Shown here: positions 1 through 64,000 of the stretch, one piece after another
Position numbering within the stretch: position 1 is the stretch's first letter
Layout: the number at the start of each line of letters is the position of its first letter
Origin: Candidatus Hydrogenedens sp.
GTDB lineage: Bacteria; Hydrogenedentota; Hydrogenedentia; Hydrogenedentales; Hydrogenedentaceae
Assembly (NCBI GenBank): GCA_049968235.1
Contig: JBMFRC010000004.1
Span: 128,001-192,000 of the forward strand
Length of the DNA: 64,000 nucleotides
Direction of reading: 5' to 3'
The notes under the pieces: model-generated
The model's database searches: none
Seen by the model: only the letters and a program-made list of their open reading frames with translations
What the model was told of the DNA's origin: nothing
Made by a program: the position numbers and the translations under genes

Positions 1-1
1 G

Positions 2-77
2 AAGATTACAAATATTAAGGAAGCCAATAAGTACTTAACAAAAGAGTATCGTAAAGGCTGGGAATTGCCTTTATAAT
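2..77 (+). CDS. 3' end (C-terminal ~25 aa) of an upstream + strand gene running off the window start; product unknown
   Basis: Open frame 2 from the window edge to TAA at 75-77, immediately followed by a strong hairpin/T-tract terminator; too short to identify. Confidence 0.2.
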
Positions 78-81
78 TTAT

Positions 82-894
82 TTAGGAACTAATTTCTAGT
101 TTTGCATTGCAAGTTAAAAGCCTTGTAAGTTCTATCTTACAAGGCTTTTTGATTTCTTCTTCTAATTTTCCAATTGAGTAAAACTTTATTTTGCCAGATA
201 TTGTATCTTTTACAATCAGACATCCTGTAATGGGGGTTGTTTCGTCTTTCCATATAAAGATTATATACTCATAAGCAGGAATAGTCCAGAAATTAAAATC
301 ATTAAGTTTTTGAGGCAGGTTCTCTTTTATTATAGATAATACCTTGTTTAAAATTTTTTTTCTTTTTTCTACTGGGGATTTCAATTTATATAGTGATTCA
401 TATACTGTCCAGAGGATTAATGATATACCTGGACTTTCATCTAGACCGTTTAAATAGTTTTTTTCGTTTAAATATTGTTTTATTTTTTCTGTTTTTCTTC
501 TGGAGTTTTCTATGTCAATTCCTACTGGGGATTTAGAATACAATGCCAATATCATCCATTTATCTGTGTGTGCAATCGAAAGGAAAATGGTTTGAGGTGG
601 GGTAGAAAAAAAATTATTATGTAATATTTCTTCTTCTCTTTTTATGGAATTATAATATCGTATATTTACAGGGTTTGTCTGCATAATGTATAGGAAAAGG
701 AGCCTACTTAATAATAATTCTTTCCTTCGTTTTTGTGATTGGCAGTTGGAAATATGGTTAGTAAATTCAGATGTAACTATTTTGTTTTTCTGAACAAGGA
801 CAGACAAATCCTGTTCTGAGAATAAATCCATAGGTATTAATAATAGGGAGATATTTTCATCCAATAAAAAATGGGGCATAAAGAAAAGACTCAT
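82..894 (-). CDS. Sfp/EntD-type 4'-phosphopantetheinyl transferase family protein
   Basis: Motifs resembling PPTase motif 2 (LSIAHTDKWMILAL), motif 3 (VGIDIE) and motif 4 (W..YESLYKL); 4-nt overlap with upstream GT-C gene. Confidence 0.5.
   Translation of the reverse strand: MSLFFMPHFLLDENISLLLIPMDLFSEQDLSVLVQKNKIVTSEFTNHISNCQSQKRRKELLLSRLLFLYIMQTNPVNIRYYNSIKREEEILHNNFFSTPPQTIFLSIAHTDKWMILALYSKSPVGIDIENSRRKTEKIKQYLNEKNYLNGLDESPGISLILWTVYESLYKLKSPVEKRKKILNKVLSIIKENLPQKLNDFNFWTIPAYEYIIFIWKDETTPITGCLIVKDTISGKIKFYSIGKLEEEIKKPCKIELTRLLTCNAKLEISS
116..150. terminator. Rho-independent terminator hairpin (aaaagccttgtaag / cttacaaggctttt stem, 6-nt loop) followed by T-run on + strand
   Basis: Perfect 14-bp inverted repeat 116-129/136-149 followed by ttttt; downstream of the + strand partial ORF. 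It lies inside the last ~15 codons of the minus-strand ORF 82..894. Confidence 0.5.
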
Positions 895-2447
895 TTCTTC
901 CTTTCATATATATGTAATGCTCTACCGGAAGGCAAAATATATTGTTTGTAAACATAGTTCTTTTGAAATTCTGCTTCTACAGCCATTTCACGGTCACTTA
1001 CAAATCGAGGTTCTTTATTTCCCGTAGCAGAGCCGAACATAATATAATCGGGTTTTCTTGAAAGGACATACTTTCCATCCCCTTTTTCATGTCCTGCAAA
1101 ACCTTTTCCTAATGTTTTTATCTCTCTATGAGCTATATGTTCATCATTAAGACCTAACATATCAATTATCTTTAAATGTGAATAATAAGCGACACTTCCC
1201 GCTGTATTTGTAGCAAGCAGGGAATTCGGTGGAACATTATCACGGAGCCATAATCCGGTTTCCTTTCCCCTCTCAGCAACGACATCAGCCACAATGCGTT
1301 CGTAAAGGTATGGGTCATTTTTTAATTGCCACAAATTAAAAATTACAATAATAATTACCAATAATAAACTACGAAAGTATGATACGCCGGGAAGGAAGAG
1401 GGAATATGCACTTACGGCAACCAATAAAGGGGTAATGGGAGTATAAAAGCGATGTGCGGGCATACAATCTCCACCTACGGATATAACATAGAGCATATTC
1501 AAAAGAACTGCTAAACTCATCGAAAAAACGACATAACCTCTTTTCTCTAATGTTTTTAGGGGAAATATTTGAAGCATAATAAAAGGAGCCCAGATGAGGG
1601 AAGTCCCTTTCAGAAAGTAGAATGCATAAGTTAATCCTCTTTTAATTTGTTCTTTTGATGAACCTACCTTTACATAGAAAGTATTGGGTAGTAACCAACC
1701 ATAATAGTTATATCTCCATATAAAATAGGGAATAAATACAAGGGAAAATCCTAATATGATAAATATAGGATTAAAGTATTGCTTTTCTTTGAAGGCGTGA
1801 AGAAATGAACAAAAGACAAGAACAGGGAGAATTATTCCTGCATCAGGACGTGACATCACTGCGAGGGCTATTACAACTCCCACAAGGAAATAACCCGATA
1901 ATAATTCTTTATTCCGTGAAATGAAAGCACCAAATAACAATATCGACAGGAAAATTAAAAAGGCGGTCATACTTGTTTCCATACCGCTCATAGCCCAGGA
2001 AGTAAAAGCACCCATAGAGCCTAAAATTAAAACACCTGCAACAGAAACGAGCCAATGCGTTCCTTTAATAATTTTATGGATGCAGGACATTAGAAATATA
2101 GTAATAAATGTAAATAGAACACCCAGAATTTTTGATGTTATAGGCAAATCCAAGCCTATTTTATGTAGTCCCGCTAATAATAGGACCCATAAAAAGCAGG
2201 TATAGCCCTCTACATATTCACCTTCGTTATAGACAATACCTTTTCCTTCGGAAAAATTTTCTGCATACCGAAATGCAATATATGCATCGTCTAATGTCCA
2301 TGGTTGTAAGTAATAGTTATACAAAGATACTAATATTAATGAAATACCAAGAGATATAAGGATAATGAACTCTCCATAACGGGAAATATTAAGTTTTTCC
2401 TTTTTCTCACCTATCTTAAAAAAGCGGAAATTTTCATAAGAATTCAT
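891..2447 (-). CDS. GT-C fold membrane glycosyltransferase (ArnT/PMT-like, polyprenyl-phosphate-sugar dependent), about 11-12 TM helices plus C-terminal soluble domain
   Basis: N-terminal TM helix followed by acidic loop motif DDAYIAFRYAENF typical of GT-C first periplasmic loop; many TM segments; ~110-aa hydrophilic C-terminus. Confidence 0.6.
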   Translation of the reverse strand: MNSYENFRFFKIGEKKEKLNISRYGEFIILISLGISLILVSLYNYYLQPWTLDDAYIAFRYAENFSEGKGIVYNEGEYVEGYTCFLWVLLLAGLHKIGLDLPITSKILGVLFTFITIFLMSCIHKIIKGTHWLVSVAGVLILGSMGAFTSWAMSGMETSMTAFLIFLSILLFGAFISRNKELLSGYFLVGVVIALAVMSRPDAGIILPVLVFCSFLHAFKEKQYFNPIFIILGFSLVFIPYFIWRYNYYGWLLPNTFYVKVGSSKEQIKRGLTYAFYFLKGTSLIWAPFIMLQIFPLKTLEKRGYVVFSMSLAVLLNMLYVISVGGDCMPAHRFYTPITPLLVAVSAYSLFLPGVSYFRSLLLVIIIVIFNLWQLKNDPYLYERIVADVVAERGKETGLWLRDNVPPNSLLATNTAGSVAYYSHLKIIDMLGLNDEHIAHREIKTLGKGFAGHEKGDGKYVLSRKPDYIMFGSATGNKEPRFVSDREMAVEAEFQKNYVYKQYILPSGRALHIYERKK

Positions 2448-2450
2448 ATA

Positions 2451-3170
2451 TTAACCTCTGCTTAATTTTATTGTCCACCATATACTATACAAGAAATAGT
2501 AAATAACATATATTAGAGATAAATAAATATAGATATGATGTTTGGGATAGTTATAAATAGATAGTATGATAAGAAATGCCCAGATTGAAACTAAAATGAG
2601 ATTTAGTAAACGGTATTGAATGGCTCTGCTGGGATATAAGTAACGAATAGGAATGAATACTAAAATAGTTAACGATAAAATTATTATAAAATTAACTTTC
2701 TCCGGGAAATCTAAAAGAAATATATAAAGCACCACAATATTCCAATACGAAGGGAAACCTTTGAACCAATGGTCTTCTGTTTTTGCATCGGTCTGGCAAA
2801 ATTGATATGCAGAAGAAAGGGTTATCAAAATTGAAGATAATAAATTTAGTTTATAAGGGACACTGTGGGTCTCATATAAAAAACTGGCGGGTACTATTAC
2901 ATAAGTAAAATAATCAACAATATTATCTAATAAAGCACCGTCGAAATTAGGGAGGACATCTTTTACCTTAAATGCACGAGCCAGGATACCATCAATAGAA
3001 TCTATAAAAACAGAAATAGCCATCCATGTAAATGCCTGGACCCATTGATGTCTACCGATAGCAATAATTGCCAAGAAGCCGAAAACAGCACCCATTGCAG
3101 TAAGTAAATGTATCGACCACGCAAGGGTGTATTGAATGCAGGAATACTCTTTATTGTTTGTCATATTCAA
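2451..3170 (-). CDS. CDP-alcohol phosphatidyltransferase, phosphatidylcholine synthase (Pcs)-like
   Basis: CDP-OH-P transferase signature D-x2-DG-x2-AR...G-x3-D-x3-D (FIDSIDGILARAF ... DGALLDNIVDY); N-terminal AWSIHLLTAMGAVFGFLAI resembles the Pcs family; ~240 aa, multi-TM. Confidence 0.55.
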   Translation of the reverse strand: MNMTNNKEYSCIQYTLAWSIHLLTAMGAVFGFLAIIAIGRHQWVQAFTWMAISVFIDSIDGILARAFKVKDVLPNFDGALLDNIVDYFTYVIVPASFLYETHSVPYKLNLLSSILITLSSAYQFCQTDAKTEDHWFKGFPSYWNIVVLYIFLLDFPEKVNFIIILSLTILVFIPIRYLYPSRAIQYRLLNLILVSIWAFLIILSIYNYPKHHIYIYLSLIYVIYYFLYSIWWTIKLSRG

Positions 3171-3193
3171 GCAGTCTATTTATTCTCATGCCT

Positions 3194-4456
3194 TCAAGTC
3201 TTTTCAATATCATGTAATAATTTTACCTTTTTACGAAGGTAATAAAAAAGCAATAACTCAGCAAGTATAACAAAAAATACAAGGAATGTTATGTATTTGT
3301 AAGATATTGTTACTCCGTATTTATCTACTAAAAAACCAAAGATAAGACTTCCCACGACACCCCCTAATCCTACAAGCCCTTCATTAATTGAAGCCCTGCC
3401 ATGTCGGAGAACAGGGTTATTAACACTATAATAGGTGCTGGCAAAGAAAGTTAAGCCATGGTTTGCACCGATTACAGCAAAAGATATGCATATTAATAGG
3501 ATACTTTTTGTTTCTGACAAGAGGTAAAATGTAATAGCACATATCCCTTGAGAAATAATAAGTAAAGAAATGCGATGTTTCCAGAAGTAGGTCCATGCGA
3601 ATAGTAAAAACACACCCGCAGTAGTAAAAGCCATCATTGCAGATGGCCAGGAAAATTTTGTTGCGGGGTCTCCAGTAAGAATAGGACTGACTGAATTTTC
3701 AAATAAGAACCGAAGTTCATTGTTTGAAACTAATTTTTTTAGGTGTTCAGCGTAAGTAGAACGAGGAATTATTGACATTAAGTTGGCAAGAAAAACCCCT
3801 ATCCAAAAAGGATACAAAAACAGATTGTTTGTTTCATCGCCATTGTGATTACTCTCAGAATTTTGTGGGGAGTTATTTTTCAGATTATAATGGCTATTTT
3901 CATTTTGTATGAACAAAAGAAAAATAAAGGAAAGAATGCTTATAAAAAATATCAGGATATAGGGTAATCTGAAATCAATATCGTAAAGAGGTCCTGCAAC
4001 CAGTGGACTAATTGTAAAACCCAAACTCCAAGCAATATTGAAAAAAGCAAGATTTCGTTGTCTTTTAGTTTCATTTGTTTCAGTTCCCACCCATGCATAG
4101 AATGCAGGCCAGGTAATTGCCATACCTATAAAAGCCATTGCAGATAGTAGATAAAAAGCATATTTAGAAGGGAAAAAAGGATATAAGGGATAAGAAAAAG
4201 TAAAAATAATGACCCCCCATCTTGCCCATGATAATATGTTTTTTGATTTTCCCACAATCCTTGATGTTAAAAGACAGGTAATTGTGTAAACTGCCATTTG
4301 TATAGCAAAGACATTTCCGGAGATAGCCGTGTTTCCATTGGGGAGATGGTCGAGAATGAGAAAAGGCAATGCAACAATACCTGCCATAATGGCAAAATCT
4401 ACCCAAAAACCGACCTGGCATAGTAAAAAGAAGGATATAAATCTTTTACGGGACAT
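3194..4456 (-). CDS. MFS-type transporter (12 TM)
   Basis: 420 aa, two sets of six hydrophobic segments separated by a hydrophilic loop; heads a tight 4-gene operon. Confidence 0.6.
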   Translation of the reverse strand: MSRKRFISFFLLCQVGFWVDFAIMAGIVALPFLILDHLPNGNTAISGNVFAIQMAVYTITCLLTSRIVGKSKNILSWARWGVIIFTFSYPLYPFFPSKYAFYLLSAMAFIGMAITWPAFYAWVGTETNETKRQRNLAFFNIAWSLGFTISPLVAGPLYDIDFRLPYILIFFISILSFIFLLFIQNENSHYNLKNNSPQNSESNHNGDETNNLFLYPFWIGVFLANLMSIIPRSTYAEHLKKLVSNNELRFLFENSVSPILTGDPATKFSWPSAMMAFTTAGVFLLFAWTYFWKHRISLLIISQGICAITFYLLSETKSILLICISFAVIGANHGLTFFASTYYSVNNPVLRHGRASINEGLVGLGGVVGSLIFGFLVDKYGVTISYKYITFLVFFVILAELLLFYYLRKKVKLLHDIEKT

Positions 4457-4560
4457 ACTATTCTATTTCTCTATGTTGTGTGGGATATTATAGGATTAGA
4501 TAAATTAATGGATTATCGTTTATATGAAGGGAAAACTGCAAATTTAAATAACTTGCAATT

Positions 4561-5691
4561 TTATCCAATCGTTTTATGGAATCGGAATGAGGCAATAAAA
4601 AGGATGATAATCCCCATAGCTCCGAGAATTGCACCGTTGTGCCATAAATCCCAGAAACCTGCATTGCGAAGAATAATCCCGCGTAGAATTCGAATAAAAT
4701 AGGTAGCGGGGACAATCTGTCCAAACCAATAAATAATTTTGGGCATGGTTTCTTGTGGGAACATAAAACCGGAAAGAAGGAATGAAGGTAATAGTATCAG
4801 AAATGAGATTTGTAATGCTTGAATTTGATTCTGGGCAAAAGTAGAAACCAGTAATCCCATACCTAATGTAGTGAAAAGAAATATTCCGGCGAAGAAAGCC
4901 AGGAGAAGGACACTTCCGGCAATAGGAACTTGAAATAAAAATCGCATTAAAAACAGAACCGAGGCTGTTTCACATATTCCCACACCTAAAAAAGGAATTA
5001 ATTTACCTAACATCAGCCCAAAGCGAGAGACAGGTGTAACCACCAATTGTTCTAATGTTCTCTGTTCTTTTTCTTTTACAATAGCGAAAGATGTTAGGAG
5101 CATTATTACTACTTGAAGGATAACTCCGCATAAGCCGGGAATCATAAAATTTGCTGTTCTCATATCGGGATTGAATAATACGCGGGGTCGCATATCAATA
5201 GGGAACTGAGAAGGTAGGACTTTTGTTTTGTTTAATACTTTTATTGAAGCCCTTAATCCGATGGCATTACTTACATTTAAAGCCTGCATTGCCACTGTAG
5301 AATCGCTACCATCGATGAGGATTTGTATGCTAACATGTTCATTTTTCAACACGCGGTCTGTATAGTAAGGAGGAATATGGATACCGACACGAACATCTCC
5401 CCTACGCATAGATGTAGCCATTTCTTCTTCATTGTTGAAAATCTTAACAATGTCAAAATATCCTGAATTTACGAACTGGTCTGCTAAATTTCTACTCTCT
5501 ATCTTTTTATCTTGATTTAATATACCTGTCCGAATATTTTTTATATCTAAATTGACAGCAAAGCCAAAAATGATGAGTTCAATACTTGGAATAACTAACA
5601 TTAAGAAAAGACTTCGTGGGTCTCTGACAATGTGTCTTGTTTCTTTGTAAATAATTGCAAAAAGCCCTTGAAACATATCTTCACTTTCCAA
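4561..5691 (-). CDS. ABC-2 type transporter permease
   Basis: 376 aa, N-terminal TM then large extracytoplasmic domain then 5 C-terminal TM segments; overlaps upstream ABC ATPase gene. Confidence 0.7.
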   Translation of the reverse strand: MESEDMFQGLFAIIYKETRHIVRDPRSLFLMLVIPSIELIIFGFAVNLDIKNIRTGILNQDKKIESRNLADQFVNSGYFDIVKIFNNEEEMATSMRRGDVRVGIHIPPYYTDRVLKNEHVSIQILIDGSDSTVAMQALNVSNAIGLRASIKVLNKTKVLPSQFPIDMRPRVLFNPDMRTANFMIPGLCGVILQVVIMLLTSFAIVKEKEQRTLEQLVVTPVSRFGLMLGKLIPFLGVGICETASVLFLMRFLFQVPIAGSVLLLAFFAGIFLFTTLGMGLLVSTFAQNQIQALQISFLILLPSFLLSGFMFPQETMPKIIYWFGQIVPATYFIRILRGIILRNAGFWDLWHNGAILGAMGIIILFIASFRFHKTIG

Positions 5692-6667
5692 AAGAACGAG
5701 TTAAAGTCACGAAAACATCTTCAAGTGTTGGCGGAACTACTCGTAAACTCTGAATATGAAATCCTTTTTTCTGAATAGATTGTTGGAGTTCATCTTCGCT
5801 TCCCTTTTGAATAAGAATATGAATAACATCCGAAAACATGGTGGCATCCCTGACAAAAGTCATTCTTAACAACTCTCGCATGGCTTCTGTAAGTCGGTCT
5901 ATTCTGAGTTCATATCGCACAAATCCTTCTGGTGTTACTTGTGGCATCTTTTTTAATTCTTCCGGGGAACCATAAGCAATAAGTTTTGAAAAGTAGATAT
6001 ATCCGAGGTGGGAACATCGTTCCGCTTCATCCATATAGTGAGTTGTAACAAAAAAAGTCGTTCCACGTGCGGAGAGGTCAAATAAGAGATTCCATAAGTC
6101 ACGACGGGCAACAGGGTCAATTCCTGCGGTAGGCTCATCTAAGAATAACAATTTCGGATTATGAACCAGTGAACAGGCAAGAGCAAGTCTTTGTTTCCAT
6201 CCTCCGGATAAAGAACCTGATAATTGGTTCAGGTAAGGTTTGATATCTACAATATTAATTACTTCATCAATTCGCTCTTTTCTTTGTTTTCGGGGGATAC
6301 CGTAAATTTTAGCATAAAAAGTAATATTTTCAAGGACGGTGAGGTCAGCATATAGACTGAATTGTTGGGACATATAGCCAATCGATTTTTTTATTTCTTC
6401 ACTTTCAGAAACTACATCATAACCTAAAACCCTTGCTTCACCGGAGGTAGGACGAAGAATACCACATAACATACGAATTAAGGTTGTCTTTCCGGAACCA
6501 TTAGGACCTAAAAAACCGAATATATCTCGTTTTCGAACTGTTAATGAAACACGGTCAACAGCAGTGTGTACGCCAAATTTTCGGGATAATTCATTTACCT
6601 CGATTACTGCAGGGTAAACCTGCTGTGAAATGTGGTTGTCTTCTACCTGTGACATATATAGGCTCAT
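5681..6667 (-). CDS. ABC transporter ATP-binding protein
   Basis: Walker A GPNGSGKTT, ABC signature LSGG, Walker B LLFLDEPTAGID. Confidence 0.85.
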   Translation of the reverse strand: MSLYMSQVEDNHISQQVYPAVIEVNELSRKFGVHTAVDRVSLTVRKRDIFGFLGPNGSGKTTLIRMLCGILRPTSGEARVLGYDVVSESEEIKKSIGYMSQQFSLYADLTVLENITFYAKIYGIPRKQRKERIDEVINIVDIKPYLNQLSGSLSGGWKQRLALACSLVHNPKLLFLDEPTAGIDPVARRDLWNLLFDLSARGTTFFVTTHYMDEAERCSHLGYIYFSKLIAYGSPEELKKMPQVTPEGFVRYELRIDRLTEAMRELLRMTFVRDATMFSDVIHILIQKGSEDELQQSIQKKGFHIQSLRVVPPTLEDVFVTLTRSFGK

Positions 6668-7800
6668 CGTGTTAATGGGACTTTCACAGTAGCAGTCATT
6701 CCTGCACGAAGTTTACCGTTATATGAGTTAAGGGACAATTTCACAGCAAACACTTGTTGTATTCTCTCTTCCTGTGTTTGTAAATTTCGAGGAGTAAATT
6801 CACCTTCGGAAGCAATATAGATAATTTTTCCTGAAAATGTTTCATCTCTATGAGCGTCTGTAACAAAGGTCAAATTTTGTCCTATGGAAATATAACCCAA
6901 CACATAGGCAGGGACATATATAACCATTTCCAAATCGTCCGGGTTCACAATACGGATACAGGGACCCGGGGGAACAATATCTCCTTTACGAACAGATACA
7001 GACTCTACAATACCATCGATTGGCGAGTTAACAGTGCACTCTTTCCTGACTGAATCAGCCCTTGATAATTCGGCGAGGGCTGATTCTAAAGCCGATTCTG
7101 CAGAACGGATATCTTCAATTCGTGGTCCTCTTTTTATTTCATCAAACATAGCAACAGTTCGTTCCCAATTTGCTTTTGCTGATTCTATTTCTTCTTCCCG
7201 GGCACCTTTTTGAAGTTGTTTATATCTTTCATCCGCTACGCGATATTCTGCTTTTGCTTTTTCAAAAAGTATTTTTGCTTGTTCCCATTCTTTTTTAGAA
7301 ACTGCTCCTTCGTTAAATAGTCGTTCTGCTCGTTCGTAATCGCGTTTGGCTATTTCAAAGGTAGATTTTGCGGATTCCAGTGTAGCTTTTGCAGATTGTT
7401 TATCTTCTTCTCTTGCTCCTGCAAGCAAAAGCCGATATTGTGCTTCTGCAGTTTTCATAGCATTTTCTGCCTGACGGAGTTCTTCCTCCGTAGCACCTCT
7501 TTTTAACTTTTCCACCAGGGATTCGGCACGTTTAACTCCAGCAAGGGCGGATTGATACATTGACTCCTGTTGGTTACAGTCAAACTGAATTAGAGTAGTA
7601 TCTTTTTTTACGAAATCCCCTTCTTTAACAAAAACATCAATAATACGACCTCCAATTGTCGAACCTGGCGTATGGACTTTGCATTCGATTTGTCCTGAAA
7701 CTAAAAAGGAAGTTTTTTCTTCTTTGGTGCATGAGCAAAATGTAATAGAACTAATTAAAAGTATTGTAGGAATTTTTTTGTAGAAAATCTTATATTTCAT
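6664..7800 (-). CDS. HlyD-family periplasmic adaptor (membrane fusion) protein
   Basis: N-terminal signal/anchor, long coiled-coil segment rich in E/A/K/R flanked by beta-barrel-like regions; translationally coupled to ABC ATPase and permease. Confidence 0.7.
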   Translation of the reverse strand: MKYKIFYKKIPTILLISSITFCSCTKEEKTSFLVSGQIECKVHTPGSTIGGRIIDVFVKEGDFVKKDTTLIQFDCNQQESMYQSALAGVKRAESLVEKLKRGATEEELRQAENAMKTAEAQYRLLLAGAREEDKQSAKATLESAKSTFEIAKRDYERAERLFNEGAVSKKEWEQAKILFEKAKAEYRVADERYKQLQKGAREEEIESAKANWERTVAMFDEIKRGPRIEDIRSAESALESALAELSRADSVRKECTVNSPIDGIVESVSVRKGDIVPPGPCIRIVNPDDLEMVIYVPAYVLGYISIGQNLTFVTDAHRDETFSGKIIYIASEGEFTPRNLQTQEERIQQVFAVKLSLNSYNGKLRAGMTATVKVPLTR

Positions 7801-7921
7801 TTTTTTGTCAAAAAATATTTTATATACATTAATTTTTCAATATTGTTACTAAAAATTCAGGTAGAAAATAATAACTTACTTAAAATAATAAATACAAAAT
7901 AAGAGGAGGTGAAGGGGTAAG

Positions 7922-9253
7922 TTATTTTTTAATTTCAACGAGCCCGAAAGTCATTGATGCTTCTGCAACGACTTGATTTTCTACAGAAGCAATTACTCTT
8001 GCTTTGAACAAATCATTTCGGTAATACAACATCTCTGCTTCTACAACAAGTTGGTCTCCGGGAACGACTAAGCGTCTTAGTGAAGCATTCTCTATCCCAA
8101 TGAAATATGCTTGATAAAGTGGGGGTTCTCCATTTTCACGGAATATAAGGACAGAAGAAACCTGTGCCATGGCTTCAAGAATTAAAACACTGGGCATTAC
8201 AGGAACATCAGGCCAGTGTCCTTGAAAGAATGGCTCGTTTACAGTTACATTTTTGATACCCACTACTTTTTTCATAGATGTAAATTCTATAATTCTATCC
8301 ACCAGGAGAAATGGGTAGCGATGCGGTAATATTCTTAATATTTTGTTTACATCTAAAACAGGGATTTGTCGGTGAGCAGTGGGTCTCGGGTCATGAACCG
8401 CATAAATGCCATATCCGTTTAAATATACTTTTTTAATTTGTTTTGTAAACATGACATTTTTTTCATGTCCGGACTTGACACCGATAATATGTCCAATTAG
8501 AGGTCGCCCTAAAAGATAGGTATCTCCAAGCAAATCAAGAATTTTATGGCGAACGAACTCATCCGGGAAACGAAGTCCATCATTTAGAATTTCTTCATCA
8601 CCAATAACGACTGCACTTTCAAGACTACCTCCCATAATCAATCCCTGTTCTTTTAACATTTTTACTTCTTTCAGAAAACAAAAAGTTCGGGCGGGGGCGA
8701 TTTGAGACATAAAGGTTTCTTCGTTTACGGGGAAACTTGCATACTGGGTTCCGATGGCTACATGGTCGTATGCAATAGTCATTGTTACTCGTAATTCATC
8801 GGAAGGGAGAATATTTAAGGTAACTTCATCCTGTCTATAATAAACAGGTCTATCCACAAGCAGTGCCCTTTTTGGCTCTTCTTGTTCGGTAATTCCTGCT
8901 CTTAAAAGGCAATTCATTACAGGGAGGGCACTACCATCTCCATTGGGTATTTCTTCATTGTCGAGTTCTATATATAAATTATCAATACCTAAACCTGCCA
9001 TTGCTGCTAAGCCATGTTCAACGGTGCGGACTTTAGCACTACCAATACCTATTGTCGTTCCTCGTGAGACATCAACAACATGGTCAATATTAGCAGGGAT
9101 AGCGGGTTTACCAGCCATATCTGTTCGTATAAAAATGATACCTGTATCGGGTGGAGCAGGTTTGAATGTTACTGTGGTCAAACTTCCACTATGTAATCCT
9201 ACTCCTGAAAAAGATACTTCTTTGCTAATGGTTCTTTGGTTTTTCATACGCAA
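7922..9253 (-). CDS. lpxC-fabZ: Bifunctional UDP-3-O-acyl-GlcNAc deacetylase / 3-hydroxyacyl-ACP dehydratase (LpxC-FabZ fusion)
   Basis: N-terminal LpxC sequence (ISKEVSFSGVGLHSGS..., HEKNVMFTK) and C-terminal FabZ hot-dog (ILPHRYPFLLVDRI, GHWPDVPVMP); overlaps lpxD by 10 nt. Confidence 0.85.
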   Translation of the reverse strand: MRMKNQRTISKEVSFSGVGLHSGSLTTVTFKPAPPDTGIIFIRTDMAGKPAIPANIDHVVDVSRGTTIGIGSAKVRTVEHGLAAMAGLGIDNLYIELDNEEIPNGDGSALPVMNCLLRAGITEQEEPKRALLVDRPVYYRQDEVTLNILPSDELRVTMTIAYDHVAIGTQYASFPVNEETFMSQIAPARTFCFLKEVKMLKEQGLIMGGSLESAVVIGDEEILNDGLRFPDEFVRHKILDLLGDTYLLGRPLIGHIIGVKSGHEKNVMFTKQIKKVYLNGYGIYAVHDPRPTAHRQIPVLDVNKILRILPHRYPFLLVDRIIEFTSMKKVVGIKNVTVNEPFFQGHWPDVPVMPSVLILEAMAQVSSVLIFRENGEPPLYQAYFIGIENASLRRLVVPGDQLVVEAEMLYYRNDLFKARVIASVENQVVAEASMTFGLVEIKK

Positions 9254-10305
9254 TCGTTCTCTATTTTTTGAATTTTTATTTCAAGGTCTTTAACTCTTTT
9301 AAGTAGTTCTGGTAAATATTGTTGGGCAACTAATATCCGTTTGGCTCGGGAATGCTCTACAGCAGGAAATCCTGAAAGAATAGCGTCTTTTTCTACGGAT
9401 TTTACTACTCCCGACCATGCGCCGATAGTTGCATTATCTTCGATTGTTATATGTCCGTTAATACCGGCACCTGCACCAATACGAACGCCATTGCCTATAA
9501 CTGCGCTTCCGGCTATGCCCGTAGTTGCAGCAATAGCACAATTATCACCAATTTTAACATTATGTCCTATCTGAACTAAATTATCAATTTTAGTTCCGGA
9601 ACCTATTTTTGTTTCGCCAAAGGTTGCTCTATCAATACAGGAATTACTTCCAATTTCTACATTATCACCAATAATTACCCGTCCCATTTGAGGAACTTTA
9701 ATCCATGCATTACCATCGAACACAAAACCAAATCCGTCCGTGCCGATACAAACTCCAGCATGTATAATACATTGAGAACCTATGGTAGTATTTTCGCGAA
9801 TGGTTACATTAGGGAAAATACATGTGTTCTCGCCTATCTGGCAATTATCGCCGATATAGACATTGGGAAAGATTATGGTGTTTTTCCTAATTTGTGAGTT
9901 TTTTCCAATAAATACATGAGGGCCTATTGCAATTCCTTCTTCTAATTGCACATTTTCTTCAAGAATAGCAGTAGGATGAAGTCCTCTGGGAATAGAAGGT
10001 TGAGAAAATCCAATTTTTTGGAGTATTTGAATAAAAGCAATTTCCGGGTTTTTTACGGCAATGCACACGATTTTTTCAGGTAGGGGAACTGTGGGTTCTT
10101 CTGCGATAAGAACAGCGGAAGCACGTGTCTGGGAAAGGAAAGTTTCATATCTTTTATCACGAATAAATATTAAATCTCCTTCGCGTGCATTCTCTATACT
10201 ATTCAAACCTGTTATTAAAGTATCTTCCTCCCCCCTGATAATTTTGCCGTCTACCCATTGTGCTATTTGTATTGCTTTTATTTGCATTTGTTTTCGAGTA
10301 TTCAA
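9244..10305 (-). CDS. lpxD: UDP-3-O-(3-hydroxyacyl)glucosamine N-acyltransferase LpxD
   Basis: N-terminal LpxD domain followed by long left-handed beta-helix hexapeptide repeats (IG.N..IG...). Confidence 0.85.
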   Translation of the reverse strand: MNTRKQMQIKAIQIAQWVDGKIIRGEEDTLITGLNSIENAREGDLIFIRDKRYETFLSQTRASAVLIAEEPTVPLPEKIVCIAVKNPEIAFIQILQKIGFSQPSIPRGLHPTAILEENVQLEEGIAIGPHVFIGKNSQIRKNTIIFPNVYIGDNCQIGENTCIFPNVTIRENTTIGSQCIIHAGVCIGTDGFGFVFDGNAWIKVPQMGRVIIGDNVEIGSNSCIDRATFGETKIGSGTKIDNLVQIGHNVKIGDNCAIAATTGIAGSAVIGNGVRIGAGAGINGHITIEDNATIGAWSGVVKSVEKDAILSGFPAVEHSRAKRILVAQQYLPELLKRVKDLEIKIQKIENDCV

Positions 10306-10337
10306 ATATGATTATAGTATTGGCAATTCTACCGCAG

Positions 10338-10931
10338 TTATTTTTTGGGTTTGGATGTATCCGTTGCGGAAGAATTAGAATTTAAATATGTTAAAACTTT
10401 AGAAGTAATATCCATAGTTGGACTATGAAATAGCAAGCTACTTTTTAGAGATTTACCCGCATTAAAAACAAGGTGATAATTATCAGAAGTTGCTATTATA
10501 TTTACTGCATTCTGAATATCGTCCAGACATTCACGAATAATTCTTTCTTCTTTACTATCAATTGTCTTTTGTCGTTTCTCAAGTTCAGCCCGATATGATG
10601 CTGCTTCTTGTTCTATCTTCATTTTCAAATCAAGTTTTTCTTCATCGCTCAGGGTTGCTTTACCGGATTCAAGTTTTTTACGGTCTTCTTCAATGCGGTT
10701 CATTAAACTATCTAGGTCTTTTTGCTGAGTGTCTACTTCTTTCTGGAGTTCTTCGTATTTTTGTTTTCTTTTATTATATTCCCTCATAATAAGTTCAACA
10801 TCGACAACAGCGATTCTGTAAGATGTTCCTGTACCTGTAGTTTTAGCAGGTTCTTGTGCTGTTACATACCTTAAAGGAATTAAAATACAACTTAAAGCGA
10901 ATAACGAAATGAAAAAATATCTCCCTTTCAC
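10338..10931 (-). CDS. skp: OmpH/Skp periplasmic chaperone
   Basis: Signal peptide, ~170-aa coiled-coil protein positioned between bamA and lpxD (conserved synteny). Confidence 0.65.
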   Translation of the reverse strand: MKGRYFFISLFALSCILIPLRYVTAQEPAKTTGTGTSYRIAVVDVELIMREYNKRKQKYEELQKEVDTQQKDLDSLMNRIEEDRKKLESGKATLSDEEKLDLKMKIEQEAASYRAELEKRQKTIDSKEERIIRECLDDIQNAVNIIATSDNYHLVFNAGKSLKSSLLFHSPTMDITSKVLTYLNSNSSATDTSKPKK

Positions 10932-11055
10932 AACTTTTCCTTTCTTTTATAGGGTTAATTAACAATTCAGTATAATAAACGAAAGTATATCACATTTTTA
11001 TTTTAAATTTCATTATTTCATGATAGAGAAAATGATTTTAAACTATACTTATGAA

Positions 11056-13371
11056 TTAAAATTGTAAACCTGTGGTCAGATGTAACTTACCATTTCCCTG
11101 GTCTTCATCTGGGTTAAGCGGTATGCCGTAATCTATACGAATAGGTCCAAATTTTGGAATTTCGGCGCCCAATCCAAGTCCGGCACTATACTTTAGGTCG
11201 GATAAATCAAAGTCATTTTCATCCTTCCATACACCACCCATATCAACAAAGGAGTAAATACGGATCATATTTGTTAATTTATATTTTAATTCTAAATTAT
11301 TGACCAGACGGAGATTCCCTCCTTCAGCAATCCAGTCTCCAAACCAGCCATATTCACGAATCTTAGGACCGATATCACGGTAATCGTATCCACGGACTGT
11401 AGTAGTTCCACCTGCATAAAATCTGTAAATCAATGGGATATAATCGGAATCGCCATATTCAGTCATCCAGCCTTCACGGGTTCTTAACATTAAGACCCAT
11501 TTTTGATTTTTGTCTAATGCCTTAAACCATGATAGGTCTAATTGCAACTTAACAAAATTATTGTCGCCTCCGAGTCCTGCAAGCTCAGAACTCAAGATGG
11601 CATTGATACCCCGGGATGGGTCTCTGGGACGGTCCAAAGTATTTCTTTCAAGACTCAATATAGTGCTAACTGTGGTTGAATTTTCGGTTTGTCTACGAAT
11701 TTCTCTATTAATGAACCATGGCAAATCACTAACATCTACATCTTCTACACGGAATGATAAACGGGCGGTGTTATATAATGAAAGAGCTTTTCCAAATCGT
11801 ATTTGTCCACCTGCCTGATTTTCCCGATAATCCGCACCACCCCTTACCCAATAGGATTCGTTATAGAGGTCAACACCTAAAGATATAGGGTAACCTAAAA
11901 TTTCAGGGTCTGTAAAACTTACATTATAGCGGTCTCTTCTATCCCCAAGGTGAACGCGAGCTGAAAATTGCTGTCCACCACCAGAAAAATGGGGCCAGTT
12001 GGTAATGTCAAAGTTTCTCAAACGAAGTTGTGCAAATCCACCAACACCTTCATCTGTGCTATAGCCTGCCCCAAATAAAAATGAATTGGTTTTTCCTTCT
12101 TCAACATCGACAAGCAAATTGGAATATCTTGTGTCAATCTCATCATCTGTAAGTGTGATACGAACTTTATCAAAATAGTCTGTATTTTCAAGCCTTAACC
12201 GACTGGATTCTATAGAGGAGCCATCATACCTTTCACCGGGCTTTATTAACATTTGTCGGCGAATGACATCATCTTGAGTAACATCGTTACCGGTAATATC
12301 TATTTGTTTAATATATTTTAATTCGCCTTCTGATATATTATATACGATATTTGTTGTTTTATTTTGTTCATCTTTTGATACCTGTGGTGTAACTGTTGCA
12401 TCGACGTAGCCACTATCGCGATATTTGATTTCTAATTTTTGGGCATCTTTAGCAACCTGCCCTTTATTATGAATATCTTCAGGTTTTACTTTTATTTCTT
12501 TCTCGAATTCGTCATTGTCGTATACAGTATTATTTGCATACTGAATGGAATTAACTTTGTACTGTTCTCCTTCTTCTACAAATAATTTAATTTTTAATTT
12601 TTTACCTCCATCTGTGTAGAGGACATCTGTATGTGTTACCTTTGCATCTAAATATCCGTTATCTCCATATTTATTTATGACATTTTCCAAATCATTTTCG
12701 AATTTTGTTTCATCATATTTTCCACCTAAAAACCACCAAGCAGGTTTTGTCTTCATTGCCTTTTTAATTTGTCGGTCTGATAAAGCGATGTTTCCTTCGA
12801 TTTCAATTTCTTTAATACGTGCTTTTTTACCTTCATCAATGGAGTATATAATCCGAACAAGTCCGGGTTCTATTTTTTCCGTTATGACATCAACTTTCGT
12901 ATTTGCATAACCTTTGCCCTGATACATATTAATAATAGATTTTCTGTCTTCTTCACATAATTCTGGAATAAAGGAAGCACCTCTTTTCTGTTTTAAGGTA
13001 GGTTCTATGACACGTGGTTTTATCTTCTTGCAACCTATTATTTTTACATCTGCAATTCTTCGTTCTTCTTCAACAATGAATACAACCTTCACTCCATTTC
13101 CTTCTGGAGTAACTTCTGCATCGACTTTTACAAAATAACCCAGACCGTAAATTCTTTTTAAATCTCTTGCGATAGAACGAGGATTTAAGTTTTGTCCCGT
13201 TTTTGTTTCTACTTTACCCAAAACTACCTGTTCATTTATTTTTTCTAATCCTTTTACCTGAACAGCAGTTATTTCCTTTCCGGCGTATTCTTCTAATTGA
13301 GCCATGAGATTACTGCAAAACAGAAAAATAGCGAAAAAATAACCTACATACATGTATCTTGTGTTCAACAT
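11056..13371 (-). CDS. bamA: Outer membrane protein assembly factor BamA (POTRA repeats + Omp85 beta-barrel)
   Basis: 771 aa, signal peptide, repeated POTRA-like modules, C-terminal beta-barrel ending in aromatic residue (…TTGLQF). Confidence 0.85.
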   Translation of the reverse strand: MLNTRYMYVGYFFAIFLFCSNLMAQLEEYAGKEITAVQVKGLEKINEQVVLGKVETKTGQNLNPRSIARDLKRIYGLGYFVKVDAEVTPEGNGVKVVFIVEEERRIADVKIIGCKKIKPRVIEPTLKQKRGASFIPELCEEDRKSIINMYQGKGYANTKVDVITEKIEPGLVRIIYSIDEGKKARIKEIEIEGNIALSDRQIKKAMKTKPAWWFLGGKYDETKFENDLENVINKYGDNGYLDAKVTHTDVLYTDGGKKLKIKLFVEEGEQYKVNSIQYANNTVYDNDEFEKEIKVKPEDIHNKGQVAKDAQKLEIKYRDSGYVDATVTPQVSKDEQNKTTNIVYNISEGELKYIKQIDITGNDVTQDDVIRRQMLIKPGERYDGSSIESSRLRLENTDYFDKVRITLTDDEIDTRYSNLLVDVEEGKTNSFLFGAGYSTDEGVGGFAQLRLRNFDITNWPHFSGGGQQFSARVHLGDRRDRYNVSFTDPEILGYPISLGVDLYNESYWVRGGADYRENQAGGQIRFGKALSLYNTARLSFRVEDVDVSDLPWFINREIRRQTENSTTVSTILSLERNTLDRPRDPSRGINAILSSELAGLGGDNNFVKLQLDLSWFKALDKNQKWVLMLRTREGWMTEYGDSDYIPLIYRFYAGGTTTVRGYDYRDIGPKIREYGWFGDWIAEGGNLRLVNNLELKYKLTNMIRIYSFVDMGGVWKDENDFDLSDLKYSAGLGLGAEIPKFGPIRIDYGIPLNPDEDQGNGKLHLTTGLQF

Positions 13372-13430
13372 TTAACAAATCCCTTTATTGGTTTTTTAAG
13401 TTATTTCAAAACTTTGCCTACAGTAAAGCC

Positions 13431-15932
13431 CTAATTTGTTATTAATTTTACTGTATTATTATCGTTTTTTTGTAACTGATTTTCAAATTCATTTTCTATC
13501 TGAGTAAATTCCAATTTTTTGTTATCCTCGGAAAATGTAATTAGTATAGTATTTCCTTCTTTAATATCACCAATAAGTAATTTTTCTGCAAGGGGGTCTT
13601 CGATATTTTGTTGAATAGCCCGTCTTAAGGGTCGAGCTCCATATTCTTCACTACTACCAATTTGCACAAGGAATTTTTTTGCTTCAGGTGTAATTTCTAA
13701 TTTTACCTGTTTCTCCGTTAATTTTTTAGCAACTTCGGCAATCTGTATATCTATAATTTTTTCTAATTCTTCCTGAGTAAGCCGATGAAACACTAAAATC
13801 TCATCCAATCTATTTAGAAATTCGGGATTAAAAGTTTTTCGTACTTCTTCCATTACGCGGTCGCGCATTTTTTCGTATTCTTCTTCAATGGTATCTTTTT
13901 GAAATCCTAACGAAGTGGATTTTCCGATTTTACGGGCTCCAATGTTGGAAGTTAATACTATAACTGTGTTTTTGAAATCTATTTTTCTTCCACTCCCATC
14001 TGTCATTTGTCCTTCTTCAAGGATTTGAAGTAATGTGTTAAATATATCTGGATGTGCCTTTTCTATTTCGTCGAACAGAACAACTGAATAAGGTCTTCTT
14101 CGCACCTGCTCTGTAAGTTGTCCTCCTTCATCATAACCAATATATCCTGGAGGTGCACCCATTAAACGGGATACAGTAAATTTTTCCATATATTCGGACA
14201 TATCCAGTGTAATTAATGCTCGCTCATCTCCGAATAAAAATTCTGCCAATTTTTTTGCAAGTAATGTTTTACCTACACCGGTAGGACCTAAGAAAAGAAA
14301 AGACCCTACAGGGCGATTACTATGGCGTATGCCGGCTCTTGACCTTTGTATGGCTCGGGTAATAGCATCGATAGCCATATCCTGTCCGACGATAGATTTA
14401 TGTAATTCATCACGCATACGAAGTAATCGTTCGGATTCTGTTTCTCCAATTTTGGTCAGGGGAACACCTGTCCATTTGGATACGACATAAGCAATATCTT
14501 CCGAAGTTACAATTGCTTGAGAAGAATCCCTTTGTGATTCCCATTCTTTTTTCTTTTCCTGATACTGGGACTGAAGTCGGCGTTCTTTGTCTCTCAATGA
14601 CGCTGCTTTTTCAAATTCCTGATGCTTTATTGCTATTTCTTTTTCTTGTGTTACTTTTTCTATTTCTATTTCTAACTCTTTTAATTCTTTAGGACGTGTA
14701 GTAATCTGCAATCGCACTCGACTTCCGGCTTCATCCAACACATCTATTGCTTTATCCGGTAAATAACGGTCTGTAATATATTGGTCGGAAAGTTTCACGG
14801 CAGAGATAATGGCATCATCTGTATATTTAACTTTATGATGGGCTTCATATTTATCCCGGAGTCCTTCGAGAATTTTTATTGTTCCTTCTGGAGAAGGCGC
14901 TTCAACAAAAATAGTTTGAAAGCGTCTGGCTAATGCTGCATCTTTTTCAATATATTTTCGATATTCATCCGCAGTAGTTGCACCAATGCATTGAAGTTCT
15001 CCTCGTGCGAGTGCGGGTTTTAACATATTTGCTGCGTCCACAGCCCCTTCTGCGGCACCTGCACCGACAATGGTATGTATTTCATCAATAAAAAGAATGA
15101 TATTATCTTCACGTTGAATTTCTTTCATTACACTCTTTAGTCGCTCTTCAAACTGGCCTCGATATTTTGTCCCTGCAATAACAGACCCTAAATCCAATGT
15201 CAATACTCTTTTATTAAGAAGTAAATCGGGGACATTTCCATTAACAATAGATTGAGCAAGTCCTTCCACAATTGCAGTTTTACCTACGCCGGCTTCTCCA
15301 ATTAAAACAGGATTATTTTTTGTTCTTCTGCTCAATATTTGTATAACCCTCTCTATTTCAGTTTCTCTGCCAATTACAGGGTCTAATTTCCCTTCTCTTG
15401 CTAAGAAAGTTAGGTCTCTGCCGAATGTGTCAAGTGCCGGTGTTGTAGATTTTCTCCGTTCGTGCATTTCACCTTTAGAACTGGGTTTTCCATGTTCCCC
15501 AAGTAGTTTCATGATTTCTGTTTGTGCTCGATTTAAATCGACACCAAACTCGGCTAACAATTTAGCGGCGACACTTTCTCCTTCTTTGATTAGCCCTAAA
15601 AGTATATGTTCTGTCCCGATATAGCTATGATTAAAGCGATGTGCTTCTTCTGCTGCCATTTCCAATACTTTTTTGGCACGGGGAGTATATGTTATTTCTT
15701 CGGAGGTAAGTAAGGCAGGTCCCTGCGGACTCCGGTGTTCTATTTCTTGTATTAATTGTTCTAAATCTATCCCCATACTCAGTAATGCTTTTGCTGCAAT
15801 TCCTTCAACTTCGAGACAAAGAGCAAAGAGGATATGTTCGGTTCGTACATATTCACTGCCTCTTTTCACGGCTTCAGTTCGAGCAACTGATATTACATGT
15901 CGGGCTCTCTCTGTAAAGCGTTCCCACAACAT
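13431..15932 (-). CDS. clpC: ATP-dependent Clp protease ATP-binding subunit ClpC
   Basis: Clp_N repeats, two AAA+ modules (GEAGVGKT and GPTGVGKT Walker A), UVR-like linker, ClpB_D2-small domain. Confidence 0.85.
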
Positions 15933-15969
15933 TTATTTTCTCCCTAAAAATGTATTCTTTTATGAATAA

Positions 15970-17112
15970 TCAATTGTTGAATATTTCTTTAAATTTATTA
16001 GCACGCATCAAACTCATTTTTACCGTATTATTCCCATTAGAAGTTAGATTTACAAGAATGTGCCCTCCTTGAAGTTCAAATAACAGGTGCAAAGGTAATA
16101 AGGGAATTGATGCTGATGTTAAATTTAAGGAAAACCCTAATTGAAGAGCAGACCATAATTCTATAGCTTCCGCAAACTCTAAAAATCGTGACCCTTTTGC
16201 AACTCCTTCTGCTCTACCCACCATATCTTCTAATGTTAGTTTACTGGAAGTAAGTAGTTTTTGTCGTGCATCCATTTCCGCTTTTGTTATTTCACTGGCC
16301 ATGTGAGATAAGGAGAAAACAATTTCTGCCTCTGAAAAACCTAATGTATATCTATTCCCAATAACGAACAAGCTACCTACTGTTTCAATTAAGCCTACTG
16401 TTACAGGGGATGATAAGGAACTATGAAGCCCCTGTTCGATTATATGTTTGGGTATTGCCAGAGGTCGTGCATCGGCGGGGGGACCTGTTTTTACACCTTT
16501 GAGATAAAAACCTAAAGATTTTAATTTTTCTTCCCAGAGTAAGATACTTCCTGTTCTTGCTAAACCGGGAAGGTGAAGTATGGTAAATAATTTTAACCCT
16601 GTTCCAATAAAGTTTAAATCTGAAGTTAAAAAACCTAATCTTGGGTCGGTCATATAATCTACAGAAATACTCATACGGTCATCTATCTGGTTCAGGAGTT
16701 CCCATACTTTCTCTACTTGAAGTCCGGCGAATACTGTGCGGTAAGCAATATGTTCTCCTGCATTTACCATTACTGAGAATCGCTGGTCTTTACTAATAAA
16801 TGCACCTCTATGTCCAATTCCGGAAAGTAAGTCGTAAGCCACAAGAAACCGTTCTGACAGGAACAGATTTTCTCGTGGTGAAGTCCCGGCAAAACTAATG
16901 TAATCATCTATTGAAATTCCATCTAATCGGAGAGTATTTTCTTTTACTAAATCCTCGAGCCGTTGTTTCTCTTCTTCGCTCATTCTCATAGGGAAAAAGA
17001 AGCCGGCAACATTACGGCACAGCGTCCCTATAGTTAAAATCGACACGGGTGCACCGGAGATTTCTTCTTTCCACCAAACAGGTTTATTTTCGACCCATGT
17101 TTTCATCATCAT
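15970..17112 (-). CDS. mcsB: Protein arginine kinase McsB-like (ATP:guanido phosphotransferase family), divergent active-site signature
   Basis: Phosphagen-kinase C-terminal domain (DYMTDPRLGFLTSDLNFIGTGLK..HLPGL); sits between mcsA and clpC. Confidence 0.65.
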   Translation of the reverse strand: MMMKTWVENKPVWWKEEISGAPVSILTIGTLCRNVAGFFFPMRMSEEEKQRLEDLVKENTLRLDGISIDDYISFAGTSPRENLFLSERFLVAYDLLSGIGHRGAFISKDQRFSVMVNAGEHIAYRTVFAGLQVEKVWELLNQIDDRMSISVDYMTDPRLGFLTSDLNFIGTGLKLFTILHLPGLARTGSILLWEEKLKSLGFYLKGVKTGPPADARPLAIPKHIIEQGLHSSLSSPVTVGLIETVGSLFVIGNRYTLGFSEAEIVFSLSHMASEITKAEMDARQKLLTSSKLTLEDMVGRAEGVAKGSRFLEFAEAIELWSALQLGFSLNLTSASIPLLPLHLLFELQGGHILVNLTSNGNNTVKMSLMRANKFKEIFNN

Positions 17113-17115
17113 AAA

Positions 17116-17643
17116 TTAATTTTTACCTATTTTCCATGAAGATAGCATTTTTTCTAAATCTAAAATTTCATCACGTAATTTGGCTGCGGATTCATAGTCT
17201 TCTGATTTAATAGCCTGTCGTATCAATGCTTTTTTAGTATCCAGTAGAATTTGTGTCCGAACCCGTTCCTCATCATTGGCATAATTTAGTTTTTTGCCGA
17301 TATGGGAACTTCCTCCTTGAATAACCTCAAGAATAGATTCTATTTCAGGACCAAAAGTTTTGTAGCAAGTGAAACATCCTACTTTATTTTTTTCATGAAT
17401 ATAATTAATTTGCGTTCCACAAACAGAACATACAGTTTTTGTTTTTGATTTTTTTATAGTCACTTCTGTTTCCTCAAGTCGGTCTTTAACCTGTGGTTCC
17501 ACGAAATTAAAACTAAAGCCCTTCGGATTTTTCTGAATTTCGACAAGGCAATCGGGGCATAAATGTATTTCTGTTACATGCCCATCAATCACTTCCGCAT
17601 ATCGAACTGATGCAAGTTTTTTATGGCATTTTTGACAAAGCAT
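17116..17643 (-). CDS. mcsA: McsA-like zinc-finger/UVR-domain protein (McsB activator)
   Basis: Paired CxxC motifs (CQKCH...CPDC; CSVCG...CFTC) and C-terminal UVR motif (DYESAAKLRDEILDLEK). Confidence 0.7.
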   Translation of the reverse strand: MLCQKCHKKLASVRYAEVIDGHVTEIHLCPDCLVEIQKNPKGFSFNFVEPQVKDRLEETEVTIKKSKTKTVCSVCGTQINYIHEKNKVGCFTCYKTFGPEIESILEVIQGGSSHIGKKLNYANDEERVRTQILLDTKKALIRQAIKSEDYESAAKLRDEILDLEKMLSSWKIGKN

Positions 17644-17706
17644 TTTGTGTTCCTTTAACTTTTACCTATAATTATAACATTATAAGTATATTCCCTTCAC
17701 ATTTGT

Positions 17707-18141
17707 ATGTTTAGAATTGAGATTTACAATTTGAGGAAGAGAATTGAAATTATCTACAATAAATCTAATTCTAATTTTTATTCTGTAATTGAAAGTGTTT
17801 ACCCGGTGAACGAGAAGAGAAAACAATACAAATTTACAATAAGGAAAGTGGCTATACATAATCAAAAACTAATAAAGATTGTTTGTATAGCACTTGCTTT
17901 GTATCTGTTGATTGCAGTTCTTCATGGATTGCTACCTGGCATCTGGGATAAATCTTTTGGTGGTAAAGAGGGAAAAGGACCTTTCCGAATTTTAATGTTT
18001 ACCCCTCTTCTTGTTTTATTGTTATTTTTTACCCTGATGAAGTATCCGTCAGAAAAAAATATCTTCCCAAAACCTAAAAACAGTTATATAAAGGTTATAC
18101 TCCAGCCTAATTCTCATCGGGGACCTCCTTCTTTTATGTAA
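17707..18141 (+). CDS. Possible small membrane protein (two predicted TM helices) in the mcsA upstream region; may be non-coding
   Basis: 144-aa ORF with two hydrophobic stretches (IVCIALALYLLIAVLHGLLPGIW; ILMFTPLLVLLLFFTL) in an AT-rich 596-bp intergenic region; no clear RBS. Confidence 0.15.
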   Translation: MFRIEIYNLRKRIEIIYNKSNSNFYSVIESVYPVNEKRKQYKFTIRKVAIHNQKLIKIVCIALALYLLIAVLHGLLPGIWDKSFGGKEGKGPFRILMFTPLLVLLLFFTLMKYPSEKNIFPKPKNSYIKVILQPNSHRGPPSFM

Positions 18142-18238
18142 GAGATTTTGTATCACATCTATTTTCTTTTCTTTTATTATTTTTTATTATCATTGATTAT
18201 TTTTATAAGTTTAAAATTGTTTAATTATAAGGAGTAAT

Positions 18239-19189
18239 ATGATGCGGGAAAAAGGTTTTACACTAATAGAACTACTGGTAGTTATAGCCATAATTGGAAT
18301 TCTGGCGGCTATTTTGTTGCCTGCATTAGCCAGAGCAAGAGAAGCAGCACGCAGGTCAAGTTGTCAAAATAATCTGAAACAATGGGGACTTATTTTTAAG
18401 ATGTATTCTGGTGAAGCTAAAGGTGAACGGTTCCCCATGATAATTATTAATAGGGAACCTCTTTATGATTGTGAGACATTAACGCCCACAGGAAGTAGTA
18501 ATTATGTCTATGGATTAAATCCTCGTATCTCTACGATTTATCCTGAATATTTGACAGACCCATCTATCCTTGTTTGTCCATCTAACTCAACGGTTTCAGT
18601 ACAAAATCTGAAGAATTCAAAAGGTGAATGGACTATCAATTATGCCTGTGTCAATAGTACAGGGGGATTATTACATTCCGCAGGTATTCGATTAGGTTGT
18701 AGTAGTTATATATATACAGGTTGGGTTTTTGACCGTTGTGAATTGGAAGACCCATATACCTATTTGGCTCCATTCCATGCAGATAGAATAGGAAGTAAAC
18801 AGTTATGGAAAGCCCTTGCTTATACTGCCATGCAAGGTGCTATGGCACATAATTATGCAGTTGCAGATATGGATATATCTGGTCTTTCTCCGGATGGCAA
18901 TGCGGGTGGCGATGTTGTCTATAGACTACGTGAAGGTATTGAGCGATTTTTAATTACGGATATAAACAATCCAGCGGTTAAAGCTCAGGCACAAAGTAGT
19001 GTATGGATAATGTTTGACATCATTGCAATAGGTGATAAAGCAAGTTATTTTAATCATATTCCTGGTGGTTGTAATGTTTTATATTTAGATGGACATGTTG
19101 AATTTATTCGATATGAAGGGAAAGCACCTGTAAATCGATATGTTGCAGAATGTTTAAGTGCAATTCCTTATGCACTCTCATTCCATTAG
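18239..19189 (+). CDS. Prepilin-type N-terminal cleavage/methylation domain protein with DUF1559 (H-X9-DG) domain
   Basis: N-terminus [25 protein letters not shown] is a class III signal/pilin methylation motif; C-terminal H...DGHVEF motif; AAGGAG RBS 8 nt upstream. Confidence 0.8.
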
Positions 19190-19205
19190 GATTACATAGA
19201 AATTT

Positions 19206-20051
19206 TTAATAAACGGTAATAATATCCTGTACAATAGGTTTGCCGTATTCGACTTCTCCTACTTTAATATGTAGGTTGGGCAAAATGTGAACATCGGCAA
19301 AGCCGTGTGTATGTCCGCATAGAACAAGGAATTGGTGATACATACTACTTATAGCCATTTCTTGAATTACTTCACCAATAGCACCACAGGTATAGTTGGG
19401 TAACCATTTGGCGTCTCCTCTCCTCCCCTGATGCCAGCAGGCTTCTGCAAAAGGGGGGACATGAGTTGCAATGATGATAAATTGAGCCCGATTCATTGCT
19501 TCAGGTAAAGCGCGAGCAATATAATTTGCTGAATCTTTACCTAAAGACTGAATTACCTGTTTAATTTGAGGTCTGTTTAGACCTATGAGTTCTTTAATAA
19601 ATATATAATCGCTCATCTTGGTATCCGAACGGTCAAAATCTCCTAAGCGTGCATCTCCCCATCCATCACAGCCAATAAGAATAGTATTAGGAGTGAGTGA
19701 AACCAATCCCACTTCGGGTAACCAGCGTACTCTCTGCGAATACCGGCTAATTTGTCGCGCCTTTTGTCGAACCTGTTCTATAGAACCGTGATAATAATCA
19801 TGATTTCCCAGAACAAAATATACAGGACAGGTAAAAACTCTATCCATATATAGTAACCATTTATCCACAGTTTCTGCAGTAGATATATCTCCGGTAATGA
19901 CTGCTACAGAGGGTTTTTGTTCTGCCATTTCTTTAATAAAAGAAGCCCCTTGCTCCGGAGAAAGGTGGTCTAAATGAATATCAGTTGCCCATAATAGTTT
20001 TATTGCTTGTTTTTTTTCATCATTTGTTTTATTACTTTTTATTGTTGACAT
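19206..20051 (-). CDS. Calcineurin-like metallophosphoesterase
   Basis: Metal-binding motifs ATDIHLDH, ITGDIS, GNHDYYHG, ATHVPP. Confidence 0.65.
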   Translation of the reverse strand: MSTIKSNKTNDEKKQAIKLLWATDIHLDHLSPEQGASFIKEMAEQKPSVAVITGDISTAETVDKWLLYMDRVFTCPVYFVLGNHDYYHGSIEQVRQKARQISRYSQRVRWLPEVGLVSLTPNTILIGCDGWGDARLGDFDRSDTKMSDYIFIKELIGLNRPQIKQVIQSLGKDSANYIARALPEAMNRAQFIIIATHVPPFAEACWHQGRRGDAKWLPNYTCGAIGEVIQEMAISSMYHQFLVLCGHTHGFADVHILPNLHIKVGEVEYGKPIVQDIITVY

Positions 20052-20074
20052 ACTGCAATAGTTTTTATATTCGT

Positions 20075-20950
20075 TTAGGTTGTTTCTGCCAATTTTTTGT
20101 CATGTTTAATCCAGATAACACAGGAAATAGAAGTTAATACTATTATCATACCTGATATTAATTCAATGTTAAGTTTTAGTTTGTTGAGGAGAAGTTCAAG
20201 TAATGTAGTAAAAATGACCTGACTTAATCCTGTAATCGAGACCCACTGAGGTTTTCCTGTTCCATAGGCATATGTTAAAAATATCTGTCCCAATGTTCCA
20301 CTTAAACCTATTACCACGAGTAATACTCCATATTTTTCAAGAATTTCTACGAATGCAGGCATATCCGAATTTGAAAGATAGAATATACAAAAGGTTGTCA
20401 TTAAAGCAACTAAACTATAATGGCTGACAACAGTTATGGGGGTAATTAGTCCACAAAAACTTAAACTTACCATTGCAGACCCTGCACAGATTGCCCCTAA
20501 AAATGCTATAAAAATAGGGAAAAAATCACCTTTAAATTGTGGTTTTTCGATTAAATAAATACCTAAAAAAGTAGAAATAACAAATAACCAGAATAAAGAG
20601 GGTACCTTATCAGAAAATAGTATATACATAATGAGTGTAACCCAGATAGGGGTTGTTGCAGAAATTGTTACTGCATCGGTGGCGTTCATTCGTGATAAAG
20701 AATAAAAGGTACAGAGTAATGCGATAGTACCCAAAATACTTCGTAACCATAGGGAAAGTGAGGAAAATATTATTACTTTTTCTTTACGGATAAAAGCGAC
20801 TGTAACAACGAAAATAAATGTGGGAGCAATACGAAAAAAAGCAACGGTAGTCCATGAAAGGTTATTTCCAATCATGCTTCCACAAACAGCCATTATGGCA
20901 AAACAAAAAGCGGAACACAACATATAAAAGTATGGGGATAACAATTTCAT
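20075..20950 (-). CDS. EamA/DMT-family membrane transporter
   Basis: 291 aa, ~10 TM helices in two repeated halves. Confidence 0.55.
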   Translation of the reverse strand: MKLLSPYFYMLCSAFCFAIMAVCGSMIGNNLSWTTVAFFRIAPTFIFVVTVAFIRKEKVIIFSSLSLWLRSILGTIALLCTFYSLSRMNATDAVTISATTPIWVTLIMYILFSDKVPSLFWLFVISTFLGIYLIEKPQFKGDFFPIFIAFLGAICAGSAMVSLSFCGLITPITVVSHYSLVALMTTFCIFYLSNSDMPAFVEILEKYGVLLVVIGLSGTLGQIFLTYAYGTGKPQWVSITGLSQVIFTTLLELLLNKLKLNIELISGMIIVLTSISCVIWIKHDKKLAETT

Positions 20951-21015
20951 CTCTTTTCTGATATATGTTAATATACAACTACATGTTTAATAAGGGTATT
21001 TAAGAGAAAGATAAT

Positions 21016-21930
21016 ATGTGTTACGGTGAGTATATTTCAAAAAATGTTTCTGATTTGTTAGACAAAACTTTCAAAATGTTTTTGATTTTTTGTTTTGTAA
21101 TTCATTCTGGATGTGCGATATTTCATCAGAAAAAGGGGCATTTTACAACAAATCAAGGTATTTCTCTTCATTATGTAGAAAAAGGAGAAGGACAGCCCGT
21201 TATTTTAATTCATGGCATTTTAGCAAATGCTGACATTAACTGGCGATTTCCGGGGATTATTAATAGACTATCTAAAAATTTTTATGTTATTGCTTTTGAT
21301 TTAAGAGGACATGGGAAATCGGACAAACCACAAGGTAAAGAAATGTATGGAATCCAGTTAGTTAATGATGTTTGTAAGATTATGGACCATCTTAATATAG
21401 AAAAAGCACATGTTGTAGGGTATTCTCTTGGAGGATTTATTGCTTTAAAACTTGTAACCTGTTATCCCGAAAGAATTTATTCTGTAACAATTGCAGGGGC
21501 AGGATGGGAGAAATCTACACCGGAGAATTTAGATAGGTTGGAGAAAATATACACAGCAATGCGAAATAATAATGATTGTACTCCCTTGTTTGAACTCGTT
21601 GGTATGAGAAAACGGGGAGTGGAACGGATTTCTGTTGCAATTGGGAATTGGTATTTTCGTAGAACAAATGATCTGGATATTATTGCTGATTTGTTAGAGA
21701 GCACCCCGGATTTGGAGGTGAAAGAAGAGGATTTAAAAAACTGTAATGTACCTATATTGCTTATTGGGGGAACAGCAGACCCCATGTGTAAAACGATACC
21801 TGAATTGAATGATGCCCTACCTAATAGTCAGGTAGTTTGGATAAATAAAGGCACTCATCTCACCACCTTATTTAAAAAAGAATTTGTCAAATCTATTGAG
21901 AATTTTTTAATAAACAATAAACAACCATGA
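21016..21930 (+). CDS. Alpha/beta-fold hydrolase (secreted/lipoprotein-like)
   Basis: Nucleophile elbow GYSLGG, HG oxyanion motif (LIHGIL), N-terminal hydrophobic signal. Confidence 0.75.
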   Translation: MCYGEYISKNVSDLLDKTFKMFLIFCFVIHSGCAIFHQKKGHFTTNQGISLHYVEKGEGQPVILIHGILANADINWRFPGIINRLSKNFYVIAFDLRGHGKSDKPQGKEMYGIQLVNDVCKIMDHLNIEKAHVVGYSLGGFIALKLVTCYPERIYSVTIAGAGWEKSTPENLDRLEKIYTAMRNNNDCTPLFELVGMRKRGVERISVAIGNWYFRRTNDLDIIADLLESTPDLEVKEEDLKNCNVPILLIGGTADPMCKTIPELNDALPNSQVVWINKGTHLTTLFKKEFVKSIENFLINNKQP

Positions 21931-22823
21931 GGATGACTCCTATGAATATTCTATTTTTTATTTTGCTTGTTCTAATTGCACTTGTATTGATGTTTTTGGG
22001 TGTAGTTATATTTTTATTAAAATATCGAGTAAGAGGAGATTTCTTTAACTCTAATGGGTGTATGATTCATTATCGTATGGAAGGTAGTGGACCTCCATTA
22101 ATTCTTATTCATGGGTATGCTGTAAATGCGGATATTAACTGGAGATGGAATGGACTTATTCGTAAACTAAAAAAACACTTTACCACAATTTCTTTTGACC
22201 TTCGAGGGCATGGACTAAGTGATAAACCCACGCAACCGGGCAGTTATGGAATTGAAATGGCAAAAGATGTAATCCGACTCATGGATTATCTTAATATTTC
22301 AAAAGCATATATTATGGGTTATTCAATGGGGGGATTTACTACATTGAAACTGGTAACTATGTATCCGGAGCGAATAATTAAGGCTGTAGTAGGTGGGGCA
22401 GGTTTTGAAAAAGTAGATGGAGATAATGTTCGAATTTTAATGGAGTTGGTTGAATCGCTTGAAAAAGGTAAAGGCTATGCTCCCCTTACCAAGGCTTTGG
22501 AACCTGATAGAAAAGACCCGCCTGTATGGAAAACTAAACTGCTCGATTTTGGACTAAATATGTTATCGGATGCTCAGGCTATGGCAAATGTAATGAAACA
22601 GTTTCCTGAAATGGCAGTCTCTGAAGAGCAGTTAAAAAACAATCAAGTCCCTGTCCTTGCAATAGTAGGAACAAATGACCCTTTGAAAGCAGGTGTGATG
22701 GAAATGGAAAAATATTTAAGCAATGCCCGATTTATTTATTTGGAAGGAAGAGACCATATGACTGCGATGACGGGGACAAAATTTTATAACATTGCTCTTG
22801 AATTTTTACAAGAGAGGAAATAA
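21927..22823 (+). CDS. Alpha/beta-fold hydrolase, tandem paralog of preceding gene
   Basis: GYSMGG nucleophile elbow; ~50% identity to 21016..21930 over the core; N-terminal TM anchor; start overlaps previous stop. Confidence 0.75.
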   Translation: MRMTPMNILFFILLVLIALVLMFLGVVIFLLKYRVRGDFFNSNGCMIHYRMEGSGPPLILIHGYAVNADINWRWNGLIRKLKKHFTTISFDLRGHGLSDKPTQPGSYGIEMAKDVIRLMDYLNISKAYIMGYSMGGFTTLKLVTMYPERIIKAVVGGAGFEKVDGDNVRILMELVESLEKGKGYAPLTKALEPDRKDPPVWKTKLLDFGLNMLSDAQAMANVMKQFPEMAVSEEQLKNNQVPVLAIVGTNDPLKAGVMEMEKYLSNARFIYLEGRDHMTAMTGTKFYNIALEFLQERK

Positions 22824-22825
22824 AA

Positions 22826-23569
22826 CTATTTTTTATCAGAGCGTTTTGTAAATATAAAATAAAGGATGGTTTTAAGGATCCGGAAGGAGTCATAAAATTT
22901 GCGGAAATGGGAAGAGCGGTTTTTTTCTTCATAAATGGATGGTATGGGGATAGTTCCTATGTTTCTTTTTTGCTTTAAAGCCAGAAGTAGTATCCATGTT
23001 TCCGTTTCATATCTACCGGGGGGAATTTTTTCAATAATTTCTTGTGCAAATGAACGGGAATACAAACGGAAACCGCATTGTGTATCTGATAAAGGGCATT
23101 TTGCTAATATACGGAGAAGATATTGGGTTATGTAATTACCCAATTTGCTGGGTAAAGGTGTTTTTTCAGGGCTAAGGTCACGCTGTCCAATTATAATATC
23201 CGCTTTATTTTCCTTCCATTTCTCAATAAACAAAGGGAGTAATTCAGGAGCATGTTGGCCATCTGCGTCCATAAAACAAACTATTTCATATTGAGGAAGA
23301 TTTAAAACATGTTTTAATCCTTCGATAATAGCAAATCCTTTCCCTTTATTTACAGGGAAAGAAATAACAGATACAGGCATATTTAATACCGATGCAATGC
23401 AATTATCCGTAGAGCCATCGTCCACAATATAAATGTCTGCCGGAAATATTGTAACCGCTTTAATGACTTTTTCTAATCGGTTACCTGCGTTATAACATGG
23501 AATAATAACGGCTACATTATTTTTTTGTTTCATTGTATATTCTTGATTATATTCTTTGTTAATCTGCAT
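22826..23569 (-). CDS. GT2-family glycosyltransferase, polyprenyl-phosphate sugar synthase-like (DPM1/ArnC-like)
   Basis: VAVIIPCYNAGNRL, DDGSTDN, DADGQH motifs of GT-A/GT2 dolichyl-phosphate mannose synthase type. Confidence 0.75.
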   Translation of the reverse strand: MQINKEYNQEYTMKQKNNVAVIIPCYNAGNRLEKVIKAVTIFPADIYIVDDGSTDNCIASVLNMPVSVISFPVNKGKGFAIIEGLKHVLNLPQYEIVCFMDADGQHAPELLPLFIEKWKENKADIIIGQRDLSPEKTPLPSKLGNYITQYLLRILAKCPLSDTQCGFRLYSRSFAQEIIEKIPPGRYETETWILLLALKQKRNIGTIPIPSIYEEKNRSSHFRKFYDSFRILKTILYFIFTKRSDKK

Positions 23570-23628
23570 AAAGTTTTTCTTTTCATTTATGTTAACTATT
23601 ATAATTAAAATAAAAAAGGAAATGGCTT

Positions 23629-24027
23629 ATGACAATATTATTATCAATAATTACTTTAACGACCTTTACAGCGAATGCCATAGTTGTGGAGAAGGACAAA
23701 CCTATTGATTATGCTTATGCCATGTATGATAATTTTGATATGATTGACGCAAATGGAGATGACTTGATTACCTTACAGGAAGCACAGAGATTGATAGAAG
23801 GACTGGATTTAGAAATATTTCTTTCTTTTGATATAGATGGGAATCAACAACTATCCATGGAAGAATTGCAATCAGCCATAAAACAGTTGAGCACTTGTGG
23901 TTCTCAATTACAACGGGGTTGTTCTTGTGCTGTGAACAGGGTTGAAACATGGATAACTGATTTTATAACTATCCTCTTTTCAATGACTATTCTATTTTTT
24001 ATGAGCTCTTCAAGAAACATCAAATAA
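23629..24027 (+). CDS. Secreted EF-hand calcium-binding protein with C-terminal hydrophobic anchor
   Basis: Signal peptide; two EF-hand loops DANGDDLITLQE and DIDGNQQLSMEE; C-terminal TM segment. Confidence 0.5.
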   Translation: MTILLSIITLTTFTANAIVVEKDKPIDYAYAMYDNFDMIDANGDDLITLQEAQRLIEGLDLEIFLSFDIDGNQQLSMEELQSAIKQLSTCGSQLQRGCSCAVNRVETWITDFITILFSMTILFFMSSSRNIK

Positions 24028-25006
24028 ATTTTCGTGAGACTTTATCAATTTCGTCTATTTCTGCCTCAGAGAGGTGGAATTTGAATGTCCCCAGGTTTTG
24101 CATTGCTTGTTCTTTTCGAGTAGCACCGGGAATGGCGACAACGCGTTCCCCGTGAAAAGAAATTAACCAATTCAGAGCAACTTGAGAAGGAGTAGCCCCA
24201 TATCGTTCTGCAATTTTTTTTAATGTATCTATTACAGGTTTTGTTCGTTCAAGACCGGAGGGACGATAAAGGGGAAAATATTTTCGCCATCCTACTCGTG
24301 TTTTAATTAGTGATGGGTTTTCATGGAATTTTCCTGTTAAGAGTCCCTGTTCTAATGGTGAATAAGCAATAATAGTCATTCCTAATTCTTGTGCTGTTTT
24401 TAATATTCCATTTCGTTCAATTCTACGATTTAATAAACTGTAATGGACTTGATTTGAAACAAGAGGAAAACCTAATTTTTCCAGATGTGTGTAGGCACTT
24501 TTCATTTGCCTTGCGGAATAGTTGCTTACACCGGCAGAACGAATAATGCCTGCTTTTAACAAATCTGCCATAACTTCCATTTCTGTTTTTATTGACGAAA
24601 GGGATGTTGGAGAATGAATCTGATAAAGCGAAATTTTATATGGAGCCAGACGTTGAATTTGTTCTTCAATAGAATGGAGCATTCTTTTGGCTCTACGAGC
24701 AACAGGATGCCACTTCGTTGCGATTATTGTTTTTTCGACGGGAGCATTTATTTTTAGAAGTCCCTGAGAAACACATTTTTCGGAGGCACCCCATCCGTAC
24801 ATTTCTGCTGTGTCAAACCAGTTAATACCACCTTCCCAACTCACTTTTATAATCTCATCACTTGGGACTTCTTCAAGTGAGGGCCAGAACTTTCCCGCAA
24901 AGCCAATTCTGTTACTAAACTGCCAGCATCCCAACCCCAAAGGGGTAATTTGAATATCGCTTTCGCCTAATTGACGGAGTTTTATATCCATTTGTTTTTC
25001 CTTCAT
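24020..25006 (-). CDS. Aldo/keto reductase
   Basis: AKR fold motifs (GLGCWQF, catalytic tetrad region, IPGATRKEQ). Confidence 0.8.
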   Translation of the reverse strand: MKEKQMDIKLRQLGESDIQITPLGLGCWQFSNRIGFAGKFWPSLEEVPSDEIIKVSWEGGINWFDTAEMYGWGASEKCVSQGLLKINAPVEKTIIATKWHPVARRAKRMLHSIEEQIQRLAPYKISLYQIHSPTSLSSIKTEMEVMADLLKAGIIRSAGVSNYSARQMKSAYTHLEKLGFPLVSNQVHYSLLNRRIERNGILKTAQELGMTIIAYSPLEQGLLTGKFHENPSLIKTRVGWRKYFPLYRPSGLERTKPVIDTLKKIAERYGATPSQVALNWLISFHGERVVAIPGATRKEQAMQNLGTFKFHLSEAEIDEIDKVSRKFI

Positions 25007-26121
25007 TGTTGTGTAAGAATCTTTTGAATATCTATTTTTTGAAATACAATTTTTTCATAGGGGCTTTTTTCGCCACATTCAAATAGAATTCCTACTTCAT
25101 TTTCATTTATAGAATAAAGAGAGGAATATGCAGAGGGTCCTTCATACAACATTTTTTGATATTTCCATGTTTTCCCGAAATTGTCACTTATTTTGACTGT
25201 CATTTTTATTCTTTCTTTTTTATCTGCTGGATTTGAAAAAATCAAGTAGTCTCCATTTTTCGATGAATGTTTAATCAAACTTGCCTGGCATACAGGTTCG
25301 ATGAGCGCTAAATCGTAATCTAAATTAGTCCATGATACGCCGCCATCTTCACTCATGGAGGTAGCCCTACATGTATATTCTCTATTGTAATTTCTCATGT
25401 TAATAAGCAACTTATTGTCTGTTAATTCTACAACCTGACATTCATTGGTTTTAATACCTACGGGATTACTATATGACCATGTTTTTCCAGCATCATCTGA
25501 ATAGATAATGTGAGAATACCATTGTTTATCGTTTTTATTTGCATGGTCACAAGGAATAATAAGTCTGTTTTTATATTTATCCCCTGTCATTTGTATTCCT
25601 ATTCCCGGACCTGTAGCATACCAACTCCAGTCGGGATGTTTTGTTGTAGTTGTTATTTCGTCAGGTTTGGTCCATGTCTGTCCATTATCCGTAGAATAAG
25701 CAATAAATACACGGCGAGTATCTTTTGAAACGCCATTAATAATTTCTATTTCATTATCATCCCCCTGATTCCATGTCATCAGCATAATAATATTTCCTGT
25801 AGTTTTATCTATTACGGGGCAGGGGTTTCCGCAGGTATTCTTTTCATCATCCCACAAAAAATATATATTACTCCATGTTTTTCCATCATCTCGGGATAAT
25901 TTATAAATAAGGTCTATATCTCCTGCATCAGATACAGAAGTTTTTCTACCCTCACAGAAGGCAATTAATGTTCCGTCTTGTGCTTTAATTAAAGAAGGTA
26001 TTCTGTAAGTGTTGTATCCTCCTTCACCGGACTGAAAAACTGTGATGGATACTTCTTCTCCCCAAATAGAAAAAGGTAGAATAAATAACATTATCATGGT
26101 TAATTTAAAGATAATCTTCAT
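25003..26121 (-). CDS. Exo-alpha-sialidase (GH33), secreted
   Basis: Signal peptide, FRIP-type motif YRIPS, and five Asp-box/BNR repeats (SRDDGKTW, STDNGQTW, SDDAGKTW, SEDGGVSW, SDNFGKTW). Confidence 0.8.
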   Translation of the reverse strand: MKIIFKLTMIMLFILPFSIWGEEVSITVFQSGEGGYNTYRIPSLIKAQDGTLIAFCEGRKTSVSDAGDIDLIYKLSRDDGKTWSNIYFLWDDEKNTCGNPCPVIDKTTGNIIMLMTWNQGDDNEIEIINGVSKDTRRVFIAYSTDNGQTWTKPDEITTTTKHPDWSWYATGPGIGIQMTGDKYKNRLIIPCDHANKNDKQWYSHIIYSDDAGKTWSYSNPVGIKTNECQVVELTDNKLLINMRNYNREYTCRATSMSEDGGVSWTNLDYDLALIEPVCQASLIKHSSKNGDYLIFSNPADKKERIKMTVKISDNFGKTWKYQKMLYEGPSAYSSLYSINENEVGILFECGEKSPYEKIVFQKIDIQKILTQQ

Positions 26122-26151
26122 GGTGTTTCCTTTTTTTATATAGACACAAAA

Positions 26152-26178
26152 AATGGAGATGGTATCCCCATCTCCATT
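26152..26178. terminator. Rho-independent terminator for the minus-strand isomerase gene
   Basis: 11-bp inverted repeat aatggagatgg/ccatctccatt with 5-nt loop; on the minus strand followed by a U6 run. Confidence 0.5.
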
Positions 26179-26206
26179 CTACCTGAATATTGTGAAAGAA
26201 TAAAAC

Positions 26207-27193
26207 TTACTTTTTGGATGATAATTCTTTTGCAACTTCATCAAAATATTTTACACATTGAGAAATTTCAGGAAGAGAATTTTCCCAATTGTATTCGTAT
26301 TCGATTGAGAAAACGCCTTTAAATCCTTTTTGATATAGATATGTTAAGATGGCTTTCATATCTGCCTGTCCTGTGCCCCAGATAGTATCATGGGCTTCTC
26401 TATTGCCAAATTCATTTAAATCTTTAAGATGGAATGAAATAATTCTTTTATCTAAAGATTGAATTGCTTCAAGAGGTTTTATACCGGAACGCATCCAATG
26501 TCCAGTATCCGCACAGGAACCGATATTAAGGCTCACATTTTTTGTAACTTCCAGAACTTTTTTGTAATCCCAGTAAAGGGAAGGTTTGGGATGATTATGT
26601 ATAGCCACTCTTATACCATATTCCTGGGAAAGTTTATCTACTAACGGCATAGCATTGGGAGGCGGTTCGGAAACAATAGTTTCAATACCCATGGCTTTTG
26701 CAAAATCGAATACTTTTCGTGCTTCTGTTTCATCGTTAGGTAATCCTACGACACCATAGTTGACAAGTTTTACATTTGCAGATGCTAATTTTTCTTTTAC
26801 TTTTTGCTGAAGTTCTGGAGAGAGATTATGGTCGAATTTTACATCATCGGTCTCATTTGATAATTTTTGTCCGGGATATGCTTCAATGTAATGAAGCCCA
26901 ATTGACGAAACTTTATCAATGGCTTCAAAGAAGGTAAAACGATTGAAGGAATACGCCTGACATCCGATTTTCCAACCAATAGATTCTGCGTTCGGAGCAC
27001 CCCCTGTGTACAATTCAGTGTCTGCGTGGGAGATTTTTGTCCCTAACAAAACGACAGACATTAGTAATATTAACGATACAAAAAAGGAAAAAACAAAAAT
27101 GTTTTGCATATACGGACCCTTTCTTCTTATTTGTTTATATCTTATTTGAATAACCGATGGACTATTATGTTTCAAAAAAAAGTAAAAAATCAA
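26207..27193 (-). CDS. Sugar phosphate isomerase/epimerase (xylose isomerase-like TIM barrel), secreted or anchored; true start probably the internal Met near 27112
   Basis: TIM-barrel AP-endonuclease/xylose-isomerase-like pattern (IEAYPGQ, EPPPN, VAIHNHP, HLKD); hydrophobic N-terminal segment. Confidence 0.6.
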   Translation of the reverse strand: MIFYFFLKHNSPSVIQIRYKQIRRKGPYMQNIFVFSFFVSLILLMSVVLLGTKISHADTELYTGGAPNAESIGWKIGCQAYSFNRFTFFEAIDKVSSIGLHYIEAYPGQKLSNETDDVKFDHNLSPELQQKVKEKLASANVKLVNYGVVGLPNDETEARKVFDFAKAMGIETIVSEPPPNAMPLVDKLSQEYGIRVAIHNHPKPSLYWDYKKVLEVTKNVSLNIGSCADTGHWMRSGIKPLEAIQSLDKRIISFHLKDLNEFGNREAHDTIWGTGQADMKAILTYLYQKGFKGVFSIEYEYNWENSLPEISQCVKYFDEVAKELSSKK

Positions 27194-27208
27194 TTTTGTA
27201 GTTTCACT

Positions 27209-27970
27209 TTATATAGGTCGTTGTTTTTGAGATATAATTCTAACAGAGGCAGAAATCACCCGAAATAACCTGTCCTCTTTTGTATTTTTGTTTTTTTTAT
27301 TTTTTAAATGCTGGTAAACTTTAAATATCATTGTCTTTTCTTGAGGAGTAAGCATTTCTACCTTATTATTCCATACCTTATTCAAGCCAGAAACGAGTAA
27401 ATTTCTCAATTGTAAGTATACAGGTTCTGACCTGATTGTCGTTTCTATTTCTTCATCTGATTTTGGGAAAATAGATTGTTCATATTTTCCGTCTTTTACT
27501 GTTTCTTCTGATGAAGATTTCATACTAATAATTATCTGTGATAGTTCACCCAAACTCAGTTCTCCCCATTTTTCTGCGGTAGTTTCGAGGACTATCTCTG
27601 CTAACCTGTTATCTTTGACCTCTTTTTCATTGAGAAGTTCTTGTTCCTCTTTTGTAAGTGAAATATCAGGAAGTATTGGTTCCTCGGACTTAGAACTTAA
27701 AAGAAGTTCTTGGTATTCTTTTTGCAACTGCTGAAGATTTATGATTCTTCCCTGAAGGATTCTTCGTGTTTCTATGAGTGAATCTTCTAAATGTTCAATA
27801 ATACTCATCCAGCGATCATAATTTTCCGTTTCTTCTTTAAAACGCTGGTCTGCCTTACTAAGCAATTCATTAATTTTTTTTATTGCCTCGTTGTCTTTAT
27901 TAATTAAACCTTTTAGTTTTTCTATTTCATTACTTATTTTGGCTAATATATTTTTTTTGTCTTCTGGCAT
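27209..27970 (-). CDS. Hypothetical coiled-coil protein
   Basis: 253 aa, highly charged, heptad-like E/K/L-rich sequence; no recognisable catalytic motif. Confidence 0.4.
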   Translation of the reverse strand: MPEDKKNILAKISNEIEKLKGLINKDNEAIKKINELLSKADQRFKEETENYDRWMSIIEHLEDSLIETRRILQGRIINLQQLQKEYQELLLSSKSEEPILPDISLTKEEQELLNEKEVKDNRLAEIVLETTAEKWGELSLGELSQIIISMKSSSEETVKDGKYEQSIFPKSDEEIETTIRSEPVYLQLRNLLVSGLNKVWNNKVEMLTPQEKTMIFKVYQHLKNKKNKNTKEDRLFRVISASVRIISQKQRPI

Positions 27971-27995
27971 TTACCAGACCTCAATCCTTTTTATA

Positions 27996-28271
27996 TTAAT
28001 AGCGTATCTCAAAATTATTATATTTTTCATCGCCTTCTTCCCATTGGACATCAATTTTAGAGACATAGGCACCTGAGGGACCTTTCCGACACCATGAAAG
28101 CATTTCATCTATCTTTTCACGAGAACCTTCAAAAACAGCCTCTACACTTCCATCGTTTTTATTATGGACCCAACCTGTAATACCTAATTGCAAAGCCTTT
28201 CGATAAGTCGAGTATCTATACCCAACTCCTTGAACAATACCATAAATTACGATGTAAACTCTGGATTTCAC
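27996..28271 (-). CDS. Acylphosphatase
   Basis: VQGVGYRYST...GWV.N..DGSVE signature; 91 aa; start overlaps upstream gene by 4 nt. Confidence 0.8.
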   Translation of the reverse strand: MKSRVYIVIYGIVQGVGYRYSTYRKALQLGITGWVHNKNDGSVEAVFEGSREKIDEMLSWCRKGPSGAYVSKIDVQWEEGDEKYNNFEIRY

Positions 28272-29626
28272 AGTTCTCCTTTTAATTTAATATATTTTTC
28301 ACGGTAGGTTGGTAAGGTAACACCGACAGCGGCACGAGAGCCTTCAAAGGCAACATCAATATCTCTGCTTTCTATAGATGAGGGTAAAATTTTTAACAAA
28401 TTTTTATCACCCAATTTGAAAATAAGGTAACAGATTTCTTTCCTTACATTTGTAGTTCCTTCTCTCATTAATTCCTGATATTGAGGTAAAAGTGTAGGGT
28501 CTCCCCCCTGATATAAGGCGGTAATTGCCTTTGCTCGATAAATAAGATTTACATCAGTAGGATTTTCTCTTCGAGTAAGTCTTGCTCTTAAGAATTGTTG
28601 GGCTTTCCATTCTTGTACCTTTGCTAGAATAAGAGCAATTTCGGGGCGAAGCGTTATTTGTTCCTCATATAGTTGGGAAAGGAGGGATTTACCTTGAGGT
28701 TCTTTAAGATAGAACAGGGCTTTAATGGCTCTATATCTTGCCATGCCCTCTAATCGTGGGAGAAGTTGAAGTAGTTGTTCACGAATATCATCACCCCCGA
28801 GTGTAACGAGAGCATAAACCGCCGATTCAGATTTTTCTTCGTTTTGTGATATTAACATTTCTAAAAGTTTTGGGATAATTTCTCGGACACCTAAATAGGC
28901 TAATGCGCGTGCGGAAGGTCCACTAATTTCACCTGAACGGTCTTGTAACATATTCATCAATGATGGTATGCCATCACGATAGCCCATCAGACCACTTAAA
29001 ATAGCGGACTGAATTCGAACGGACCTGTTTCCATGTTCTAATCCGCTACGAAGCAACGCAGTTGGAACTTGATTTCCTGTTAGATACATACCTTTTGCGG
29101 AGACCAATTGTGTTGTTATCTCATTTGAAGAAAGTAGTTTTTGTAAATATTCATTGGCTTCTTGAGAACCATGTAATACTAATAAGACTGCACATTCTAC
29201 TTTCAGGTCCTGGTTCCCTTCGGAAGATTTGAATATTTCATCCAATCTACTCCATGCTCTTTCTACTGTTACCTTGTCTTCTGTTCTAAGTGTAACTCCG
29301 GGTGAAAGTTGAATAGATGGCTTTTCTTTCTTTTCTGTTTGTACTATAATCTCTGCAATTTGGTCTAACCGATAAGTTACCCTATCTTCTTTTTCTGTCT
29401 CAAAAGCAAGATATTGGTCATGTATTTCTACGAGTTGAAGGTTTACATCTTTTGCTCCTGAGTTCTTTATTATTACGGTTATGAGATTATTTGAATTTAA
29501 TAGTTCATTTAAGGATTTTCCTCCCGTTATTTTTATATCTTCAGCAAGAATTGATAGAGATGTGATACATAAAATTACAAATAGAGTTCCTAACATTATT
29601 TTTTTTAGGTTCCTTATATTGTCCAT
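28268..29626 (-). CDS. Secreted HEAT/PBS-lyase-repeat protein
   Basis: Signal peptide; repeated ~30-aa alpha-helical HEAT-like units (…VRIQSAILSGLMGYRDGIPSLMNML…). Confidence 0.5.
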   Translation of the reverse strand: MDNIRNLKKIMLGTLFVILCITSLSILAEDIKITGGKSLNELLNSNNLITVIIKNSGAKDVNLQLVEIHDQYLAFETEKEDRVTYRLDQIAEIIVQTEKKEKPSIQLSPGVTLRTEDKVTVERAWSRLDEIFKSSEGNQDLKVECAVLLVLHGSQEANEYLQKLLSSNEITTQLVSAKGMYLTGNQVPTALLRSGLEHGNRSVRIQSAILSGLMGYRDGIPSLMNMLQDRSGEISGPSARALAYLGVREIIPKLLEMLISQNEEKSESAVYALVTLGGDDIREQLLQLLPRLEGMARYRAIKALFYLKEPQGKSLLSQLYEEQITLRPEIALILAKVQEWKAQQFLRARLTRRENPTDVNLIYRAKAITALYQGGDPTLLPQYQELMREGTTNVRKEICYLIFKLGDKNLLKILPSSIESRDIDVAFEGSRAAVGVTLPTYREKYIKLKGEL

Positions 29627-29744
29627 AACATTCCTTTCTTTATTTACATCTAAAAATTATTATAAGCATATTATAGATTAATTATCTCATGAATGGATAA
29701 CATACCCATAGTTCTAACTGTTTTATAAAGGGTGAAATAGATTT

Positions 29745-31037
29745 TTATTTAAACCATTCTATCTTTTTTGTTTGAATAAATTCATCTAAAAATAATTTTG
29801 CTTTAGTAAATGAATCTACAAACGGATTAATAGCAAGGGCTTTCAGTGCATAATTATACGATTTATTGACAATGGCTTCTATCATAAGTCGGTCACTTTC
29901 TTTAGCTGTTAAGAGTAGCCCCCGGAAGACTTCCGGTAATTTGGTATGGATAGAAGGTTTTAATCCTTTATTGTTTATTTCACAGGGTATTTCAATTGAT
30001 GTATCAAAAGGGAATTCGGGTAAGTAGTCTTTATTGGGAATACAAACGATATGTTCCTCTGAGCGTTGTTTTTGTAAAGCACAAATGATAGGAATGATGA
30101 TTTCGTCGTACCATAATGGATTTCGTTCATAAACAACATCAGGAATTGTTGCTATTTCGGGGTTTTTATAAATATTCAATATCTTCGATTCATGTTCGTA
30201 AAGCATCTCTGAACGAAATTGTGATTTCTTTTTTTGTTCTTTTAAATAATCACTCTTTCTTAAAAATATGTTTAAGGCTCTGGAAGGTATAATGTTAAAA
30301 GAAGAGATAAGTTGGTTATCAAACGAGGGGATATTTTCCTTTTCCAATTTATCAATAAGTTCCATCATGATGCTTTTATTGCGTAGATATACATCACAAA
30401 TTGCCCCCAGGTGGTAAAGTCCTATGTATTGAATACGAATATGCTTTTCGGAGACATTGAATAATTGTGAAATAATCTTTTTATCAGAAGTAGAGGATTC
30501 ACAAATACCAATTACCTGTTTTAACCCTGCAAATCGTGTGAGTGTTTCAACAACAAGTCCCATCGGATTGGTCATATTTATTATATAGGCTGAAGGATTT
30601 ATTGAAGATATTTTTTTACCTATCTCCAGCATTACAGGTATCGTGTAAAAAGCATTCAGAAAACTTCCGGCTCCAAAACTTTCATCACCAATTAAATCGT
30701 AGTTTACGGGTCTTTTCTCATAATCAATTCTCGCAAGAAAGCCACCTACACGGATATGGCTAAGTATTATATGAGCCCCTTCTATTCCTGTTTCTATTGA
30801 GGTAGTTTCTTTAATTCGTATAGGATATCCAATGTTATCGATCATTCTTTTACAAAACGATGCAACGATATTAAGTTTCTCTGGATTTTTACCTATTAAA
30901 ATAATTTCTTTTAATCGAACATTATTTTGCATGAGGGCTGATAAGAAAACAGGAATATAGACGCTACTTCCCCCAAGCACGGCTAATCGCGTTATCATTT
31001 TTGCGTTGTAATTTTGATTTACTTCTTTTTTCTTCAT
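29745..31037 (-). CDS. Glycoside hydrolase family 4 (NAD+/Mn2+-dependent glycosidase)
   Basis: GH4 landmarks: N-terminal Rossmann (LAVLGGSSVYIPVF), HIRVGG, IINMTNP, conserved Cys (GICE), YIGLYHLG, IEIPC. Confidence 0.65.
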   Translation of the reverse strand: MKKKEVNQNYNAKMITRLAVLGGSSVYIPVFLSALMQNNVRLKEIILIGKNPEKLNIVASFCKRMIDNIGYPIRIKETTSIETGIEGAHIILSHIRVGGFLARIDYEKRPVNYDLIGDESFGAGSFLNAFYTIPVMLEIGKKISSINPSAYIINMTNPMGLVVETLTRFAGLKQVIGICESSTSDKKIISQLFNVSEKHIRIQYIGLYHLGAICDVYLRNKSIMMELIDKLEKENIPSFDNQLISSFNIIPSRALNIFLRKSDYLKEQKKKSQFRSEMLYEHESKILNIYKNPEIATIPDVVYERNPLWYDEIIIPIICALQKQRSEEHIVCIPNKDYLPEFPFDTSIEIPCEINNKGLKPSIHTKLPEVFRGLLLTAKESDRLMIEAIVNKSYNYALKALAINPFVDSFTKAKLFLDEFIQTKKIEWFK

Positions 31038-31067
31038 TGATGCCCCTAAAATGAAGCTATATGGTAA

Positions 31068-31673
31068 TTAGAGAAGGAGTATATTGTCTGGTTCTGTAAT
31101 AGGTTCCCCTTTCTTGCATAGTTCACACTCTTCGGGTAGCCAACTTGGTAAATGAATTTCAGATAGGGAATAAAATGGTATGTCAAAGGATACATTTTTA
31201 GGATTTCTATTTACAATACACCCAATACCCACAACATCTGCACCTCTTTCCTGTAAATGTTTTATACATTTTTTCACGGAACCACCTGTTGTTGTGATAT
31301 CTTCAACTATAATTACTTTCCAACCTTTAACCAATGTGAACCCTCTTTTCATAGCCATACTGCCATCCGATTCTTTTTCGAGAAACGCAGAACGGCAATT
31401 AAGATACTTGGCTACCTCATGAGCCAGAATGATACCACCTGTAGCAGGACCTGCAACCAAATCAACCTGTAAATTTGTAAAGTATCGATATAATTCATAA
31501 CATAGTTTTTCTACAACTCTGGGATATTGTAATATGCGGGCAAATTGTAGGAACTGATTTCCATGTCTGCCACTGGCATAAACAAAATGTCCATCAAGCA
31601 ATGCTTTATGTTTAATAAACAAATCTAACACTTCTTCATTTTTCATTTTCAATTTCCTTTGTAATACGCTCAA
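31068..31673 (-). CDS. pyrE: Orotate phosphoribosyltransferase; real start probably the Met at 31646
   Basis: PRTase type I PRPP-binding loop (VIIVEDITTTGGS) and OPRTase N-terminal region; last gene of the pyr block. Confidence 0.8.
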   Translation of the reverse strand: MSVLQRKLKMKNEEVLDLFIKHKALLDGHFVYASGRHGNQFLQFARILQYPRVVEKLCYELYRYFTNLQVDLVAGPATGGIILAHEVAKYLNCRSAFLEKESDGSMAMKRGFTLVKGWKVIIVEDITTTGGSVKKCIKHLQERGADVVGIGCIVNRNPKNVSFDIPFYSLSEIHLPSWLPEECELCKKGEPITEPDNILLL

Positions 31674-32331
31674 ATGCGAAATGAGGATTTTCGGCTTTTA
31701 ATATGGGACGGGAAAGTACCAACATATTGGCACCTCGAGAAATCGCTTCTGATGGTGTCATAACTCTTGCCTGGTCATGGGTATCGGAAGCCCATACAGG
31801 GCGGACACCTGGTGTAATTAATAAAAAGTCAACACCTAATTTTTCTCGTAAAAGGGATATTTCCATAGGTGAGCATACAATTCCATGAGCACCTGATAAA
31901 AGAGCCATCTTGGCGAGATAAAATACGGTATCTTCCAGATTCCATTTAATTCCTAATTCTGTTTGTATTTGTTCTTCGGTATGGCTTGTTAAAATAGTTA
32001 CTGCAATAATCTTTGTTGGACTTCCTTCGACTGCTTCTCTTGCGTATCTTATCATTTTACTTCCGCCTAAAGCATGAACTGTTAGCATATCTACTTCAAG
32101 GCTTCGGGCTGAATGTACTGCATTTTTTACTGTATTGGGAATATCGTGATATTTTAAGTCGAGAAAAATTTTTTTATTCTTTTTTTTAAGTAAGGAAATT
32201 ACCTGAGGTCCCCATCGGGTAAATAATTGACTACCTACTTTGAACCAAACACAATTTGGACATAAATCAAGAATTTTGTGAACTTCGTCGATTGTATTAA
32301 TATCTAAACCTATAATAATTTTCTCTGACAT
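31636..32331 (-). CDS. pyrF: Orotidine 5'-phosphate decarboxylase
   Basis: IIGLD..., FLDLKYHDIPNTV (catalytic DxKxxD), C-terminal phosphate-binding region. Confidence 0.85.
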   Translation of the reverse strand: MSEKIIIGLDINTIDEVHKILDLCPNCVWFKVGSQLFTRWGPQVISLLKKKNKKIFLDLKYHDIPNTVKNAVHSARSLEVDMLTVHALGGSKMIRYAREAVEGSPTKIIAVTILTSHTEEQIQTELGIKWNLEDTVFYLAKMALLSGAHGIVCSPMEISLLREKLGVDFLLITPGVRPVWASDTHDQARVMTPSEAISRGANMLVLSRPILKAENPHFAFERITKEIENEK

Positions 32332-32346
32332 ATATCTGCTTTCTAC

Positions 32347-33279
32347 TCAATCAATAATCACAGAACCTATAAGTTTATTAATATCGTCTATACCGCTGTT
32401 AAGGCAATATTCTTTCAAGCCCTGTATTATACGAATAGGAGCCAATGGGTCACGGAATAAATAGGAACCTACTGCGACCATTGTTGCTCCTGCAATAAGG
32501 AATTCCAGAGCATCCGAAGTGGTACAAATTCCCCCCATTCCTATCACAGGGATTTTTACTATCCTACTTACATCCCAGACCATTTTTAAGGCAATGGGAC
32601 GAATAGCAGGCCCACTAAGTCCCCCTACGACATTTTTTAACTTAGGTTTTCTTGTTTTCGGGTTTATTGCCATACCCAGAAGTGTATTGATAATAGAAAT
32701 AGCATCTGCTCCCCCTTTTTCTGCCGATAAAGCAGGTTCTGTAATGTCTGTAATGTTGGGAGAGAGTTTGACAATTAGAGGCAGTTTTACACTTGAACGA
32801 ACAGCACGGGTATATTTTTCTACCCATTCTGGGGACTGTGCAATAAGTGGACATTTGAATTTATTTTTTGCATCATGGACATTGGGACATGATAAGTTCA
32901 TTTCAATAGCATCAGCACCACCTTCTTTTTCAAGGCGTTCTGCCAATTTCACATATTCATCAATGGATGTTCCATAAATATTGGCAATAATGGTGCATTT
33001 TTTCTCTCGTAAAAATGGAAGTTTACTCATTAAATAAGTTTCTATTCCGACATTTTGTAGTCCTATAGCGTTTAACATTCCGGCGGGAGTTTCTACAATA
33101 CGGGGAGGGGTATTACCCAATCGGGGGTGTAACGTAAGACTTTTTACAGTAACTGCCCCTAATTCTGATATATCGTAATATTCAGAATATTCTTCTCCGT
33201 AGCCAAAGGTTCCTGAAGATACCGTTACAGGATTTTTTAATTTAAGATTTCCTATAGTTACCTGAAGGTTAATATTCAT
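32347..33279 (-). CDS. pyrD: Dihydroorotate dehydrogenase catalytic subunit (class 1B)
   Basis: DHODH class 1 motifs (NLSCPN, GGADAISIINT, VIGMGGI). Confidence 0.85.
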   Translation of the reverse strand: MNINLQVTIGNLKLKNPVTVSSGTFGYGEEYSEYYDISELGAVTVKSLTLHPRLGNTPPRIVETPAGMLNAIGLQNVGIETYLMSKLPFLREKKCTIIANIYGTSIDEYVKLAERLEKEGGADAIEMNLSCPNVHDAKNKFKCPLIAQSPEWVEKYTRAVRSSVKLPLIVKLSPNITDITEPALSAEKGGADAISIINTLLGMAINPKTRKPKLKNVVGGLSGPAIRPIALKMVWDVSRIVKIPVIGMGGICTTSDALEFLIAGATMVAVGSYLFRDPLAPIRIIQGLKEYCLNSGIDDINKLIGSVIID

Positions 33280-33280
33280 T

Positions 33281-34081
33281 TTATTTTTCTCCGATTTTAT
33301 CCCAGAGAATTACCTGTGTATCAAATACAGGTCCTTCTTTACAGACACGAGCCATCATTTCATTTTCAATTTCCATCTTTGCAGGAAGGACGCATCCCAA
33401 GCAAACACCTTCTCCACAAGCCATTTCTGCTTCTAAAGAGGCATAACAGGTCCACTTTTTTTGTTCGCAAATTTTATGGACATTTTTAATCATTGGAAGG
33501 GGACCACATGTATATACAAGAGTTGAGTCGGGTAGATTAAGCGTTTCAAGAATATCTGTTGCAAGTCCTTTGTGTCCGGAACTTCCATCTTCAGTTACAA
33601 GGTGTAACTTACAGCCCATCTGTCGAAAATCTTTTTCACACAAGAGGTGATTATAATCTTTTCCTGCTAAAATAATTTCTGGGGCAACATCCCGAATTTT
33701 TAATATTCTCTCCACTAATGCGGGAAAGGGTGCTACGCCAATTCCCCCTGCAACAATGAGATAGTGTGAATATTCTTTCAAAATAGGAAAAGAATTTCCT
33801 AAAGGTCCCTGAATATTAATTCTTTCGCCTACGGATAATGTAGAGAGAATTTTTGTTCCTTCACCACACACTTTGTAAAGGATAGAGATACCATCTGAAA
33901 AGATACGCTCTATAGACATGGGTCTGCGTAAGAAGGGATAGTATCCCGGGGAAACTTCTAACATAACAAATTGTCCGGGTAATGACGAAATTGCAATTTC
34001 TTTGCTTTGGAGCACCATTCTGTAATGATTGGGTGCTATAAGGTTATGTAAAGTTATAAGGCATTCATGAAGTTTGTCCAT
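33281..34081 (-). CDS. pyrK: Dihydroorotate dehydrogenase electron-transfer subunit (FAD/2Fe-2S)
   Basis: Ferredoxin-reductase-like fold with C-terminal Cys cluster (CGEGVCLGCV); immediately upstream of pyrD. Confidence 0.8.
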   Translation of the reverse strand: MDKLHECLITLHNLIAPNHYRMVLQSKEIAISSLPGQFVMLEVSPGYYPFLRRPMSIERIFSDGISILYKVCGEGTKILSTLSVGERINIQGPLGNSFPILKEYSHYLIVAGGIGVAPFPALVERILKIRDVAPEIILAGKDYNHLLCEKDFRQMGCKLHLVTEDGSSGHKGLATDILETLNLPDSTLVYTCGPLPMIKNVHKICEQKKWTCYASLEAEMACGEGVCLGCVLPAKMEIENEMMARVCKEGPVFDTQVILWDKIGEK

Positions 34082-34090
34082 ATTTTTCCA

Positions 34091-35188
34091 CTACCTCCGG
34101 AATTCCAATCCCATTTGACTACGTAATAAATTTAAACTGCTCCGAATCCGTTCTGCCAGGACATCTCCAATCCCTTCGACCTCCATTAAATCTTCTTTGG
34201 AAGCGTGGAGTATTTGTTTAATTCCAACAAATTTTGCGACCAAATTTTCGATTAATGTTGATGGTAAACGGTGCGTCATTGTTAAAATCCGATAGCCGCG
34301 AGGAGTTAAATATGTATCCACAGAACGGAGGTTTGAACCATAACCTAATATTTGACTTATATTACCTAAATCCAGTAATTCGTCTTGCGTTAGCGCATGC
34401 AATTTTTCAAGAAGAGTATTATAATCTATCCCGGGACGTTCACGGTAGTAATCTTTTAACACTAATTCTGCTTCAGGGATTGGTATAAGTAATTCTTTGA
34501 GTTGCATTTGAATTAATCTACCTTCTGTCCCTAATTCAAGAATGATGGGGTGTAATTCGTCTGCAAGTCGTAATACGACCTGAGTTCTTTGTATGGTCTT
34601 ACATACATCAAAAATCGTTACGATATCTTGAAATTCCCGAAGGGTTAAGTCCTGAAGGGATTGGTTCATCGTTACCAGAAATCTTTCAATTGTTTGTAAA
34701 GATTGCATTGCACGACTTAATAAAGTAGGCAAAGGAGCCAAAACATGTTTGCGGTCGTTCACATAAATAGTAACTGAAGAACGTCGCTGAGATACAGCGA
34801 CAACAATACAATGTGCTTGTTGAGCCATTCGTTGAGCAACGCGATGTCGAGTGCCTGTTTCATCCGAAGGAATTTTGGCATTGGGTTTTAAGAAACGATT
34901 GGCATATAAAATTTTAGTCCCATCTGCATTAAGAATAATAGCCCCATCCATTTTTGATAATTCATAAATTAATTGAGGTTTTAATTCTTCGTTTAACTCT
35001 ACTCCTCCTTCGGAAAGTTGTGATAGTTTACGAGGTTCTCCAAAACAGAGCAAAGCACCCATTCCACTTTGAATTATTGCGGATAGGGCTTCTCGAATTC
35101 GACTTCCCGGTGCTACCATTTGTAATGCCTTTTTAAATAGTTCATCTGTATCAGGAATATTACTCACGAGATTTCTCCCGATTTTCAA
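34091..35188 (-). CDS. disA: DNA integrity scanning protein DisA (diadenylate cyclase + HhH DNA-binding domain)
   Basis: DAC-domain motifs DGAIILN and GTRHRVA; C-terminal helix-hairpin-helix (EGIGDVLAERI); directly downstream of radA. Confidence 0.8.
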   Translation of the reverse strand: MKIGRNLVSNIPDTDELFKKALQMVAPGSRIREALSAIIQSGMGALLCFGEPRKLSQLSEGGVELNEELKPQLIYELSKMDGAIILNADGTKILYANRFLKPNAKIPSDETGTRHRVAQRMAQQAHCIVVAVSQRRSSVTIYVNDRKHVLAPLPTLLSRAMQSLQTIERFLVTMNQSLQDLTLREFQDIVTIFDVCKTIQRTQVVLRLADELHPIILELGTEGRLIQMQLKELLIPIPEAELVLKDYYRERPGIDYNTLLEKLHALTQDELLDLGNISQILGYGSNLRSVDTYLTPRGYRILTMTHRLPSTLIENLVAKFVGIKQILHASKEDLMEVEGIGDVLAERIRSSLNLLRSQMGLEFRR

Positions 35189-36542
35189 ACAATGGATTTA
35201 GTTCTTTTATATTTTCTAAAGAAATAATTTGTAAATTTTCTGTTTTATCAGGAATATCAGACGGTTCTATTCTTGGAATTATACAGGTTTTAAATCCAAA
35301 TTTTGCAATTTCATTAAGCCGAATTCTTGCCCCATTTACTCGTCGAATCTCACCTGCCAAACCCACCTCTCCAAAAGTAATCCAATCAGGAGGGATAGGT
35401 AAATCCCAGAAACTGGATAGCATGGAAATTACAACGGGTAGGTCAACTGCAGTTTCTTCCACAAATACTCCACCGGCGACATTAACGAAGATATCTCTAT
35501 CGGAAAGGTATATACCTGCTTTCTTTTCAAGGATAGCAACCAGTAAGGCTATTCTTTGGCTATTTAAGCCCATTATACCTCTGCGGGGTTGAGGAATTCG
35601 GCTTTTGCCTACCAGGGATTGAATTTCCACTAGTAAGGGGCGAGAACCTCCAACCATAGGGAATACGATAGAACCACTTACACCCATAGATCTTTCCTGT
35701 AAAAAGATAGCACTGGGGTCTGCTATTTCTTTTAATCCTTCACAACACATCTCAAATACACCGATTTCATGTGTGGAGCCAAATCGGTTTTTTATGGCTC
35801 GTAATACTCTCAGGGAATGTTTCCCTTCCCCTTCAAAATAAAGGACGGTATCTACAATATGTTCTAAGACTTTCGGACCTGCAATATATCCTTCTTTGGT
35901 AATATGCCCAATGATAATCATGGGAACATTTATTTGTTTTGCCTTCTGGACCAATTCATAAGTGCATTCGCGAACCTGTGTAATACTGCCAGGTAGAGAA
36001 TCTACATCTGGATTGCTAATACTCTGAATAGAATCGATAATAACCAGGGAATACTGATTTGTATCTATACTTGAAAGGATATCTGACATATCCGTTGATG
36101 GGAACATAAATAAATCTGGATGGATTGCATTTACCCTTTGTGCCCGTTCTTTTACTTGATGAAAGGATTCTTCTCCATGTATATATAATACAGGTCCATT
36201 AATTCTTGCCCATAAACCCGCCGTCTGTATAACTAATGTGGATTTTCCTATACCGGGTTCTCCGCCAATCAATATAACTGCTCCCTGAATAATTCCTCCT
36301 CCAACAACTCGGTCAAATTCTTTTATGCCGGTTGGTATTTTTTTTGATTGCTCTTCGAGATGATTCTTTTCAAAAATAGAAATAGGCTGAATATCTACTC
36401 TTTTTTGTTTATTTTTTGAAGAATTTGTAGTGATTTTTTCTAAAAAAGGGTTCCATGATTCGCATTGAGGGCATTTGCCAAGCCATTTGGGTGATTCAAA
36501 ACCACATTCGGAACATTCGTAAATTTTTTTCTCATGTGCCAT
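35160..36542 (-). CDS. radA: DNA repair protein RadA (Sms)
   Basis: N-terminal C4 zinc finger, RecA-like Walker A GEPGIGKST, KNRFG motif, C-terminal Lon-like domain. Confidence 0.9.
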   Translation of the reverse strand: MAHEKKIYECSECGFESPKWLGKCPQCESWNPFLEKITTNSSKNKQKRVDIQPISIFEKNHLEEQSKKIPTGIKEFDRVVGGGIIQGAVILIGGEPGIGKSTLVIQTAGLWARINGPVLYIHGEESFHQVKERAQRVNAIHPDLFMFPSTDMSDILSSIDTNQYSLVIIDSIQSISNPDVDSLPGSITQVRECTYELVQKAKQINVPMIIIGHITKEGYIAGPKVLEHIVDTVLYFEGEGKHSLRVLRAIKNRFGSTHEIGVFEMCCEGLKEIADPSAIFLQERSMGVSGSIVFPMVGGSRPLLVEIQSLVGKSRIPQPRRGIMGLNSQRIALLVAILEKKAGIYLSDRDIFVNVAGGVFVEETAVDLPVVISMLSSFWDLPIPPDWITFGEVGLAGEIRRVNGARIRLNEIAKFGFKTCIIPRIEPSDIPDKTENLQIISLENIKELNPLFENREKSRE

Positions 36543-36568
36543 CGTTGTAAAATCTTATTGTTTTAATT

Positions 36569-36595
36569 GATATTATTTGCCATCTAAATAATATC
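36569..36595. promoter_or_regulatory. 10-bp perfect inverted repeat (gatattattt-N7-aaataatatc) in the radA / PLP-decarboxylase divergent promoter region
   Basis: Seen in sequence; AT-rich so chance occurrence is plausible. Confidence 0.2.
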
Positions 36596-36637
36596 GAATT
36601 TTTATGCTATATCCCAACTGAAAAGAAAGGGTTGTAA

Positions 36638-37891
36638 ATGGACCAATTATTTTTTTTAACTGAACAAGAGGTTTTGTATATCAAAAATAATTACGGGACA
36701 CCTATTTTTATTTATGATGAGAAGACGATGTTTCAAAAGGCACAAGAGGTATTATCATTTCCGCATGCCTTTGGTTTTACTGCCCGTTTTGCAATGAAAG
36801 CACTTCCAACACGTAAAATCCTACAAAAATTTCATATGTGGGGACTTCATATAGATGCAAGTAGTGGTTATGAAGCGGAACGAGCAATTAAAGCAGGCAT
36901 CCCTCCATCTCATATCCAAATTACAGCACAACAAATTCCTTACAACTTAAAAGAGTTGGTGGAACAGGGAGTTTTATATAATGCATGTTCCATTCAACAG
37001 TTAAAAGTATATGGAGAAATGTTCCCGGGTACAGAGGTCTGTGTTCGAATCAATCCCGGATTGGGTTCGGGTTCTTCTAATCGCACAAATGTAGGTGGAC
37101 CATCAGCCAGTTTTGGTATATGGCATGAATATCTAAATCGTGTATATACGGTAGCAGATGAATATAGGTTAAAAATTACAGGTATGCACACCCATATAGG
37201 GTCGGGGTCGGACCCGGAAGTTTGGGTTCGCTGTGCTCATTTAGCATTAGAAACTGCTGGGAAAATGCCTGATGTTCGGAGGATTAGCCTCGGTGGAGGA
37301 TATAAAGTTGCGCGTATGTCTGATGAAAAAACAGCAAATTTACAGGAAATAGGAAATAGAATATTGCCTGCGTTTTTTGAGTTTGAAAAGAAACACGGCA
37401 GGAAATTGCATTTAGAGATAGAACCTGGAACATACCTTGTTGCAAATGCAGGTTCACTTTTATGCAGTGTAATTGATGTGGTCGATACAGGAAGTACAGG
37501 GTATCGATTCATTAAAATAGATTCGGGGATGACAGAAAATGTTCGTCCCAGCATGTATGGTGCATTACATCCTTTAATAGTTGTGCCTTATGAAAAAGAT
37601 AGTCAACGGGATAAATATTCGTATATTGTTTCAGGACATTGTTGTGAAAGTGGCGATATATTTACACCTCAACGAGGAGACCCTGAAAGCCTTGAACCCA
37701 GGGAATTATTAGAAGCAAAGATAGGAGATGTTTTAGTTGTAGAGGGGGCTGGAGCATATTGCTCAAGCCAATCTTGTAAAAACTACAATTCCTTCCCTGA
37801 ATGCGGAGAATTATTACGAATAGCGCCGTTTGAATTTGAATGGATAAGAAAGCCTCAGACATTAGAACAAATGATTCAAAATGAAGTATAA
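36638..37891 (+). CDS. PLP-dependent decarboxylase of the Orn/DAP/Arg decarboxylase family 2 (LysA-like)
   Basis: Alanine-racemase-fold N-terminus with PLP-lysine region (FAMKALP), HIGSG motif, C-terminal beta-sandwich with EPGR and conserved Cys region (GHCCESGD). Confidence 0.7.
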   Translation: MDQLFFLTEQEVLYIKNNYGTPIFIYDEKTMFQKAQEVLSFPHAFGFTARFAMKALPTRKILQKFHMWGLHIDASSGYEAERAIKAGIPPSHIQITAQQIPYNLKELVEQGVLYNACSIQQLKVYGEMFPGTEVCVRINPGLGSGSSNRTNVGGPSASFGIWHEYLNRVYTVADEYRLKITGMHTHIGSGSDPEVWVRCAHLALETAGKMPDVRRISLGGGYKVARMSDEKTANLQEIGNRILPAFFEFEKKHGRKLHLEIEPGTYLVANAGSLLCSVIDVVDTGSTGYRFIKIDSGMTENVRPSMYGALHPLIVVPYEKDSQRDKYSYIVSGHCCESGDIFTPQRGDPESLEPRELLEAKIGDVLVVEGAGAYCSSQSCKNYNSFPECGELLRIAPFEFEWIRKPQTLEQMIQNEV

Positions 37892-37911
37892 AACAGGATA
37901 AGGATACATAT

Positions 37912-38691
37912 ATGACACATCGAACTGCTTTGGTTACGGGTGCCAGCAGAGGGATTGGAAAAGGGATTGTTCTTACATTAGCAAAACAGGGATATAACAT
38001 AATTGCCATAGCCAGAAACCCGGAAGGACTTCGATTGCTACAAAAGGAAATAGAAGAAAACTATCATGTAAAATGTTTCCCATTTTCTCTTGATATTGGG
38101 GACTTAAATGAACAGGAGTTATGGTTTTCCAATCATTTTCCAACCTTACCCGAAATTGATATTCTTGTGAATAATGCAGGCATAGCACCTGATAGACGTT
38201 CTGACATTTTAGAATGTTCCATAGAAAGTTATGAGAAGGTTCTTAATACAAATTTAAAAGGTGTTTTCTTCTTTACCCAAAAAATTGCCCAACGAATGGT
38301 CACTTTCATACAAAAGGGTATTAAAGAAGGGTATAAACCTCGTATTATCTTTATAACCAGTATTTCTGCGATAACTGCTTCGCCCAACCGGGCTGAATAT
38401 TGCATTAGTAAAGCAGGTTTAAGCATGGCTTCTCAACTTTATGCTGTCCGTCTCGCAGAGTATAATATACCTGTATTTGAAATACGCCCTGGCATAATTA
38501 TGACGGATATGACCGAACCTGTTCGTTCCAAATATGATACATTAATTGAACGAGGTTTATTGCTTCAAAAACGATGGGGAAAGCCTGAAGATGTAGCCAA
38601 TTGTGTTAAATCTATTGCGGAAGGAAATTTTGACTATGCTACAGGGTCTATTTTTGAAATTAGTGGGGGTTTTAGCATTTTAAGATTATAA
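37912..38691 (+). CDS. Short-chain dehydrogenase/reductase (SDR)
   Basis: TGASRGIGKG cofactor motif, NNAG, catalytic YxxxK (YCISK). Confidence 0.8.
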   Translation: MTHRTALVTGASRGIGKGIVLTLAKQGYNIIAIARNPEGLRLLQKEIEENYHVKCFPFSLDIGDLNEQELWFSNHFPTLPEIDILVNNAGIAPDRRSDILECSIESYEKVLNTNLKGVFFFTQKIAQRMVTFIQKGIKEGYKPRIIFITSISAITASPNRAEYCISKAGLSMASQLYAVRLAEYNIPVFEIRPGIIMTDMTEPVRSKYDTLIERGLLLQKRWGKPEDVANCVKSIAEGNFDYATGSIFEISGGFSILRL

Positions 38692-38693
38692 AA

Positions 38694-39380
38694 TTGATTA
38701 AAGGTGAATGTGTTATGAATATTAAACGACACGAATTGGCACAAATGATTGACCATACGCTTCTCCGTCCTTACGCAAGTGAGGATGATATAAGGATTTT
38801 ATGTCAGGAAGCAAAAGAAAATAATTTTTATGCAGTAAGTATTAACCCTACATGGACAAAGTTATGTGCCCAGTTACTCAAGGATACCCCTGTGAAAGTA
38901 GATGTGTGTGTGGGCTTCCCTTTAGGGGCAACTACGGCACATATTAAAGTGGCGGAAACTGCGGAAGCCATTAAAAACGGTGCTCAAGAAATCGATATGG
39001 TGATTAATATTGGTGCCTTAAAATCAGGATTTACTGCTTATGTTGAAAAAGAAATTGCTATCGTGGTTAAGACTGCTGGCACTGTTCCCGTAAAAGTTAT
39101 TTTAGAAACGAGTTATTTGAGTAATGATGAAAAAGTTGCCGTCTGCGAAATGGCAATACGCACAGGAGCAAAGTTTGTAAAAACTTCTACTGGTTACGGA
39201 ACTAAAGGGGCAACGGTGGAGGATGTTCAACTGTTGCGAAAAGCAGTGGGAAATTTTTTGGGTGTTAAGGCTGCAGGAGGTATACGGACTTATGGAGAAG
39301 CAGTGGCTATGATAGAAGCGGGGGCTAATCGTATTGGTACAAGCACAAGTTTAGATATTTTACAGGACGCCCCATTATAA
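38694..39380 (+). CDS. deoC: Deoxyribose-phosphate aldolase (DERA/DeoC family)
   Basis: DeoC pattern IDHTLL, Schiff-base lysine in FVKTSTGY, VKAAGGIRT. Confidence 0.75.
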   Translation: MIKGECVMNIKRHELAQMIDHTLLRPYASEDDIRILCQEAKENNFYAVSINPTWTKLCAQLLKDTPVKVDVCVGFPLGATTAHIKVAETAEAIKNGAQEIDMVINIGALKSGFTAYVEKEIAIVVKTAGTVPVKVILETSYLSNDEKVAVCEMAIRTGAKFVKTSTGYGTKGATVEDVQLLRKAVGNFLGVKAAGGIRTYGEAVAMIEAGANRIGTSTSLDILQDAPL

Positions 39381-39423
39381 TTTCTATATCAAAAATTACA
39401 TTATTCAACAGAGGAGGTAAGAT

Positions 39424-39915
39424 ATGGATGCAATTGAAGCCATTAGAACACGCCGTTCTGTAAGAAGATATTTAAATAAGGAAGTTCCGAAAGAATTGTT
39501 AGAAACTATTGTAGATTGTGGAAGATTATCTGCTACAGCAAGGAATGAACAACCGTGGGAATTTATCGTAATTGTGGACAAAGAACTAAAAAGAAATGTG
39601 GCAGAACAGACGGACAATGGAAAATTCATCAGTGAAGCAGGTGCATGTATAGCGGTAGTATGTAAGGATACGAAATATTACATAGAGGATGGTTCTGCTG
39701 CGACACAAAACATTCTCGTTTCTGCTCGTGCATTAGGTCTGGGTTCCTGTTGGGTAGCGGGAGATAAAAAACCCTATTGTTCTTCTATTTTAAAATTATT
39801 GAATGTCCCTGAGACATACCGTCTGGTGAGTCTTATCGCTATAGGCTACCCGGAATCTATCCCATCTCCTCATAAAAGAAGTTTAAATGAGGTCTTGCAT
39901 TGGAATTGTTTTTAG
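39424..39915 (+). CDS. Nitroreductase-family flavoprotein
   Basis: N-terminal RRSVRRY motif typical of NfsB/Frp-like nitroreductases; 163 aa. Confidence 0.7.
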   Translation: MDAIEAIRTRRSVRRYLNKEVPKELLETIVDCGRLSATARNEQPWEFIVIVDKELKRNVAEQTDNGKFISEAGACIAVVCKDTKYYIEDGSAATQNILVSARALGLGSCWVAGDKKPYCSSILKLLNVPETYRLVSLIAIGYPESIPSPHKRSLNEVLHWNCF

Positions 39916-41930
39916 ATACTCCCATTAAGAATCATAGCACATTGCTTAAAATAATCATATGTAGCATATTGGGCTCGAATAGTTCCTTTACCATGCTCTA
40001 CGTATCGGTTTGTTTGCCGTTCATCCAGAACGCGAGCCTTAATATTATCTTGAATCTGGAAAGAAACTATATCCAACACTTGTTTTTTTAGTTCGGAGGA
40101 AATAATGGGGAAAGCACACTCGACCCGGTAGTCAAGATTGCGTTCCATCAAATCTGCAGAGGCCAGGTAAATAGTTGTCTGTTCCCCTTTTCCAAAAATA
40201 TATATCCGTTGATGTTCTAAAAATCGGTCTAAAATAGAAATGGCAGAAATATTCGGGTGTGGAGGCATTGCATAAGTTGTGCGGACAACTAAATCAATCT
40301 TTACACCTGCATCGGCAGATTCTTTTAATTTTTTTACAATTCGGGTATCTGTGAGATGATTTACTTTCAAGAAAATATACCCATTAGTACCTTTTTCTTT
40401 TTCACGATTAATTAATTTATTTAACGATTTTCTAAGTGTGAAAGGAGAAATCCACAGATATTCAAAATCAGGTGGTGTTAAAGGAGGTAATCCGGAACTT
40501 CGGTCTAAAAGTTTAAAGGCTTCTTCGACTTCTTCAGTAATAGAGGGATTGGAAGTTAGTAAAATACTATCCACATATTGACGAGCAGTTTTTTCATGAA
40601 AGTTTCCTGTAGATAGCCCTACAAAACTTTTGTTTTTCTTTTTAATCAAAAGGAATTTTGCATGCACCTTCATCGGCGGGACACCATAAGCCACGCGAAC
40701 TCCGGCTTCTGATAAGCGTTCTGCTATCTGAATATTGTGCTGTTCATCAAATCGTGCTTGAAGCTCTATGGAAGCAAACACTTTTTTCCCGTTTCGAGCT
40801 GCATTGATAAGTGCATTAACAATTTTCGATTGACTTGCCACACGATAAATAGTCATTTTAATTTCTTCGACATCAGGGTCAATAGCAGACTCTCGAATAA
40901 GTCGTATAACATGGTCAAATGATTGGTAAGGATATGTAAGTAAAATATCCTGTTTCTCTACTATATCTAAAACGGGGGTACGAGGACCATCCAAAATGGG
41001 GTGTTTTGCGGAAGGTAAAGGTTCGAACAGTAAATCTTTTCTTTTCGCAGGGAAATTCATCAAATCTTTCATATTATGATAGCGTCCACCTGCAATTACT
41101 GTATCCTCTTCTGTGATTTTCAATTCTTTTAATAATTTTTTACATAGTTTTTTAGGCATGTTTTCATCATAGTGAAAACGGGTAGGACGACCTCCTTTAC
41201 GTTGTTCCAGGACTTTTCGCATTTTGCGAATATATCCCTCGGAGAAATCATTATCAATATCTAATTCTGCATCTCTGGATATTTTAAATTCATAGGCTTC
41301 AATATCGTCAAAGGGAAATATATATAGGACATCTGTAAGAAAGAGGCGAATTACATCGTCAATATATGCAATATTTCCACTGGGCAATTCTACAAAACGG
41401 GGAAGCGATGCGGGAATTTCCAGTACTGCATATTTTTTTTTATCCTGCATATTCATCTGAATGGCAAAATATAAGGCGCCATCCCTCAATGAAGGTAAAG
41501 GAATTTTATCCTGTAAAATTATAGGAACAAGTGTGTGAAGAATATTCTCTTTGAAATAATCGGAAAGCCAATGATATTCTGATGGTGCTAACTCATATAA
41601 ATCTTCCTGGGTTAATATTCGAATGCCGTAATTTTCTAATTCTTTTGTAATGGTTTCATACGCCTGTCGAAATCGTTCATCTAATTCGCGTGAAAATTCT
41701 CCGATGGCTTCTAAAAGATATGCCATCTTTTGTTCCCCCAATTCGAGTCGTCTTTGAACACTCGCAACACGAACCTTAAAAAATTCATCCATATTGGAAG
41801 AAAAAATACCTAAAAATTTTAATCGCTCTAATAAAGGATTTCGTTCATCTTCCGCTTCTTGTAAAACGCGTTCATTAAAAGAGAGAACAGAAATCTCACG
41901 GGTATAAAAAATTTTTTCTTTGTTAAGCAT
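39912..41930 (-). CDS. ppk1: Polyphosphate kinase 1
   Basis: 672 aa; PPK1 N-terminal domain (ISVLSFNERVLQEA), two PLD-like HKD-type C-terminal domains. Confidence 0.9.
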   Translation of the reverse strand: MLNKEKIFYTREISVLSFNERVLQEAEDERNPLLERLKFLGIFSSNMDEFFKVRVASVQRRLELGEQKMAYLLEAIGEFSRELDERFRQAYETITKELENYGIRILTQEDLYELAPSEYHWLSDYFKENILHTLVPIILQDKIPLPSLRDGALYFAIQMNMQDKKKYAVLEIPASLPRFVELPSGNIAYIDDVIRLFLTDVLYIFPFDDIEAYEFKISRDAELDIDNDFSEGYIRKMRKVLEQRKGGRPTRFHYDENMPKKLCKKLLKELKITEEDTVIAGGRYHNMKDLMNFPAKRKDLLFEPLPSAKHPILDGPRTPVLDIVEKQDILLTYPYQSFDHVIRLIRESAIDPDVEEIKMTIYRVASQSKIVNALINAARNGKKVFASIELQARFDEQHNIQIAERLSEAGVRVAYGVPPMKVHAKFLLIKKKNKSFVGLSTGNFHEKTARQYVDSILLTSNPSITEEVEEAFKLLDRSSGLPPLTPPDFEYLWISPFTLRKSLNKLINREKEKGTNGYIFLKVNHLTDTRIVKKLKESADAGVKIDLVVRTTYAMPPHPNISAISILDRFLEHQRIYIFGKGEQTTIYLASADLMERNLDYRVECAFPIISSELKKQVLDIVSFQIQDNIKARVLDERQTNRYVEHGKGTIRAQYATYDYFKQCAMILNGSI

Positions 41931-42031
41931 ACAATTTTATATAAGATGAATTATTTATATTTTCACTACTAATTTAAGATATTTTGTATCTATTAATCAA
42001 ACTGCTGTACCCTGGGAATTTTTTATTTCTG

Positions 42032-45000
42032 TCAGAAACAAAAACCATCCTCACTTTCATCTGGACAGGGATAATATCTCCCCATATTAAATATTTGTAT
42101 TGTGCGAATTAATTCGGAGAGAGAAATGACCCAATCCTGAGGATTGTAATCGCTGGAATGGGGTTGACAGTCGTGGTTATCACCATACCCGGGAAGATAG
42201 CCATCCTCAAGTTTAGAACTATTATCACAGTGATAAGCGCCCATGTTAAAGAACTGGACTATTCTTAATAGTTCTTCCAAATCAATCTTACCGTTTCTGT
42301 TTATATCTGAACTATGGAAATAGATGTATTCGCCTTCGAGAACCCCTTCTGTGTTCCCTTCTCCTTCTATAAGACCTTCTATATTTCCTTCTACAATTCC
42401 CTCGCCTTCACCAGTCCCCTCAAAAATACCTTCTACTATTCCTTCCTGTTGTGTGCATTCTTTATAATTTATAAAATCTGACAACTCAAAATTGGGGGGA
42501 ATTCCTTCACCAGCAGATAATCCTGCAATAAAACTTGAAGAAACGCAGTTAAGCCATGTGATAGAAATTGTTCCATCATAAAACATTTCTAACTGAATAT
42601 TGGCTTCTCCCGTACCATATCTTGGGACACTGGAAAAGGTAACAACAAAAGCATCTGTATCAAACTGATATGAAATAGAACCTCCTTTGCTTGGGTCTAA
42701 ATCATCAAACATAAGGGATATTCTTGGTAAGGAAAAATGAATTTCTAAGGATTCGGAATAGTCATCATTACCTTGTGTAAAGGTAACATAACCATTACTT
42801 CCCACATAACACCGGGAATATTTCACCCCATAAAGATAAACATAAGTTTCTAATGGGAAGTCAATCTGGGTAAAAGCATCATCTCCAATAGTAATAGGTG
42901 TTGAATTCTTTGTAGTTCTTGGGAAATCTTGCGCACTCTGTAAACATACATGATATTTATCTGAGGAATTATCGGGGGTGAATATAATCTGGTGATTAGA
43001 TAAAGGAACAGTATCTACAACATCTGAGGTATAGTAATAAGTAAAATAATCCGGTTGATGTAAAGTAGTAAAGGTATCACAATTTGTTGAATATTCGTTT
43101 CCTGCAATATCTGTTAATACAATCCTGTATGTATATTCAGTATCCGAACTCAAACCTGCAATTAAAAATTTATGATTTGTATTCATAGCAAGAGAATTTT
43201 CATATTGTTCAAAGGGAACCGAACATTGACTCCCATATTCAAAACGGGCAGAACAATTTTCATCAGTTTCTAATTGCACATCTACACTTTTTATATCTGG
43301 AATTATTGATAAAAGTAATAATTGAGGTGGGTAAATATCCGTTGTTGATTCGGCAGTGATTGTGTGAGGAGACCCTGATTCTGTCAATTCATCATAATAT
43401 TCTGCAGTAATTAACCCGTTATGAACAACAGAAAGAAGTCCATCATTATTTCCTGTGGCTAAATCTGTAAGTTGAATATTTCCTTCAAAAAACCCTGAAA
43501 TCTGCGTTTCAGTCAATACTATCTGTTCATTATCTCCGCTATCGGACCTAACCGGGATAAATATTTCTCCCTGTCCGGATAAGTTAGCATCTGCCAGGAC
43601 AAGAGTTGCTATTGAAGAGCCATTATAAATTGGTTTATCCCATTGTATAGTGCCATCTGAACCTGTAATTACAGGTAAATCTGTTTGATAGGGGACAATG
43701 GGGTTCCCCGTTATAGTCAATTTAACAATAGGAATAACTCCTGGAGGAGAAAATGCAACCAGATTACTCCCGAAATTAGAACGGACAGCACCTAATAATG
43801 TATTGGAATTAGAAAGTGATATAACTGCATTTGCCCATTCTATATAAACGGGAAATGGTAAACCATTTGGGTCAATCCCTGAACCATGAGTAATACTCGG
43901 ACTTTGTAGGATACCAGCCCATATTTCGGTAGAAGGGTCTCCTAAAAGGTTATACATTTCAAAATATCGTTGTGTGGTTGATTTGTTACCGTAATAATTG
44001 AAAAATTTTAATTTTCCATTAAGTATCATCCCTGCAGTCCATGTTTTCTTTAATGAAAAGAAACTTTCTATAACAGACTTCTCTAATATATCATCTTCCT
44101 CCCAATATGAAGTTACAGAACTCCCTACAAAACCAACCCCGCCTGCGGATACTCTCTGCCATGTTTCCCCAAAGCATTCAGGTTTGGCGTATTGCCCTGT
44201 ATCACATGCAAAACTAAGGACCCACGGATATACAGTATTGGTAAAGGAATTAATATCACTTTGTGATATAGGGGGACCATCTGCCCAACTCACATCAGAG
44301 CCATGCCCGGAATATACAATCCATCCTCGTCCAGAATTTACTGCAGTAATTACATCTGAAGTTGTTGCTCCATAAGTTACCGTATACAATTTTTGAGAAA
44401 TAAATTCTGCTGGTTCAAAGTAATTTGAGACCACATAATTGTGTGTTGCCTCTGTAATACTATAATTATCTGAACCCGTTAAAAAAGAGGCTTTTATATA
44501 CCATGGCTCCGGGAGTGTCCATTGTGCTTTTTCGTATTTGAGAATCTTGTTTAAGGCATTTTCTAATTGATTTGAGGTTGAGACGCTAATCCTACCTACC
44601 CATAAATCCGGGGTATAATATTCGTCGCCATCTACAATAGAGTAATATAAGTCTGTTATGGGATTATTGGGAGCAGAACCTGCTGGAGCCTGAATATAGT
44701 AAGGGTCGCCTACCAGGACTACAAATGTAGGCGGGACCTCCCAATTCGTATATGCCTGTTTGATATAATCTCGAATAGCAGTAGCATTTGTTCCTATATT
44801 TGCAACATTTTCTACGGTTGTAATAAAACCTCTTTGTGTTTTCCATTGAACCCATTCATTAAGTTTGCTATTCCCTACAAAAGAAGAAGCGACAATAACA
44901 AGCATTCCCACAGGAATATTATAACTTTTGCTCTCTGACTTTTCCATTAATGGAGAGGAATTTAAAATAAAGGGTTCCCATAAATCATCAATGTATTTTG

Positions 45001-45637
45001 AAAAATATTTTTTGTCTCGTGATGAAAAAGTTTTTGGAGTATCCCAACGAATAGTTAATAAGAGGTTTTTTGTTATGTAAATTTTTGAATTTAGGGGTTC
45101 ATAACTTATGGGATAATAGGTTATTTGATAGAGGTTTTTTCCACGAACATTTCCAAAAGGTTCTATTTCTGCAACTTTTTCTCCCTGTTTTTCATTTGAA
45201 TTGTAGACATTATTATTTTTTGTAAGTTTCGGTTTTTGAACTCCCTCTCTTTTTTCCCATGGAGGTTGAACAGGATAGAGAGGATACTGAATTTTTAGTT
45301 CTTCAGGGAGGGTTTGTTCCTCATAGGCCAGAGATACATTGGTTGCATTAGAAGGTAGTTCGATATATCTTCTCCATGCAGGCAATTCTGGATTGCCAAT
45401 AGAACCTGATGTTCCCATGCCCGGAATGATAATTTTTGTAAAAGTATTTTCTTCTATAGTTTCTTTTATGATTTCAGGGTTAGAAGTCAAGTTGATTTGA
45501 ATCTTAATTCCCCCTGTTTCAGGAAAAGTAGTTACGCGAACGACATCTCCTTTTGCTTCAAAAATTACCAATATTATTAGAGGTAATACTATCAAAAGAT
45601 TATTATTAAACCACAAAATACTTTTTTTCCTTTTCAT
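42032..45637 (-). CDS. Secreted multidomain clan-CD cysteine peptidase (C25/gingipain-like) with FN3-like domain, EG-rich linker and dockerin-like C-terminal repeats
   Basis: Signal peptide; His-Gly dyad (YSGHGS) and Ala-Cys (SFACDTG) spaced as in C25/C11 peptidases; (EGxx)n repeat near residue 1060; two ~23-aa repeats DINRNGKIDLEELLRIVQFFNMG / ...ISLSELIRTIQIFNMG resembling dockerin Ca-binding repeats. Confidence 0.55.
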   Translation of the reverse strand: MKRKKSILWFNNNLLIVLPLIILVIFEAKGDVVRVTTFPETGGIKIQINLTSNPEIIKETIEENTFTKIIIPGMGTSGSIGNPELPAWRRYIELPSNATNVSLAYEEQTLPEELKIQYPLYPVQPPWEKREGVQKPKLTKNNNVYNSNEKQGEKVAEIEPFGNVRGKNLYQITYYPISYEPLNSKIYITKNLLLTIRWDTPKTFSSRDKKYFSKYIDDLWEPFILNSSPLMEKSESKSYNIPVGMLVIVASSFVGNSKLNEWVQWKTQRGFITTVENVANIGTNATAIRDYIKQAYTNWEVPPTFVVLVGDPYYIQAPAGSAPNNPITDLYYSIVDGDEYYTPDLWVGRISVSTSNQLENALNKILKYEKAQWTLPEPWYIKASFLTGSDNYSITEATHNYVVSNYFEPAEFISQKLYTVTYGATTSDVITAVNSGRGWIVYSGHGSDVSWADGPPISQSDINSFTNTVYPWVLSFACDTGQYAKPECFGETWQRVSAGGVGFVGSSVTSYWEEDDILEKSVIESFFSLKKTWTAGMILNGKLKFFNYYGNKSTTQRYFEMYNLLGDPSTEIWAGILQSPSITHGSGIDPNGLPFPVYIEWANAVISLSNSNTLLGAVRSNFGSNLVAFSPPGVIPIVKLTITGNPIVPYQTDLPVITGSDGTIQWDKPIYNGSSIATLVLADANLSGQGEIFIPVRSDSGDNEQIVLTETQISGFFEGNIQLTDLATGNNDGLLSVVHNGLITAEYYDELTESGSPHTITAESTTDIYPPQLLLLSIIPDIKSVDVQLETDENCSARFEYGSQCSVPFEQYENSLAMNTNHKFLIAGLSSDTEYTYRIVLTDIAGNEYSTNCDTFTTLHQPDYFTYYYTSDVVDTVPLSNHQIIFTPDNSSDKYHVCLQSAQDFPRTTKNSTPITIGDDAFTQIDFPLETYVYLYGVKYSRCYVGSNGYVTFTQGNDDYSESLEIHFSLPRISLMFDDLDPSKGGSISYQFDTDAFVVTFSSVPRYGTGEANIQLEMFYDGTISITWLNCVSSSFIAGLSAGEGIPPNFELSDFINYKECTQQEGIVEGIFEGTGEGEGIVEGNIEGLIEGEGNTEGVLEGEYIYFHSSDINRNGKIDLEELLRIVQFFNMGAYHCDNSSKLEDGYLPGYGDNHDCQPHSSDYNPQDWVISLSELIRTIQIFNMGRYYPCPDESEDGFCF

Positions 45638-45715
45638 AACTTCCAGCCAAAGATGTTTATAATCTAATGTATAACTGTAAAATTATACCATATATTCGGA
45701 ATATTTATTCCCGTA

Positions 45716-45754
45716 AAAAGAATTACTGCGGTCTTTTTAGACCGCAGTAAAAAT
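45716..45754. terminator. Rho-independent terminator downstream of hupB (minus strand)
   Basis: 11-bp inverted repeat ttactgcggtc/gaccgcagtaa with 6-nt loop; minus-strand reading is followed by a UUCUUUUU tract; 25 nt after the HU stop. Confidence 0.5.
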
Positions 45755-45778
45755 AAGTTATTTAGACTACAATACCAC

Positions 45779-46093
45779 TTACTTCTTTGCACCCAGAACT
45801 GCATCTTTTGCCGCTTTTGCAATCCGGAATTTCAAAACTTTCTTTGCGGGGACTTTCATTTTTTCTTTTGTCTGAGGATTGATTTGAATGCGGGCTTTGC
45901 GGTCAACGACCACCAGTTTGCCTAAGCCAGGAATGACAAAACTAGCCGGTGCCTGTGCATAAGCCAATTCCACTAAACTTTGAAGAACTTCATTAATGTT
46001 CTTCTTGGTTAGCCCTGTTGCCTCAGCGAGTGTGCTGATGATTTGTGCTTTGGTCATTGGCTTATCTTCTTTTTTTGCTTTTTTAAACGCCAT
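45779..46093 (-). CDS. hupB: HU/IHF-family DNA-binding protein with N-terminal lysine-rich extension
   Basis: HU signature (…GLGKLVVVDRKARIQINPQTKEKMKVPAKKVLKFR…), 104 aa. Confidence 0.85.
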   Translation of the reverse strand: MAFKKAKKEDKPMTKAQIISTLAEATGLTKKNINEVLQSLVELAYAQAPASFVIPGLGKLVVVDRKARIQINPQTKEKMKVPAKKVLKFRIAKAAKDAVLGAKK

Positions 46094-46135
46094 AATTGTT
46101 CCTCCAGTGGGTTACTCCCCATTGTTTTTATCTGG

Positions 46136-46170
46136 TTCACAAAACACTACAACGGGTAGTGTTTTGTGAA
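46136..46170. promoter_or_regulatory. Perfect 15-bp inverted repeat (ttcacaaaacactac-N5-gtagtgttttgtgaa) in the hupB/comB-like divergent intergenic region
   Basis: Seen directly in sequence; 43-77 nt upstream of the hupB start; candidate operator or 5'UTR stem-loop. Confidence 0.3.
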
Positions 46171-46315
46171 TACCATATTTTCGTTGATATATTAAAATAT
46201 ACAATTTAAACTCAAAAATCAAATTGAAAAGCAATTTATTTCTAATTTTTTTAATGTATAACCTAATAAAATGAGGGATATGACAATATTGAAGAATAAA
46301 TTTTAAGGAATTGCT

Positions 46316-47050
46316 GTGATTATTCGTTTAATACAAGGGAAAAAAGGTTGTGCTTTTGGGAAAGAACATAATTTAGGTATTGTGGTTGTTGATGCATTAA
46401 GAGCAAGTGCAACTGCAATAATGTTACTTCATCATGGCGCTAAAAGAATTTTAGTAACTGATGAAGTAGAAAATGCTCTTTACTTAAAGAAAAAATATCC
46501 ATCCGCTATGTTATTTGGTGAACGACAAGGTTTACCGCCTGCCGGCTTTGATTATGGAAATAGTCCAAGAGAAACAATACATGCACGAGATAAAGAGGTT
46601 ATCTTCACAACAACTACAGGAGCCCGCCTTCTCATTGAAGGATACAGTGAACAAATCCCATTCATAATAATGGCAACAACTATTAATGCAAAAGCGGTAA
46701 GTAATTTTCTAAAAAAGCAGAATAAAGATTTTGTCATTGTTCCCGTAGGCTTGTTCGATGATATAAACTTTTCTGCTCAGGAGGATTGGGTTGCGGGTAG
46801 TTATATTATTAGTTTATTAGATGCAGATATAAGACATGGGAAAGACGATTATGAATATTGGAAGATGAGAATTGATTCGGAAGGAATAGAAAGATTATTT
46901 AGTACTGCGCCGCACTCCGAAAAACTTCGCAAGGTGGGGCTTCAAGAAGATATTATCTGGTGTGCACAAACCAATATCTCGAATTGTATTCCTATAGTAG
47001 TAAAGAAGGAGAATGAATATGTTATTCTCGAAAATATTGGGGCGTATTGA
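46316..47050 (+). CDS. 2-phosphosulfolactate phosphatase (ComB) family protein; GTG start
   Basis: ComB-family N-terminal motif VVVDALRASAT and overall length ~240 aa. Confidence 0.6.
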   Translation: MIIRLIQGKKGCAFGKEHNLGIVVVDALRASATAIMLLHHGAKRILVTDEVENALYLKKKYPSAMLFGERQGLPPAGFDYGNSPRETIHARDKEVIFTTTTGARLLIEGYSEQIPFIIMATTINAKAVSNFLKKQNKDFVIVPVGLFDDINFSAQEDWVAGSYIISLLDADIRHGKDDYEYWKMRIDSEGIERLFSTAPHSEKLRKVGLQEDIIWCAQTNISNCIPIVVKKENEYVILENIGAY

Positions 47051-47053
47051 TAA

Positions 47054-47521
47054 CTATTCCGGAATATAACCTTCAGGGGATTTTGTAAGAATAGCCCACG
47101 CCGATTTGTCCACCCATTCATATAATTTTTCTACACCTAAACCGAGTGAATACCACGCTGGTATATACATTAATGTAATCTGTCCGTGCAAATTCCATCG
47201 CATATGGGAATAATCCCAGATTCTTAACCCTAAAACTTTATGAAATATTATTCCGGATACATATTCAACAATAAAGATACCTATCATATAAACGATGGCT
47301 CGGAAAGGTAATGGGATTTTTTTTGCTTTTAATGGATTTCGGAGCCATGGAGTAATAATCCCTAACAAGCCATAATCTATCATCATCCATGGCGAAGAAT
47401 GCCCATTCATACTTATATTTCCGTGCGATATTAACCCTCCTATCCCTGTGAATAAAACTTCCATCGTTAATCCTAATATAGAAAAGATTATGAAACGGAT
47501 TAAGGCTCTTTGAAACTTCAT
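47054..47521 (-). CDS. Hypothetical small integral membrane protein (4 TM)
   Basis: 155 aa with four hydrophobic helices; convergent with the ComB-like gene; immediately downstream of xerD. Confidence 0.4.
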   Translation of the reverse strand: MKFQRALIRFIIFSILGLTMEVLFTGIGGLISHGNISMNGHSSPWMMIDYGLLGIITPWLRNPLKAKKIPLPFRAIVYMIGIFIVEYVSGIIFHKVLGLRIWDYSHMRWNLHGQITLMYIPAWYSLGLGVEKLYEWVDKSAWAILTKSPEGYIPE

Positions 47522-47557
47522 AGAGATTCCTTTCTTTATTTGTTGTTAGTACGTTCA

Positions 47558-48463
47558 TCATGCGCGAGGATGTGCATTTTTATGGGCTTGTGTAATTCGT
47601 TCTACACTTACATGGGTATAAATTTGAGTAGTAGAGATGTTGGAATGTCCAAGAAGTTCCTGAACAACTCGTAAATCAGCCCCTCTATTTAATAAATGTG
47701 TTGCGAAGGTATGTCGTAAGGTATGAGGGGTAACTTTATCCGATAATCCTGCTAATGATGCATAATGTTTTATAATCCGCCATAGAGTTACTCTGCTCAT
47801 AGGTTTGCCTGTTTGGGATAGAAATACCGATGGGGATTTTACTTTGCCTGTTTCTCTTACTCTGAGCCAGTTCTGTATTCTTTCTATGGCTATGTTTCCT
47901 ATGGGGACAATGCGAATCTTATCTCCTTTACCCCGAACTCTCAACATTCCTTCATTTAGAGATAAATCATGTATCGTAATGTGACTTAGTTCACTAACTC
48001 TTAAACCACAAGAATAGAAAAGTTCCAATATTGCAATGTCTCTTTCTTTATTTCGGGGCGAAGTTTCTGCGACTTTGAATATTTGTTCTATTTCGCCTTC
48101 TGTCAAAAAATGAGGTAACTTTTTGGATAAACGGGGTGTATCCAATCCATCAATAGGATTTTTATCGATTATTTGTTCATTATGGAGAAACTTATAAAAC
48201 CCACGTAATGTGCTGAGATGTTGTGCTAAAGAACGAGCCGATATTCCCCGTTTTTGAAGAGTTAAAAGATATTCTAAAATCAAGTGCGAATTGATTTTTA
48301 TGAGTTCATCGATATTTTTTTCACTGATAAAAAGGCTGAATGAATTCAAGTTTCGTCTGTATGTTAAAAGCGTATTCTCTGATAATCCCCATTCAAATAC
48401 AGCTAGTTCAAGGAAATAATCAATAAGTGGTTTAAACTTTGAGGTTATATCATTCTGGTTCAT
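47558..48463 (-). CDS. xerD: Tyrosine site-specific recombinase XerD
   Basis: 301 aa; R..HxxR..Y catalytic motifs (HTLRHTFATHLL, LLGHSNISTTQIYTHV); core-binding N-terminal domain. Confidence 0.8.
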   Translation of the reverse strand: MNQNDITSKFKPLIDYFLELAVFEWGLSENTLLTYRRNLNSFSLFISEKNIDELIKINSHLILEYLLTLQKRGISARSLAQHLSTLRGFYKFLHNEQIIDKNPIDGLDTPRLSKKLPHFLTEGEIEQIFKVAETSPRNKERDIAILELFYSCGLRVSELSHITIHDLSLNEGMLRVRGKGDKIRIVPIGNIAIERIQNWLRVRETGKVKSPSVFLSQTGKPMSRVTLWRIIKHYASLAGLSDKVTPHTLRHTFATHLLNRGADLRVVQELLGHSNISTTQIYTHVSVERITQAHKNAHPRA

Positions 48464-49058
48464 CCAGAGTAAATTCTCCGGGCTCTTTTATAGGGGTTTG
48501 TTTTGTTTTATTGTCTTCACTTACTTTTTTAAGTTTCTCTTCTTCTTCCAATTTCCGGACAACTTTTAACAAGAGTTTGTTTGCACTGGGATGTTCTAAT
48601 TCTACTGCTTTTTCCAACATCCATCGGCTACGGTTCAAATCGCCTAATTTGTAATAGCAAAATCCTAAACCATAATAGGCATCGCGATGTTCTGGATTCT
48701 CTTCGCATATCCATCGGTATAAGGCAACTGCCTCGACAATTTTACCACGATTCACCAGAGTAGCTGCTTCTCTGGAACGAATTTTAATATCTGATGAAAA
48801 TGTCAGATTACTTCTACCTGTAGTTTCAAAACCATCATCGGGCAATGGAAGTTTTACTACAGTTTTTGGAATTTCTTCTTTAGGAGCGGGAGAATCTTTG
48901 CTTGATAAATATTCTCCTTCGGGCTTTTCCAGTCGTACGGAAAGAATTTTACCACAACGTGGACAGGTTCCTTTCATTTCATTTTGTTCGATTTTGGGCA
49001 ATATTTTAGCCCCACATTCGCATTCTAAAATTTTGGTGATTGTTTCATTTCTGTCCAT
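48450..49058 (-). CDS. Zinc-ribbon + TPR-repeat protein
   Basis: N-terminal C-x-C...C-x2-C ribbon; C-terminal TPR-like helices (AYYGLGFCYYKLGDLNRSRWMLEKAVEL). Confidence 0.45.
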   Translation of the reverse strand: MDRNETITKILECECGAKILPKIEQNEMKGTCPRCGKILSVRLEKPEGEYLSSKDSPAPKEEIPKTVVKLPLPDDGFETTGRSNLTFSSDIKIRSREAATLVNRGKIVEAVALYRWICEENPEHRDAYYGLGFCYYKLGDLNRSRWMLEKAVELEHPSANKLLLKVVRKLEEEEKLKKVSEDNKTKQTPIKEPGEFTLDEPE

Positions 49059-49105
49059 CTAAATACTCCTACAAAACTTATGTTACATCCATGAAATCTT
49101 TGCCT

Positions 49106-50161
49106 TCATTGATTGCATAATCCATATTTTGTGTTTTTTTTCCCCTCTTCTGTCTCTGAGATTTCTTTACATGAAAACTTTCTTATGCTCTCTGCGATAT
49201 GACCCAATAAATCGGATTCTATAGCCTTTATTGCACCACGAATACCGTTAGCAATTCCCAATGCTGTAGATGCGCCATGTAAAACAATCACAATTCCCTG
49301 TACACCTAATAAGGGCGCACCCGGATATTCATTAGGATTTACAGTTTTCTTTAATTCTTGAAGGGCACTTCTTGCTAATACAGCCCCTAAACGATTCATC
49401 GAGGTTTTTAAAAGTTGTTCTTTCATAAAATTACCTACGAATTTAGCAACGGATTCAGCAGTTTTTAAAATAATATTTCCTACAAATCCATCGCAGACAA
49501 CAACATCTGCTTCTCCGCCAAAAACGCCATTCGGCTCAATATTTCCTACAAATGTAATACCTTCTACTTTACTTAGAATCTGGAAAGTTTGTTTTAAAAC
49601 ATTACTCCCTTTTACCATTTCTTCACCGATATTAATCAGTCCAAGTCGAGGATTTTCAACACCTAATGCATAATGGGAATAGGCAATACCCATCAAGGCA
49701 AAATCACAAAGATGACGAACCTGACAGTCCACATTAGCACCTAAATCTAACAGAACAACTTTTCCGCCAATTGTCGGTAGTGCCTGGGCTAAGGCTGGTC
49801 GTGATATACCTTGCATAATCCCAAGGATAATTCGTGAACCTACCATAACAGCACCTGTATTCCCTGCACTTACAACCGCATCTACCTCCCCTGCTTTTAA
49901 TTTCCGTAAAGCGACAAGAAGGCTACTTTCTTTCTTCTGGCGAAGGGCGATTACGGGCTGATCTTGCATAGAAATATATTCCGGGGTGTGGACTATCTCT
50001 ATATTCCCTTTTTTAGGATACTTTTCTAATTCTTTCTTTAATATTTCTTCATTACCGACAAGAATAATATCGCAATTTTGGTCTAAACTTGCTTCCACAG
50101 CCCCTTGCACCTCTATGGCAGGAGCACCATCTGAACCCATCGCATCTAAAGCGATGCGCAT
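49106..50161 (-). CDS. plsX: Phosphate acyltransferase PlsX
   Basis: MRIALDAMGSD N-terminus and PlsX fold motifs throughout. Confidence 0.9.
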   Translation of the reverse strand: MRIALDAMGSDGAPAIEVQGAVEASLDQNCDIILVGNEEILKKELEKYPKKGNIEIVHTPEYISMQDQPVIALRQKKESSLLVALRKLKAGEVDAVVSAGNTGAVMVGSRIILGIMQGISRPALAQALPTIGGKVVLLDLGANVDCQVRHLCDFALMGIAYSHYALGVENPRLGLINIGEEMVKGSNVLKQTFQILSKVEGITFVGNIEPNGVFGGEADVVVCDGFVGNIILKTAESVAKFVGNFMKEQLLKTSMNRLGAVLARSALQELKKTVNPNEYPGAPLLGVQGIVIVLHGASTALGIANGIRGAIKAIESDLLGHIAESIRKFSCKEISETEEGKKNTKYGLCNQ

Positions 50162-50191
50162 GTTTTTTCTCCATGTTAAAGTTTGGAATTT

Positions 50192-50374
50192 CTATTCTTC
50201 TTCAAGATTTAATATCATACGATTTTTGTAATACCCGCATTTGGGGCAAACACGGTGCGGAAGGATTTTCTCACTGCAATGGGGACATTCAACCAAATTT
50301 GATTTTGTTAATGCATGATGAGACCTTCTCATATTTTTCTTTGCTTTACCGGTTCTTCGTTTTGGTACAGGCAC
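50192..50374 (-). CDS. rpmF: 50S ribosomal protein L32
   Basis: MPVPKRRTGKAKKNMRRSH... with C4 zinc ribbon; conserved yceD-rpmF-plsX synteny. Confidence 0.9.
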   Translation of the reverse strand: MPVPKRRTGKAKKNMRRSHHALTKSNLVECPHCSEKILPHRVCPKCGYYKNRMILNLEEE

Positions 50375-50377
50375 TTT

Positions 50378-50986
50378 TTACTCCTCCTTTAAGTTAAGTT
50401 TAATTCCTTGAAGTAATTCAGATAATTTTGTGTTTGAAAGTTGTGTTTGTTCATCTTCGCTATTGATATTACATGAGCATGTTTCATGATTTAGATTTGT
50501 GCCACATATAGGACATAAACCTGCACATCTTTCACTACATAAAAATTTATAGGGCATATCCAATACCAATTCTTCCCAGATATAAGGAGTTAAATCAATT
50601 TCATCTCCTTGAAATACTCTTTTTTCTGCCAATTCATCAAATTCTTCTTTACCTTTCCTGTGTTTATTTTCAACATTACGGTTACTTTCTTCTATAGGAT
50701 TTAAATATATATTCATTTGTCCTCGTTCAAATAGCCATGTCATTTCTTTTTCCAGTTTATACTGCATATTGTCAAGGCAACGGTCACAGGTATGATTATA
50801 ATATCCTGATATTTTCCCTTGAAATAAAAAGTTTTTCCCTGTTTTCTTTATTATCCCGCATAAATGTATTGTTTCTATTGGAAGTGGGTCTATATCAATG
50901 GGCTGTAATTCAGCAACATTAATGATTTCATTAATCAGATAACCCTTATCTGATATATCCATTATTCTTATTTTTAGTATATCCAA
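50378..50986 (-). CDS. yceD: YceD/DUF177 family protein (23S rRNA accumulation protein)
   Basis: Cys-rich DUF177 pattern and position immediately upstream of rpmF. Confidence 0.7.
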   Translation of the reverse strand: MDILKIRIMDISDKGYLINEIINVAELQPIDIDPLPIETIHLCGIIKKTGKNFLFQGKISGYYNHTCDRCLDNMQYKLEKEMTWLFERGQMNIYLNPIEESNRNVENKHRKGKEEFDELAEKRVFQGDEIDLTPYIWEELVLDMPYKFLCSERCAGLCPICGTNLNHETCSCNINSEDEQTQLSNTKLSELLQGIKLNLKEE

Positions 50987-51203
50987 TGATGTAATCCTTA
51001 ATCAGATAGGGCTTGTTTTGAAAATTGTAACACACTTCAAAAAAAGATTCAAACAAGGAAAATTTTTATTTCCTAAGGGATAAGATATTATATTATACAT
51101 TAAATAACCATAATTTTCCAAAATAAATTTTTTTAATGAGAAATATTCATAAAATAGAAACTGTTTTGTTACAATAAAGGAATAAACGATAGGAGAAACA
51201 AAA

Positions 51204-51815
51204 ATGGCTAAAACCGATGCAATCCAAAAATCAATAATCATCGTTTCAACATGCATGTTCATCTGTGTGGTGTTTGGGCTTTCACATCAAGCAAAAGCCT
51301 TGAATATTGGCGACCCTATGCCTGATTTCAATCTTAAAGATTATGATGGTAAAGAATATTCATTGGCTCAATTCAAGGGTAAAATTGTTGTTCTTGAGTT
51401 TTGTTCTCAAGAATGTCCTTATTCTCGAGGAGCCGACCCGGATATAGCGGAATTACATGCAAAATATAGTACGAGAGGTGTTGTTTTTCTCGGTATAGAT
51501 TCTCACTTTAAAACACAACCTGAAGATATAAAAAAATATGCACTTGAAACAAAAAAACCATACCCTATATTGAAAGATATAGAAAACAAATACGCTGATA
51601 AGGTAGATGCTAAAGTAACACCGGAAATTTTTATTGTGGATAAGGATGGTAAGGTAGTTTATCATGGGGCATTTGATGACCGTAAAGGACCGGATGGACA
51701 ACCAACGGAAAAATATACGGAGAATGCTCTTGAAGCCTTATTAGCAGGTAAACCTATAGAAAAAGCAGAAACAAAGGCGTGGGGTTGTACTATTAAAAGA
51801 GTTCCTAAAAATTGA
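51204..51815 (+). CDS. Secreted thioredoxin-fold protein (redoxin/AhpC-TSA-like) with atypical C-x3-C
   Basis: Signal peptide; thioredoxin-fold context (GKIVVLEFCSQECPYS). Confidence 0.5.
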   Translation: MAKTDAIQKSIIIVSTCMFICVVFGLSHQAKALNIGDPMPDFNLKDYDGKEYSLAQFKGKIVVLEFCSQECPYSRGADPDIAELHAKYSTRGVVFLGIDSHFKTQPEDIKKYALETKKPYPILKDIENKYADKVDAKVTPEIFIVDKDGKVVYHGAFDDRKGPDGQPTEKYTENALEALLAGKPIEKAETKAWGCTIKRVPKN

Positions 51816-51830
51816 TATCGTTCTGAATAA

Positions 51831-52388
51831 TTGAATTTTATGATAAATTGTTATTACAAGTTTAATGTTCTTGTTTTTGCTGTTATCTTATCAATAACAT
51901 TTTCTTTTTTTTTAGTAGCAGAGGAGAAATCGACTGAAGAAGAACCTGTTATTCATGATATTAAACTAACTCAAATAGAGACCTTGCTTTCTGAAAAAAA
52001 GCGAGGTCTCATTATTATCAACTTATGGGCGACATGGTGCCCTCCATGTGTTTCGGAACTCCCCTATTTTGGGGATATTTATAAAAAATATTCGGAAGAG
52101 CAAGTTCATATATATTTAATCAACATAGAAGGGAAAGAAATAAAGGAGAAGGTTTTAAAACCATTTTTAAAAAAGAATTCTCTCCCCTGCCCTGTATATT
52201 TATTAGAAGAAGGAAAACCTGAGGAACTCGAAAAAGTTTTAAGCACAGAAATAAGCGGTGCTTTACCAATTACGCTTATATATAATTCAGATGGGAAACT
52301 GATTAAGAAGTTCGAAGGGGCAATCACTGTAGATGATATAAAATCGGTTTTACGTGGAAATGGTATTTTACCTATTTCCCCAAAATAA
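51831..52388 (+). CDS. TlpA-like thiol:disulfide oxidoreductase
   Basis: N-terminal anchor; canonical thioredoxin active site WATWCPPC. Confidence 0.7.
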   Translation: MNFMINCYYKFNVLVFAVILSITFSFFLVAEEKSTEEEPVIHDIKLTQIETLLSEKKRGLIIINLWATWCPPCVSELPYFGDIYKKYSEEQVHIYLINIEGKEIKEKVLKPFLKKNSLPCPVYLLEEGKPEELEKVLSTEISGALPITLIYNSDGKLIKKFEGAITVDDIKSVLRGNGILPISPK

Positions 52389-52743
52389 GGGGAAATGTTC
52401 GTGTAATGACAACATTAACCTCTGTTCCCATAAAATTTTGGATAATTACTTGACCGCATTTCGCAGGAAGAGAGATTTTCTGTTTATACAATTGAGATAA
52501 TAATGGCTTAATGTATCTTTTAGGTATAGGTTTATCCGTTTTGACGGGGATATAGGGCATTTCTTCTGAATCTGTTTGAACAACCGCTGTAACAACTCGT
52601 TTAGGGTCTGTTACTTCTTCATGAGCATATACCTCTCCTCGTTCACATTTTGCACCTTGAAATTGGTATTGTCCTGTGGAAGTTTTTTCGACTGTAATAT
52701 GACAACCGTTTGGACAACTTAAACAGATGATTTCTTTTTCCAT
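52372..52743 (-). CDS. DUF1667-family small Cys-rich protein
   Basis: CLSCPNGC...C motif; third member of the conserved GlpA-like/oxidoreductase/DUF1667 triad. Confidence 0.6.
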   Translation of the reverse strand: MEKEIICLSCPNGCHITVEKTSTGQYQFQGAKCERGEVYAHEEVTDPKRVVTAVVQTDSEEMPYIPVKTDKPIPKRYIKPLLSQLYKQKISLPAKCGQVIIQNFMGTEVNVVITRTFPLILGK

Positions 52744-52755
52744 AGTCTTATCCTG

Positions 52756-54018
52756 TTAACTAAGTGAAAATTCTATGGGTAATAATTCTCCATTACAAAC
52801 CAATTCATTTAAATCTTCTTGTTTCAATTCTATATGAAACATTTCAGCGGGTTTGACATGCCTTAATGTAAACTGACGGATTGTTTTTTCACCCTGGCGG
52901 ATGGTTAATGTTGCTTTATCACTAACAATCAGGGAACGCATGGAAAATCGGTTTTTCTCACCTAATCGATATTTATTGGGAAGTACATATTTTAGATTAG
53001 CCCCTACAATAACTTTTCCCTGCTCAATTTTTTCGGTTTTTCCCTGTAAAAAGTTTAATAATTCATTTGCACATCTCCGTGCCTCATCCGATACCCAATC
53101 GACAAGGTCATGGACATGTAAAACATTGCCACATGCAAAAACGCCTTCTGCAGAAGTCATTAATCTTGTATCTACTAAAGGACCTCCTGTTTCAGGATTA
53201 ATTTTTATTCCTGCAGACTGGGTCAATTCATTTTCCGGGACAAGTCCTACAGAAAATAGGAGAGTATCACACTCTACTTTGAAGGTTTTTGTAAAATTGG
53301 GAGTTCCATTTATCAGTGGAGTTATTTCTACTGCTTCTACCCTATCTTTTCCTTCTATTTTTGTTATAATATGGCTTAAGTATAGAGGAATATTAAAGTC
53401 ATTTAGACATTGGACAACATTCCTCGTAATACCAGAAGGGTAGGGCAATATTTCAACGACAGCGAGTACTTCTGCTCCTGTCCATGTTAATCTACGAGCC
53501 ATAATCAAACCAATATCTCCCGAACCAACAATAACTACTCGTTTGCCCGGGATATAGCCATCTATATTAATCAATCGTTGAGCCAGACCGGCAGTAAATA
53601 TTCCCGCAGGTCTTGTTCCAGGGATACCTAAATTACCTCGATTTCGTTCTCTACAACCCATTGCGAGGACTATAGCCCTTGCATTAATTCTGAAAACACC
53701 ATGTTGACTACTGCATAGATTTACCTGTTTTACAGGTTGATGAACCGCCATATTTGTTGCTGTTGTATTCAAATAAATATCTATGTCCGATTTGACAATA
53801 TCTTGAATAAATCGTTCAGCAAATTCAGGTCCTGTAAGTTCTTCCTTAAATAAATGTATTCCAAATCCATTATGAATACACTGGGGTAAGATTCCCCCTA
53901 AGAAAGGCTCTCGGTCAACAATAGCAGTTTTCAAACCTTGTTCTGCTACTTTTAATGCAGAAGCCATTCCTGCTGCACCTGCGCCTATTACTAAAACATC
54001 ATAGTTTCGTTCCTGCAT
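52756..54018 (-). CDS. NAD(P)/FAD-dependent pyridine nucleotide-disulfide oxidoreductase family protein
   Basis: Two Rossmann dinucleotide motifs (VLVIGAGAAG; VVIVGSGDIG). Confidence 0.7.
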   Translation of the reverse strand: MQERNYDVLVIGAGAAGMASALKVAEQGLKTAIVDREPFLGGILPQCIHNGFGIHLFKEELTGPEFAERFIQDIVKSDIDIYLNTTATNMAVHQPVKQVNLCSSQHGVFRINARAIVLAMGCRERNRGNLGIPGTRPAGIFTAGLAQRLINIDGYIPGKRVVIVGSGDIGLIMARRLTWTGAEVLAVVEILPYPSGITRNVVQCLNDFNIPLYLSHIITKIEGKDRVEAVEITPLINGTPNFTKTFKVECDTLLFSVGLVPENELTQSAGIKINPETGGPLVDTRLMTSAEGVFACGNVLHVHDLVDWVSDEARRCANELLNFLQGKTEKIEQGKVIVGANLKYVLPNKYRLGEKNRFSMRSLIVSDKATLTIRQGEKTIRQFTLRHVKPAEMFHIELKQEDLNELVCNGELLPIEFSLS

Positions 54019-54027
54019 ATAAAACTC

Positions 54028-55494
54028 CTATCTCTCTGCTTTCTCATCGGCAAGGGATTGTAGACGTTGAGATATTATCCAGCTATTATCTCCCCGTTTC
54101 GTAATTTGTTCTATCGGTATACCTGTCTCTTGTGAAATTATCTTTAAAATTTTGTAAGTACAAAATGCTCCCTGACACCGTCCCATTCCGGCACGGGTAT
54201 AAAACTTTATTCCATCAAGGGTTGTGTGTCCCTTGGAAATGGCTTCAACAATTTCCGCTTCAGAAACACTTTCACATCGGCAAACAATATGCCCATATTT
54301 AGGGTCTTTTTCTACAATCTTTTCTAATTCTTCAAAACTTAATTCACGCACTTTAATAGGATGTGGTAGGAATGGGTCAAAATCCTTTTTCTCTATGAGT
54401 TGTAATCCTTGTTGTTTTAGTATGTCTTTTACATACTCTCCAATAGCAGGAGAGGCAGTTAATCCCGGTGACTGAATGCCTGCAACTTGAATAAAGCATG
54501 GTTGTTTTTTAGAAGGCTCAATATAAAAATCATTGCCTTTCATTGTGGGTCTTAAACCTGCAAAAGAGGTAATTATTTCCCTTCGCGAAATAGCAGGAAC
54601 CATATAAGTTGCCTGCATAAATACCGTTTCTAAATTCTGTGATGTTGTTTCAACATCATATTTATCTTCTGTTTCTATTGCAGTAGGACCCACCATTAAT
54701 GTTCCCTCAACTGTGGGAATAGCTAATATCCCTTTTGTGTGAGCACCAGGAACAGGGAAAATTACATGATTGGGTAAACCTCTTGCATTCCGTTGTAATA
54801 AGAATTCTTCGCCTTTACGTGGAGTAATTTCAAAAATTTCTGCATTGAATGATTTTGAAATTTCATCAGCAAAAAGTCCCGCTGAATTTACTACATACCT
54901 TGCTTTGATAGTTTCTCCCTCTTTTGATTTTATAATCCAATAATCATTCATCCGTGTCCCCTGTTCTACCGTAAATTGTGCTTTTATGTCCACTCCATTT
55001 TTTTGTGCGGATTCAACTAAAGCAAAAACATAACGGTAAGGTTCTATAATTCCACCTGTGGGGGCATATAATCCTCCAACTACATCAGTATTTAACTGAG
55101 GCTCTAAACTCAAAATTCGTTCTCTTCCACATATTTCCATTCGGGGAACGCCATTTGCTATACCCTGGGCATATAGGTGTTCGATAGTTTTCATCTCTTC
55201 AACGCTAAAAGCGACAACAATAATCCCAACCCTTTTAAAGGGGAAGCCCAATTCATAATGGAGTTGGTCGAACATCAAATTTCCGCGTATCTCCAAACGG
55301 GCTTTTAAGGAGGTAATGGGGTGATGAAAACCTGCGTGTATAATCCCTGAATTGGCTTTGGTAACACCAAATCCAACATCTACACATTTTTCTAACAAGA
55401 CTACTGATATTTCATACGCAGACAATTTACGGGCAATGGAAGCACCACAACATCCAGCGCCAATGATAGCAACATCATAAATTTGACTATTCAT
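54028..55494 (-). CDS. FAD-dependent oxidoreductase (GlpA/LhgO-like) with C-terminal BFD-like [2Fe-2S] domain
   Basis: N-terminal DVAIIGAGCCGAS FAD motif; C-terminal C-x-C...C-x2-C BFD-like cluster (HIVCRCESV...GRCQGAFC). Confidence 0.75.
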   Translation of the reverse strand: MNSQIYDVAIIGAGCCGASIARKLSAYEISVVLLEKCVDVGFGVTKANSGIIHAGFHHPITSLKARLEIRGNLMFDQLHYELGFPFKRVGIIVVAFSVEEMKTIEHLYAQGIANGVPRMEICGRERILSLEPQLNTDVVGGLYAPTGGIIEPYRYVFALVESAQKNGVDIKAQFTVEQGTRMNDYWIIKSKEGETIKARYVVNSAGLFADEISKSFNAEIFEITPRKGEEFLLQRNARGLPNHVIFPVPGAHTKGILAIPTVEGTLMVGPTAIETEDKYDVETTSQNLETVFMQATYMVPAISRREIITSFAGLRPTMKGNDFYIEPSKKQPCFIQVAGIQSPGLTASPAIGEYVKDILKQQGLQLIEKKDFDPFLPHPIKVRELSFEELEKIVEKDPKYGHIVCRCESVSEAEIVEAISKGHTTLDGIKFYTRAGMGRCQGAFCTYKILKIISQETGIPIEQITKRGDNSWIISQRLQSLADEKAER

Positions 55495-55566
55495 TGTTAT
55501 ATTTGTTTTTCCTGTATTTCTTTAATTTAACAAAAATTTTGATTGTTTTATGCATAAATATATCAA

Positions 55567-56622
55567 TTAAAGGGTTTCTTTTTCGAATTGGCGAGAATGT
55601 AAGATTAAGTTTTCTAATTTGTGCATTGCTTTTCCGGAATCTATTGCTTCTTCGGCAATACAAATTGCCTCTTTCCAATCGGAGGTTCTTCCACTGACTA
55701 AAATTCCAAAAATAGCGTTCAATAAAACAGCATCTCTATACGGAGTTTTTTCTCCCATTAAGACACTTCGGACTATTTCTGCGTTTTTTTCTAATGTTCC
55801 TCCTTTAATATGTTCAATGGAATGTCTCAACAAACCAAAATCTTCTGGACAAATTTGATAATGCTTGATATCATCTTCTGAGATTTCTATGACATCCGTT
55901 TTGTCAGAGATACTTAATTCATCTACTCCATCATTTCCCCAGACGACAAAACCTTTCTTTATTCCTAACTTTTGTAATGCCTTTGCAATCGGTTCTAATA
56001 ATTCTTTTGCAAAAATTCCTATTATCTGTCCATCTAAAGACACAGGATTTGATAATGGACCTAATAAGTTAAATACTGTCGGGAAAGGTAATTCTGAACG
56101 AACTTTTGCTACATTTTTCATAGCAGGATGAAATCTTCGGGCAAATAAGAAACCAATTCCCACTTCTTCAATGCAGTTTACTACTTTATCCGGGGGAAGG
56201 TCAATAACAACTCCAAGATGCTCCAGGACATCTGCACTTCCACAAGAACTGGTAGCACTCCGATTGCCATGTTTTGCCACATAAATATCTGCCCCAGCAC
56301 AAACAAAGGCTGTTGTGGTTGAGATATTGAAAGTTCCTTTTCGGTCACCGCCTGTTCCACATGTATCTATAATAGGATGTTTATCAATATTTATGGGAAG
56401 AGCAAATTTTCGCATTGCTGTTGCAAGACCTGCCAATTCTTCACCTTGATAGGGACGAAGTGATAAAGCGGTTAAAAAGGAAGCCGTCAGGATTTCCGAG
56501 ACATTTCCTTCCATTATTTCTGATAGAGCATCGGAATAATCTTCGCGGGATAAGTTTTCACTCTTTACAATTTTTTTAAAGATATCTGAAAATAACATAT
56601 TTACACCTCTTGAATAGTTCAT
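55567..56622 (-). CDS. trpD: Anthranilate phosphoribosyltransferase family protein (TrpD-like), orphan
   Basis: PRPP-binding GTGGD motif (IIDTCGTGGDRKGTFNISTTTAF), KHGNR motif; no other trp genes adjacent. Confidence 0.7.
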   Translation of the reverse strand: MNYSRGVNMLFSDIFKKIVKSENLSREDYSDALSEIMEGNVSEILTASFLTALSLRPYQGEELAGLATAMRKFALPINIDKHPIIDTCGTGGDRKGTFNISTTTAFVCAGADIYVAKHGNRSATSSCGSADVLEHLGVVIDLPPDKVVNCIEEVGIGFLFARRFHPAMKNVAKVRSELPFPTVFNLLGPLSNPVSLDGQIIGIFAKELLEPIAKALQKLGIKKGFVVWGNDGVDELSISDKTDVIEISEDDIKHYQICPEDFGLLRHSIEHIKGGTLEKNAEIVRSVLMGEKTPYRDAVLLNAIFGILVSGRTSDWKEAICIAEEAIDSGKAMHKLENLILHSRQFEKETL

Positions 56623-56645
56623 TTATTTTAAGAGCAGTGGAAAAA

Positions 56646-58091
56646 TCATTTATCTTTTTTAGGAATTTTCAAATCACGAGGTGATGAATTGTATATACCG
56701 ATGTAGTCTAAAGTTGGACAAGCAAGTGCTTTATCTATTTGTATTCTTACCTCTTTTGTTTTTTGTTCTGGGATACAATGGATTCTTTTGTAGCCAATGG
56801 TAGTGGCAGTACTTACCTTTTCCCATTTTGCTTTTTTATTTTTAACCCATATTGAATGTTCTTCTACTCTTTGTCCTAATGAAATTTGCTCTTTTATAAC
56901 TACGCGGTCGAATACAATTGGGGATTTGAATTTTAATGTAATATATCCAGCAAGGATATGGTCATCTGTAGCCCAGTATTTATTATCATTTTCTTTTAAG
57001 CACATTTCAGGAGCATAGTCTGGAGCGTTACCGCGAATATTACTTGCATCCCAATCTGCTTTCTCTGCAAGATTTGTTTTGAATGTTTCATCCAGAACAG
57101 AACGCCACTCTAAAAGGCGTTCAACATCTGGTTCCGGTAAATGACCGGAACGGTCCGGAGACACATTCAGTAGGAGAACAGCACCTCTTCCTACAGAGTA
57201 ATAATAAATCCGTAATAGTTGATTTAATGACAACAATTTCTTTTCGCCATCTGTATGAAAGAACCATTGTCCCTGTCGAATAGGGACATCACATTCCGCA
57301 GGATACCAAACTTTTTTCCCTTCTCTTTCTTGCACGTTCCATAGTGTTTCTGGTGCCAAACCATCTTCATTTCCTACCCAACGAATATCGGGCCCACAAA
57401 TAGCAATCAAAGCATTGGGTTGTTTTTCTTTTATCAATTTATAGTAGCCATCCCAATCATATACATGCCCTTTGGTTCCGGCACCATCAAACCATACCTC
57501 GAACACCGGTCCATAATTTGTTAACAATTCCTGAAGAAGGTTCTTAAAATATTCATCATAGGCTTTGTTATCATTATAACGTGGTTCATGACGGTCCCAT
57601 GGGGAGAGATAAAAGCCGAAATGGATACCAGCTTTATTACATGCCTCTGCAACACCTTTTACAACATCACCTTGTCCATTTGCCCATGGAGAGAAACGGA
57701 CACAATAATCTGTATGCATTGTGGGATATAAAACAAACCCGTCATGATGTTTTGCGGTTATTATTAAATAACCCATATATACCTTTCTGGCTACATCTGC
57801 CCACTGTTGTGGATTGAAATCTGTCGGATTAAAACTATCAGCAGGTTTTGTTCCGTCTGTCCATTCTTCATTGTGGAAAGTATTAATTCCGAAATGGCAA
57901 AACATACCCATCTCCTGTTGGTGCCATTTGACCTGCTGAGGAGTTGGGATAGGATATAACGGTTCAGGAGGGCTTATTCTACGAAGCGAACAACATGTCG
58001 AATTGTCTTTACAATCGGCATGTATATTTTCTGCATATACAATCATAAATACGACGATAGTAATAATACTTATTTTAGTAAGCAGGTTCAT
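56646..58091 (-). CDS. Alpha-L-fucosidase (GH29), secreted, with C-terminal beta-sandwich domain
   Basis: Signal peptide; GH29 hallmark ITAKHHDGF; catalytic-domain WFDGAG region. Confidence 0.8.
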   Translation of the reverse strand: MNLLTKISIITIVVFMIVYAENIHADCKDNSTCCSLRRISPPEPLYPIPTPQQVKWHQQEMGMFCHFGINTFHNEEWTDGTKPADSFNPTDFNPQQWADVARKVYMGYLIITAKHHDGFVLYPTMHTDYCVRFSPWANGQGDVVKGVAEACNKAGIHFGFYLSPWDRHEPRYNDNKAYDEYFKNLLQELLTNYGPVFEVWFDGAGTKGHVYDWDGYYKLIKEKQPNALIAICGPDIRWVGNEDGLAPETLWNVQEREGKKVWYPAECDVPIRQGQWFFHTDGEKKLLSLNQLLRIYYYSVGRGAVLLLNVSPDRSGHLPEPDVERLLEWRSVLDETFKTNLAEKADWDASNIRGNAPDYAPEMCLKENDNKYWATDDHILAGYITLKFKSPIVFDRVVIKEQISLGQRVEEHSIWVKNKKAKWEKVSTATTIGYKRIHCIPEQKTKEVRIQIDKALACPTLDYIGIYNSSPRDLKIPKKDK

Positions 58092-58106
58092 CTCTTATTC
58101 TCCTGT

Positions 58107-59021
58107 TTATTTAACATTAGCATTTCTTCGGTCAATAAGTATCTCATTATCCGGTTGTGATTTACACTGCATATACAATTGTCTCAATGAATCGAACACG
58201 GATTTTGTCGATATTGTTATATGAGGATTACATAAGAGACCACACAAATAAAGATTAAGCAAAGATTCTTTTTTGTTTTTTGTTGTTTCCATGGATAATT
58301 TATGATTGGAACATATTTCAGGTAATAGTTCTTCCCATGATTTTTTCAAATCCTTTAGGAATACTTCCAAATTTTTTGGGGGTATCAAACACATAAAATG
58401 TCCGTTTCCTATGTGCCCCAATTGGTAGTCTTTCCCAAAATAAGCATTTGCAACGGTTTTGATATGCCTTGCAAAAGTATTGACAATTTTTAATGTATCT
58501 GCATTGGAAAGGGTAGATTGTAAAGAAGGCAAACCAGACAATTCTATATAAACAAAGCCACATTTCTGATGAAGTAAGATGGCTCTTTGTAATTCTAATC
58601 GTATGAAACGAACACTTCCAAGTCCTGTATAGGAATCCACTAGAGGGGTATTTTCTATTGAAGTTGCCAGAGTATTCAGCCGTGAAAGGAGTAGTGATAA
58701 TGAAATAGGTTTTACTAAATAGTCATCTCCCCCTTGTGAGAAACCGTGTTCTATTTCTTCCGGGTCATTCATTGCAGAAAGGAAGATAATCCCTGTATTG
58801 TAAACATCTCTATTAATACGAATTTGTCGGCATAATTCGAAACCGGAATTACGGGGCATCATTACATCAAGTAAGACAATAGTAATTCCATCCCGTTTTA
58901 TTGTATCTACCACATGTTCCGGAGAATTTAATTCGAAACATTGGTAATTTTTTTGTTCTAAGGCATGTTTTAATTGATTTGAAAAACTTATATCATCATC
59001 AACGATAAGTAATTTTACCAA
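58107..59021 (-). CDS. Response regulator with CheY-like receiver and degenerate GGDEF-like output domain
   Basis: Receiver: LLIVDDD...D(54-equivalent) VLLDVMMP...K; C-terminal DSYTGLGSVRF...LGHIGNGHF aligns to the GGDEF fold, with GNGHF in place of GG(D/E)EF. Confidence 0.6.
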   Translation of the reverse strand: MVKLLIVDDDISFSNQLKHALEQKNYQCFELNSPEHVVDTIKRDGITIVLLDVMMPRNSGFELCRQIRINRDVYNTGIIFLSAMNDPEEIEHGFSQGGDDYLVKPISLSLLLSRLNTLATSIENTPLVDSYTGLGSVRFIRLELQRAILLHQKCGFVYIELSGLPSLQSTLSNADTLKIVNTFARHIKTVANAYFGKDYQLGHIGNGHFMCLIPPKNLEVFLKDLKKSWEELLPEICSNHKLSMETTKNKKESLLNLYLCGLLCNPHITISTKSVFDSLRQLYMQCKSQPDNEILIDRRNANVK

Positions 59022-59187
59022 ATTATGATTCCTGAATTATGTTTTATGAAACCGTTATTAAATATCGTTTATATTCTATTTAAAATTAATGTCGATGAAC
59101 AACTAATTATCTATACCTATTTTTGTATAATATATTTATATCGTTGGTTAATCATAAACCCCAGGAGAAAATATAAATTTTTATTTT

Positions 59188-61722
59188 ATGAATGACGAAG
59201 AGAAAAATAAAGAACCTACTTCTTTAAATTCTCCTGATAACAATATTAATTCTTCATCATCGAATCAGGAGAAAGGGGTTGATGAGGTATTAGACCAATC
59301 CTTTATTGACTCTTTATTTCAAAATGCTCAAAAAGAGGCATCCCCACCTCCCATTGATACTCCATCCCCAGAAAGTTCACCTCAAACTTCTACCCCTGCA
59401 AAGGAGGAAATTCCTCCTAATTTAGCACAGAAAATAGTTGCTCCTCCTAAAAAACAAGATGCAGAAGTGGCATTACTCAGTCAGGATGAAATTGAGGAAT
59501 TGATTGAGTTAGCACGAAAAGAGGATAAAGAACGGCAAAAGAAGAAACAGGAAATATTAGAACAAATCACCAGTAAAGCAGTGGCTCAGCCCAGTCAAAA
59601 ACCTGTTTCTAAGAAGAAAATTAATTTAAAAAAATACCTCATCCCTATTGGTATCAGTCTGATATTAGGACTAACGAGTGGGATATGGACTTATATTTAT
59701 CTCATGAAGAATCGTCTAATTCCTGTGGAAGAGATAGCACCTACATATACGAAAGACCTTTCTACAGCAAAGGAATATGCGAAGATACTTATTGATGACA
59801 AACAATACTTAAACGCAATATATATATTAGAGAGGGCTTTGAAAAATAATCCACAATCTTCCCCTGATAAAGCAGATGCTCAATTCCTTTTAATTAAAGC
59901 GAAATACCTTTCCGGAAGAATAAATCCGGGAACAAAGGAATTTCAAAAGTTCATAGATGAAATAGAAACCGTAACAAAAGAAAATCCTGACCATCCTATG
60001 GCACCTTATGTATTCCTCTGGAAAGGGAAACTTCATGAGGCTGATAATTTTCCATATCCCGCTATAGAAGCGTATGAACGAATCGTTCAAACTTATCCTC
60101 AATTTGAAGGGCGAGATGAGGCTTTGTTTGCATTAAGTCGTCTTGAATTACAGATGAACAACACTGTGAAATCAGCCCAGTGGGGACAGCAATTGATAAA
60201 AGAATTTCCTGCTTCCCCTTATGCATTAGAGGCAAGGTTCAATCTTGCGGAATCATATCGTTTGACAGGATTATTGGAAGATGCGAGAACATTATATATT
60301 CGAATTGCAGATATGGCACCTGACACAGAAATAGGTGCTCGGGCAATTCTCCGTTTATCTGAAATGGCATATAAACAAGGGAGATATGAACAGGCATTAA
60401 TCCCATTAGAAACAAAATTAAATTATATTCGTCAGTTCCAATATAACGATGAAGCATATTTATTGTTAGCAAAAACATATAAGGCACTCGGAAGATTAGA
60501 GGAAGCCAGAACTGCTTTGCAAGATTTACTGTTTTTTTTCCCTGCTTCCGAAGTTCATCCTCATGCATGGGTAGAACTAAGTCAGATATATTACTCCTTA
60601 GGAGATAAAGAAAAAGCATTTCAAACCGCGAATGAGGCGAGTCTTTTATATCCAAACCATCCTGATGTATTGGCAAATAAAGCAGACTTTTTAGCTTTAC
60701 AGGGTAATTCATATGCTTCTGCTATTGCTTATCTTGAAGCAGAAAAAAATGGAGGAATCAAACCATCATATTTACTAAAAGCAGGGCAACTATTAATGAT
60801 AAATTCTCAACTTGAAGAGGCGATAAAAGCATTTGATGAATTGAAGAATCGCTATTATGGGACAAAAGAGGCATTAAAAGGAAGTATTGAAAGAGCAAAA
60901 TGTCTGTATAAATTAGGGAAGTTTTCTTCTGCTGTTTCTTCGCTTGAAGATTTGAAGAAATTAACTCCCGCTACAGAACCTGAATATAAAAGTATATTAC
61001 AGGAATTGACGACGATGTATTTTGAACTTGGTCTTAAAGAAACATCTGCCGAAATTGCAAAAGAGTGGTTCCAAAAAGCGGATACCCCGGAAGAAAAGAT
61101 TAATTCTGCCATGTTCCTGATTAATAATGATAATACAAATATAGTTTATTCCAATCTGTCATCTATTGATTTATCTACCGTTAACAAGGAAAAAACAGTA
61201 AATTTTCTTTATTTGTTATCACAAAAATTATTAACAACGCTTCCCTCTGAAGGATTGGCTCTTTTAGAACAGGTGTATTATCAATATCCTGAATTTAGGT
61301 CATCCGATATCCGCTATCATTTGTTAGAAACATATATCCATACGGAACGAACAACTTCAGCAAGGCGAATTATTCAAGATTGGGAAACAGAACTGGATAC
61401 ACAAAAAGAATCTATTCAGAATTTTATTGATGGAGAAATTTTATGGGGTAATTATATGTTTGAAAGACAAGAATGGGAACCTGCGTTGCAGGCATATTCT
61501 ACTGCTATTGAAATTTCCGAGAAAAATGGGGAACAATTGCAGGGAATACGATTTCATACGGATTGGGCAAAATATCAGAGAGCCAATATTCTTGCTCAAA
61601 CATCTCTGATGGAGGAATCTATAAAAATACTTGATGAGTTGATACGAGCCAAATCAGCATTGACATCTTTAGCCCAGGTAAAACTAGAACAAATTAAACT
61701 TGAAATGATTGCAAAAAAGTAA
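59188..61722 (+). CDS. Large TPR-repeat protein with low-complexity S/P-rich N-terminus and single TM anchor
   Basis: 844 aa; N-terminal SSSSN/PPPIDTPSPESSPQTSTP tract, TM (LIPIGISLILGLTSGIWTYIYLM), then many TPR-like repeats. Confidence 0.6.
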   Translation: MNDEEKNKEPTSLNSPDNNINSSSSNQEKGVDEVLDQSFIDSLFQNAQKEASPPPIDTPSPESSPQTSTPAKEEIPPNLAQKIVAPPKKQDAEVALLSQDEIEELIELARKEDKERQKKKQEILEQITSKAVAQPSQKPVSKKKINLKKYLIPIGISLILGLTSGIWTYIYLMKNRLIPVEEIAPTYTKDLSTAKEYAKILIDDKQYLNAIYILERALKNNPQSSPDKADAQFLLIKAKYLSGRINPGTKEFQKFIDEIETVTKENPDHPMAPYVFLWKGKLHEADNFPYPAIEAYERIVQTYPQFEGRDEALFALSRLELQMNNTVKSAQWGQQLIKEFPASPYALEARFNLAESYRLTGLLEDARTLYIRIADMAPDTEIGARAILRLSEMAYKQGRYEQALIPLETKLNYIRQFQYNDEAYLLLAKTYKALGRLEEARTALQDLLFFFPASEVHPHAWVELSQIYYSLGDKEKAFQTANEASLLYPNHPDVLANKADFLALQGNSYASAIAYLEAEKNGGIKPSYLLKAGQLLMINSQLEEAIKAFDELKNRYYGTKEALKGSIERAKCLYKLGKFSSAVSSLEDLKKLTPATEPEYKSILQELTTMYFELGLKETSAEIAKEWFQKADTPEEKINSAMFLINNDNTNIVYSNLSSIDLSTVNKEKTVNFLYLLSQKLLTTLPSEGLALLEQVYYQYPEFRSSDIRYHLLETYIHTERTTSARRIIQDWETELDTQKESIQNFIDGEILWGNYMFERQEWEPALQAYSTAIEISEKNGEQLQGIRFHTDWAKYQRANILAQTSLMEESIKILDELIRAKSALTSLAQVKLEQIKLEMIAKK

Positions 61723-61734
61723 GAAAGAACAGAG

Positions 61735-62181
61735 ATGACATCCTTTAAAGAGAAACAGTCGCAGAATTTTTTATATTGGTCTCAACGACAACAAGCATGG
61801 CTAAAATCCCAAATAAAATCAGCAGAAAACCTGAAATTGTTGTTAGAAAAAAATAATTTAGATAATGAAATAGAAACGGAAATAAAAAAACATGGAAAAC
61901 AAAATGAGCAATTAAATACATTGATACAAGAATATGATATTTTAAGAAAAGAAATACCCTCTGATATTTTAAAGGAACAAAAGAATCAGGAAATTATTAA
62001 AGGAATAAAAGAACTTATTCAGACATTGATAAAAATTAATGATGAAATATATCAAATAGTGTTAAAACAAAAAGAAAATCTTCAAAAAGAAATGGGTGAC
62101 TTTTTCTCACTAAAAAGTCGGTTTGAAAAATACAATCCACAGGGGAAAAAGTTATCGGAAAATGTAGATTATGATGTCTAA
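61735..62181 (+). CDS. Hypothetical coiled-coil protein, translationally coupled to downstream histidine kinase
   Basis: 148 aa, K/E/Q-rich helical; 11-nt overlap with HK start. Confidence 0.4.
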   Translation: MTSFKEKQSQNFLYWSQRQQAWLKSQIKSAENLKLLLEKNNLDNEIETEIKKHGKQNEQLNTLIQEYDILRKEIPSDILKEQKNQEIIKGIKELIQTLIKINDEIYQIVLKQKENLQKEMGDFFSLKSRFEKYNPQGKKLSENVDYDV

Positions 62182-63343
62182 ACCTACAGAAAAAATGGTT
62201 TCTATTTCTCAGATAGATTTAGAGAACCTTACAAAAGCATTAGAAGAATTTACCAAAACCAGTCAATCATGGGAGCAGGCATATTCATTACTACAAAAAA
62301 GGATTTCCGAACTTAACCATGAATTGGAATTAAAAAATCATGAATTAGCAATGACATCCGAATATTTAGGTAATCTTCTGGAATCTATATCGGATGGTGT
62401 TATTGCAGTAGATCTGGAGGATAAAATAAATCGTTTTAACCGTTCTGCTTCGCTTATTTCGGGATATAAATCTTCGGAAGTTTTAGGCAAAAAATTTTCT
62501 GAAGTTTTTAACCGCCCCTTCTCTATCGAAGAAAATAATGAGAATACTTATCAACTCTGTTCGAAAACAGGGAGGCTCATTCCTATTACAGAACGAAATT
62601 CTTTTATAACAGATTCACATGGAAATGTAATAGGAAAAGTCAAAGTTTTCCAGGATTTAAGTGAAATTCTTGAGCTAAGGGCGCACATTCAACATAAGGA
62701 GAGGTTAGCATTAATAGGAGAAATGTCTGCTACCATTGCTCATGAAATACGCAATCCGTTAGGGGGGATACGCGGATTTGCTTCCTTTCTGGCACAGGAC
62801 TTACCCGAAGATGACCCAAGACAAAGATTTGTAAAAAAGATAATGCAAGGAATCCAGACATTAGAACACACTATCAATGATTTATTAGAGTATGCTCGCC
62901 CTATAGAATTAAAACAGGAAGTAAGACCTTTATGTGAGTTAATTCGTTCCAGTTTAGAATTTCTATCCTATGATAAAAAGAATATATCCATTCTGGTGGA
63001 ATGTCCTCCTGAGATAAAAACTAACTTTGATTTTATCCGCATGAAACAGGTTATCACGAACATTGTTGTAAATGCGGTTCAAAGTATTAGCACACAGGGG
63101 ATAATTAAGATTAAAGGCGAAGTAGAAAATAAATTTGTTCGAATAGAAATAAAAGATAATGGCTGTGGAATAAAACCTGAAATACTACCCAAGATTTTTT
63201 CCCCATTTTTTTCGACAAAAGAAAGGGGAACAGGTTTAGGATTAGCCTTGTGTGCTAAAATTGTAGATGCACATGGAGGACAAATTAAAGCAGAAAGTGC
63301 TGTGGGCGAAGGGACTACAATCACAATATGGTTGCCTTTATAG
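62171..63343 (+). CDS. PAS-domain sensor histidine kinase (NtrB-like, cytoplasmic)
   Basis: PAS (LESISDGVIAVD), H-box HEIRNPLGGI, N/G1/G2 boxes (DNGCGI, GTGLGLAL). Confidence 0.8.
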   Translation: MMSKPTEKMVSISQIDLENLTKALEEFTKTSQSWEQAYSLLQKRISELNHELELKNHELAMTSEYLGNLLESISDGVIAVDLEDKINRFNRSASLISGYKSSEVLGKKFSEVFNRPFSIEENNENTYQLCSKTGRLIPITERNSFITDSHGNVIGKVKVFQDLSEILELRAHIQHKERLALIGEMSATIAHEIRNPLGGIRGFASFLAQDLPEDDPRQRFVKKIMQGIQTLEHTINDLLEYARPIELKQEVRPLCELIRSSLEFLSYDKKNISILVECPPEIKTNFDFIRMKQVITNIVVNAVQSISTQGIIKIKGEVENKFVRIEIKDNGCGIKPEILPKIFSPFFSTKERGTGLGLALCAKIVDAHGGQIKAESAVGEGTTITIWLPL

Positions 63344-63375
63344 GAAGAATTCAAATAGTTCAGAAGGGATAAATT

Positions 63376-64000
63376 ATGCCAAAAGCAAAAATTCTTGTAA
63401 TTGACGATGAGCCTCTCATGCGTGAATTTATCGAGGAAGCCATGACTCGTGCTGGCTATCGTGTGGTGAGTTCTGGAAGTGGCGCAGAAGGGGTAGAATT
63501 GATTAAAACACAACCCTTTGATTTGATAATAACGGACTTAAAAATGGAACCGGTTGATGGTATGGAGGTGTTACAAGAAAGTGTTAAGGTCTCCCCGGAG
63601 ATACCTGTTATCATAATGACTGCTTACGCAACAATAGAAACCGCCATCAGGACATTAAAAGCAGGTGCAGTAGATTATCTTGTAAAGCCTTTTACTCCGG
63701 AGGCTATTGAAATTGCAGTAAAACGGGCTCTGGACAAAGTCAAAATGAACGCAGAAAATAAGTACCTCCGTTCGGAACTGAATGCATATTTAGGTCCTCC
63801 TGAAATTATTGGAAAAAGTAAAATAATGCAAGAATTGCATGAGAAAATAAACAAGATTGCTGATTCTCGTTCCACCGTGCTTATTCGTGGAGAAACTGGA
63901 GTAGGAAAAGAGTTAGTGGCACGGACGATTCATGTCTTAAGTCCTCGAAGAGAAAAACCTTTTATAAAGGTAAATTGTGCCGCTCTTTCTTCAGGTATTC
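63376..64000 (+). CDS. Sigma-54-dependent response regulator (NtrC family), 3'-truncated by window end
   Basis: Receiver domain (ILVIDDE...DLIITDLKMEP...K) followed by sigma54-activator AAA+ domain start (VLIRGETGVGKELVARTIH). Confidence 0.8.
   Translation, partial: MPKAKILVIDDEPLMREFIEEAMTRAGYRVVSSGSGAEGVELIKTQPFDLIITDLKMEPVDGMEVLQESVKVSPEIPVIIMTAYATIETAIRTLKAGAVDYLVKPFTPEAIEIAVKRALDKVKMNAENKYLRSELNAYLGPPEIIGKSKIMQELHEKINKIADSRSTVLIRGETGVGKELVARTIHVLSPRREKPFIKVNCAALSSGI

What the first reader, a model, noticed from the sequence alone, without database searches (positions are those of the whole stretch)
82..4456. Tight operon: MFS transporter, Pcs-like CDP-alcohol phosphatidyltransferase, GT-C glycosyltransferase and Sfp-type PPTase, at the tail of the lipid A/BamA super-operon
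Four minus-strand genes are separated by 23, 3 and -4 nt. They sit immediately downstream of bamA-skp-lpxD-lpxC/fabZ and an HlyD/ABC exporter.

- The CDP-alcohol phosphatidyltransferase has an N-terminus and DGALLDNIVDY motif reminiscent of bacterial phosphatidylcholine synthase. The upstream MFS could supply the alcohol substrate.
- The GT-C enzyme (DDAYIAFRYAENF loop) is of the class that decorates lipid A, LPS or lipoproteins from polyprenyl-P-sugar donors.
- A phosphopantetheinyl transferase with no carrier protein or PKS/NRPS nearby is unexpected in this context.

Together this looks like an uncharacterised membrane-lipid or lipid A head-group remodelling module.
Basis: partly seen in the sequence, partly recalled or inferred. 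Interest (0 to 1): 0.6.

Follow-up and report, generated by a model that had tools for sequence, protein, structure and literature searches.

The report
Four envelope genes, not one module

Summary
The four minus-strand ORFs and their spacing (23 or 29, 3, -4 nt) are real. They end a long co-directional gene string: mcsAB-clpC-bamA-skp-lpxD-lpxC/fabZ-HlyD-ABC-ABC2. The window is a Candidatus Hydrogenedens MAG.

- **239-aa protein:** a Pcs-family CDP-alcohol phosphatidyltransferase, not PgsA, PssA or PIS.
- **518-aa protein:** a GT-C enzyme closest to mycobacterial AftB, not ArnT. The catalytic DD motif is kept.
- **MFS:** a generic DHA1-like transporter. A choline-import role is untested.

The "single remodelling module" reading is not supported. 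The four genes occur together only in close relatives, where the whole 17-kb stretch examined is collinear. In a more distant relative only GT-C + PPTase + a convergent oxidoreductase persist. About 70 other GT-C loci and 75 other Pcs loci lack the partner genes.

Most likely there are two co-transcribed pairs: MFS+Pcs (phosphatidylcholine synthesis) and AftB-like GT-C+PPTase (envelope glycosylation). The second pair may be linked through a holo-carrier protein, as for AftD and EmbB. Interest is modest.

The parts
3194..4456 (-). 12-TM-type MFS transporter (420 aa), substrate unknown
   Evidence: Pfam MFS_1 scores 78.8 bits. The only other similarities are weak: Tet/NorA-type, 21-33 bits. It is 54-93% identical in Hydrogenedens relatives and always sits directly before the Pcs gene. 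It is absent next to Pcs in the other 75 lineages.
2451..3170 (-). Pcs-family CDP-alcohol phosphatidyltransferase (239 aa from TTG 3170, or 237 aa from ATG 3164); predicted phosphatidylcholine synthase
   Evidence: NCBIfam PhCholSynLeg gives 4e-69 and 233 bits, and four further Pcs models give 166-183 bits. PssA gives 49 bits. Pfam CDP-OH_P_transf scores 27.1 bits against a cut-off of 22. The motif DGx2ARx8Px3Gx3Dx3D is matched at D60-D86. Identity is 43.6% to Legionella Pcs and 38% to S. meliloti pcs.
891..2447 (-). AftB-like GT-C(A) membrane glycosyltransferase (518 aa) with a small C-terminal periplasmic domain
   Evidence: The AlphaFold model has pLDDT 85. The top Foldseek PDB hit is AftB 9dlf at E 1e-9; ArnT appears only at rank 26. 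The family profile matches AftB at E 5e-22, with D53/D54 aligned to AftB D61/D62 and R200 to R221. D53, D54, R200 and R333 are invariant across 17 homologues from many phyla.
82..894 (-). Highly divergent, fast-evolving Sfp-type 4'-phosphopantetheinyl transferase-fold protein (270 aa; alternative start 879)
116..149 (.). 14-bp hairpin inside the 3' end of the PPTase-like ORF. It is probably the intrinsic terminator of the convergent + strand gene.
   Evidence: The terminator scan finds it. Folding gives -21 kcal/mol with z = -5.6. It is kept with compensatory changes in eight relatives. Its two arms encode the invariant peptides KPCK and LTRL.
1..76 (+). 3' end of a convergent GFO/IDH/MocA-family oxidoreductase gene (a TAT-type signal is seen in the L004 homologue)
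   Evidence: The translation KITNIKEANKYLTKEYRKGWELPL* matches the C-terminus of the L004 protein. Homologues are 72-80% identical in all relatives and always convergent to the PPTase gene. Pfam finds GFO_IDH_MocA plus the C2 domain.
4457..4560 (-). 104-nt AT-rich intergenic gap between the ABC-2 permease and the MFS gene; a possible internal promoter region
   Evidence: Sequence read. No consensus promoter scored above background.
4561..7800 (-). Upstream context: HlyD-type adaptor, ABC ATPase and ABC-2 permease (YbhGFSR-like exporter)
   Evidence: Pfam hits. The genes overlap one another.

Best explanation
The locus is a lineage-specific, probably co-transcribed run of four envelope genes in Candidatus Hydrogenedens. 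It is best read as two functional pairs rather than one pathway.

**Pair 1: MFS + Pcs.**
- The 239-aa enzyme condenses CDP-diacylglycerol with choline at the inner membrane to make phosphatidylcholine. This is inferred from family membership.
- The MFS in front of it may bring in the alcohol substrate or move a lipid. This is inference only.

**Pair 2: AftB-like GT-C + Sfp-type PPTase.**
- The GT-C uses a polyprenyl-phosphate-sugar donor on the periplasmic face to glycosylate an unknown envelope glycan. The fold and catalytic residues are shown; the donor and acceptor are unknown.
- The PPTase-fold protein converts an apo-carrier protein, encoded elsewhere, to its holo form.
- Mycobacterial AftD and EmbB bind holo-ACP on their cytoplasmic face. 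By analogy, the holo-carrier may dock on or regulate the GT-C. This is inference.

The PPTase gene is the positional counterpart of a canonical Sfp-type PPTase in a more distant relative. In the low-GC Hydrogenedens lineage it has diverged strongly under relaxed but still purifying selection.
For: **Gene identities.**
- Pcs.
- GT-C.
- PPTase fold and catalytic residues H109, D127, E129, E166 and K170, invariant in 8 homologues.

**Co-transcription is plausible.** Gaps of 23 or 29, 3 and -4 nt here, with overlaps or short gaps in relatives.

**The genes split into pairs.**
- L004/L005 keep GT-C (48% identity), a PPTase with a 4-nt overlap and the convergent GFO gene. They have no MFS or Pcs.
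- 75 of 80 Pcs loci lack MFS, GT-C and PPTase.
- About 70 GT-C loci lack PPTase, Pcs and MFS by tblastn, phmmer and a Pfam census of 118 neighbours.

**The PPTase gene is a real gene under selection.** dN/dS is 0.28 at dS 0.62.

**Precedent for GT-C arabinosyltransferases binding holo-ACP.**
- AftD, with the 4'-phosphopantetheine arm in a TM groove.
- EmbB2-AcpM2 (also PDB 7bx8).
Against: - No carrier protein is found in the 64-kb window.
- AftB itself, the closest structure, is not reported with ACP: the term has 0 occurrences in PMC12041299.
- The PPTase family has lost the GKP motif and the Lys equivalent to Sfp K150. In three relatives (L003, L013, L014) the second metal-binding Glu is His or Phe. 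Transferase activity is therefore uncertain.
- Orthology between the window protein and the L004 PPTase rests on position. hhalign gives only 20% probability, and the NJ tree does not resolve L004 as sister to the Hydrogenedens clade.
- All four genes stay contiguous throughout the clade, so a shared function cannot be excluded.
- No lipid, glycan or expression data exist.
Confidence: 0.5

Rival explanations
1. All four genes form one uncharacterised pathway that remodels a membrane lipid or the lipid A head group. The MFS supplies an alcohol, Pcs builds a phospholipid, the GT-C decorates lipid A or LPS, and the PPTase activates a dedicated carrier.
For: - The four genes are contiguous with minimal gaps in every member of the Hydrogenedens clade examined.
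- They lie directly after lipid A and outer-membrane biogenesis genes.
- All four products are membrane- or lipid-related.
Against: - In that clade the whole 17-kb stretch examined is collinear, so contiguity is not specific evidence.
- The set falls apart in L004.
- It is never reassembled in about 145 other GT-C or Pcs loci.
- The GT-C is AftB-like, not ArnT-like.
- No known chemistry links Pcs, a GT-C and a PPTase.
Confidence: 0.12
2. The 270-aa protein is simply the organism's general PPTase. It serves fatty-acid ACP and any other carriers, as PcpS does in Pseudomonas. Its position after the GT-C gene is historical and has no functional link.
For: - It has the Sfp-type fold with the catalytic D-x-E, E and K residues present in the window clade.
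- PcpS is among the structural matches.
- No AcpS is found in the window.
- L004 carries a canonical PPTase at the same position.
Against: - An essential housekeeping enzyme would not be expected to evolve about five times faster than its neighbours.
- It would not be expected to lose the GKP motif, or to replace a metal-binding Glu in sister lineages.
- The 4-nt overlap with the GT-C stop is kept in both the window and L004.
- The rest of the genome could not be searched.
Confidence: 0.22
3. The 270-aa protein is a degenerate PPTase that no longer transfers phosphopantetheine. It survives as a structural or regulatory partner, for example of the GT-C, or as a gene in slow decay.
For: - Pfam ACPS scores below its cut-off.
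- The GKP motif and the K150 equivalent are lost, and D-x-E becomes D-x-H or D-x-F in L003, L013 and L014.
- dN/dS is raised to 0.28-0.39.
- GC content is the lowest in the region, 29.8%.
- Only about 10 sequence clusters exist in 1.8 billion proteins.
Against: - The ORF is intact and about 265 aa long in all relatives.
- dN/dS is well below 1.
- H109, D127, E129, E166 and K170 are invariant in the window's subclade.
- The model is confident.
Confidence: 0.16

Closest known systems
Bacterial phosphatidylcholine synthase Pcs (S. meliloti, Legionella, P. aeruginosa, Borrelia)
   Same: - Similar size, at about 240 aa.
- The CDP-alcohol motif has the Pcs-specific spacing DGx2ARx8Px3Gx3Dx3D.
- The best HMM matches are all Pcs models.
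- Identity is 38-44% to annotated or characterised Pcs proteins.
   Different: - It scores below every NCBIfam equivalog cut-off (233 against 440 bits at best), as expected for a distant phylum.
- It comes from a free-living anaerobic-reactor lineage rather than a eukaryote-associated bacterium.
- It is preceded by an MFS gene rather than linked to a ChoXWV or BetT choline system.
- Its activity is untested.
Mycobacterial AftB (terminal beta-1,2-arabinofuranosyltransferase; PDB 9dlf/9dlh)
   Same: - GT-C(A) fold.
- N-terminal W-x-x-DD-x-I-x-x-R ... G-x-G-x-V-x-N-x-GERVE motif, including the catalytic Asp.
- An Arg aligned to the donor-phosphate-binding R221.
- A conserved C-terminal D-x-x-G-L ... 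GH-x-K segment.
   Different: - About 20% identity, and about 100 residues shorter.
- It scores 51.7 bits against the 1050-bit equivalog cut-off.
- It belongs to a family spread over Zixibacteria, Myxococcota, Ignavibacteria, Planctomycetota, Chloroflexota and others that have no arabinogalactan.
- No decaprenyl-phospho-arabinose pathway genes are seen nearby.
- The donor and acceptor are unknown.
Sfp-type (type II) 4'-phosphopantetheinyl transferases (Sfp, AASDHPPT, PptT, PcpS)
   Same: - S-x-x-H, G-I-D-I-E and W-T-x-x-E-S-x-x-K motifs.
   Different: - About 40-50 residues longer.
- It fails the Pfam gathering score.
- The GKP motif is absent, and the Lys before the catalytic Glu is Tyr or Phe.
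- It evolves rapidly.
- No carrier protein, PKS or NRPS lies nearby.
- It is translationally coupled to a GT-C gene.
AftD-ACP and EmbB2-AcpM2 complexes (mycobacterial GT-C arabinosyltransferases bound to holo-acyl carrier protein)
   Same: A GT-C arabinosyltransferase-type enzyme is functionally connected with 4'-phosphopantetheinylated carrier protein. Here a PPTase gene overlaps the GT-C gene.
   Different: - The link here is only genomic adjacency, in one phylum.
- The ACP-binding four-helix bundle of AftD (TM13-16) is specific to AftD.
- AftB, the closest relative, is not reported to bind ACP.
- No carrier protein has been identified here.

Membership tests
Bacterial phosphatidylcholine synthase (Pcs) | CDP-alcohol phosphatidyltransferase domain | tested here: met
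   Pfam PF01066 scores 27.1 bits against a cut-off of 22, over residues 23-166.
Bacterial phosphatidylcholine synthase (Pcs) | Pcs-type extended motif DGx2ARx8Px3Gx3Dx3D | tested here: met
   The motif is D60-G61-x2-A64-R65-x8-P74-x3-G78-x3-D82-x3-D86. All of these residues are invariant in 17 homologues. The motif is as given for Legionella Pcs in PMC7867332.
Bacterial phosphatidylcholine synthase (Pcs) | Closer to Pcs than to PssA, PgsA or PIP synthase | tested here: met
   Five Pcs HMMs give 166-233 bits. Archaetidylserine synthase gives 52, PssA 49 and PIP synthase 18 bits. The only PDB relative is PssA at E 3e-4. No formal phylogeny with outgroups was built.
Bacterial phosphatidylcholine synthase (Pcs) | Reaches a curated equivalog score | tested here: not met
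   The scores against their cut-offs are 233/440, 183/350, 178/400, 169/300 and 166/400 bits. These models are lineage-specific. NCBI names the protein only 'CDP-alcohol phosphatidyltransferase family protein'.
Bacterial phosphatidylcholine synthase (Pcs) | Makes phosphatidylcholine from CDP-diacylglycerol and free choline | not testable with these tools
   This needs expression plus lipid analysis.
Sfp-type 4'-phosphopantetheinyl transferase | Two-domain PPTase fold | tested here: met
   [not shown]
Sfp-type 4'-phosphopantetheinyl transferase | Pfam ACPS domain above the gathering score | tested here: not met
   17.4 bits against 25. Five other family members have no Pfam hit at all. The family profile does reach ACPS-domain proteins at E about 1e-10.
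Sfp-type 4'-phosphopantetheinyl transferase | Metal-binding and catalytic residues (Sfp D107, E109, E151, K155, H90) | tested here: inconclusive
   The equivalents D127, E129, E166, K170 and H109 are invariant in the window's subclade. The E129 equivalent is His or Phe in L003, L013 and L014.
Sfp-type 4'-phosphopantetheinyl transferase | CoA-binding (G/N)GKP motif and the Lys preceding the catalytic Glu | tested here: not met
   The GKP position reads KREE or KKKE, and the K150 equivalent is Tyr or Phe in all Hydrogenedens members. Both are present in L004 and Sfp.
Sfp-type 4'-phosphopantetheinyl transferase | A cognate carrier protein or domain | tested here: inconclusive
   None is found in the 64-kb window by tblastn. 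The rest of the genome could not be searched.
AftB-type GT-C(A) glycosyltransferase | GT-C fold with the N-terminal seven-TM module and a periplasmic cap | tested here: met
   Foldseek gives AftB at E 1e-9 and TM 0.62, followed by STT3, PglB, AglB, ALG and ArnT. The model has pLDDT 85.
AftB-type GT-C(A) glycosyltransferase | Catalytic Asp of the DD motif at the tip of JM helix 1 | tested here: met
   D53 and D54 are invariant and align to AftB D61 and D62. The role of D62 is from PMC12041299.
AftB-type GT-C(A) glycosyltransferase | Arginines binding the donor phosphate (AftB R221, R372) | tested here: inconclusive
   R200 aligns exactly to R221. Invariant R333 lies one column from R372 in the HMM alignment.
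AftB-type GT-C(A) glycosyltransferase | Orthology with AftB (equivalog score) and a decaprenyl-phospho-arabinose donor | tested here: not met
   51.7 bits against a 1050-bit cut-off. No UbiA- or DprE-type neighbours appear among 118 flanking genes. The protein is a homologue, not an AftB orthologue.
ArnT (lipid A aminoarabinose transferase) | PMT_2/ArnT sequence family and closest structural match | tested here: not met
   There is no Pfam hit. ArnT ranks only 26-27 in Foldseek, at E 2e-4 to 9e-4. The NCBI label 'ArnT family' is generic.
Conserved four-gene module | Co-occurrence of the four genes beyond lineages where the whole region is collinear | tested here: not met
   The four genes are together only in the Hydrogenedens clade. 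L004 keeps only GT-C+PPTase. None of about 70 GT-C loci and 75 Pcs loci elsewhere carries the partners.
Known choline transporters (BCCT BetT, ABC ChoXWV/OpuB, DMT LicB) | Sequence membership of the MFS protein | tested here: not met
   Only MFS_1 and weak Tet/NorA-type matches are found.

The most novel reading that the evidence does not exclude
The overlapping AftB-like GT-C and PPTase genes could mark a GT-C glycosyltransferase outside the Actinobacteria whose activity depends on a dedicated phosphopantetheinylated partner. In this reading the fast-evolving PPTase co-evolves with a private carrier protein. More radically, it might transfer phosphopantetheine to a non-ACP acceptor. Either case would extend the unexplained AftD/EmbB-holo-ACP connection to a broad, uncharacterised GT-C family.
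Probability: 0.07. Interest if true: 0.7.

Novelty: new member of a known kind. Interest (0 to 1): 0.3.

Why it matters
The result mainly tidies annotation.
- An uncultured phylum (Hydrogenedentota) probably makes phosphatidylcholine by the Pcs route.
- It carries a member of a large, unstudied family of AftB-like GT-C enzymes found in many non-actinobacterial phyla.

The only unusual element is the translationally coupled, rapidly diverging PPTase-fold gene behind the GT-C. If that link is functional, it would offer a second, independent handle on why GT-C arabinosyltransferases associate with holo-ACP. The locus gives no support for a new lipid A remodelling pathway.

Tried and rejected
- **Single conserved module: rejected.**
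  - Neighbourhoods of GT-C homologues were examined in 80 species genomes. tblastn with all partner proteins and phmmer with three PPTase seeds found no partner gene outside the Hydrogenedens clade; outside it only L004 has a PPTase next to the GT-C. All-against-all clustering and a Pfam census of 118 immediate neighbours found no neighbour family shared across phyla.
  - The same tblastn check on 80 Pcs loci from metagenomes gave the same answer.
- **ArnT/lipid A reading of the GT-C: rejected** in favour of AftB-like.
- **Sequence link between the window PPTase family and the L004 PPTase:** hhalign gave only 20% probability. Orthology therefore rests on position and on the shared Sfp fold.
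- **NJ tree of GT-C proteins:** the deep branches are unresolved. L004 lies near the Hydrogenedens clade but is not clearly its sister.
- **Search for ACP or AcpS in the window:** nothing found. This is uninformative for the whole genome.
- **Promoter scan:** no signal above shuffles, so operon boundaries remain inferred from spacing.
- **Literature searches:** none for Hydrogenedentes plus phosphatidylcholine or for GT-C plus PPTase operons returned a relevant precedent, apart from the AftD paper.
- **MFS as a lipid or lysophospholipid transporter (LplT-like):** the only hint is a 14.9-bit match, which was discarded.
- **PRPP synthetase after the GT-C in Zixibacteria:** considered as a hint of a ribose- or arabinose-type donor. 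It is judged more likely to be the ordinary prs-rplY housekeeping neighbourhood.

Full report
**Observation.** The window is 100% identical at protein level to a Candidatus Hydrogenedens sp. MAG, on a 254-kb contig.

- Four minus-strand ORFs lie at 3194..4456, 2451..3170, 891..2447 and 82..894.
- The junctions, read directly, are TGA-23 nt-TTG (or 29 nt to the ATG at 3164, which NCBI uses), TAA-tat-ATG, and an ATGA overlap.
- An AGGA four nt before the ATG at 894 favours that start over the ATG at 879 used in one annotation.
- Upstream on the same strand are an ABC-2 permease, an ABC ATPase and a HlyD adaptor. Before them come an LpxC-FabZ fusion, LpxD, Skp, BamA, ClpC, McsB and McsA.
- A convergent gene ends at 74-76, so the 270-aa ORF closes the string.

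**The 239-aa protein.**

- It passes Pfam CDP-OH_P_transf (27.1 against 22 bits).
- Its five best NCBIfam matches are all phosphatidylcholine synthase models (166-233 bits, E down to 4e-69). Archaetidylserine synthase scores 52 bits, PssA 49 and PIP synthase 18.
- The scores are below the lineage-specific equivalog cut-offs, so NCBI names it only at family level.
- It carries exactly the motif DGx2ARx8Px3Gx3Dx3D described for Legionella Pcs (PMC7867332), at D60-D86. All motif residues are invariant in 17 homologues.
- It is 43.6% identical to a Legionella gene annotated as phosphatidylcholine synthase, 38% to S. meliloti pcs and 35% to the P. aeruginosa homologue.
- More than 3,600 homologues exist. 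Many at 50-60% identity are called phosphatidylcholine synthase by JGI.

I conclude it belongs to the Pcs family. Its activity is inferred.

**The 518-aa protein.**

- It has no Pfam hit. It has weak NCBIfam matches to AftB (3.7e-14) and to the Leptospira LA_3751/2 family.
- A 17-sequence alignment spanning many phyla is highly conserved: 51% mean column identity, with D53, D54, R200 and R333 invariant.
- The AlphaFold model (pLDDT 85) matches mycobacterial AftB best (E 1e-9). Oligosaccharyltransferases follow, and ArnT appears only at rank 26.
- The family profile hits AftB at E 5e-22. In that alignment D54 falls on the catalytic D62 and R200 on R221, while R333 lies one column from R372 (residue roles from PMC12041299).

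It is therefore an AftB-like GT-C(A) enzyme. It is not an AftB orthologue and not specifically ArnT-like. Its donor and acceptor are unknown.

**The 270-aa protein.**

- Only eight close homologues were found among 5.8 billion clusters. An exhaustive profile search of 1.8 billion representatives found about ten family clusters.
- Pfam ACPS scores 17.4 bits, below the cut-off of 25.
- The model is confident (pLDDT 86, pTM 0.87).
  - Foldseek agrees.
- Sfp aligns at E 6e-5 over the catalytic core.
- The family profile reaches ordinary ACPS-domain proteins at E about 1e-10.
- The equivalents of Sfp H90, D107, E109, E151 and K155 are invariant in the window's subclade.
- The GKP motif and the Lys before the catalytic Glu are lost. 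In three more distant relatives the second acidic residue is His or Phe.
- Against Ca. H. terephthalaticus (dS about 0.6), dN/dS is 0.28 for this gene. It is 0.065 for the GT-C, 0.053 for Pcs, 0.055 for the MFS and 0.034 for the ABC permease.

It is a real, selected, but unusually fast-evolving PPTase-fold gene.

**The MFS.** It matches MFS_1 (78.8 bits). Beyond that it has only weak Tet/NorA-type similarity. Nothing identifies its substrate.

**Are the four genes a module?**

- *Close relatives.* In Hydrogenedens relatives (GT-C 61-91% identical) all four genes are present in the same order. So is everything from skp to the genes beyond the convergent oxidoreductase. This conservation is not specific to the four genes.
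- *A more distant relative.* In L004/L005 the oxidoreductase is 72-80% identical and the GT-C 48% identical. The GT-C is followed, again with a 4-nt overlap, by a canonical Sfp-type PPTase (Pfam AASDHPPT_N + ACPS) and the convergent oxidoreductase. Upstream lie unrelated genes, with no MFS or Pcs.
- *GT-C loci in other phyla.* Among about 70 further loci from species genomes of other phyla, none has a PPTase, Pcs or MFS homologue nearby (tblastn; phmmer). A Pfam census of 118 immediate neighbours shows no recurrent partner.
- *Pcs loci in other lineages.* Among 80 Pcs loci from metagenomes, only the five from the Hydrogenedens clade have the MFS. The other 75 have none of the three partners.
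- *Closest Pcs outgroup.* L092 and L093 have a YddG-like DMT transporter after Pcs instead, and L094 a trace of one at its contig end. This hints weakly that Pcs genes recruit assorted transporters.

The data support two pairs (MFS+Pcs and GT-C+PPTase), not one pathway.

**Mechanism proposed.**

- Pair 1 makes phosphatidylcholine from CDP-diacylglycerol and choline. The MFS possibly supplies the substrate, which is inference.
- Pair 2 is a periplasm-facing glycosyl transfer from a polyprenyl-phosphate sugar. The fold and catalytic residues are shown; the substrates are unknown. It is coupled to a cytoplasmic PPTase.
- The only known biology connecting these two enzyme types comes from mycobacteria.
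  - AftD binds holo-ACP, with the phosphopantetheine arm inserted in a transmembrane groove, and needs that binding in vivo.
  - EmbB carries AcpM on its cytoplasmic face.
- A holo-carrier protein that docks on the GT-C is therefore a reasonable but untested reading.
- Against it, no carrier gene is in the window, and AftB itself is not reported with ACP.
- Rivals are a housekeeping PPTase placed here by history, or a degenerating pseudo-enzyme. The rate and motif data argue against the first and give partial support to the second.

**Novelty and verdict.** All four proteins are new members of known families. The arrangement is lineage-specific. The proposed lipid A or lipid head-group remodelling module is not supported. 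The GT-C-PPTase coupling is the one feature worth an experiment. Interest is 0.3.

Noticed in passing
window 116-149 (inside the ORF 82..894): A 14-bp hairpin (AAAAGCCTTGTAAG...CTTACAAGGCTTTT; -21 kcal/mol, z = -5.6) followed by a U-rich tract on the + strand. It lies 40 nt after the stop of the convergent oxidoreductase gene, inside the last 22 codons of the PPTase-like ORF. Its two arms encode the invariant peptides KPCK and LTRL. Eight relatives keep a hairpin at the same place with compensatory changes, and some use entirely different arm sequences. The protein's C-terminal conservation may therefore reflect an RNA terminator embedded in coding sequence.
   Followed up: partly
window 1-76 (+); L001 10373-11743; L004 9444-10805; Pirellulaceae loci L055, L057, L060, L061, L068, L071, L078, L079: A GFO/IDH/MocA oxidoreductase (with a TAT-type signal in L004) is convergent to the PPTase gene in all Hydrogenedens relatives and in L004 (72-80% identical). 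A 37-40% identical homologue lies about 3 kb downstream of the GT-C homologue in eight Pirellulaceae genomes. This could be a periplasmic sugar oxidoreductase linked to the GT-C. It could also be chance, given what I recall of the abundance of this family in these phyla (my own knowledge, not checked here).
   Followed up: partly
L003 9600-10394, L013 9543-10322, L014 1067-1819: In these more distant Hydrogenedentota the PPTase-like protein is only 20-25% identical to the window protein, although the GT-C is 61% identical. The G-I-D-I-E metal-binding motif reads D-V-H, D-I-H or D-V-F.
   Followed up: partly
L021, L022, L027, L030, L032, L040, L043 (Zixibacteria and relatives), about 200-300 nt after the GT-C homologue: The GT-C homologue is followed by ribose-phosphate pyrophosphokinase (PRPP synthetase) and ribosomal protein L25. 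PRPP is the precursor of decaprenyl-phospho-arabinose in mycobacteria (my own knowledge, not checked here). I believe prs-rplY is also a common housekeeping pair (also my own knowledge, not checked here).
   Followed up: no
GT-C loci L020, L023, L025, L028, L029, L031, L034 and others: Many loci carry a second, tandem GT-C paralogue (22 upstream copies). Sixteen loci carry a 600-730-aa protein with an N-terminal extension and a sulfatase-family domain (Pfam Sulfatase at residues 271-603); it resembles LtaS/EptA-type enzymes in layout, but membrane anchoring was not tested. Some also have arylsulfotransferase genes.
   Followed up: no
L092 2187-3098, L093 6791-7687: In the closest non-Hydrogenedens Pcs lineage (58-62% identical) the Pcs gene is followed directly by a YddG-like DMT/EamA transporter (194 bits to NF008676) instead of being preceded by an MFS. 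L094 shows only a 25-aa trace of the same transporter at its contig end.
   Followed up: partly
window 22826-23569 (-) and 20075-20950 (-): A 247-aa family-2 glycosyltransferase lies about 20 kb from the GT-C. Its size resembles that of polyprenyl-phosphate sugar synthases, a comparison from my own knowledge and not tested. An EamA/DMT transporter also lies in this stretch. Either could relate to the GT-C donor supply or to choline uptake.
   Followed up: no
window 7922-9253 (-) and 13431-17643 (-): LpxC and FabZ are fused in one 443-aa protein. mcsA-mcsB-clpC sit directly upstream of bamA on the same strand. No lpxA or lpxB follows lpxD-lpxC/fabZ; a HlyD/ABC exporter does instead.
   Followed up: no
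window 1-1000: The PPTase-like gene has the lowest GC content of the first 16 kb of the window: 29.8%, against 33-40% for its neighbours. This fits its relaxed constraint.
   Followed up: no

Follow-up and report, generated by a model that had tools for sequence, protein, structure and literature searches.

Whether McsB acts as an adaptor of ClpC or only as the writer of a phospho-arginine (pArg) degron has long been debated. In Bacillus the adaptor and kinase roles are inseparable, adaptor activity needing the kinase, and the adaptor function of B. subtilis McsB reportedly depends on McsB kinase activity. The B. subtilis and Geobacillus stearothermophilus genes (6FH1, 6TV6, 8WTB) are arranged in the order ctsR-mcsA-mcsB-clpC. 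The NEEDH motif and C167 constitute the McsB catalytic site (PMC11046695), R337A/D338A is the McsB pArg-receptor mutant (PMC8370763), and the pArg pocket of ClpC consists of T7, E32, T81, K85 and E106 in B. subtilis/S. aureus numbering (PMC12583610, including the roles of E32 and E106). A McsA/McsB pair and ClpC, without the Bacillus CtsR circuit, are also found in the diderm Chlamydia trachomatis, where mcsAB is separate from clpC, flanked by tRNA genes and thought to be horizontally acquired (PMC10128030). Mycobacteria have no McsB homologue and no known arginine kinase, while the pArg pockets of their ClpC1/ClpC2 proteins are conserved (PMC13345244, PMC9604228). Bacterial pseudokinases described so far have Hanks-type or BY-kinase folds (PMC10211241, PMC12599244), and no report of a McsB or other phosphagen-kinase-fold pseudoenzyme was found in the literature searched.

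A module with the same mcsA-mcsB-clpC order is encoded in a 64-kb stretch of DNA (the window) from a Candidatus Hydrogenedens species, whose McsB-like protein is 92% identical to its counterpart in Ca. H. terephthalaticus. The module lies downstream of genes for a small membrane protein and a DUF1559 protein, and consists of the following features:

17671-17700, minus strand: putative module promoter, with a -35-like GTGAAG (17695-17700), an 18-nt spacer and an extended -10 TGTTATAAT (17671-17679)
17651-17656, minus strand: Shine-Dalgarno-like AAAGGA, 7 nt 5′ of the mcsA start codon
17116-17643, minus strand: mcsA-like gene (175 aa; ORF and profile matches)
15970-17112, minus strand: mcsB-like gene (380 aa), with its start codon 3 nt past the mcsA stop
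13431-15932, minus strand: clpC (833 aa; ORF and Pfam architecture)

The assignment of these three minus-strand ORFs to mcsA, mcsB and clpC, first made in a sequence-only reading of the locus, is backed by Pfam and NCBIfam profiles. The promoter was called by consensus match and conservation: its extended -10 and -35-like hexamer recur in four Hydrogenedens-like loci, among which the spacer and flanks have not been conserved. The AGGA core of the Shine-Dalgarno element is invariant in the same four-locus alignment, in which no conserved operator is found between the putative promoter and the ribosome-binding site. Neither a CtsR box (direct repeat A/GGTCAAA-NAN-A/GGTCAAA) nor a CIRCE element occurs upstream of the module. 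Searches of the window and related loci for ctsR by tblastn returned no match at E<=1 with the CtsR of comparator locus L010, and chance-level matches only (E>=2, ~20 bits) with a B. subtilis CtsR sequence. The L010 locus itself, whose McsB is canonical at 11/11 positions, carries ctsR and an upstream GGTCAG-N4-GGTCAG repeat. The Hydrogenedens module appears, as far as its sequence indicates, to be expressed from a plain extended -10 promoter without CtsR control. The sequence-only reading had rightly reported the absence of ctsR and its box, but its description of the gene order as exactly that of the Bacillus class III operon does not hold: unlike in B. subtilis and Geobacillus, ctsR is missing, the promoter appears to be of the plain extended -10 type and the string of genes runs on into bamA-skp-lpxD-lpxC/fabZ in a diderm host.

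As in the B. subtilis and Geobacillus proteins, the McsA-like protein combines two Cys4 zinc fingers (C3, C6, C29, C32 and C72, C75, C90, C93) with a C-terminal UVR-type coiled coil (Pfam UVR; 30 bits), confirming the paired CxxC and UVR elements recognized earlier. It matches B. subtilis McsA (8wtb_B; phmmer E 5e-18), and its score of 89 bits against the NCBIfam McsA profile lies below the equivalog cutoff of 210; the two Cys4 motifs, the coiled coil and the adjoining mcsB-like gene place it with McsA. Eight McsA orthologues retain all eight zinc-binding cysteines and the McsB-contacting residues G98, Y103, H124 and K127 (B. subtilis numbering; contacts from PMC11046695), and mcsA dN/dS is 0.054 in comparison with Ca. 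H. terephthalaticus.

ClpC likewise resembles its Bacillus and Geobacillus counterparts, with two Clp_N domains, AAA, a short UVR-type M-domain (Pfam UVR), AAA_2 and ClpB_D2-small, and a ClpP-docking loop L-G-F at residues 675-677 that fits [LIV]-G-[FL]. Its N-domain matches that of B. subtilis ClpC (5hbn; E 4e-41), clpC dN/dS against Ca. H. terephthalaticus is 0.031, and both predicted pArg pockets are intact (T7, E32, T83, K87, E108), the pocket residues being kept in 6/6 aligned Hydrogenedentota ClpC proteins. Conserved pArg pockets where no active McsB is evident are also seen in mycobacterial ClpC1/ClpC2 (PMC13345244, PMC9604228), and a stand-alone Clp_N protein encoded in the related locus L002 keeps only one pocket, like ClpC2; unlike the mycobacteria, however, the Hydrogenedentota retain McsA and a presumably dead McsB. 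The intact pockets could be a sign that pArg signalling persists through another kinase.

The McsB-like protein is a member of the ATP-gua_Ptrans family (PF00217; E 2e-30; 106 bits), and the precomputed domains of an identical protein (P0001) comprise PF00217 and PF27454 McsB_C. It thus has the two-domain architecture of B. subtilis and Geobacillus McsB, a phosphagen-kinase-fold domain followed by the C-terminal dimerisation domain. The AF2 model is confident (pLDDT 93.7; pTM 0.93) and aligns with full-length McsB structures (6tv6/6fh1) at a Foldseek TM of 0.83-0.90, while both NCBIfam McsB equivalog cutoffs are missed (NF002194: 171 bits vs 385; NF053707: 149 bits vs 500). The residues contacting McsA (PMC11046695) are also kept, with F41, T165 and E233 present in 58/58, 50/58 and 58/58 members, respectively, of the dereplicated sequence cluster described below. 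Alignment with B. subtilis and Geobacillus McsB (PDB 8wtb, 6tv6, 6fh1) locates the following degenerate sites:

16750-16764, minus strand: degenerate NEEDH motif, N117-A-G-E-H121, with catalytic E121 replaced by Gly119 and, beyond it, phosphate-binding R125 by Ala123
16600-16623, minus strand: degenerate reactive-Cys signature S-D-L-N-F-I-G-T (residues 164-171), aligned with S-C167-P-T-N-V-G-T of B. subtilis McsB
16387-16491, minus strand: 35-residue insertion (residues 208-242) replacing the 14-residue lid (active-site loop-2) that carries catalytic E212
16000-16020, minus strand: former pArg receptor site K-M-S-L-M-R-A in the dimerisation domain, with R337/D338 replaced by M366/S367

Within the reactive-Cys signature C167 has become Asp165, P168 Leu and N170 Phe, and in the GTGL-R stretch that follows R176 is replaced by Lys174. 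The phosphate-binding R29, R31 and R207 are replaced by I, T and K, respectively. The phosphate-binding R29, R31, R125, R176 and R207 of McsB and its second catalytic Glu, E212, are the equivalents of R124, R126, R229, R280, R309 and E314 of arginine kinase. At the insertion the phmmer match is interrupted between query residues 207 and 243, AF2 models the inserted stretch with a block pLDDT of 89-97, and R341-A342 of B. subtilis McsB, beside the lost receptor, is kept as R370-A371. The substituted SDLNFIGT signature noted in the sequence-only reading is accordingly real, with Cys and Pro replaced, but it represents only part of the change, as the whole catalytic set, the lid and the pArg receptor are gone, and neither E121 nor R337/D338 of the characterised McsB proteins is conserved.

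This pattern extends to the cluster holding the window protein (66 representative sequences of clusters at 50% identity; dereplicated set n=58), all taxon-named members of which are Hydrogenedentota; the comparison with canonical McsB and the loss described here pertain to the window and the sampled loci and sequences, and a second, canonical McsB could be encoded elsewhere in these genomes. Eight catalytic positions were chosen beforehand, of which E121 and C167 also defined the canonical set while the other six are independent of it. All eight are kept in 70/72 canonical representatives, and R29, R31, R125, R176, R207 and E212 are invariant in 70-72 of the 72, whereas 61/66 members of the window cluster keep between zero and two, the maximum being four. 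The picture is the same by column entropy, at 0.04 bits for the eight catalytic columns in canonical McsB vs 3.04 bits in the cluster, while the non-catalytic columns are similarly constrained (2.17 vs 2.05 bits). The lid loop, 14 aa long in 72/72 canonical representatives, exceeds 35 aa in 41/66 cluster members, and neither Arg at R337 nor Asp at D338 is among the commonest residues at those positions in the 66 sequences.

From these substitutions we infer that the McsB-like protein is a pseudoenzyme without kinase activity. Some pseudoenzymes have later proved active. The protein is clearly functional, as indicated by its low dN/dS (0.04-0.05; 0.051 against Ca. H. terephthalaticus), confident fold, kept McsA contacts and conserved gene order. 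As in pseudokinases and other pseudoenzymes acting as scaffolds or allosteric regulators (PMC10211241, PMC12599244), selection maintains the fold and interfaces, and the catalytic positions, their original residues lost, are free to change.

We lean towards the explanation that it is a pseudo-arginine-kinase which, together with McsA, regulates ClpC or serves as its adaptor independently of phosphorylation. The McsB-like protein has kept its fold, dimerisation domain and McsA-binding surface and has lost the phosphate-binding residues, the Glu/Cys/Glu set, the lid and the pArg pocket. McsA, with its two zinc fingers and coiled coil, would still bind it, and the resulting complex would regulate ClpC or bring substrates to it without arginine phosphorylation. 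ClpC would in turn pass the substrates to a ClpP encoded elsewhere, no clpP being detected within the 64-kb window with a ClpP query sequence. We know of no precedent for a kinase-independent adaptor role of McsB. The phylum-wide loss of the kinase chemistry, together with the strong selection on McsA, the McsB-like protein and their link to ClpC, argues for such a role, and the Hydrogenedentota proteins represent a ready-made system in which it can be tested. Of the two alternatives raised in the sequence-only reading, a ClpC adaptor is the one favoured here. The other, a switch to different catalytic residues, is disfavoured, as neither the lost positions nor their surroundings show any conserved replacement.

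The association with ClpC is borne out by gene order. The mcsA and mcsB-like genes are 2-9 nt apart in all loci examined, and the next gene is clpC in the window and in L001, L005, L006, L007 and L008 (the L008 contig stops within the downstream gene), while in L002 a single inserted Clp_N gene precedes clpC. The mcsA-mcsB-clpC order is conserved across the Hydrogenedentota, with L004, where mcsA and the mcsB-like gene have no adjoining clpC, as the exception among the sampled loci. Identity to the McsB-like protein of the window drops to ~32-36% in L001, L002 and L005, and the degenerate module is old and phylum-wide in the Hydrogenedentota, with no recent import. Its presence throughout the phylum and its position beside clpC set it apart from the Chlamydia system in gene context, and it is catalytically degenerate besides. 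The BamA, Skp/OmpH, LpxD and LpxC-FabZ proteins encoded in the window support the diderm character of the genome proposed earlier, but the occurrence of a Firmicutes-type module in a diderm is in itself no oddity, as McsAB is present in Chlamydia (PMC10128030) and canonical McsAB in an Elusimicrobia metagenome-assembled genome.

The same comparisons bear on the possibility that McsA and the McsB-like protein have a non-catalytic role that does not run through ClpC, for instance as a zinc or redox sensor, a sequestering factor or a sensor of guanidino compounds or nucleotides, in which case the adjacency of clpC would be historical. The L004 arrangement, the canonical mcsA-mcsB pair standing alone in the Elusimicrobia genome and the separation of mcsAB from clpC in Chlamydia (PMC10128030) are consistent with this. 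Residual nucleotide-site features, namely H182, the G-T-G-L turn and a Lys/Arg at position 176 in 42/58 dereplicated cluster members (50/66 overall), would fit ligand sensing, and the McsB-like protein may still bind a ligand. Against this, clpC is the next gene downstream, or nearly so, in the window and in 6/7 other loci examined, down to a McsB identity of ~32%, and to our knowledge all known McsA/McsB functions converge on ClpC and CtsR. We consider a role apart from ClpC possible but rather unlikely.

A narrower form of the ClpC-adaptor reading takes in the genes that follow clpC on the same strand, with a combined span of 7922-13371:

11056-13371, minus strand: bamA (Pfam: five POTRA domains and Omp85)
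10338-10931, minus strand: skp (Skp/OmpH; Pfam)
9244-10305, minus strand: lpxD (Pfam)
7922-9253, minus strand: lpxC-fabZ fusion (Pfam)

This order after clpC is repeated in L001, L002, L005, L006 and L007, spanning the McsB diversity of the phylum, and the 59-nt gap between clpC and bamA contains no terminator-like site; the module is probably co-transcribed with bamA-skp-lpxD-lpxC/fabZ. Given the position of clpC upstream of these genes, the module could control how LpxC/FabZ, or unassembled outer-membrane proteins, are turned over. That McsA and the McsB-like protein form a phosphorylation-independent ClpC adaptor or regulator, evolved within the Hydrogenedentota or ancestral to them, and perhaps tied to outer-membrane biogenesis, is a speculative proposal that we judge improbable as a whole. 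If true, it would mean that the McsB scaffold can serve as an adaptor apart from any phosphorylation of arginine. The gene placement suggests that proteolysis in the cytoplasm and assembly of the outer membrane are linked in this poorly known phylum, which can be tested.

It is very doubtful that the McsB-like protein has remained a protein arginine kinase, or some other phosphotransferase, with a different, relocated set of catalytic residues. The fold is intact, the NEEDH strand keeps N119, D/E122 and H123, the GTGL turn and H182 are also kept, Lys or Arg is frequent at position 176, and the ClpC pArg pockets are maintained, all of which would suit a working enzyme. The cluster has nevertheless gained no conserved Cys, Glu or Arg that might stand in; its nine gained conserved columns (D, R, G, L, L, E, V, L and F) all fall outside the cleft motifs. 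The reactive Cys has not moved elsewhere, since the window protein has a single Cys, C32, and its relatives do not conserve it. Five of the six phosphate-site arginines are free to vary and the lid is replaced, while the former catalytic columns fall within the 17% of the protein that varies most, and therefore point to relaxed sites and give no hint of re-wiring.

The NCBIfam score far below the cutoff (171 vs 385 bits) and the 'hypothetical protein' labels of its orthologues might suggest that the mcsB-like gene is a functionless, decaying remnant on its way to loss. What is seen of selection and conservation effectively refutes this, namely the dN/dS values, the intact full-length ORFs of 66 or more clusters at 50% identity, the non-catalytic columns constrained like those of canonical McsB and the confident predicted fold.

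Orthologues of the McsB-like protein are annotated as 'hypothetical protein' in NCBI and as 'protein arginine kinase' in IMG, and the proteins carrying the latter label are very unlikely to be kinases.

Three consecutive ORFs are located at positions 13431-17643 of the window, on the minus strand:

17116-17643, minus strand: mcsA-like gene, 175 aa product with UVR and NCBIfam McsA matches
15970-17112, minus strand: mcsB-like gene, 380 aa product with a Pfam ATP-gua_Ptrans match
13431-15932, minus strand: clpC, 833 aa product recognized by its Pfam architecture

The McsA-like protein contains two Cys4 motifs and can be aligned end to end with McsA of B. subtilis (8wtb_B; E 5e-18). The McsB-like protein matches the ATP-gua_Ptrans family (E 2e-30), and its closest solved structures are those of McsB (8wtb, 6tv6 and 6fh1; E ~1e-33 to 1e-30). 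The ClpC protein carries the full domain architecture (Pfam: Clp_N x2, AAA, AAA_lid_9, UVR, AAA_2 and D2-small). Only 3 nt separate the mcsA stop codon from the mcsB start, and the mcsB-clpC gap is 37 nt. The ORFs and family matches bear out the three-gene module as proposed in the sequence-only reading. Its composition is the same as that of the Bacillus McsA/McsB/ClpC system, but the McsB-like protein lacks the defining catalytic features of McsB and misses the NCBIfam equivalog cutoffs for this enzyme. An identical copy of this protein is on record from a 'Candidatus Hydrogenedens sp.' MAG, and the nearest species-representative genome is that of Ca. Hydrogenedens terephthalaticus (92% McsB-like amino acid identity). 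The bamA (5 POTRA and Omp85 domains), skp/ompH, lpxD and fused lpxC-fabZ genes follow directly 3′ of clpC on the same strand, so that the organism had rightly been described as diderm. The occurrence of McsAB in a diderm is not new, as it has already been documented (PMC10128030).

Pairwise phmmer comparisons and a MAFFT alignment of 164 sequences, made independently against B. subtilis and Geobacillus McsB, were concordant. The McsB arginines and E121/E212 presumably correspond to R124/R126/R229/R280/R309 and E225/E314 of arginine kinase, following what is established for phosphagen kinases, and the ungapped offset at which arginine kinase chains align with the McsB-like protein (phmmer) fits this equivalence. 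The full-length B. subtilis McsB reference in the MAFFT alignment agrees with the PDB chains, and C167 (PMC11046695) and R337/D338 (PMC8370763) fall in it at the residue numbers given in the literature. The catalytic site of McsB comprises C167 and the NEEDH motif (PMC11046695), while R337A/D338A is a phospho-arginine (pArg) receptor mutant (PMC8370763).

Active-site segments of B. subtilis McsB and their counterparts in the window McsB-like protein
S-S-R29-I-R31-L-A-R34-N: L-T-I-G-T-L-C-R-N
N-E-E121-D-H-I-R125: N-A-G-E-H-I-A
C167-P-T-N-V-G-T-G-L-R176: D-L-N-F-I-G-T-G-L-K
R207-G-I-Y-G-E212, in a 14-residue lid loop: K205, then a 35-residue insertion (residues 208-242)
R337-D338, pArg receptor: M366-S367

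The S-D-L-N-F-I-G-T string is present at residues 164-171 (nt 16600-16623), and the replacement of the Cys and Pro of the reactive signature is real. The damage is, however, wider than had been noticed, extending to the arginines, E121, the lid loop with E212, and R337/D338. Alignment to B. subtilis and Geobacillus McsB, suggested earlier as a check on the catalytic Glu and the pArg-binding pocket, shows that neither is kept. The reactive Cys has not moved to a shifted position, as the sole Cys of the protein is C32, which is not conserved in its relatives. E243 was considered as a relocated E212 and rejected, since it aligns with E215 and is equally semi-conserved in canonical McsB. Judged from these residues, the McsB-like protein is very probably not an arginine kinase, and an entry under protein arginine kinases would be inappropriate.

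Searched exhaustively with HMMER, 1.84 billion representatives yielded 2973 McsB-like matches. Alignment was performed on 157 full-length sequences, comprising the B. subtilis reference, database relatives (including eight close Hydrogenedens sequences) and the best representatives of the 2973. UPGMA on Kimura-corrected distances placed 66 of these, including the window protein, in one group, which is a cluster rather than a tested clade. All 66 members lack both E121 and C167. Eight catalytic positions were fixed beforehand (R29, R31, E121, R125, C167, R176, R207 and E212); as 'canonical' was defined by E121 and C167, the other six are independent of the definition. All eight are kept in 70/72 canonical representatives, while cluster members keep none (24 sequences), one (27), two (10), three (4) or four (1). 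Canonical McsB has a column entropy of 0.04 bits at these positions and the cluster one of 3.04 bits, compared with 2.17 and 2.05 bits, respectively, over the remaining protein. In the degenerate proteins, few columns are therefore under less constraint than those that once were catalytic, and no substitute residue is conserved in the cluster alignment. The lid loop is 14 residues long in 72/72 canonical sequences, and exceeds 35 residues in 41/66 cluster members. A kinase re-wired to use other residues is highly improbable, since the former active site and its surroundings vary so freely. Around a dozen of the 66 members carry a taxon name, and all of these are Hydrogenedentota MAGs, annotated as 'hypothetical protein' (NCBI) or 'protein arginine kinase' (IMG). 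Degenerate McsB is a large and old lineage and not a one-off.

Partly degenerate McsB-like sequences were also found outside the cluster (P0013, P0096, P0104, P0107, P0108, P0111, P0114, P0118, P0119, P0122, P0128, P0131, P0137, P0144, P0152 and P0158). P0013 retains both arginine pairs and E121, but carries C167D, R207Q and E212A. It may be that McsB has partly degenerated on several occasions.

Comparison with Ca. H. terephthalaticus yielded dN/dS values of 0.051 for the mcsB-like gene, 0.054 for mcsA and 0.031 for clpC. Such selection, along with phylum-wide retention, excludes a decaying pseudogene. An AlphaFold2 model of the McsB-like protein, built with 43 cluster sequences, has a pLDDT of 93.7 and a pTM of 0.93, with the 35-residue insertion modelled confidently, and in Foldseek it superimposes on McsB over the full length, dimerisation domain included (TM 0.83-0.90). 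Thirty-three columns are at least 85% conserved in the canonical and degenerate groups alike. These include F41, T165 and E233, which in the 8WTB complex are hydrogen-bonded to G98, Y103 and K127 of McsA (PMC11046695), as well as E251, R255, D268, R272, E287, S293, G298, R341 and A342 in the dimerisation domain. On the partner side, none of the eight zinc-binding Cys residues is lost in the eight McsA orthologues, and G98, Y103, H124, K127 and the UVR-like helix are likewise retained. Such a pattern is what marks a pseudoenzyme that would still fold, dimerise and bind McsA.

The mcsA-mcsB-clpC-bamA-skp-lpxD-lpxC/fabZ order, with degenerate mcsB, recurs in related loci L001 (a 5.1-Mb contig), L002 (labelled Hydrogenedentiales) and L005, whose McsB-like proteins share only ~32-36% amino acid identity with that of the window. 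The same mcsA-to-lpxC/fabZ order is found in the closer loci L006 and L007. A scan of genome contigs with the window McsB-like protein alone as query matched only four close Hydrogenedens-like genomes. McsA and the McsB-like protein would form a complex that has no catalytic activity and that regulates ClpC or serves it as an adaptor; stated in full, this is the best-supported reading, and one we favour with some reserve. A role of the pair independent of ClpC, for example as a sensor or regulator, is rather unlikely, but not negligible: locus L004 encodes mcsA and degenerate mcsB without an adjoining clpC, mcsAB is unlinked in Elusimicrobia, and the same has been described in Chlamydia (PMC10128030).

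The N-domain of the window ClpC retains T7, E32, T83, K87 and E108, equivalent to the pArg pockets T7/E32/T81/K85/E106 (PMC12583610), and the pocket residues and the L-G-F ClpP-docking loop are present in 6/6 Hydrogenedentota ClpCs aligned. On this conservation, ClpC may still read pArg written by a kinase whose gene lies elsewhere. Another possibility is that resting-state contacts maintain the pockets (PMC12583610), as in mycobacteria, for which no arginine kinase is known (PMC13345244). A stand-alone 169-aa Clp_N protein is encoded between degenerate mcsB and clpC on a Hydrogenedentiales contig (L002:11236-11745, also L003:3846-4355). Its first pArg-pocket Glu is kept (S-E-H) and the second is Ala (G-T-A-H), so that, like mycobacterial ClpC2, it keeps one of two pockets.

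Searches for a dead McsB, a phosphagen-kinase pseudoenzyme or Hydrogenedentes with ClpC found nothing relevant in the searchable literature, an absence that is no proof. As far as that literature shows, two features are new, namely a conserved lineage of pseudoenzymes with the phosphagen-kinase fold, kept alongside McsA and ClpC, and the conserved place of this module directly upstream of the bamA-lpx cluster.

The lack of ctsR upstream, as originally reported, was corroborated and extends to every Hydrogenedentota locus examined. A tblastn search of the 64-kb window with B. subtilis CtsR, YwlE and ClpP queries gave no match, nor did CtsR from the comparator locus L010 match the window or any Hydrogenedentota locus examined. 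L010 has the order ctsR-mcsA-mcsB-clpC, a McsB canonical at 11/11 positions and an upstream GGTCAG-N4-GGTCAG repeat. Upstream of mcsA, the four Hydrogenedens-like loci have in common only a -35-like GTGAAG, an extended -10 TGTTATAAT (17671-17679) and a ribosome-binding site, with no conserved operator-like repeat. Promoter and terminator scans gave counts not above shuffled expectation, and only the phylogenetically conserved extended -10 was retained.

The 59-nt clpC-bamA gap in the window contains no terminator-like site, and co-transcription of clpC with the outer-membrane genes appears plausible. The bamA-skp-lpxD-lpxC/fabZ genes lie directly 3′ of clpC on the same strand in the window (7922-13430) and in L001, L002, L005, L006 and L007, and the clpC-bamA order is seen throughout Hydrogenedentota. 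In L001, L002 and L005, bamA as called overlaps the end of clpC by 4-7 nt, but from non-ATG starts that may be over-extended. The LpxC-FabZ fusion (7922-9253, minus strand; 443 aa; Pfam LpxC at residues 6-274, FabA-like at 309-432) is common to all related loci.

Divergent from mcsA is a small conserved ORF (17707-18141, plus strand) with no Pfam match. Its homologues in L006 and L007 are 97-98 aa long, look membrane-embedded and have the motif LHG..PGIW.KSFGG.E.KGPFRIL.FTP in common. In the window ORF, listed with 144 aa, translation probably starts around codon 48. Past it lies a gene (18239-19189, plus strand) for a protein with a prepilin-type N-methylation motif and DUF1559 (PF07963, PF07596), conserved in the corresponding place in L006, L007 and L008. 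In L011 (Ca. Hydrogenedens terephthalaticus AWNW01000010.1; 5181-7154), the clpC frame breaks after codon 655, likely through a frameshift or assembly error; 5′ of the break, the sequence shares 96% identity with ClpC of the window. The small ORF, mcsA, degenerate mcsB and clpC also occur in L014 (CAZJTZ010000001.1, a 375-kb contig titled 'uncultured Nitrospirales bacterium'), with 56%, 78%, 79% and 90% identity to the window, respectively; probably the bin carries the wrong label, or the contig was assigned to the wrong bin, and its true affinity is Hydrogenedens-like.

What the first reader, a model, noticed from the sequence alone, without database searches (positions are those of the whole stretch)
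42032..45637. 1201-aa secreted C25 (gingipain-like) cysteine peptidase carrying dockerin-like repeats and an (E-G-x-x)n linker
Clan-CD landmarks (YSGHGS His-Gly, SFACDTG Ala-Cys) sit in a large secreted protein with these further parts:

- an FN3-like segment;
- a striking tandem EGIVEGIFEGTGEGEGIVEGNIEGLIEGEGNTEGVLEGE tract;
- two about 23-aa C-terminal repeats (DINRNGKIDLEELLRIVQFFNMG and NPQDWVISLSELIRTIQIFNMG) shaped like dockerin calcium-binding helices.

Gingipain-family proteases normally end in a Bacteroidota T9SS CTD, which is not apparent here. A dockerin-type anchor on a C25 protease would imply a cohesin-bearing scaffold and a proteolytic cellulosome-like complex. Another possibility is a different sorting signal in this lineage.
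Basis: partly seen in the sequence, partly recalled or inferred. Interest (0 to 1): 0.55.

Follow-up and report, generated by a model that had tools for sequence, protein, structure and literature searches.

The report
Gingipain-type protease with unnamed calcium-loop tail
This is a conserved secreted gingipain-family protease of the uncultured bacterium Candidatus Hydrogenedens, and its "dockerin-like" tail is not a true dockerin but an unnamed calcium-loop, disulfide-containing module found on thousands of secreted proteins of that phylum.

Summary
The 1201-aa ORF (42032-45637, minus strand) is real. It is a clear C25 (gingipain-family) peptidase zymogen: signal peptide, C25 propeptide, and a catalytic domain whose D390/H445/C478 align with the Kgp triad D388/H444/C477. 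Four predicted beta-sandwich domains follow, then a 41-aa (E-G-x-x)n spacer and a 98-aa C-terminal module.

The dockerin reading holds only loosely:
- The module is an internal duplication (E = 2e-10) of an EF-hand-type calcium loop plus helix plus Cys-stapled hairpin.
- It fails Pfam Dockerin_1, and a profile-profile test against true dockerins gives 13.6% probability.
- No cohesin was found.

The module itself is an unannotated family with no Pfam or NCBIfam model. About 2,970 protein clusters carry it, with many copies per Hydrogenedentota genome. It is usually at the extreme C-terminus of diverse secreted proteins, often behind E/G-rich linkers.

Best reading: a portable calcium-binding attachment or targeting module that fills the slot held by T9SS CTDs or dockerins on C25 peptidases of other phyla. 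The protease is ordinary. The module is a modestly interesting new domain family.

The parts
42032..45637 (-). Complete CDS (1201 aa plus stop codon) of the C25-family peptidase precursor
   Evidence: ORF listing. A 100%-identical partial protein, P0001, is annotated 'C25 family cysteine peptidase [Candidatus Hydrogenedens sp.]'.
45548..45637 (-). Probable Sec signal peptide, residues ~1-30: n-region KRKK, hydrophobic core L14-F26, then EAKG. No lipobox Cys.
   Evidence: Hydropathy scan. There is no other TM-like segment in the protein. The cleavage site is inferred, not predicted with a dedicated tool.
44996..45541 (-). C25 propeptide (residues 33-214), an inhibitory prodomain of the zymogen
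   Evidence: Pfam Propeptide_C25, 2.2e-11, 43.7 bits against a cutoff of 22. Also matches the Kgp propeptide structure 5mun_A, 3.4e-12.
43925..44905 (-). Peptidase_C25 catalytic domain (residues 245-571). Catalytic D390 (nt 44468-44470), H445 (44303-44305), C478 (44204-44206). S1-pocket motif S510-Y511-W512...D515 (D515 = nt 44093-44095).
   Evidence: Pfam 6.2e-58. The alignment to Kgp 4tkx places these residues on Kgp D388/H444/C477 and S511-Y512-W513...D516. The Kgp triad is per PMC12385285 and the pocket residues per PMC13266019. All are invariant in 19 orthologues.
43661..43915 (-). Ig-like beta-sandwich directly after the catalytic domain (residues ~575-659), equivalent to the gingipain IgSF domain
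   Evidence: Peptidase_C25_C (PF03785) hits in 12/19 orthologues. AF2 model is all-beta with pLDDT 92. Boundaries are approximate.
43331..43654 (-). Second beta-sandwich domain (residues ~662-769)
   Evidence: AF2 model. Foldseek matches only generic Ig/FN3/macroglobulin-type arrays.
43061..43324 (-). FN3-like beta-sandwich (residues ~772-859)
   Evidence: Weak Pur_ac_phosph_N and Big_13 hits at 814-852. Pur_ac_phosph_N in 10/19 and fn3 in 3/19 orthologues. AF2 model.
42452..43048 (-). Fourth, larger beta domain (residues ~864-1062) with the conserved motif SNGY(V/I)TF. Possibly NIDO-like.
   Evidence: AF2 model pLDDT >90. NIDO hit in only 1/19 orthologues, E = 0.009, so the assignment is tentative.
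42329..42451 (-). Acidic (E-G-x-x)n low-complexity spacer, residues 1063-1103
   Evidence: Regex and composition. Length varies from 0 to ~75 aa among orthologues. E/G-rich linkers precede the module in 49/112 family members. The DNA shows only a weak 12-bp periodicity.
42167..42316 (-). Module repeat 1 (residues 1108-1157): canonical 12-residue EF-hand-type loop D1111-E1122, helix 1120-1132, hairpin with C1137...EDGY...C1157
   Evidence: Conservation in 278 module instances: D 100%, N/D 94%, D/N 97%, E 100%, Cys 99-100%. AF2 model pLDDT 93.3. Sub-threshold EF-hand Pfam hits.
42035..42160 (-). Module repeat 2 (residues 1160-1201): 13-residue variant loop D1163-E1175 (DYNPQDW motif), helix 1173-1185, terminal hairpin C1191...EDGF-C1200
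   Evidence: Duplication of repeat 1, E = 2e-10. Conservation data. AF2 model.

Best explanation
The gene encodes a secreted zymogen of a gingipain-family (MEROPS C25, clan CD) cysteine endopeptidase of Candidatus Hydrogenedens, a diderm bacterium.

Proposed pathway:
1. A Sec signal peptide takes the protein across the inner membrane.
2. The N-terminal C25 prodomain keeps it latent until it is cleaved off.
3. The Kgp-like Cys478-His445-Asp390 triad does the catalysis. Asp515 sits at the position of Kgp's S1 Asp516, which suggests specificity for basic (Lys-type) residues.
4. Four beta-sandwich domains and an acidic (EGxx)n spacer form a stalk.
5. A 98-aa C-terminal module ends the protein. It is an unnamed domain concentrated in Hydrogenedentota: two tandem copies of a calcium loop, a helix and a disulfide-stapled hairpin.

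I propose that the module binds calcium, folds in the periplasm or outside the cell, and acts as a portable attachment or targeting module. It would tether the protease, and dozens of other secreted proteins per genome, to a common receptor on the cell surface or in a complex. That is the role a dockerin or a retained T9SS CTD plays elsewhere.

Shown here: the domain identities, the aligned catalytic residues, the module's conservation, abundance and position, and its lack of dockerin membership. Inferred: protease activity and specificity, calcium binding, disulfide bonds, and the tethering role.
For: Protease:
- Pfam C25 and its propeptide score well above threshold.
- PDB Kgp matches at 2e-35 with the triad and pocket residues aligned. 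These residues are invariant in 19 orthologues.
- The N-terminus looks like a signal peptide.
- Synteny is perfect (HU-C25-Ppk1-...) in orthologues at 81% and 58% identity, so this is a core, vertically inherited gene.
- BamA, LpxC-FabZ and a BamD-like gene in the window show a diderm organism.

Module:
- Internal duplication, E = 2e-10.
- AF2 pLDDT 93.3.
- Loop 1 keeps the EF-hand ligand positions 1/3/5/12 in 94-100% of 278 instances, and the four Cys are 89-100% conserved.
- 2,971 clusters at 50% identity carry it, 2,408 at E <= 1e-10.
- At least 566 loci in species-representative genomes, with up to 11 per MAG within the best 80 alone.
- 126/140 representatives have it within 5 aa of the C-terminus, and 83/104 have an N-terminal hydrophobic stretch.
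- Cargoes are diverse extracellular domains: InlB B-repeats, Ig-like, beta-helix, LRR, M4/M14 peptidases, sulfatase, GH10.
- It also occurs N-terminally, internally and in tandem, as binding modules do.
- Homologous C25 peptidases of other phyla carry a T9SS CTD (PF18962), a true dockerin (PF00404) or a PEP-CTERM-like tail (hydrophobic helix then basic residues, identified by eye) in the same slot.
- Dockerins are the nearest solved folds by two methods.
Against: - No receptor has been identified. No cohesin was found in the sequences scanned, and no gene family recurs next to 80 module-bearing loci.
- Calcium binding and disulfides are read from sequence and a model, not measured. The model coordinates could not be inspected.
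- The strong bias toward the extreme C-terminus (90%) fits a secretion or sorting tag equally well.
- Signal-peptide calls rest on a crude hydropathy rule.
- The taxonomic restriction rests on depositor labels. Some MAGs are labelled 'Nitrospirales' or 'uncultured bacterium'.
Confidence: 0.55

Rival explanations
1. The module is a C-terminal secretion or sorting signal, a functional analogue of the T9SS CTD. An outer-membrane translocon of Hydrogenedentota would recognise it, and it might then be cleaved, with or without covalent attachment of the cargo to the surface.
For: - It lies within 5 aa of the C-terminus in 126/140 representatives.
- It is multi-copy per genome on diverse secreted cargo.
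- It occupies the slot that PF18962 T9SS CTDs hold in roughly 30 of the 120 listed C25 homologues from other phyla.
- The organism is a diderm, so cargo must cross an outer membrane.
Against: - About 10% of representatives carry it N-terminally (sulfatase P0374, LRR protein P0344), internally (GH10 P0255) or as 2-4 tandem copies (P0241, P0242). That is unusual for a terminal export signal.
- The fold is helical with calcium loops, unlike the beta-sandwich CTDs.
- No translocon or sortase gene is linked to module genes.
Confidence: 0.25
2. One reading: a true dockerin that plugs the protease into a cohesin-bearing scaffold, giving a proteolytic cellulosome-like complex.
For: - Two duplicated calcium-loop plus helix segments without an entering helix, the F-hand arrangement of dockerins.
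- Dockerins dominate the weak structural hit lists.
- 9/74 family members give sub-threshold Dockerin_1 hits.
Against: - The query has no Dockerin_1 hit at E <= 1.
- hhalign against true dockerins gives 13.6% probability over 25 columns.
- The PDB profile search finds only EF-hand loops, at E >= 0.046.
- Loop position 12 is Glu in 100% of instances, which is EF-hand style.
- The module is ~30 aa longer than a dockerin and has four conserved Cys.
- No cohesin appeared in 21 window ORFs or 68 module proteins.
Confidence: 0.08
3. The module has no targeting role. It would be a calcium-dependent folding or stability element, or a calcium sensor, that happens to be appended to many extracellular proteins.
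For: - EF-hand-type loops are strictly conserved.
- No partner could be found.
Against: - It is separated from the cargo by long flexible acidic linkers of variable length.
- It is attached to structurally unrelated cargo. An intramolecular stabilising role is therefore unlikely.
- The polar helix residues E, R, Q and N are invariant in both repeats across hundreds of paralogues. That suggests a shared external ligand.
Confidence: 0.12

Closest known systems
Lys-gingipain Kgp / Arg-gingipain RgpB of Porphyromonas gingivalis (MEROPS C25)
   Same: - N-terminal prodomain (PF08126).
- Caspase-like catalytic domain (PF01364) with the Cys-His-Asp triad and the SYW...D pocket motif aligned.
- An Ig-like domain directly after the catalytic domain.
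   Different: - Only about 30% identity in the catalytic domain by inspection of the alignment.
- No haemagglutinin/adhesin domains and no T9SS CTD.
- Instead it has three further beta-sandwich domains, an EG spacer and the calcium-loop module.
- The host is a free-living candidate phylum, not Bacteroidota.
Type I dockerin (Pfam PF00404) of cellulosomal enzymes
   Same: - A usually C-terminal module behind a flexible linker.
- An internal duplication of a calcium-binding loop plus helix, with no entering helix.
- Present on many different secreted enzymes of one organism.
   Different: - Fails the Pfam model, and hhalign gives 13.6%.
- 98 aa against about 65 aa.
- Each repeat adds a GxYxC...EDG[YF] hairpin, giving four conserved Cys.
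- Loop position 12 is Glu, not Asp. The dockerin Asp is from my own knowledge, not tested here.
- Loop 2 has 13 residues.
- No cohesin was found.
EF-hand calcium-binding motif (PF13405/PF00036/PF13202)
   Same: Loop 1 is a textbook D-x-N-x-[DN]-G-x-I-x-x-x-E loop followed by a helix. It accounts for the only sequence-level matches in Pfam (52/74 members) and in the PDB.
   Different: - All hits are below the gathering thresholds (21.8 against 25 bits).
- The AF2 model has no entering helix.
- The domain is extracellular and disulfide-containing, and its repeats are spaced 52 residues apart.
T9SS C-terminal domain (PF18962 / TIGR04183)
   Same: It holds the same position on homologous C25 peptidases and on many other secreted proteins of a phylum, and is multi-copy per genome.
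   Different: Unrelated fold and sequence, not strictly terminal, and no T9SS evidence here. PorU models score 56-64 bits against cutoffs of 420-450.

Membership tests
Peptidase family C25 (clan CD) | Match to the Peptidase_C25 catalytic-domain model above the curated threshold | tested here: met
   PF01364 at 197.2 bits against a cutoff of 23, residues 245-571. Kgp and RgpB structures match at 2e-35 and 1e-29.
Peptidase family C25 (clan CD) | Catalytic His and Cys (and Asp in Kgp) aligned with the known catalytic residues | tested here: met
   H445/C478/D390 align with Kgp H444/C477/D388 (triad per PMC12385285). They are invariant in 19 orthologues.
Peptidase family C25 (clan CD) | N-terminal C25 prodomain | tested here: met
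   PF08126 at 43.7 bits against a cutoff of 22. Kgp propeptide 5mun_A matches at 3.4e-12.
Gingipains sensu stricto (Porphyromonas Kgp/Rgp) | T9SS C-terminal sorting domain, plus haemagglutinin/adhesin domains in Kgp and RgpA | tested here: not met
   No PF18962, TIGR04183 or adhesin-domain hit at E <= 1.
PorU-type T9SS sortase (NF033707 / NF052324) | Full-length match above the NCBIfam cutoff | tested here: not met
   64.1 and 56 bits against cutoffs of 420 and 450. Only the shared C25 core aligns.
Dockerin type I (PF00404) | Match to the Dockerin_1 profile | tested here: not met
   The query has no hit at E <= 1. 9/74 family members hit, best E = 0.008, all sub-threshold. hhalign against 8 dockerin-like tails of planctomycete C25 homologues (two flagged PF00404, the rest picked by eye) gives 13.6% probability over 25 columns.
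Dockerin type I (PF00404) | Two duplicated calcium-loop plus helix segments forming a compact ~65-aa domain | tested here: inconclusive
Dockerin type I (PF00404) | A cognate cohesin encoded in the same genome | not testable with these tools
   No Cohesin hit in 21 window ORFs or 68 module-bearing proteins. A whole-genome scan was not possible.
EF-hand | Canonical 12-residue loop with ligands at positions 1, 3, 5 and 12, followed by an exiting helix | tested here: met
   Loop 1, D1111-E1122: D 100%, N/D 94%, D/N 97%, E 100% in 278 instances. A helix follows. Loop 2 is a 13-residue variant.
EF-hand | Pfam EF-hand models above the gathering score, and a helix-loop-helix with an entering helix | tested here: not met
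   The query's best score is 21.8 bits against 25. The best PDB profile hit is E = 0.046. The AF2 model shows coil before loop 1.
T9SS CTD (PF18962) | Profile match and a beta-sandwich fold at the extreme C-terminus | tested here: not met
   No hit. The module is helical with small hairpins.

The most novel reading that the evidence does not exclude
The 98-aa module is the address tag of a previously unrecognised surface-display or secretion system that spans the phylum Hydrogenedentota. It would be a calcium-dependent, disulfide-stapled dockerin analogue docking dozens of hydrolases and adhesin-like proteins per cell onto a non-cohesin receptor on the outer membrane. The EG spacers would act as stalks. 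The syntenic, universally conserved C25 peptidase that carries the tag might even take part in processing tagged proteins, as the C25-type sortase PorU does in T9SS.
Probability: 0.3. Interest if true: 0.7.

Novelty: new variant of a known kind. Interest (0 to 1): 0.45.

Why it matters
The protease is a routine new member of family C25, and NCBI already annotates the identical partial protein as such. The finding matters because of its tail.

The tail is a confidently folding domain (pLDDT 93) that is abundant (about 3,000 clusters, many copies per genome) and concentrated in one lineage. It has no Pfam or NCBIfam model and no solved relative, and I found no literature mention of it.

Like the T9SS CTD, PEP-CTERM and dockerin when they were first recognised, it gives a ready in-silico marker for the secretome or surface proteome of an uncultured phylum common in anaerobic digesters. 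It also poses a concrete question: which receptor or machinery reads it?

There is a practical point too. The E/G-rich linkers in front of the module seem to break short-read assemblies, which leaves many 'partial hypothetical' fragments in public MAGs.

Tried and rejected
- NCBIfam on 74 module sequences gave only spurious hits such as FolE and FliH.
- The PDB sequence-profile search gave only marginal EF-hand loops.
- A search for a partner by gene context found nothing. ORFs around 80 module loci (540 kb) were clustered by all-vs-all BLASTP and no family recurred. The largest cluster, 6 ORFs, looks like an antisense or low-complexity artefact.
- Orthologue synteny showed only housekeeping neighbours.
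- Literature searches combining Hydrogenedentes or Hydrogenedentota with dockerin, secreted, peptidase or secretion system returned nothing on this module.
- Tandem Repeats Finder on the EG tract shows only a weak 12-bp period with 3.2 copies. The tract is therefore not a recent DNA-level expansion.
- Rfam and tRNA scans of the window were empty.
- I considered PorU-like sortase identity for the protease and rejected it on score.
- The NIDO assignment for the fourth beta domain stays tentative, at 1/19 orthologues.
Full report
**Observation.** The ORF at 42032..45637 (minus strand, ATG start, 1201 aa) exists as described.
- YSGHGS holds His445 and SFACDTG holds Cys478.
- The (E-G-x-x)n tract spans residues 1063-1103, with 12 Glu and 12 Gly in 41 residues.
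- The two C-terminal repeats lie at 1111-1133 and 1165-1186. They are the cores of a longer internal duplication: 21/42 identical, BLASTP E = 2e-10.
- A 125-aa ORF on the opposite strand inside the gene has no support and is taken as spurious.

**Source organism and context.**
- A 100%-identical partial protein, P0001, is annotated 'C25 family cysteine peptidase, partial [Candidatus Hydrogenedens sp.]'. Full-length homologues at 50-81% identity come from related MAGs.
- The window is about 36% GC. It carries no rRNA, tRNA or Rfam element.
- It encodes BamA with five POTRA domains, an LpxC-FabZ fusion and a BamD-like TPR lipoprotein. The organism is therefore a diderm with LPS.
- The immediate neighbours are housekeeping genes: HU upstream, then polyphosphate kinase, nitroreductase, DeoC-type aldolase, SDR and Orn/DAP decarboxylase downstream. 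ComB phosphatase, XerC/D-type recombinase and a TPR protein lie on the other side.
- This order is identical in orthologous loci at 81% and 58% protein identity. The gene is a vertically inherited core gene of the genus, with no linked partner.

**The protease.**
- Pfam gives Propeptide_C25 (33-214, 43.7 bits, cutoff 22) and Peptidase_C25 (245-571, 197 bits, cutoff 23).
- PDB sequence search gives Kgp (4tkx, 2e-35), RgpB (1cvr, 1e-29) and the Kgp propeptide (5mun, 3e-12).
- In the printed alignment, query D390, H445 and C478 fall on Kgp chain positions 160, 216 and 249, which are Asp388, His444 and Cys477. PMC12385285 gives these as the Kgp catalytic triad.
- Query S510-Y511-W512...D515 falls on Kgp Ser511-Tyr512-Trp513...Asp516. 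PMC13266019 lists these residues as lining the Kgp ligand pocket.
- That Asp516 sets Lys specificity is my recollection of the Kgp structure paper and was not verified here.
- All these residues are invariant in 19 orthologues.
- The N-terminus (KRKK, then a 13-residue hydrophobic core, then EAKG) looks like a Sec signal peptide. There is no lipobox Cys and no other hydrophobic segment.
- PorU models match only the shared core, far below their cutoffs.
- Conclusion: an exported, probably active, gingipain-family zymogen.

**The middle region.** Residues 575-1062 fold confidently (AF2 pLDDT 92) as four all-beta domains. Structural neighbours are generic Ig/FN3/macroglobulin-type arrays. Orthologues give Peptidase_C25_C (12/19), Pur_ac_phosph_N (10/19), fn3 (3/19) and NIDO (1/19). 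It is one of four sandwich domains forming a stalk.

**The C-terminal module.**
- Thirteen of the closest C25 homologues end in the same ~98-aa sequence.
- A profile of it recovers 440 proteins in the word-indexed database. Most are 'partial hypothetical proteins' of Hydrogenedentes or Hydrogenedens MAGs, several from the same MAG, and most have no Pfam domain.
- An exhaustive HMMER scan of 1.84 billion representatives finds 2,971 clusters at E <= 1e-3 and 2,408 at E <= 1e-10.
- A scan of species-representative genomes finds at least 566 confirmed loci. The best 80 come from 18 assemblies, with up to 11 per assembly.
- In 126 of 140 representatives the module ends within 5 residues of the C-terminus.
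- 83 of 104 full-length-looking carriers have an N-terminal hydrophobic stretch, and 49 of 112 have an E/G-rich segment just upstream.
- Cargo domains are diverse and typically extracellular: InlB B-repeat, bacterial Ig-like, PASTA, beta-helix, LRR, GLUG, CHRD, P-domain, M14 and M4 peptidases, FGE-sulfatase.
- About 10% of carriers have the module at the N-terminus (sulfatase P0374, LRR protein P0344), internally (GH10 protein P0255) or in 2-4 copies (P0241, P0242).

**Anatomy of the module.**
- Each repeat reads H-S-x-D...(loop)...L-S-E-L-L-R-x-I-Q-F-[FY]-N-x-G-G-Y-x-C...E-D-G-[YF].
- Across 278 instances, loop 1 (D1111-E1122 in this protein) keeps D (100%), N/D (94%), D/N (97%), I/V (96%) and E (100%) at EF-hand positions 1, 3, 5, 8 and 12.
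- Loop 2 (D1163-E1175, DYNPQDW...E) is one residue longer.
- The four cysteines (1137, 1157, 1191, 1200) are 89-100% conserved (the printed numbering there is offset by 2).
- The AF2 model with a 74-sequence alignment is confident (pLDDT 93.3, pTM 0.82). It shows coil-loop, helix 1120-1132, a hairpin, then loop, helix 1173-1185 and a terminal hairpin.

**Is it a dockerin?**
- Sequence says no. The query has no Dockerin_1 hit at E <= 1. Only 9/74 family members give sub-threshold hits, while 52/74 give sub-threshold EF-hand hits.
- NCBIfam has nothing.
- A PDB profile search returns only EF-hand loops at E >= 0.046.
- hhalign against an alignment of the dockerin-like tails of planctomycete C25 homologues (two flagged PF00404) gives 13.6% probability over one 25-column loop-helix.
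- No cohesin domain appeared in 21 window ORFs or in 68 module-bearing proteins. No gene family recurs next to 80 module loci.
- I therefore do not file it as a dockerin. It is a separate family that shares the F-hand-type calcium loop plus helix duplication.

**Comparative argument for function.** The same C25 core carries different C-terminal tails in different phyla:
- T9SS CTDs (PF18962) in Ignavibacteria-, Zixibacteria- and Bacteroidota-type homologues, roughly 30 of the 120 listed.
- True dockerins (PF00404) or dockerin-like tails in planctomycete homologues.
- A hydrophobic helix plus basic tail in P0023.
- This module in Hydrogenedentota.

The slot is thus the 'where does the secreted protein go' slot. 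The module is multi-copy per genome, sits behind flexible spacers of variable length (0 to ~75 aa among orthologues), and is occasionally non-terminal or in tandem. The best reading is a portable calcium-dependent attachment or targeting module. A cleaved sorting signal is the main rival. The exact role, the receptor and the route across the outer membrane remain inferred.

**Novelty.** The protease is a new member of a known family and is already annotated as such. The module is, as far as Pfam (2025 copy), NCBIfam (June 2026), the PDB and the searchable literature show, undescribed. I class the whole as a new variant of a known kind, namely a calcium-loop docking or sorting module on a secreted enzyme, with moderate interest.

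Noticed in passing
window 42329-42451; proteins P0001 and P0122: In the public NCBI MAG this gene is split at the EG tract. P0001 (1091 aa, 'partial') diverges after ...EGIVEGIF, and P0122 (103 aa, 'partial') starts at VLEGEYIYF.... Many module hits are similar 'partial' fragments that begin in E/G repeats, so these linkers seem to break short-read assemblies.
   Followed up: partly
window 11056-13371 (-), 7922-9253 (-), 59188-61722 (+): BamA (Omp85 with 5 POTRA domains), an LpxC-FabZ fusion protein and a BamD/YfiO-like TPR protein. The organism is a diderm with lipid A synthesis, which matters for how the protease reaches the surface.
   Followed up: partly
homologues P0019-P0022 (C-terminal ~60 aa): C25 homologues at ~36% identity end in a different conserved tail, PADLNxDWRVxISEAIxYLxGWQxGxNP...PPLCW. 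It has a single EF-like loop-helix resembling half of the module and may be a related, also unnamed, C-terminal domain.
   Followed up: no
homologues P0014, P0015, P0023: Further alternative tails on the same C25 core. P0014 and P0015 end in ...KLKYGxVG...WGWTTAxxLGVSY. P0023 ends in a hydrophobic helix followed by RMRRAGR, which is PEP-CTERM-like.
   Followed up: no
P0241 (2552 aa), P0242 (356 aa), P0247-P0251: Some proteins carry 2-4 copies of the module. P0242 is little more than three tandem modules. These could be adaptors or assembly artefacts.
   Followed up: partly
loci L001, L005, L007, L009, L011-L013 etc. (assemblies CAZJTZ01, CAZLII01, CAYYRW01, CAYXPO01, CAZZMK01, CAZMVU01): MAGs deposited as 'uncultured Nitrospirales bacterium' hold up to 11 module loci each, as the Hydrogenedentota MAGs do. 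The label is probably a placeholder or a misassignment.
   Followed up: no
window 891-2447 (-): A 518-aa ORF with no Pfam hit at E <= 1e-4.
   Followed up: no
window 47558-48463 (-): A tyrosine recombinase (Phage_integrase plus SAM-like N-domain) sits in the same syntenic position in orthologous loci L081 and L082. It is more likely a XerC/D-type housekeeping recombinase than a mobile-element integrase.
   Followed up: partly
window 56646-58091 (-): An alpha-L-fucosidase with an F5/8 type C (discoidin) domain that lacks the C-terminal module. Not all candidate extracytoplasmic hydrolases in this genome carry the tag.
   Followed up: no
loci L016/L050, L054/L061, L011/L046, L019/L042: Module-bearing genes are sometimes adjacent or within a few kb of each other on the same contig, as small tandem arrays of tagged genes.
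   Followed up: no
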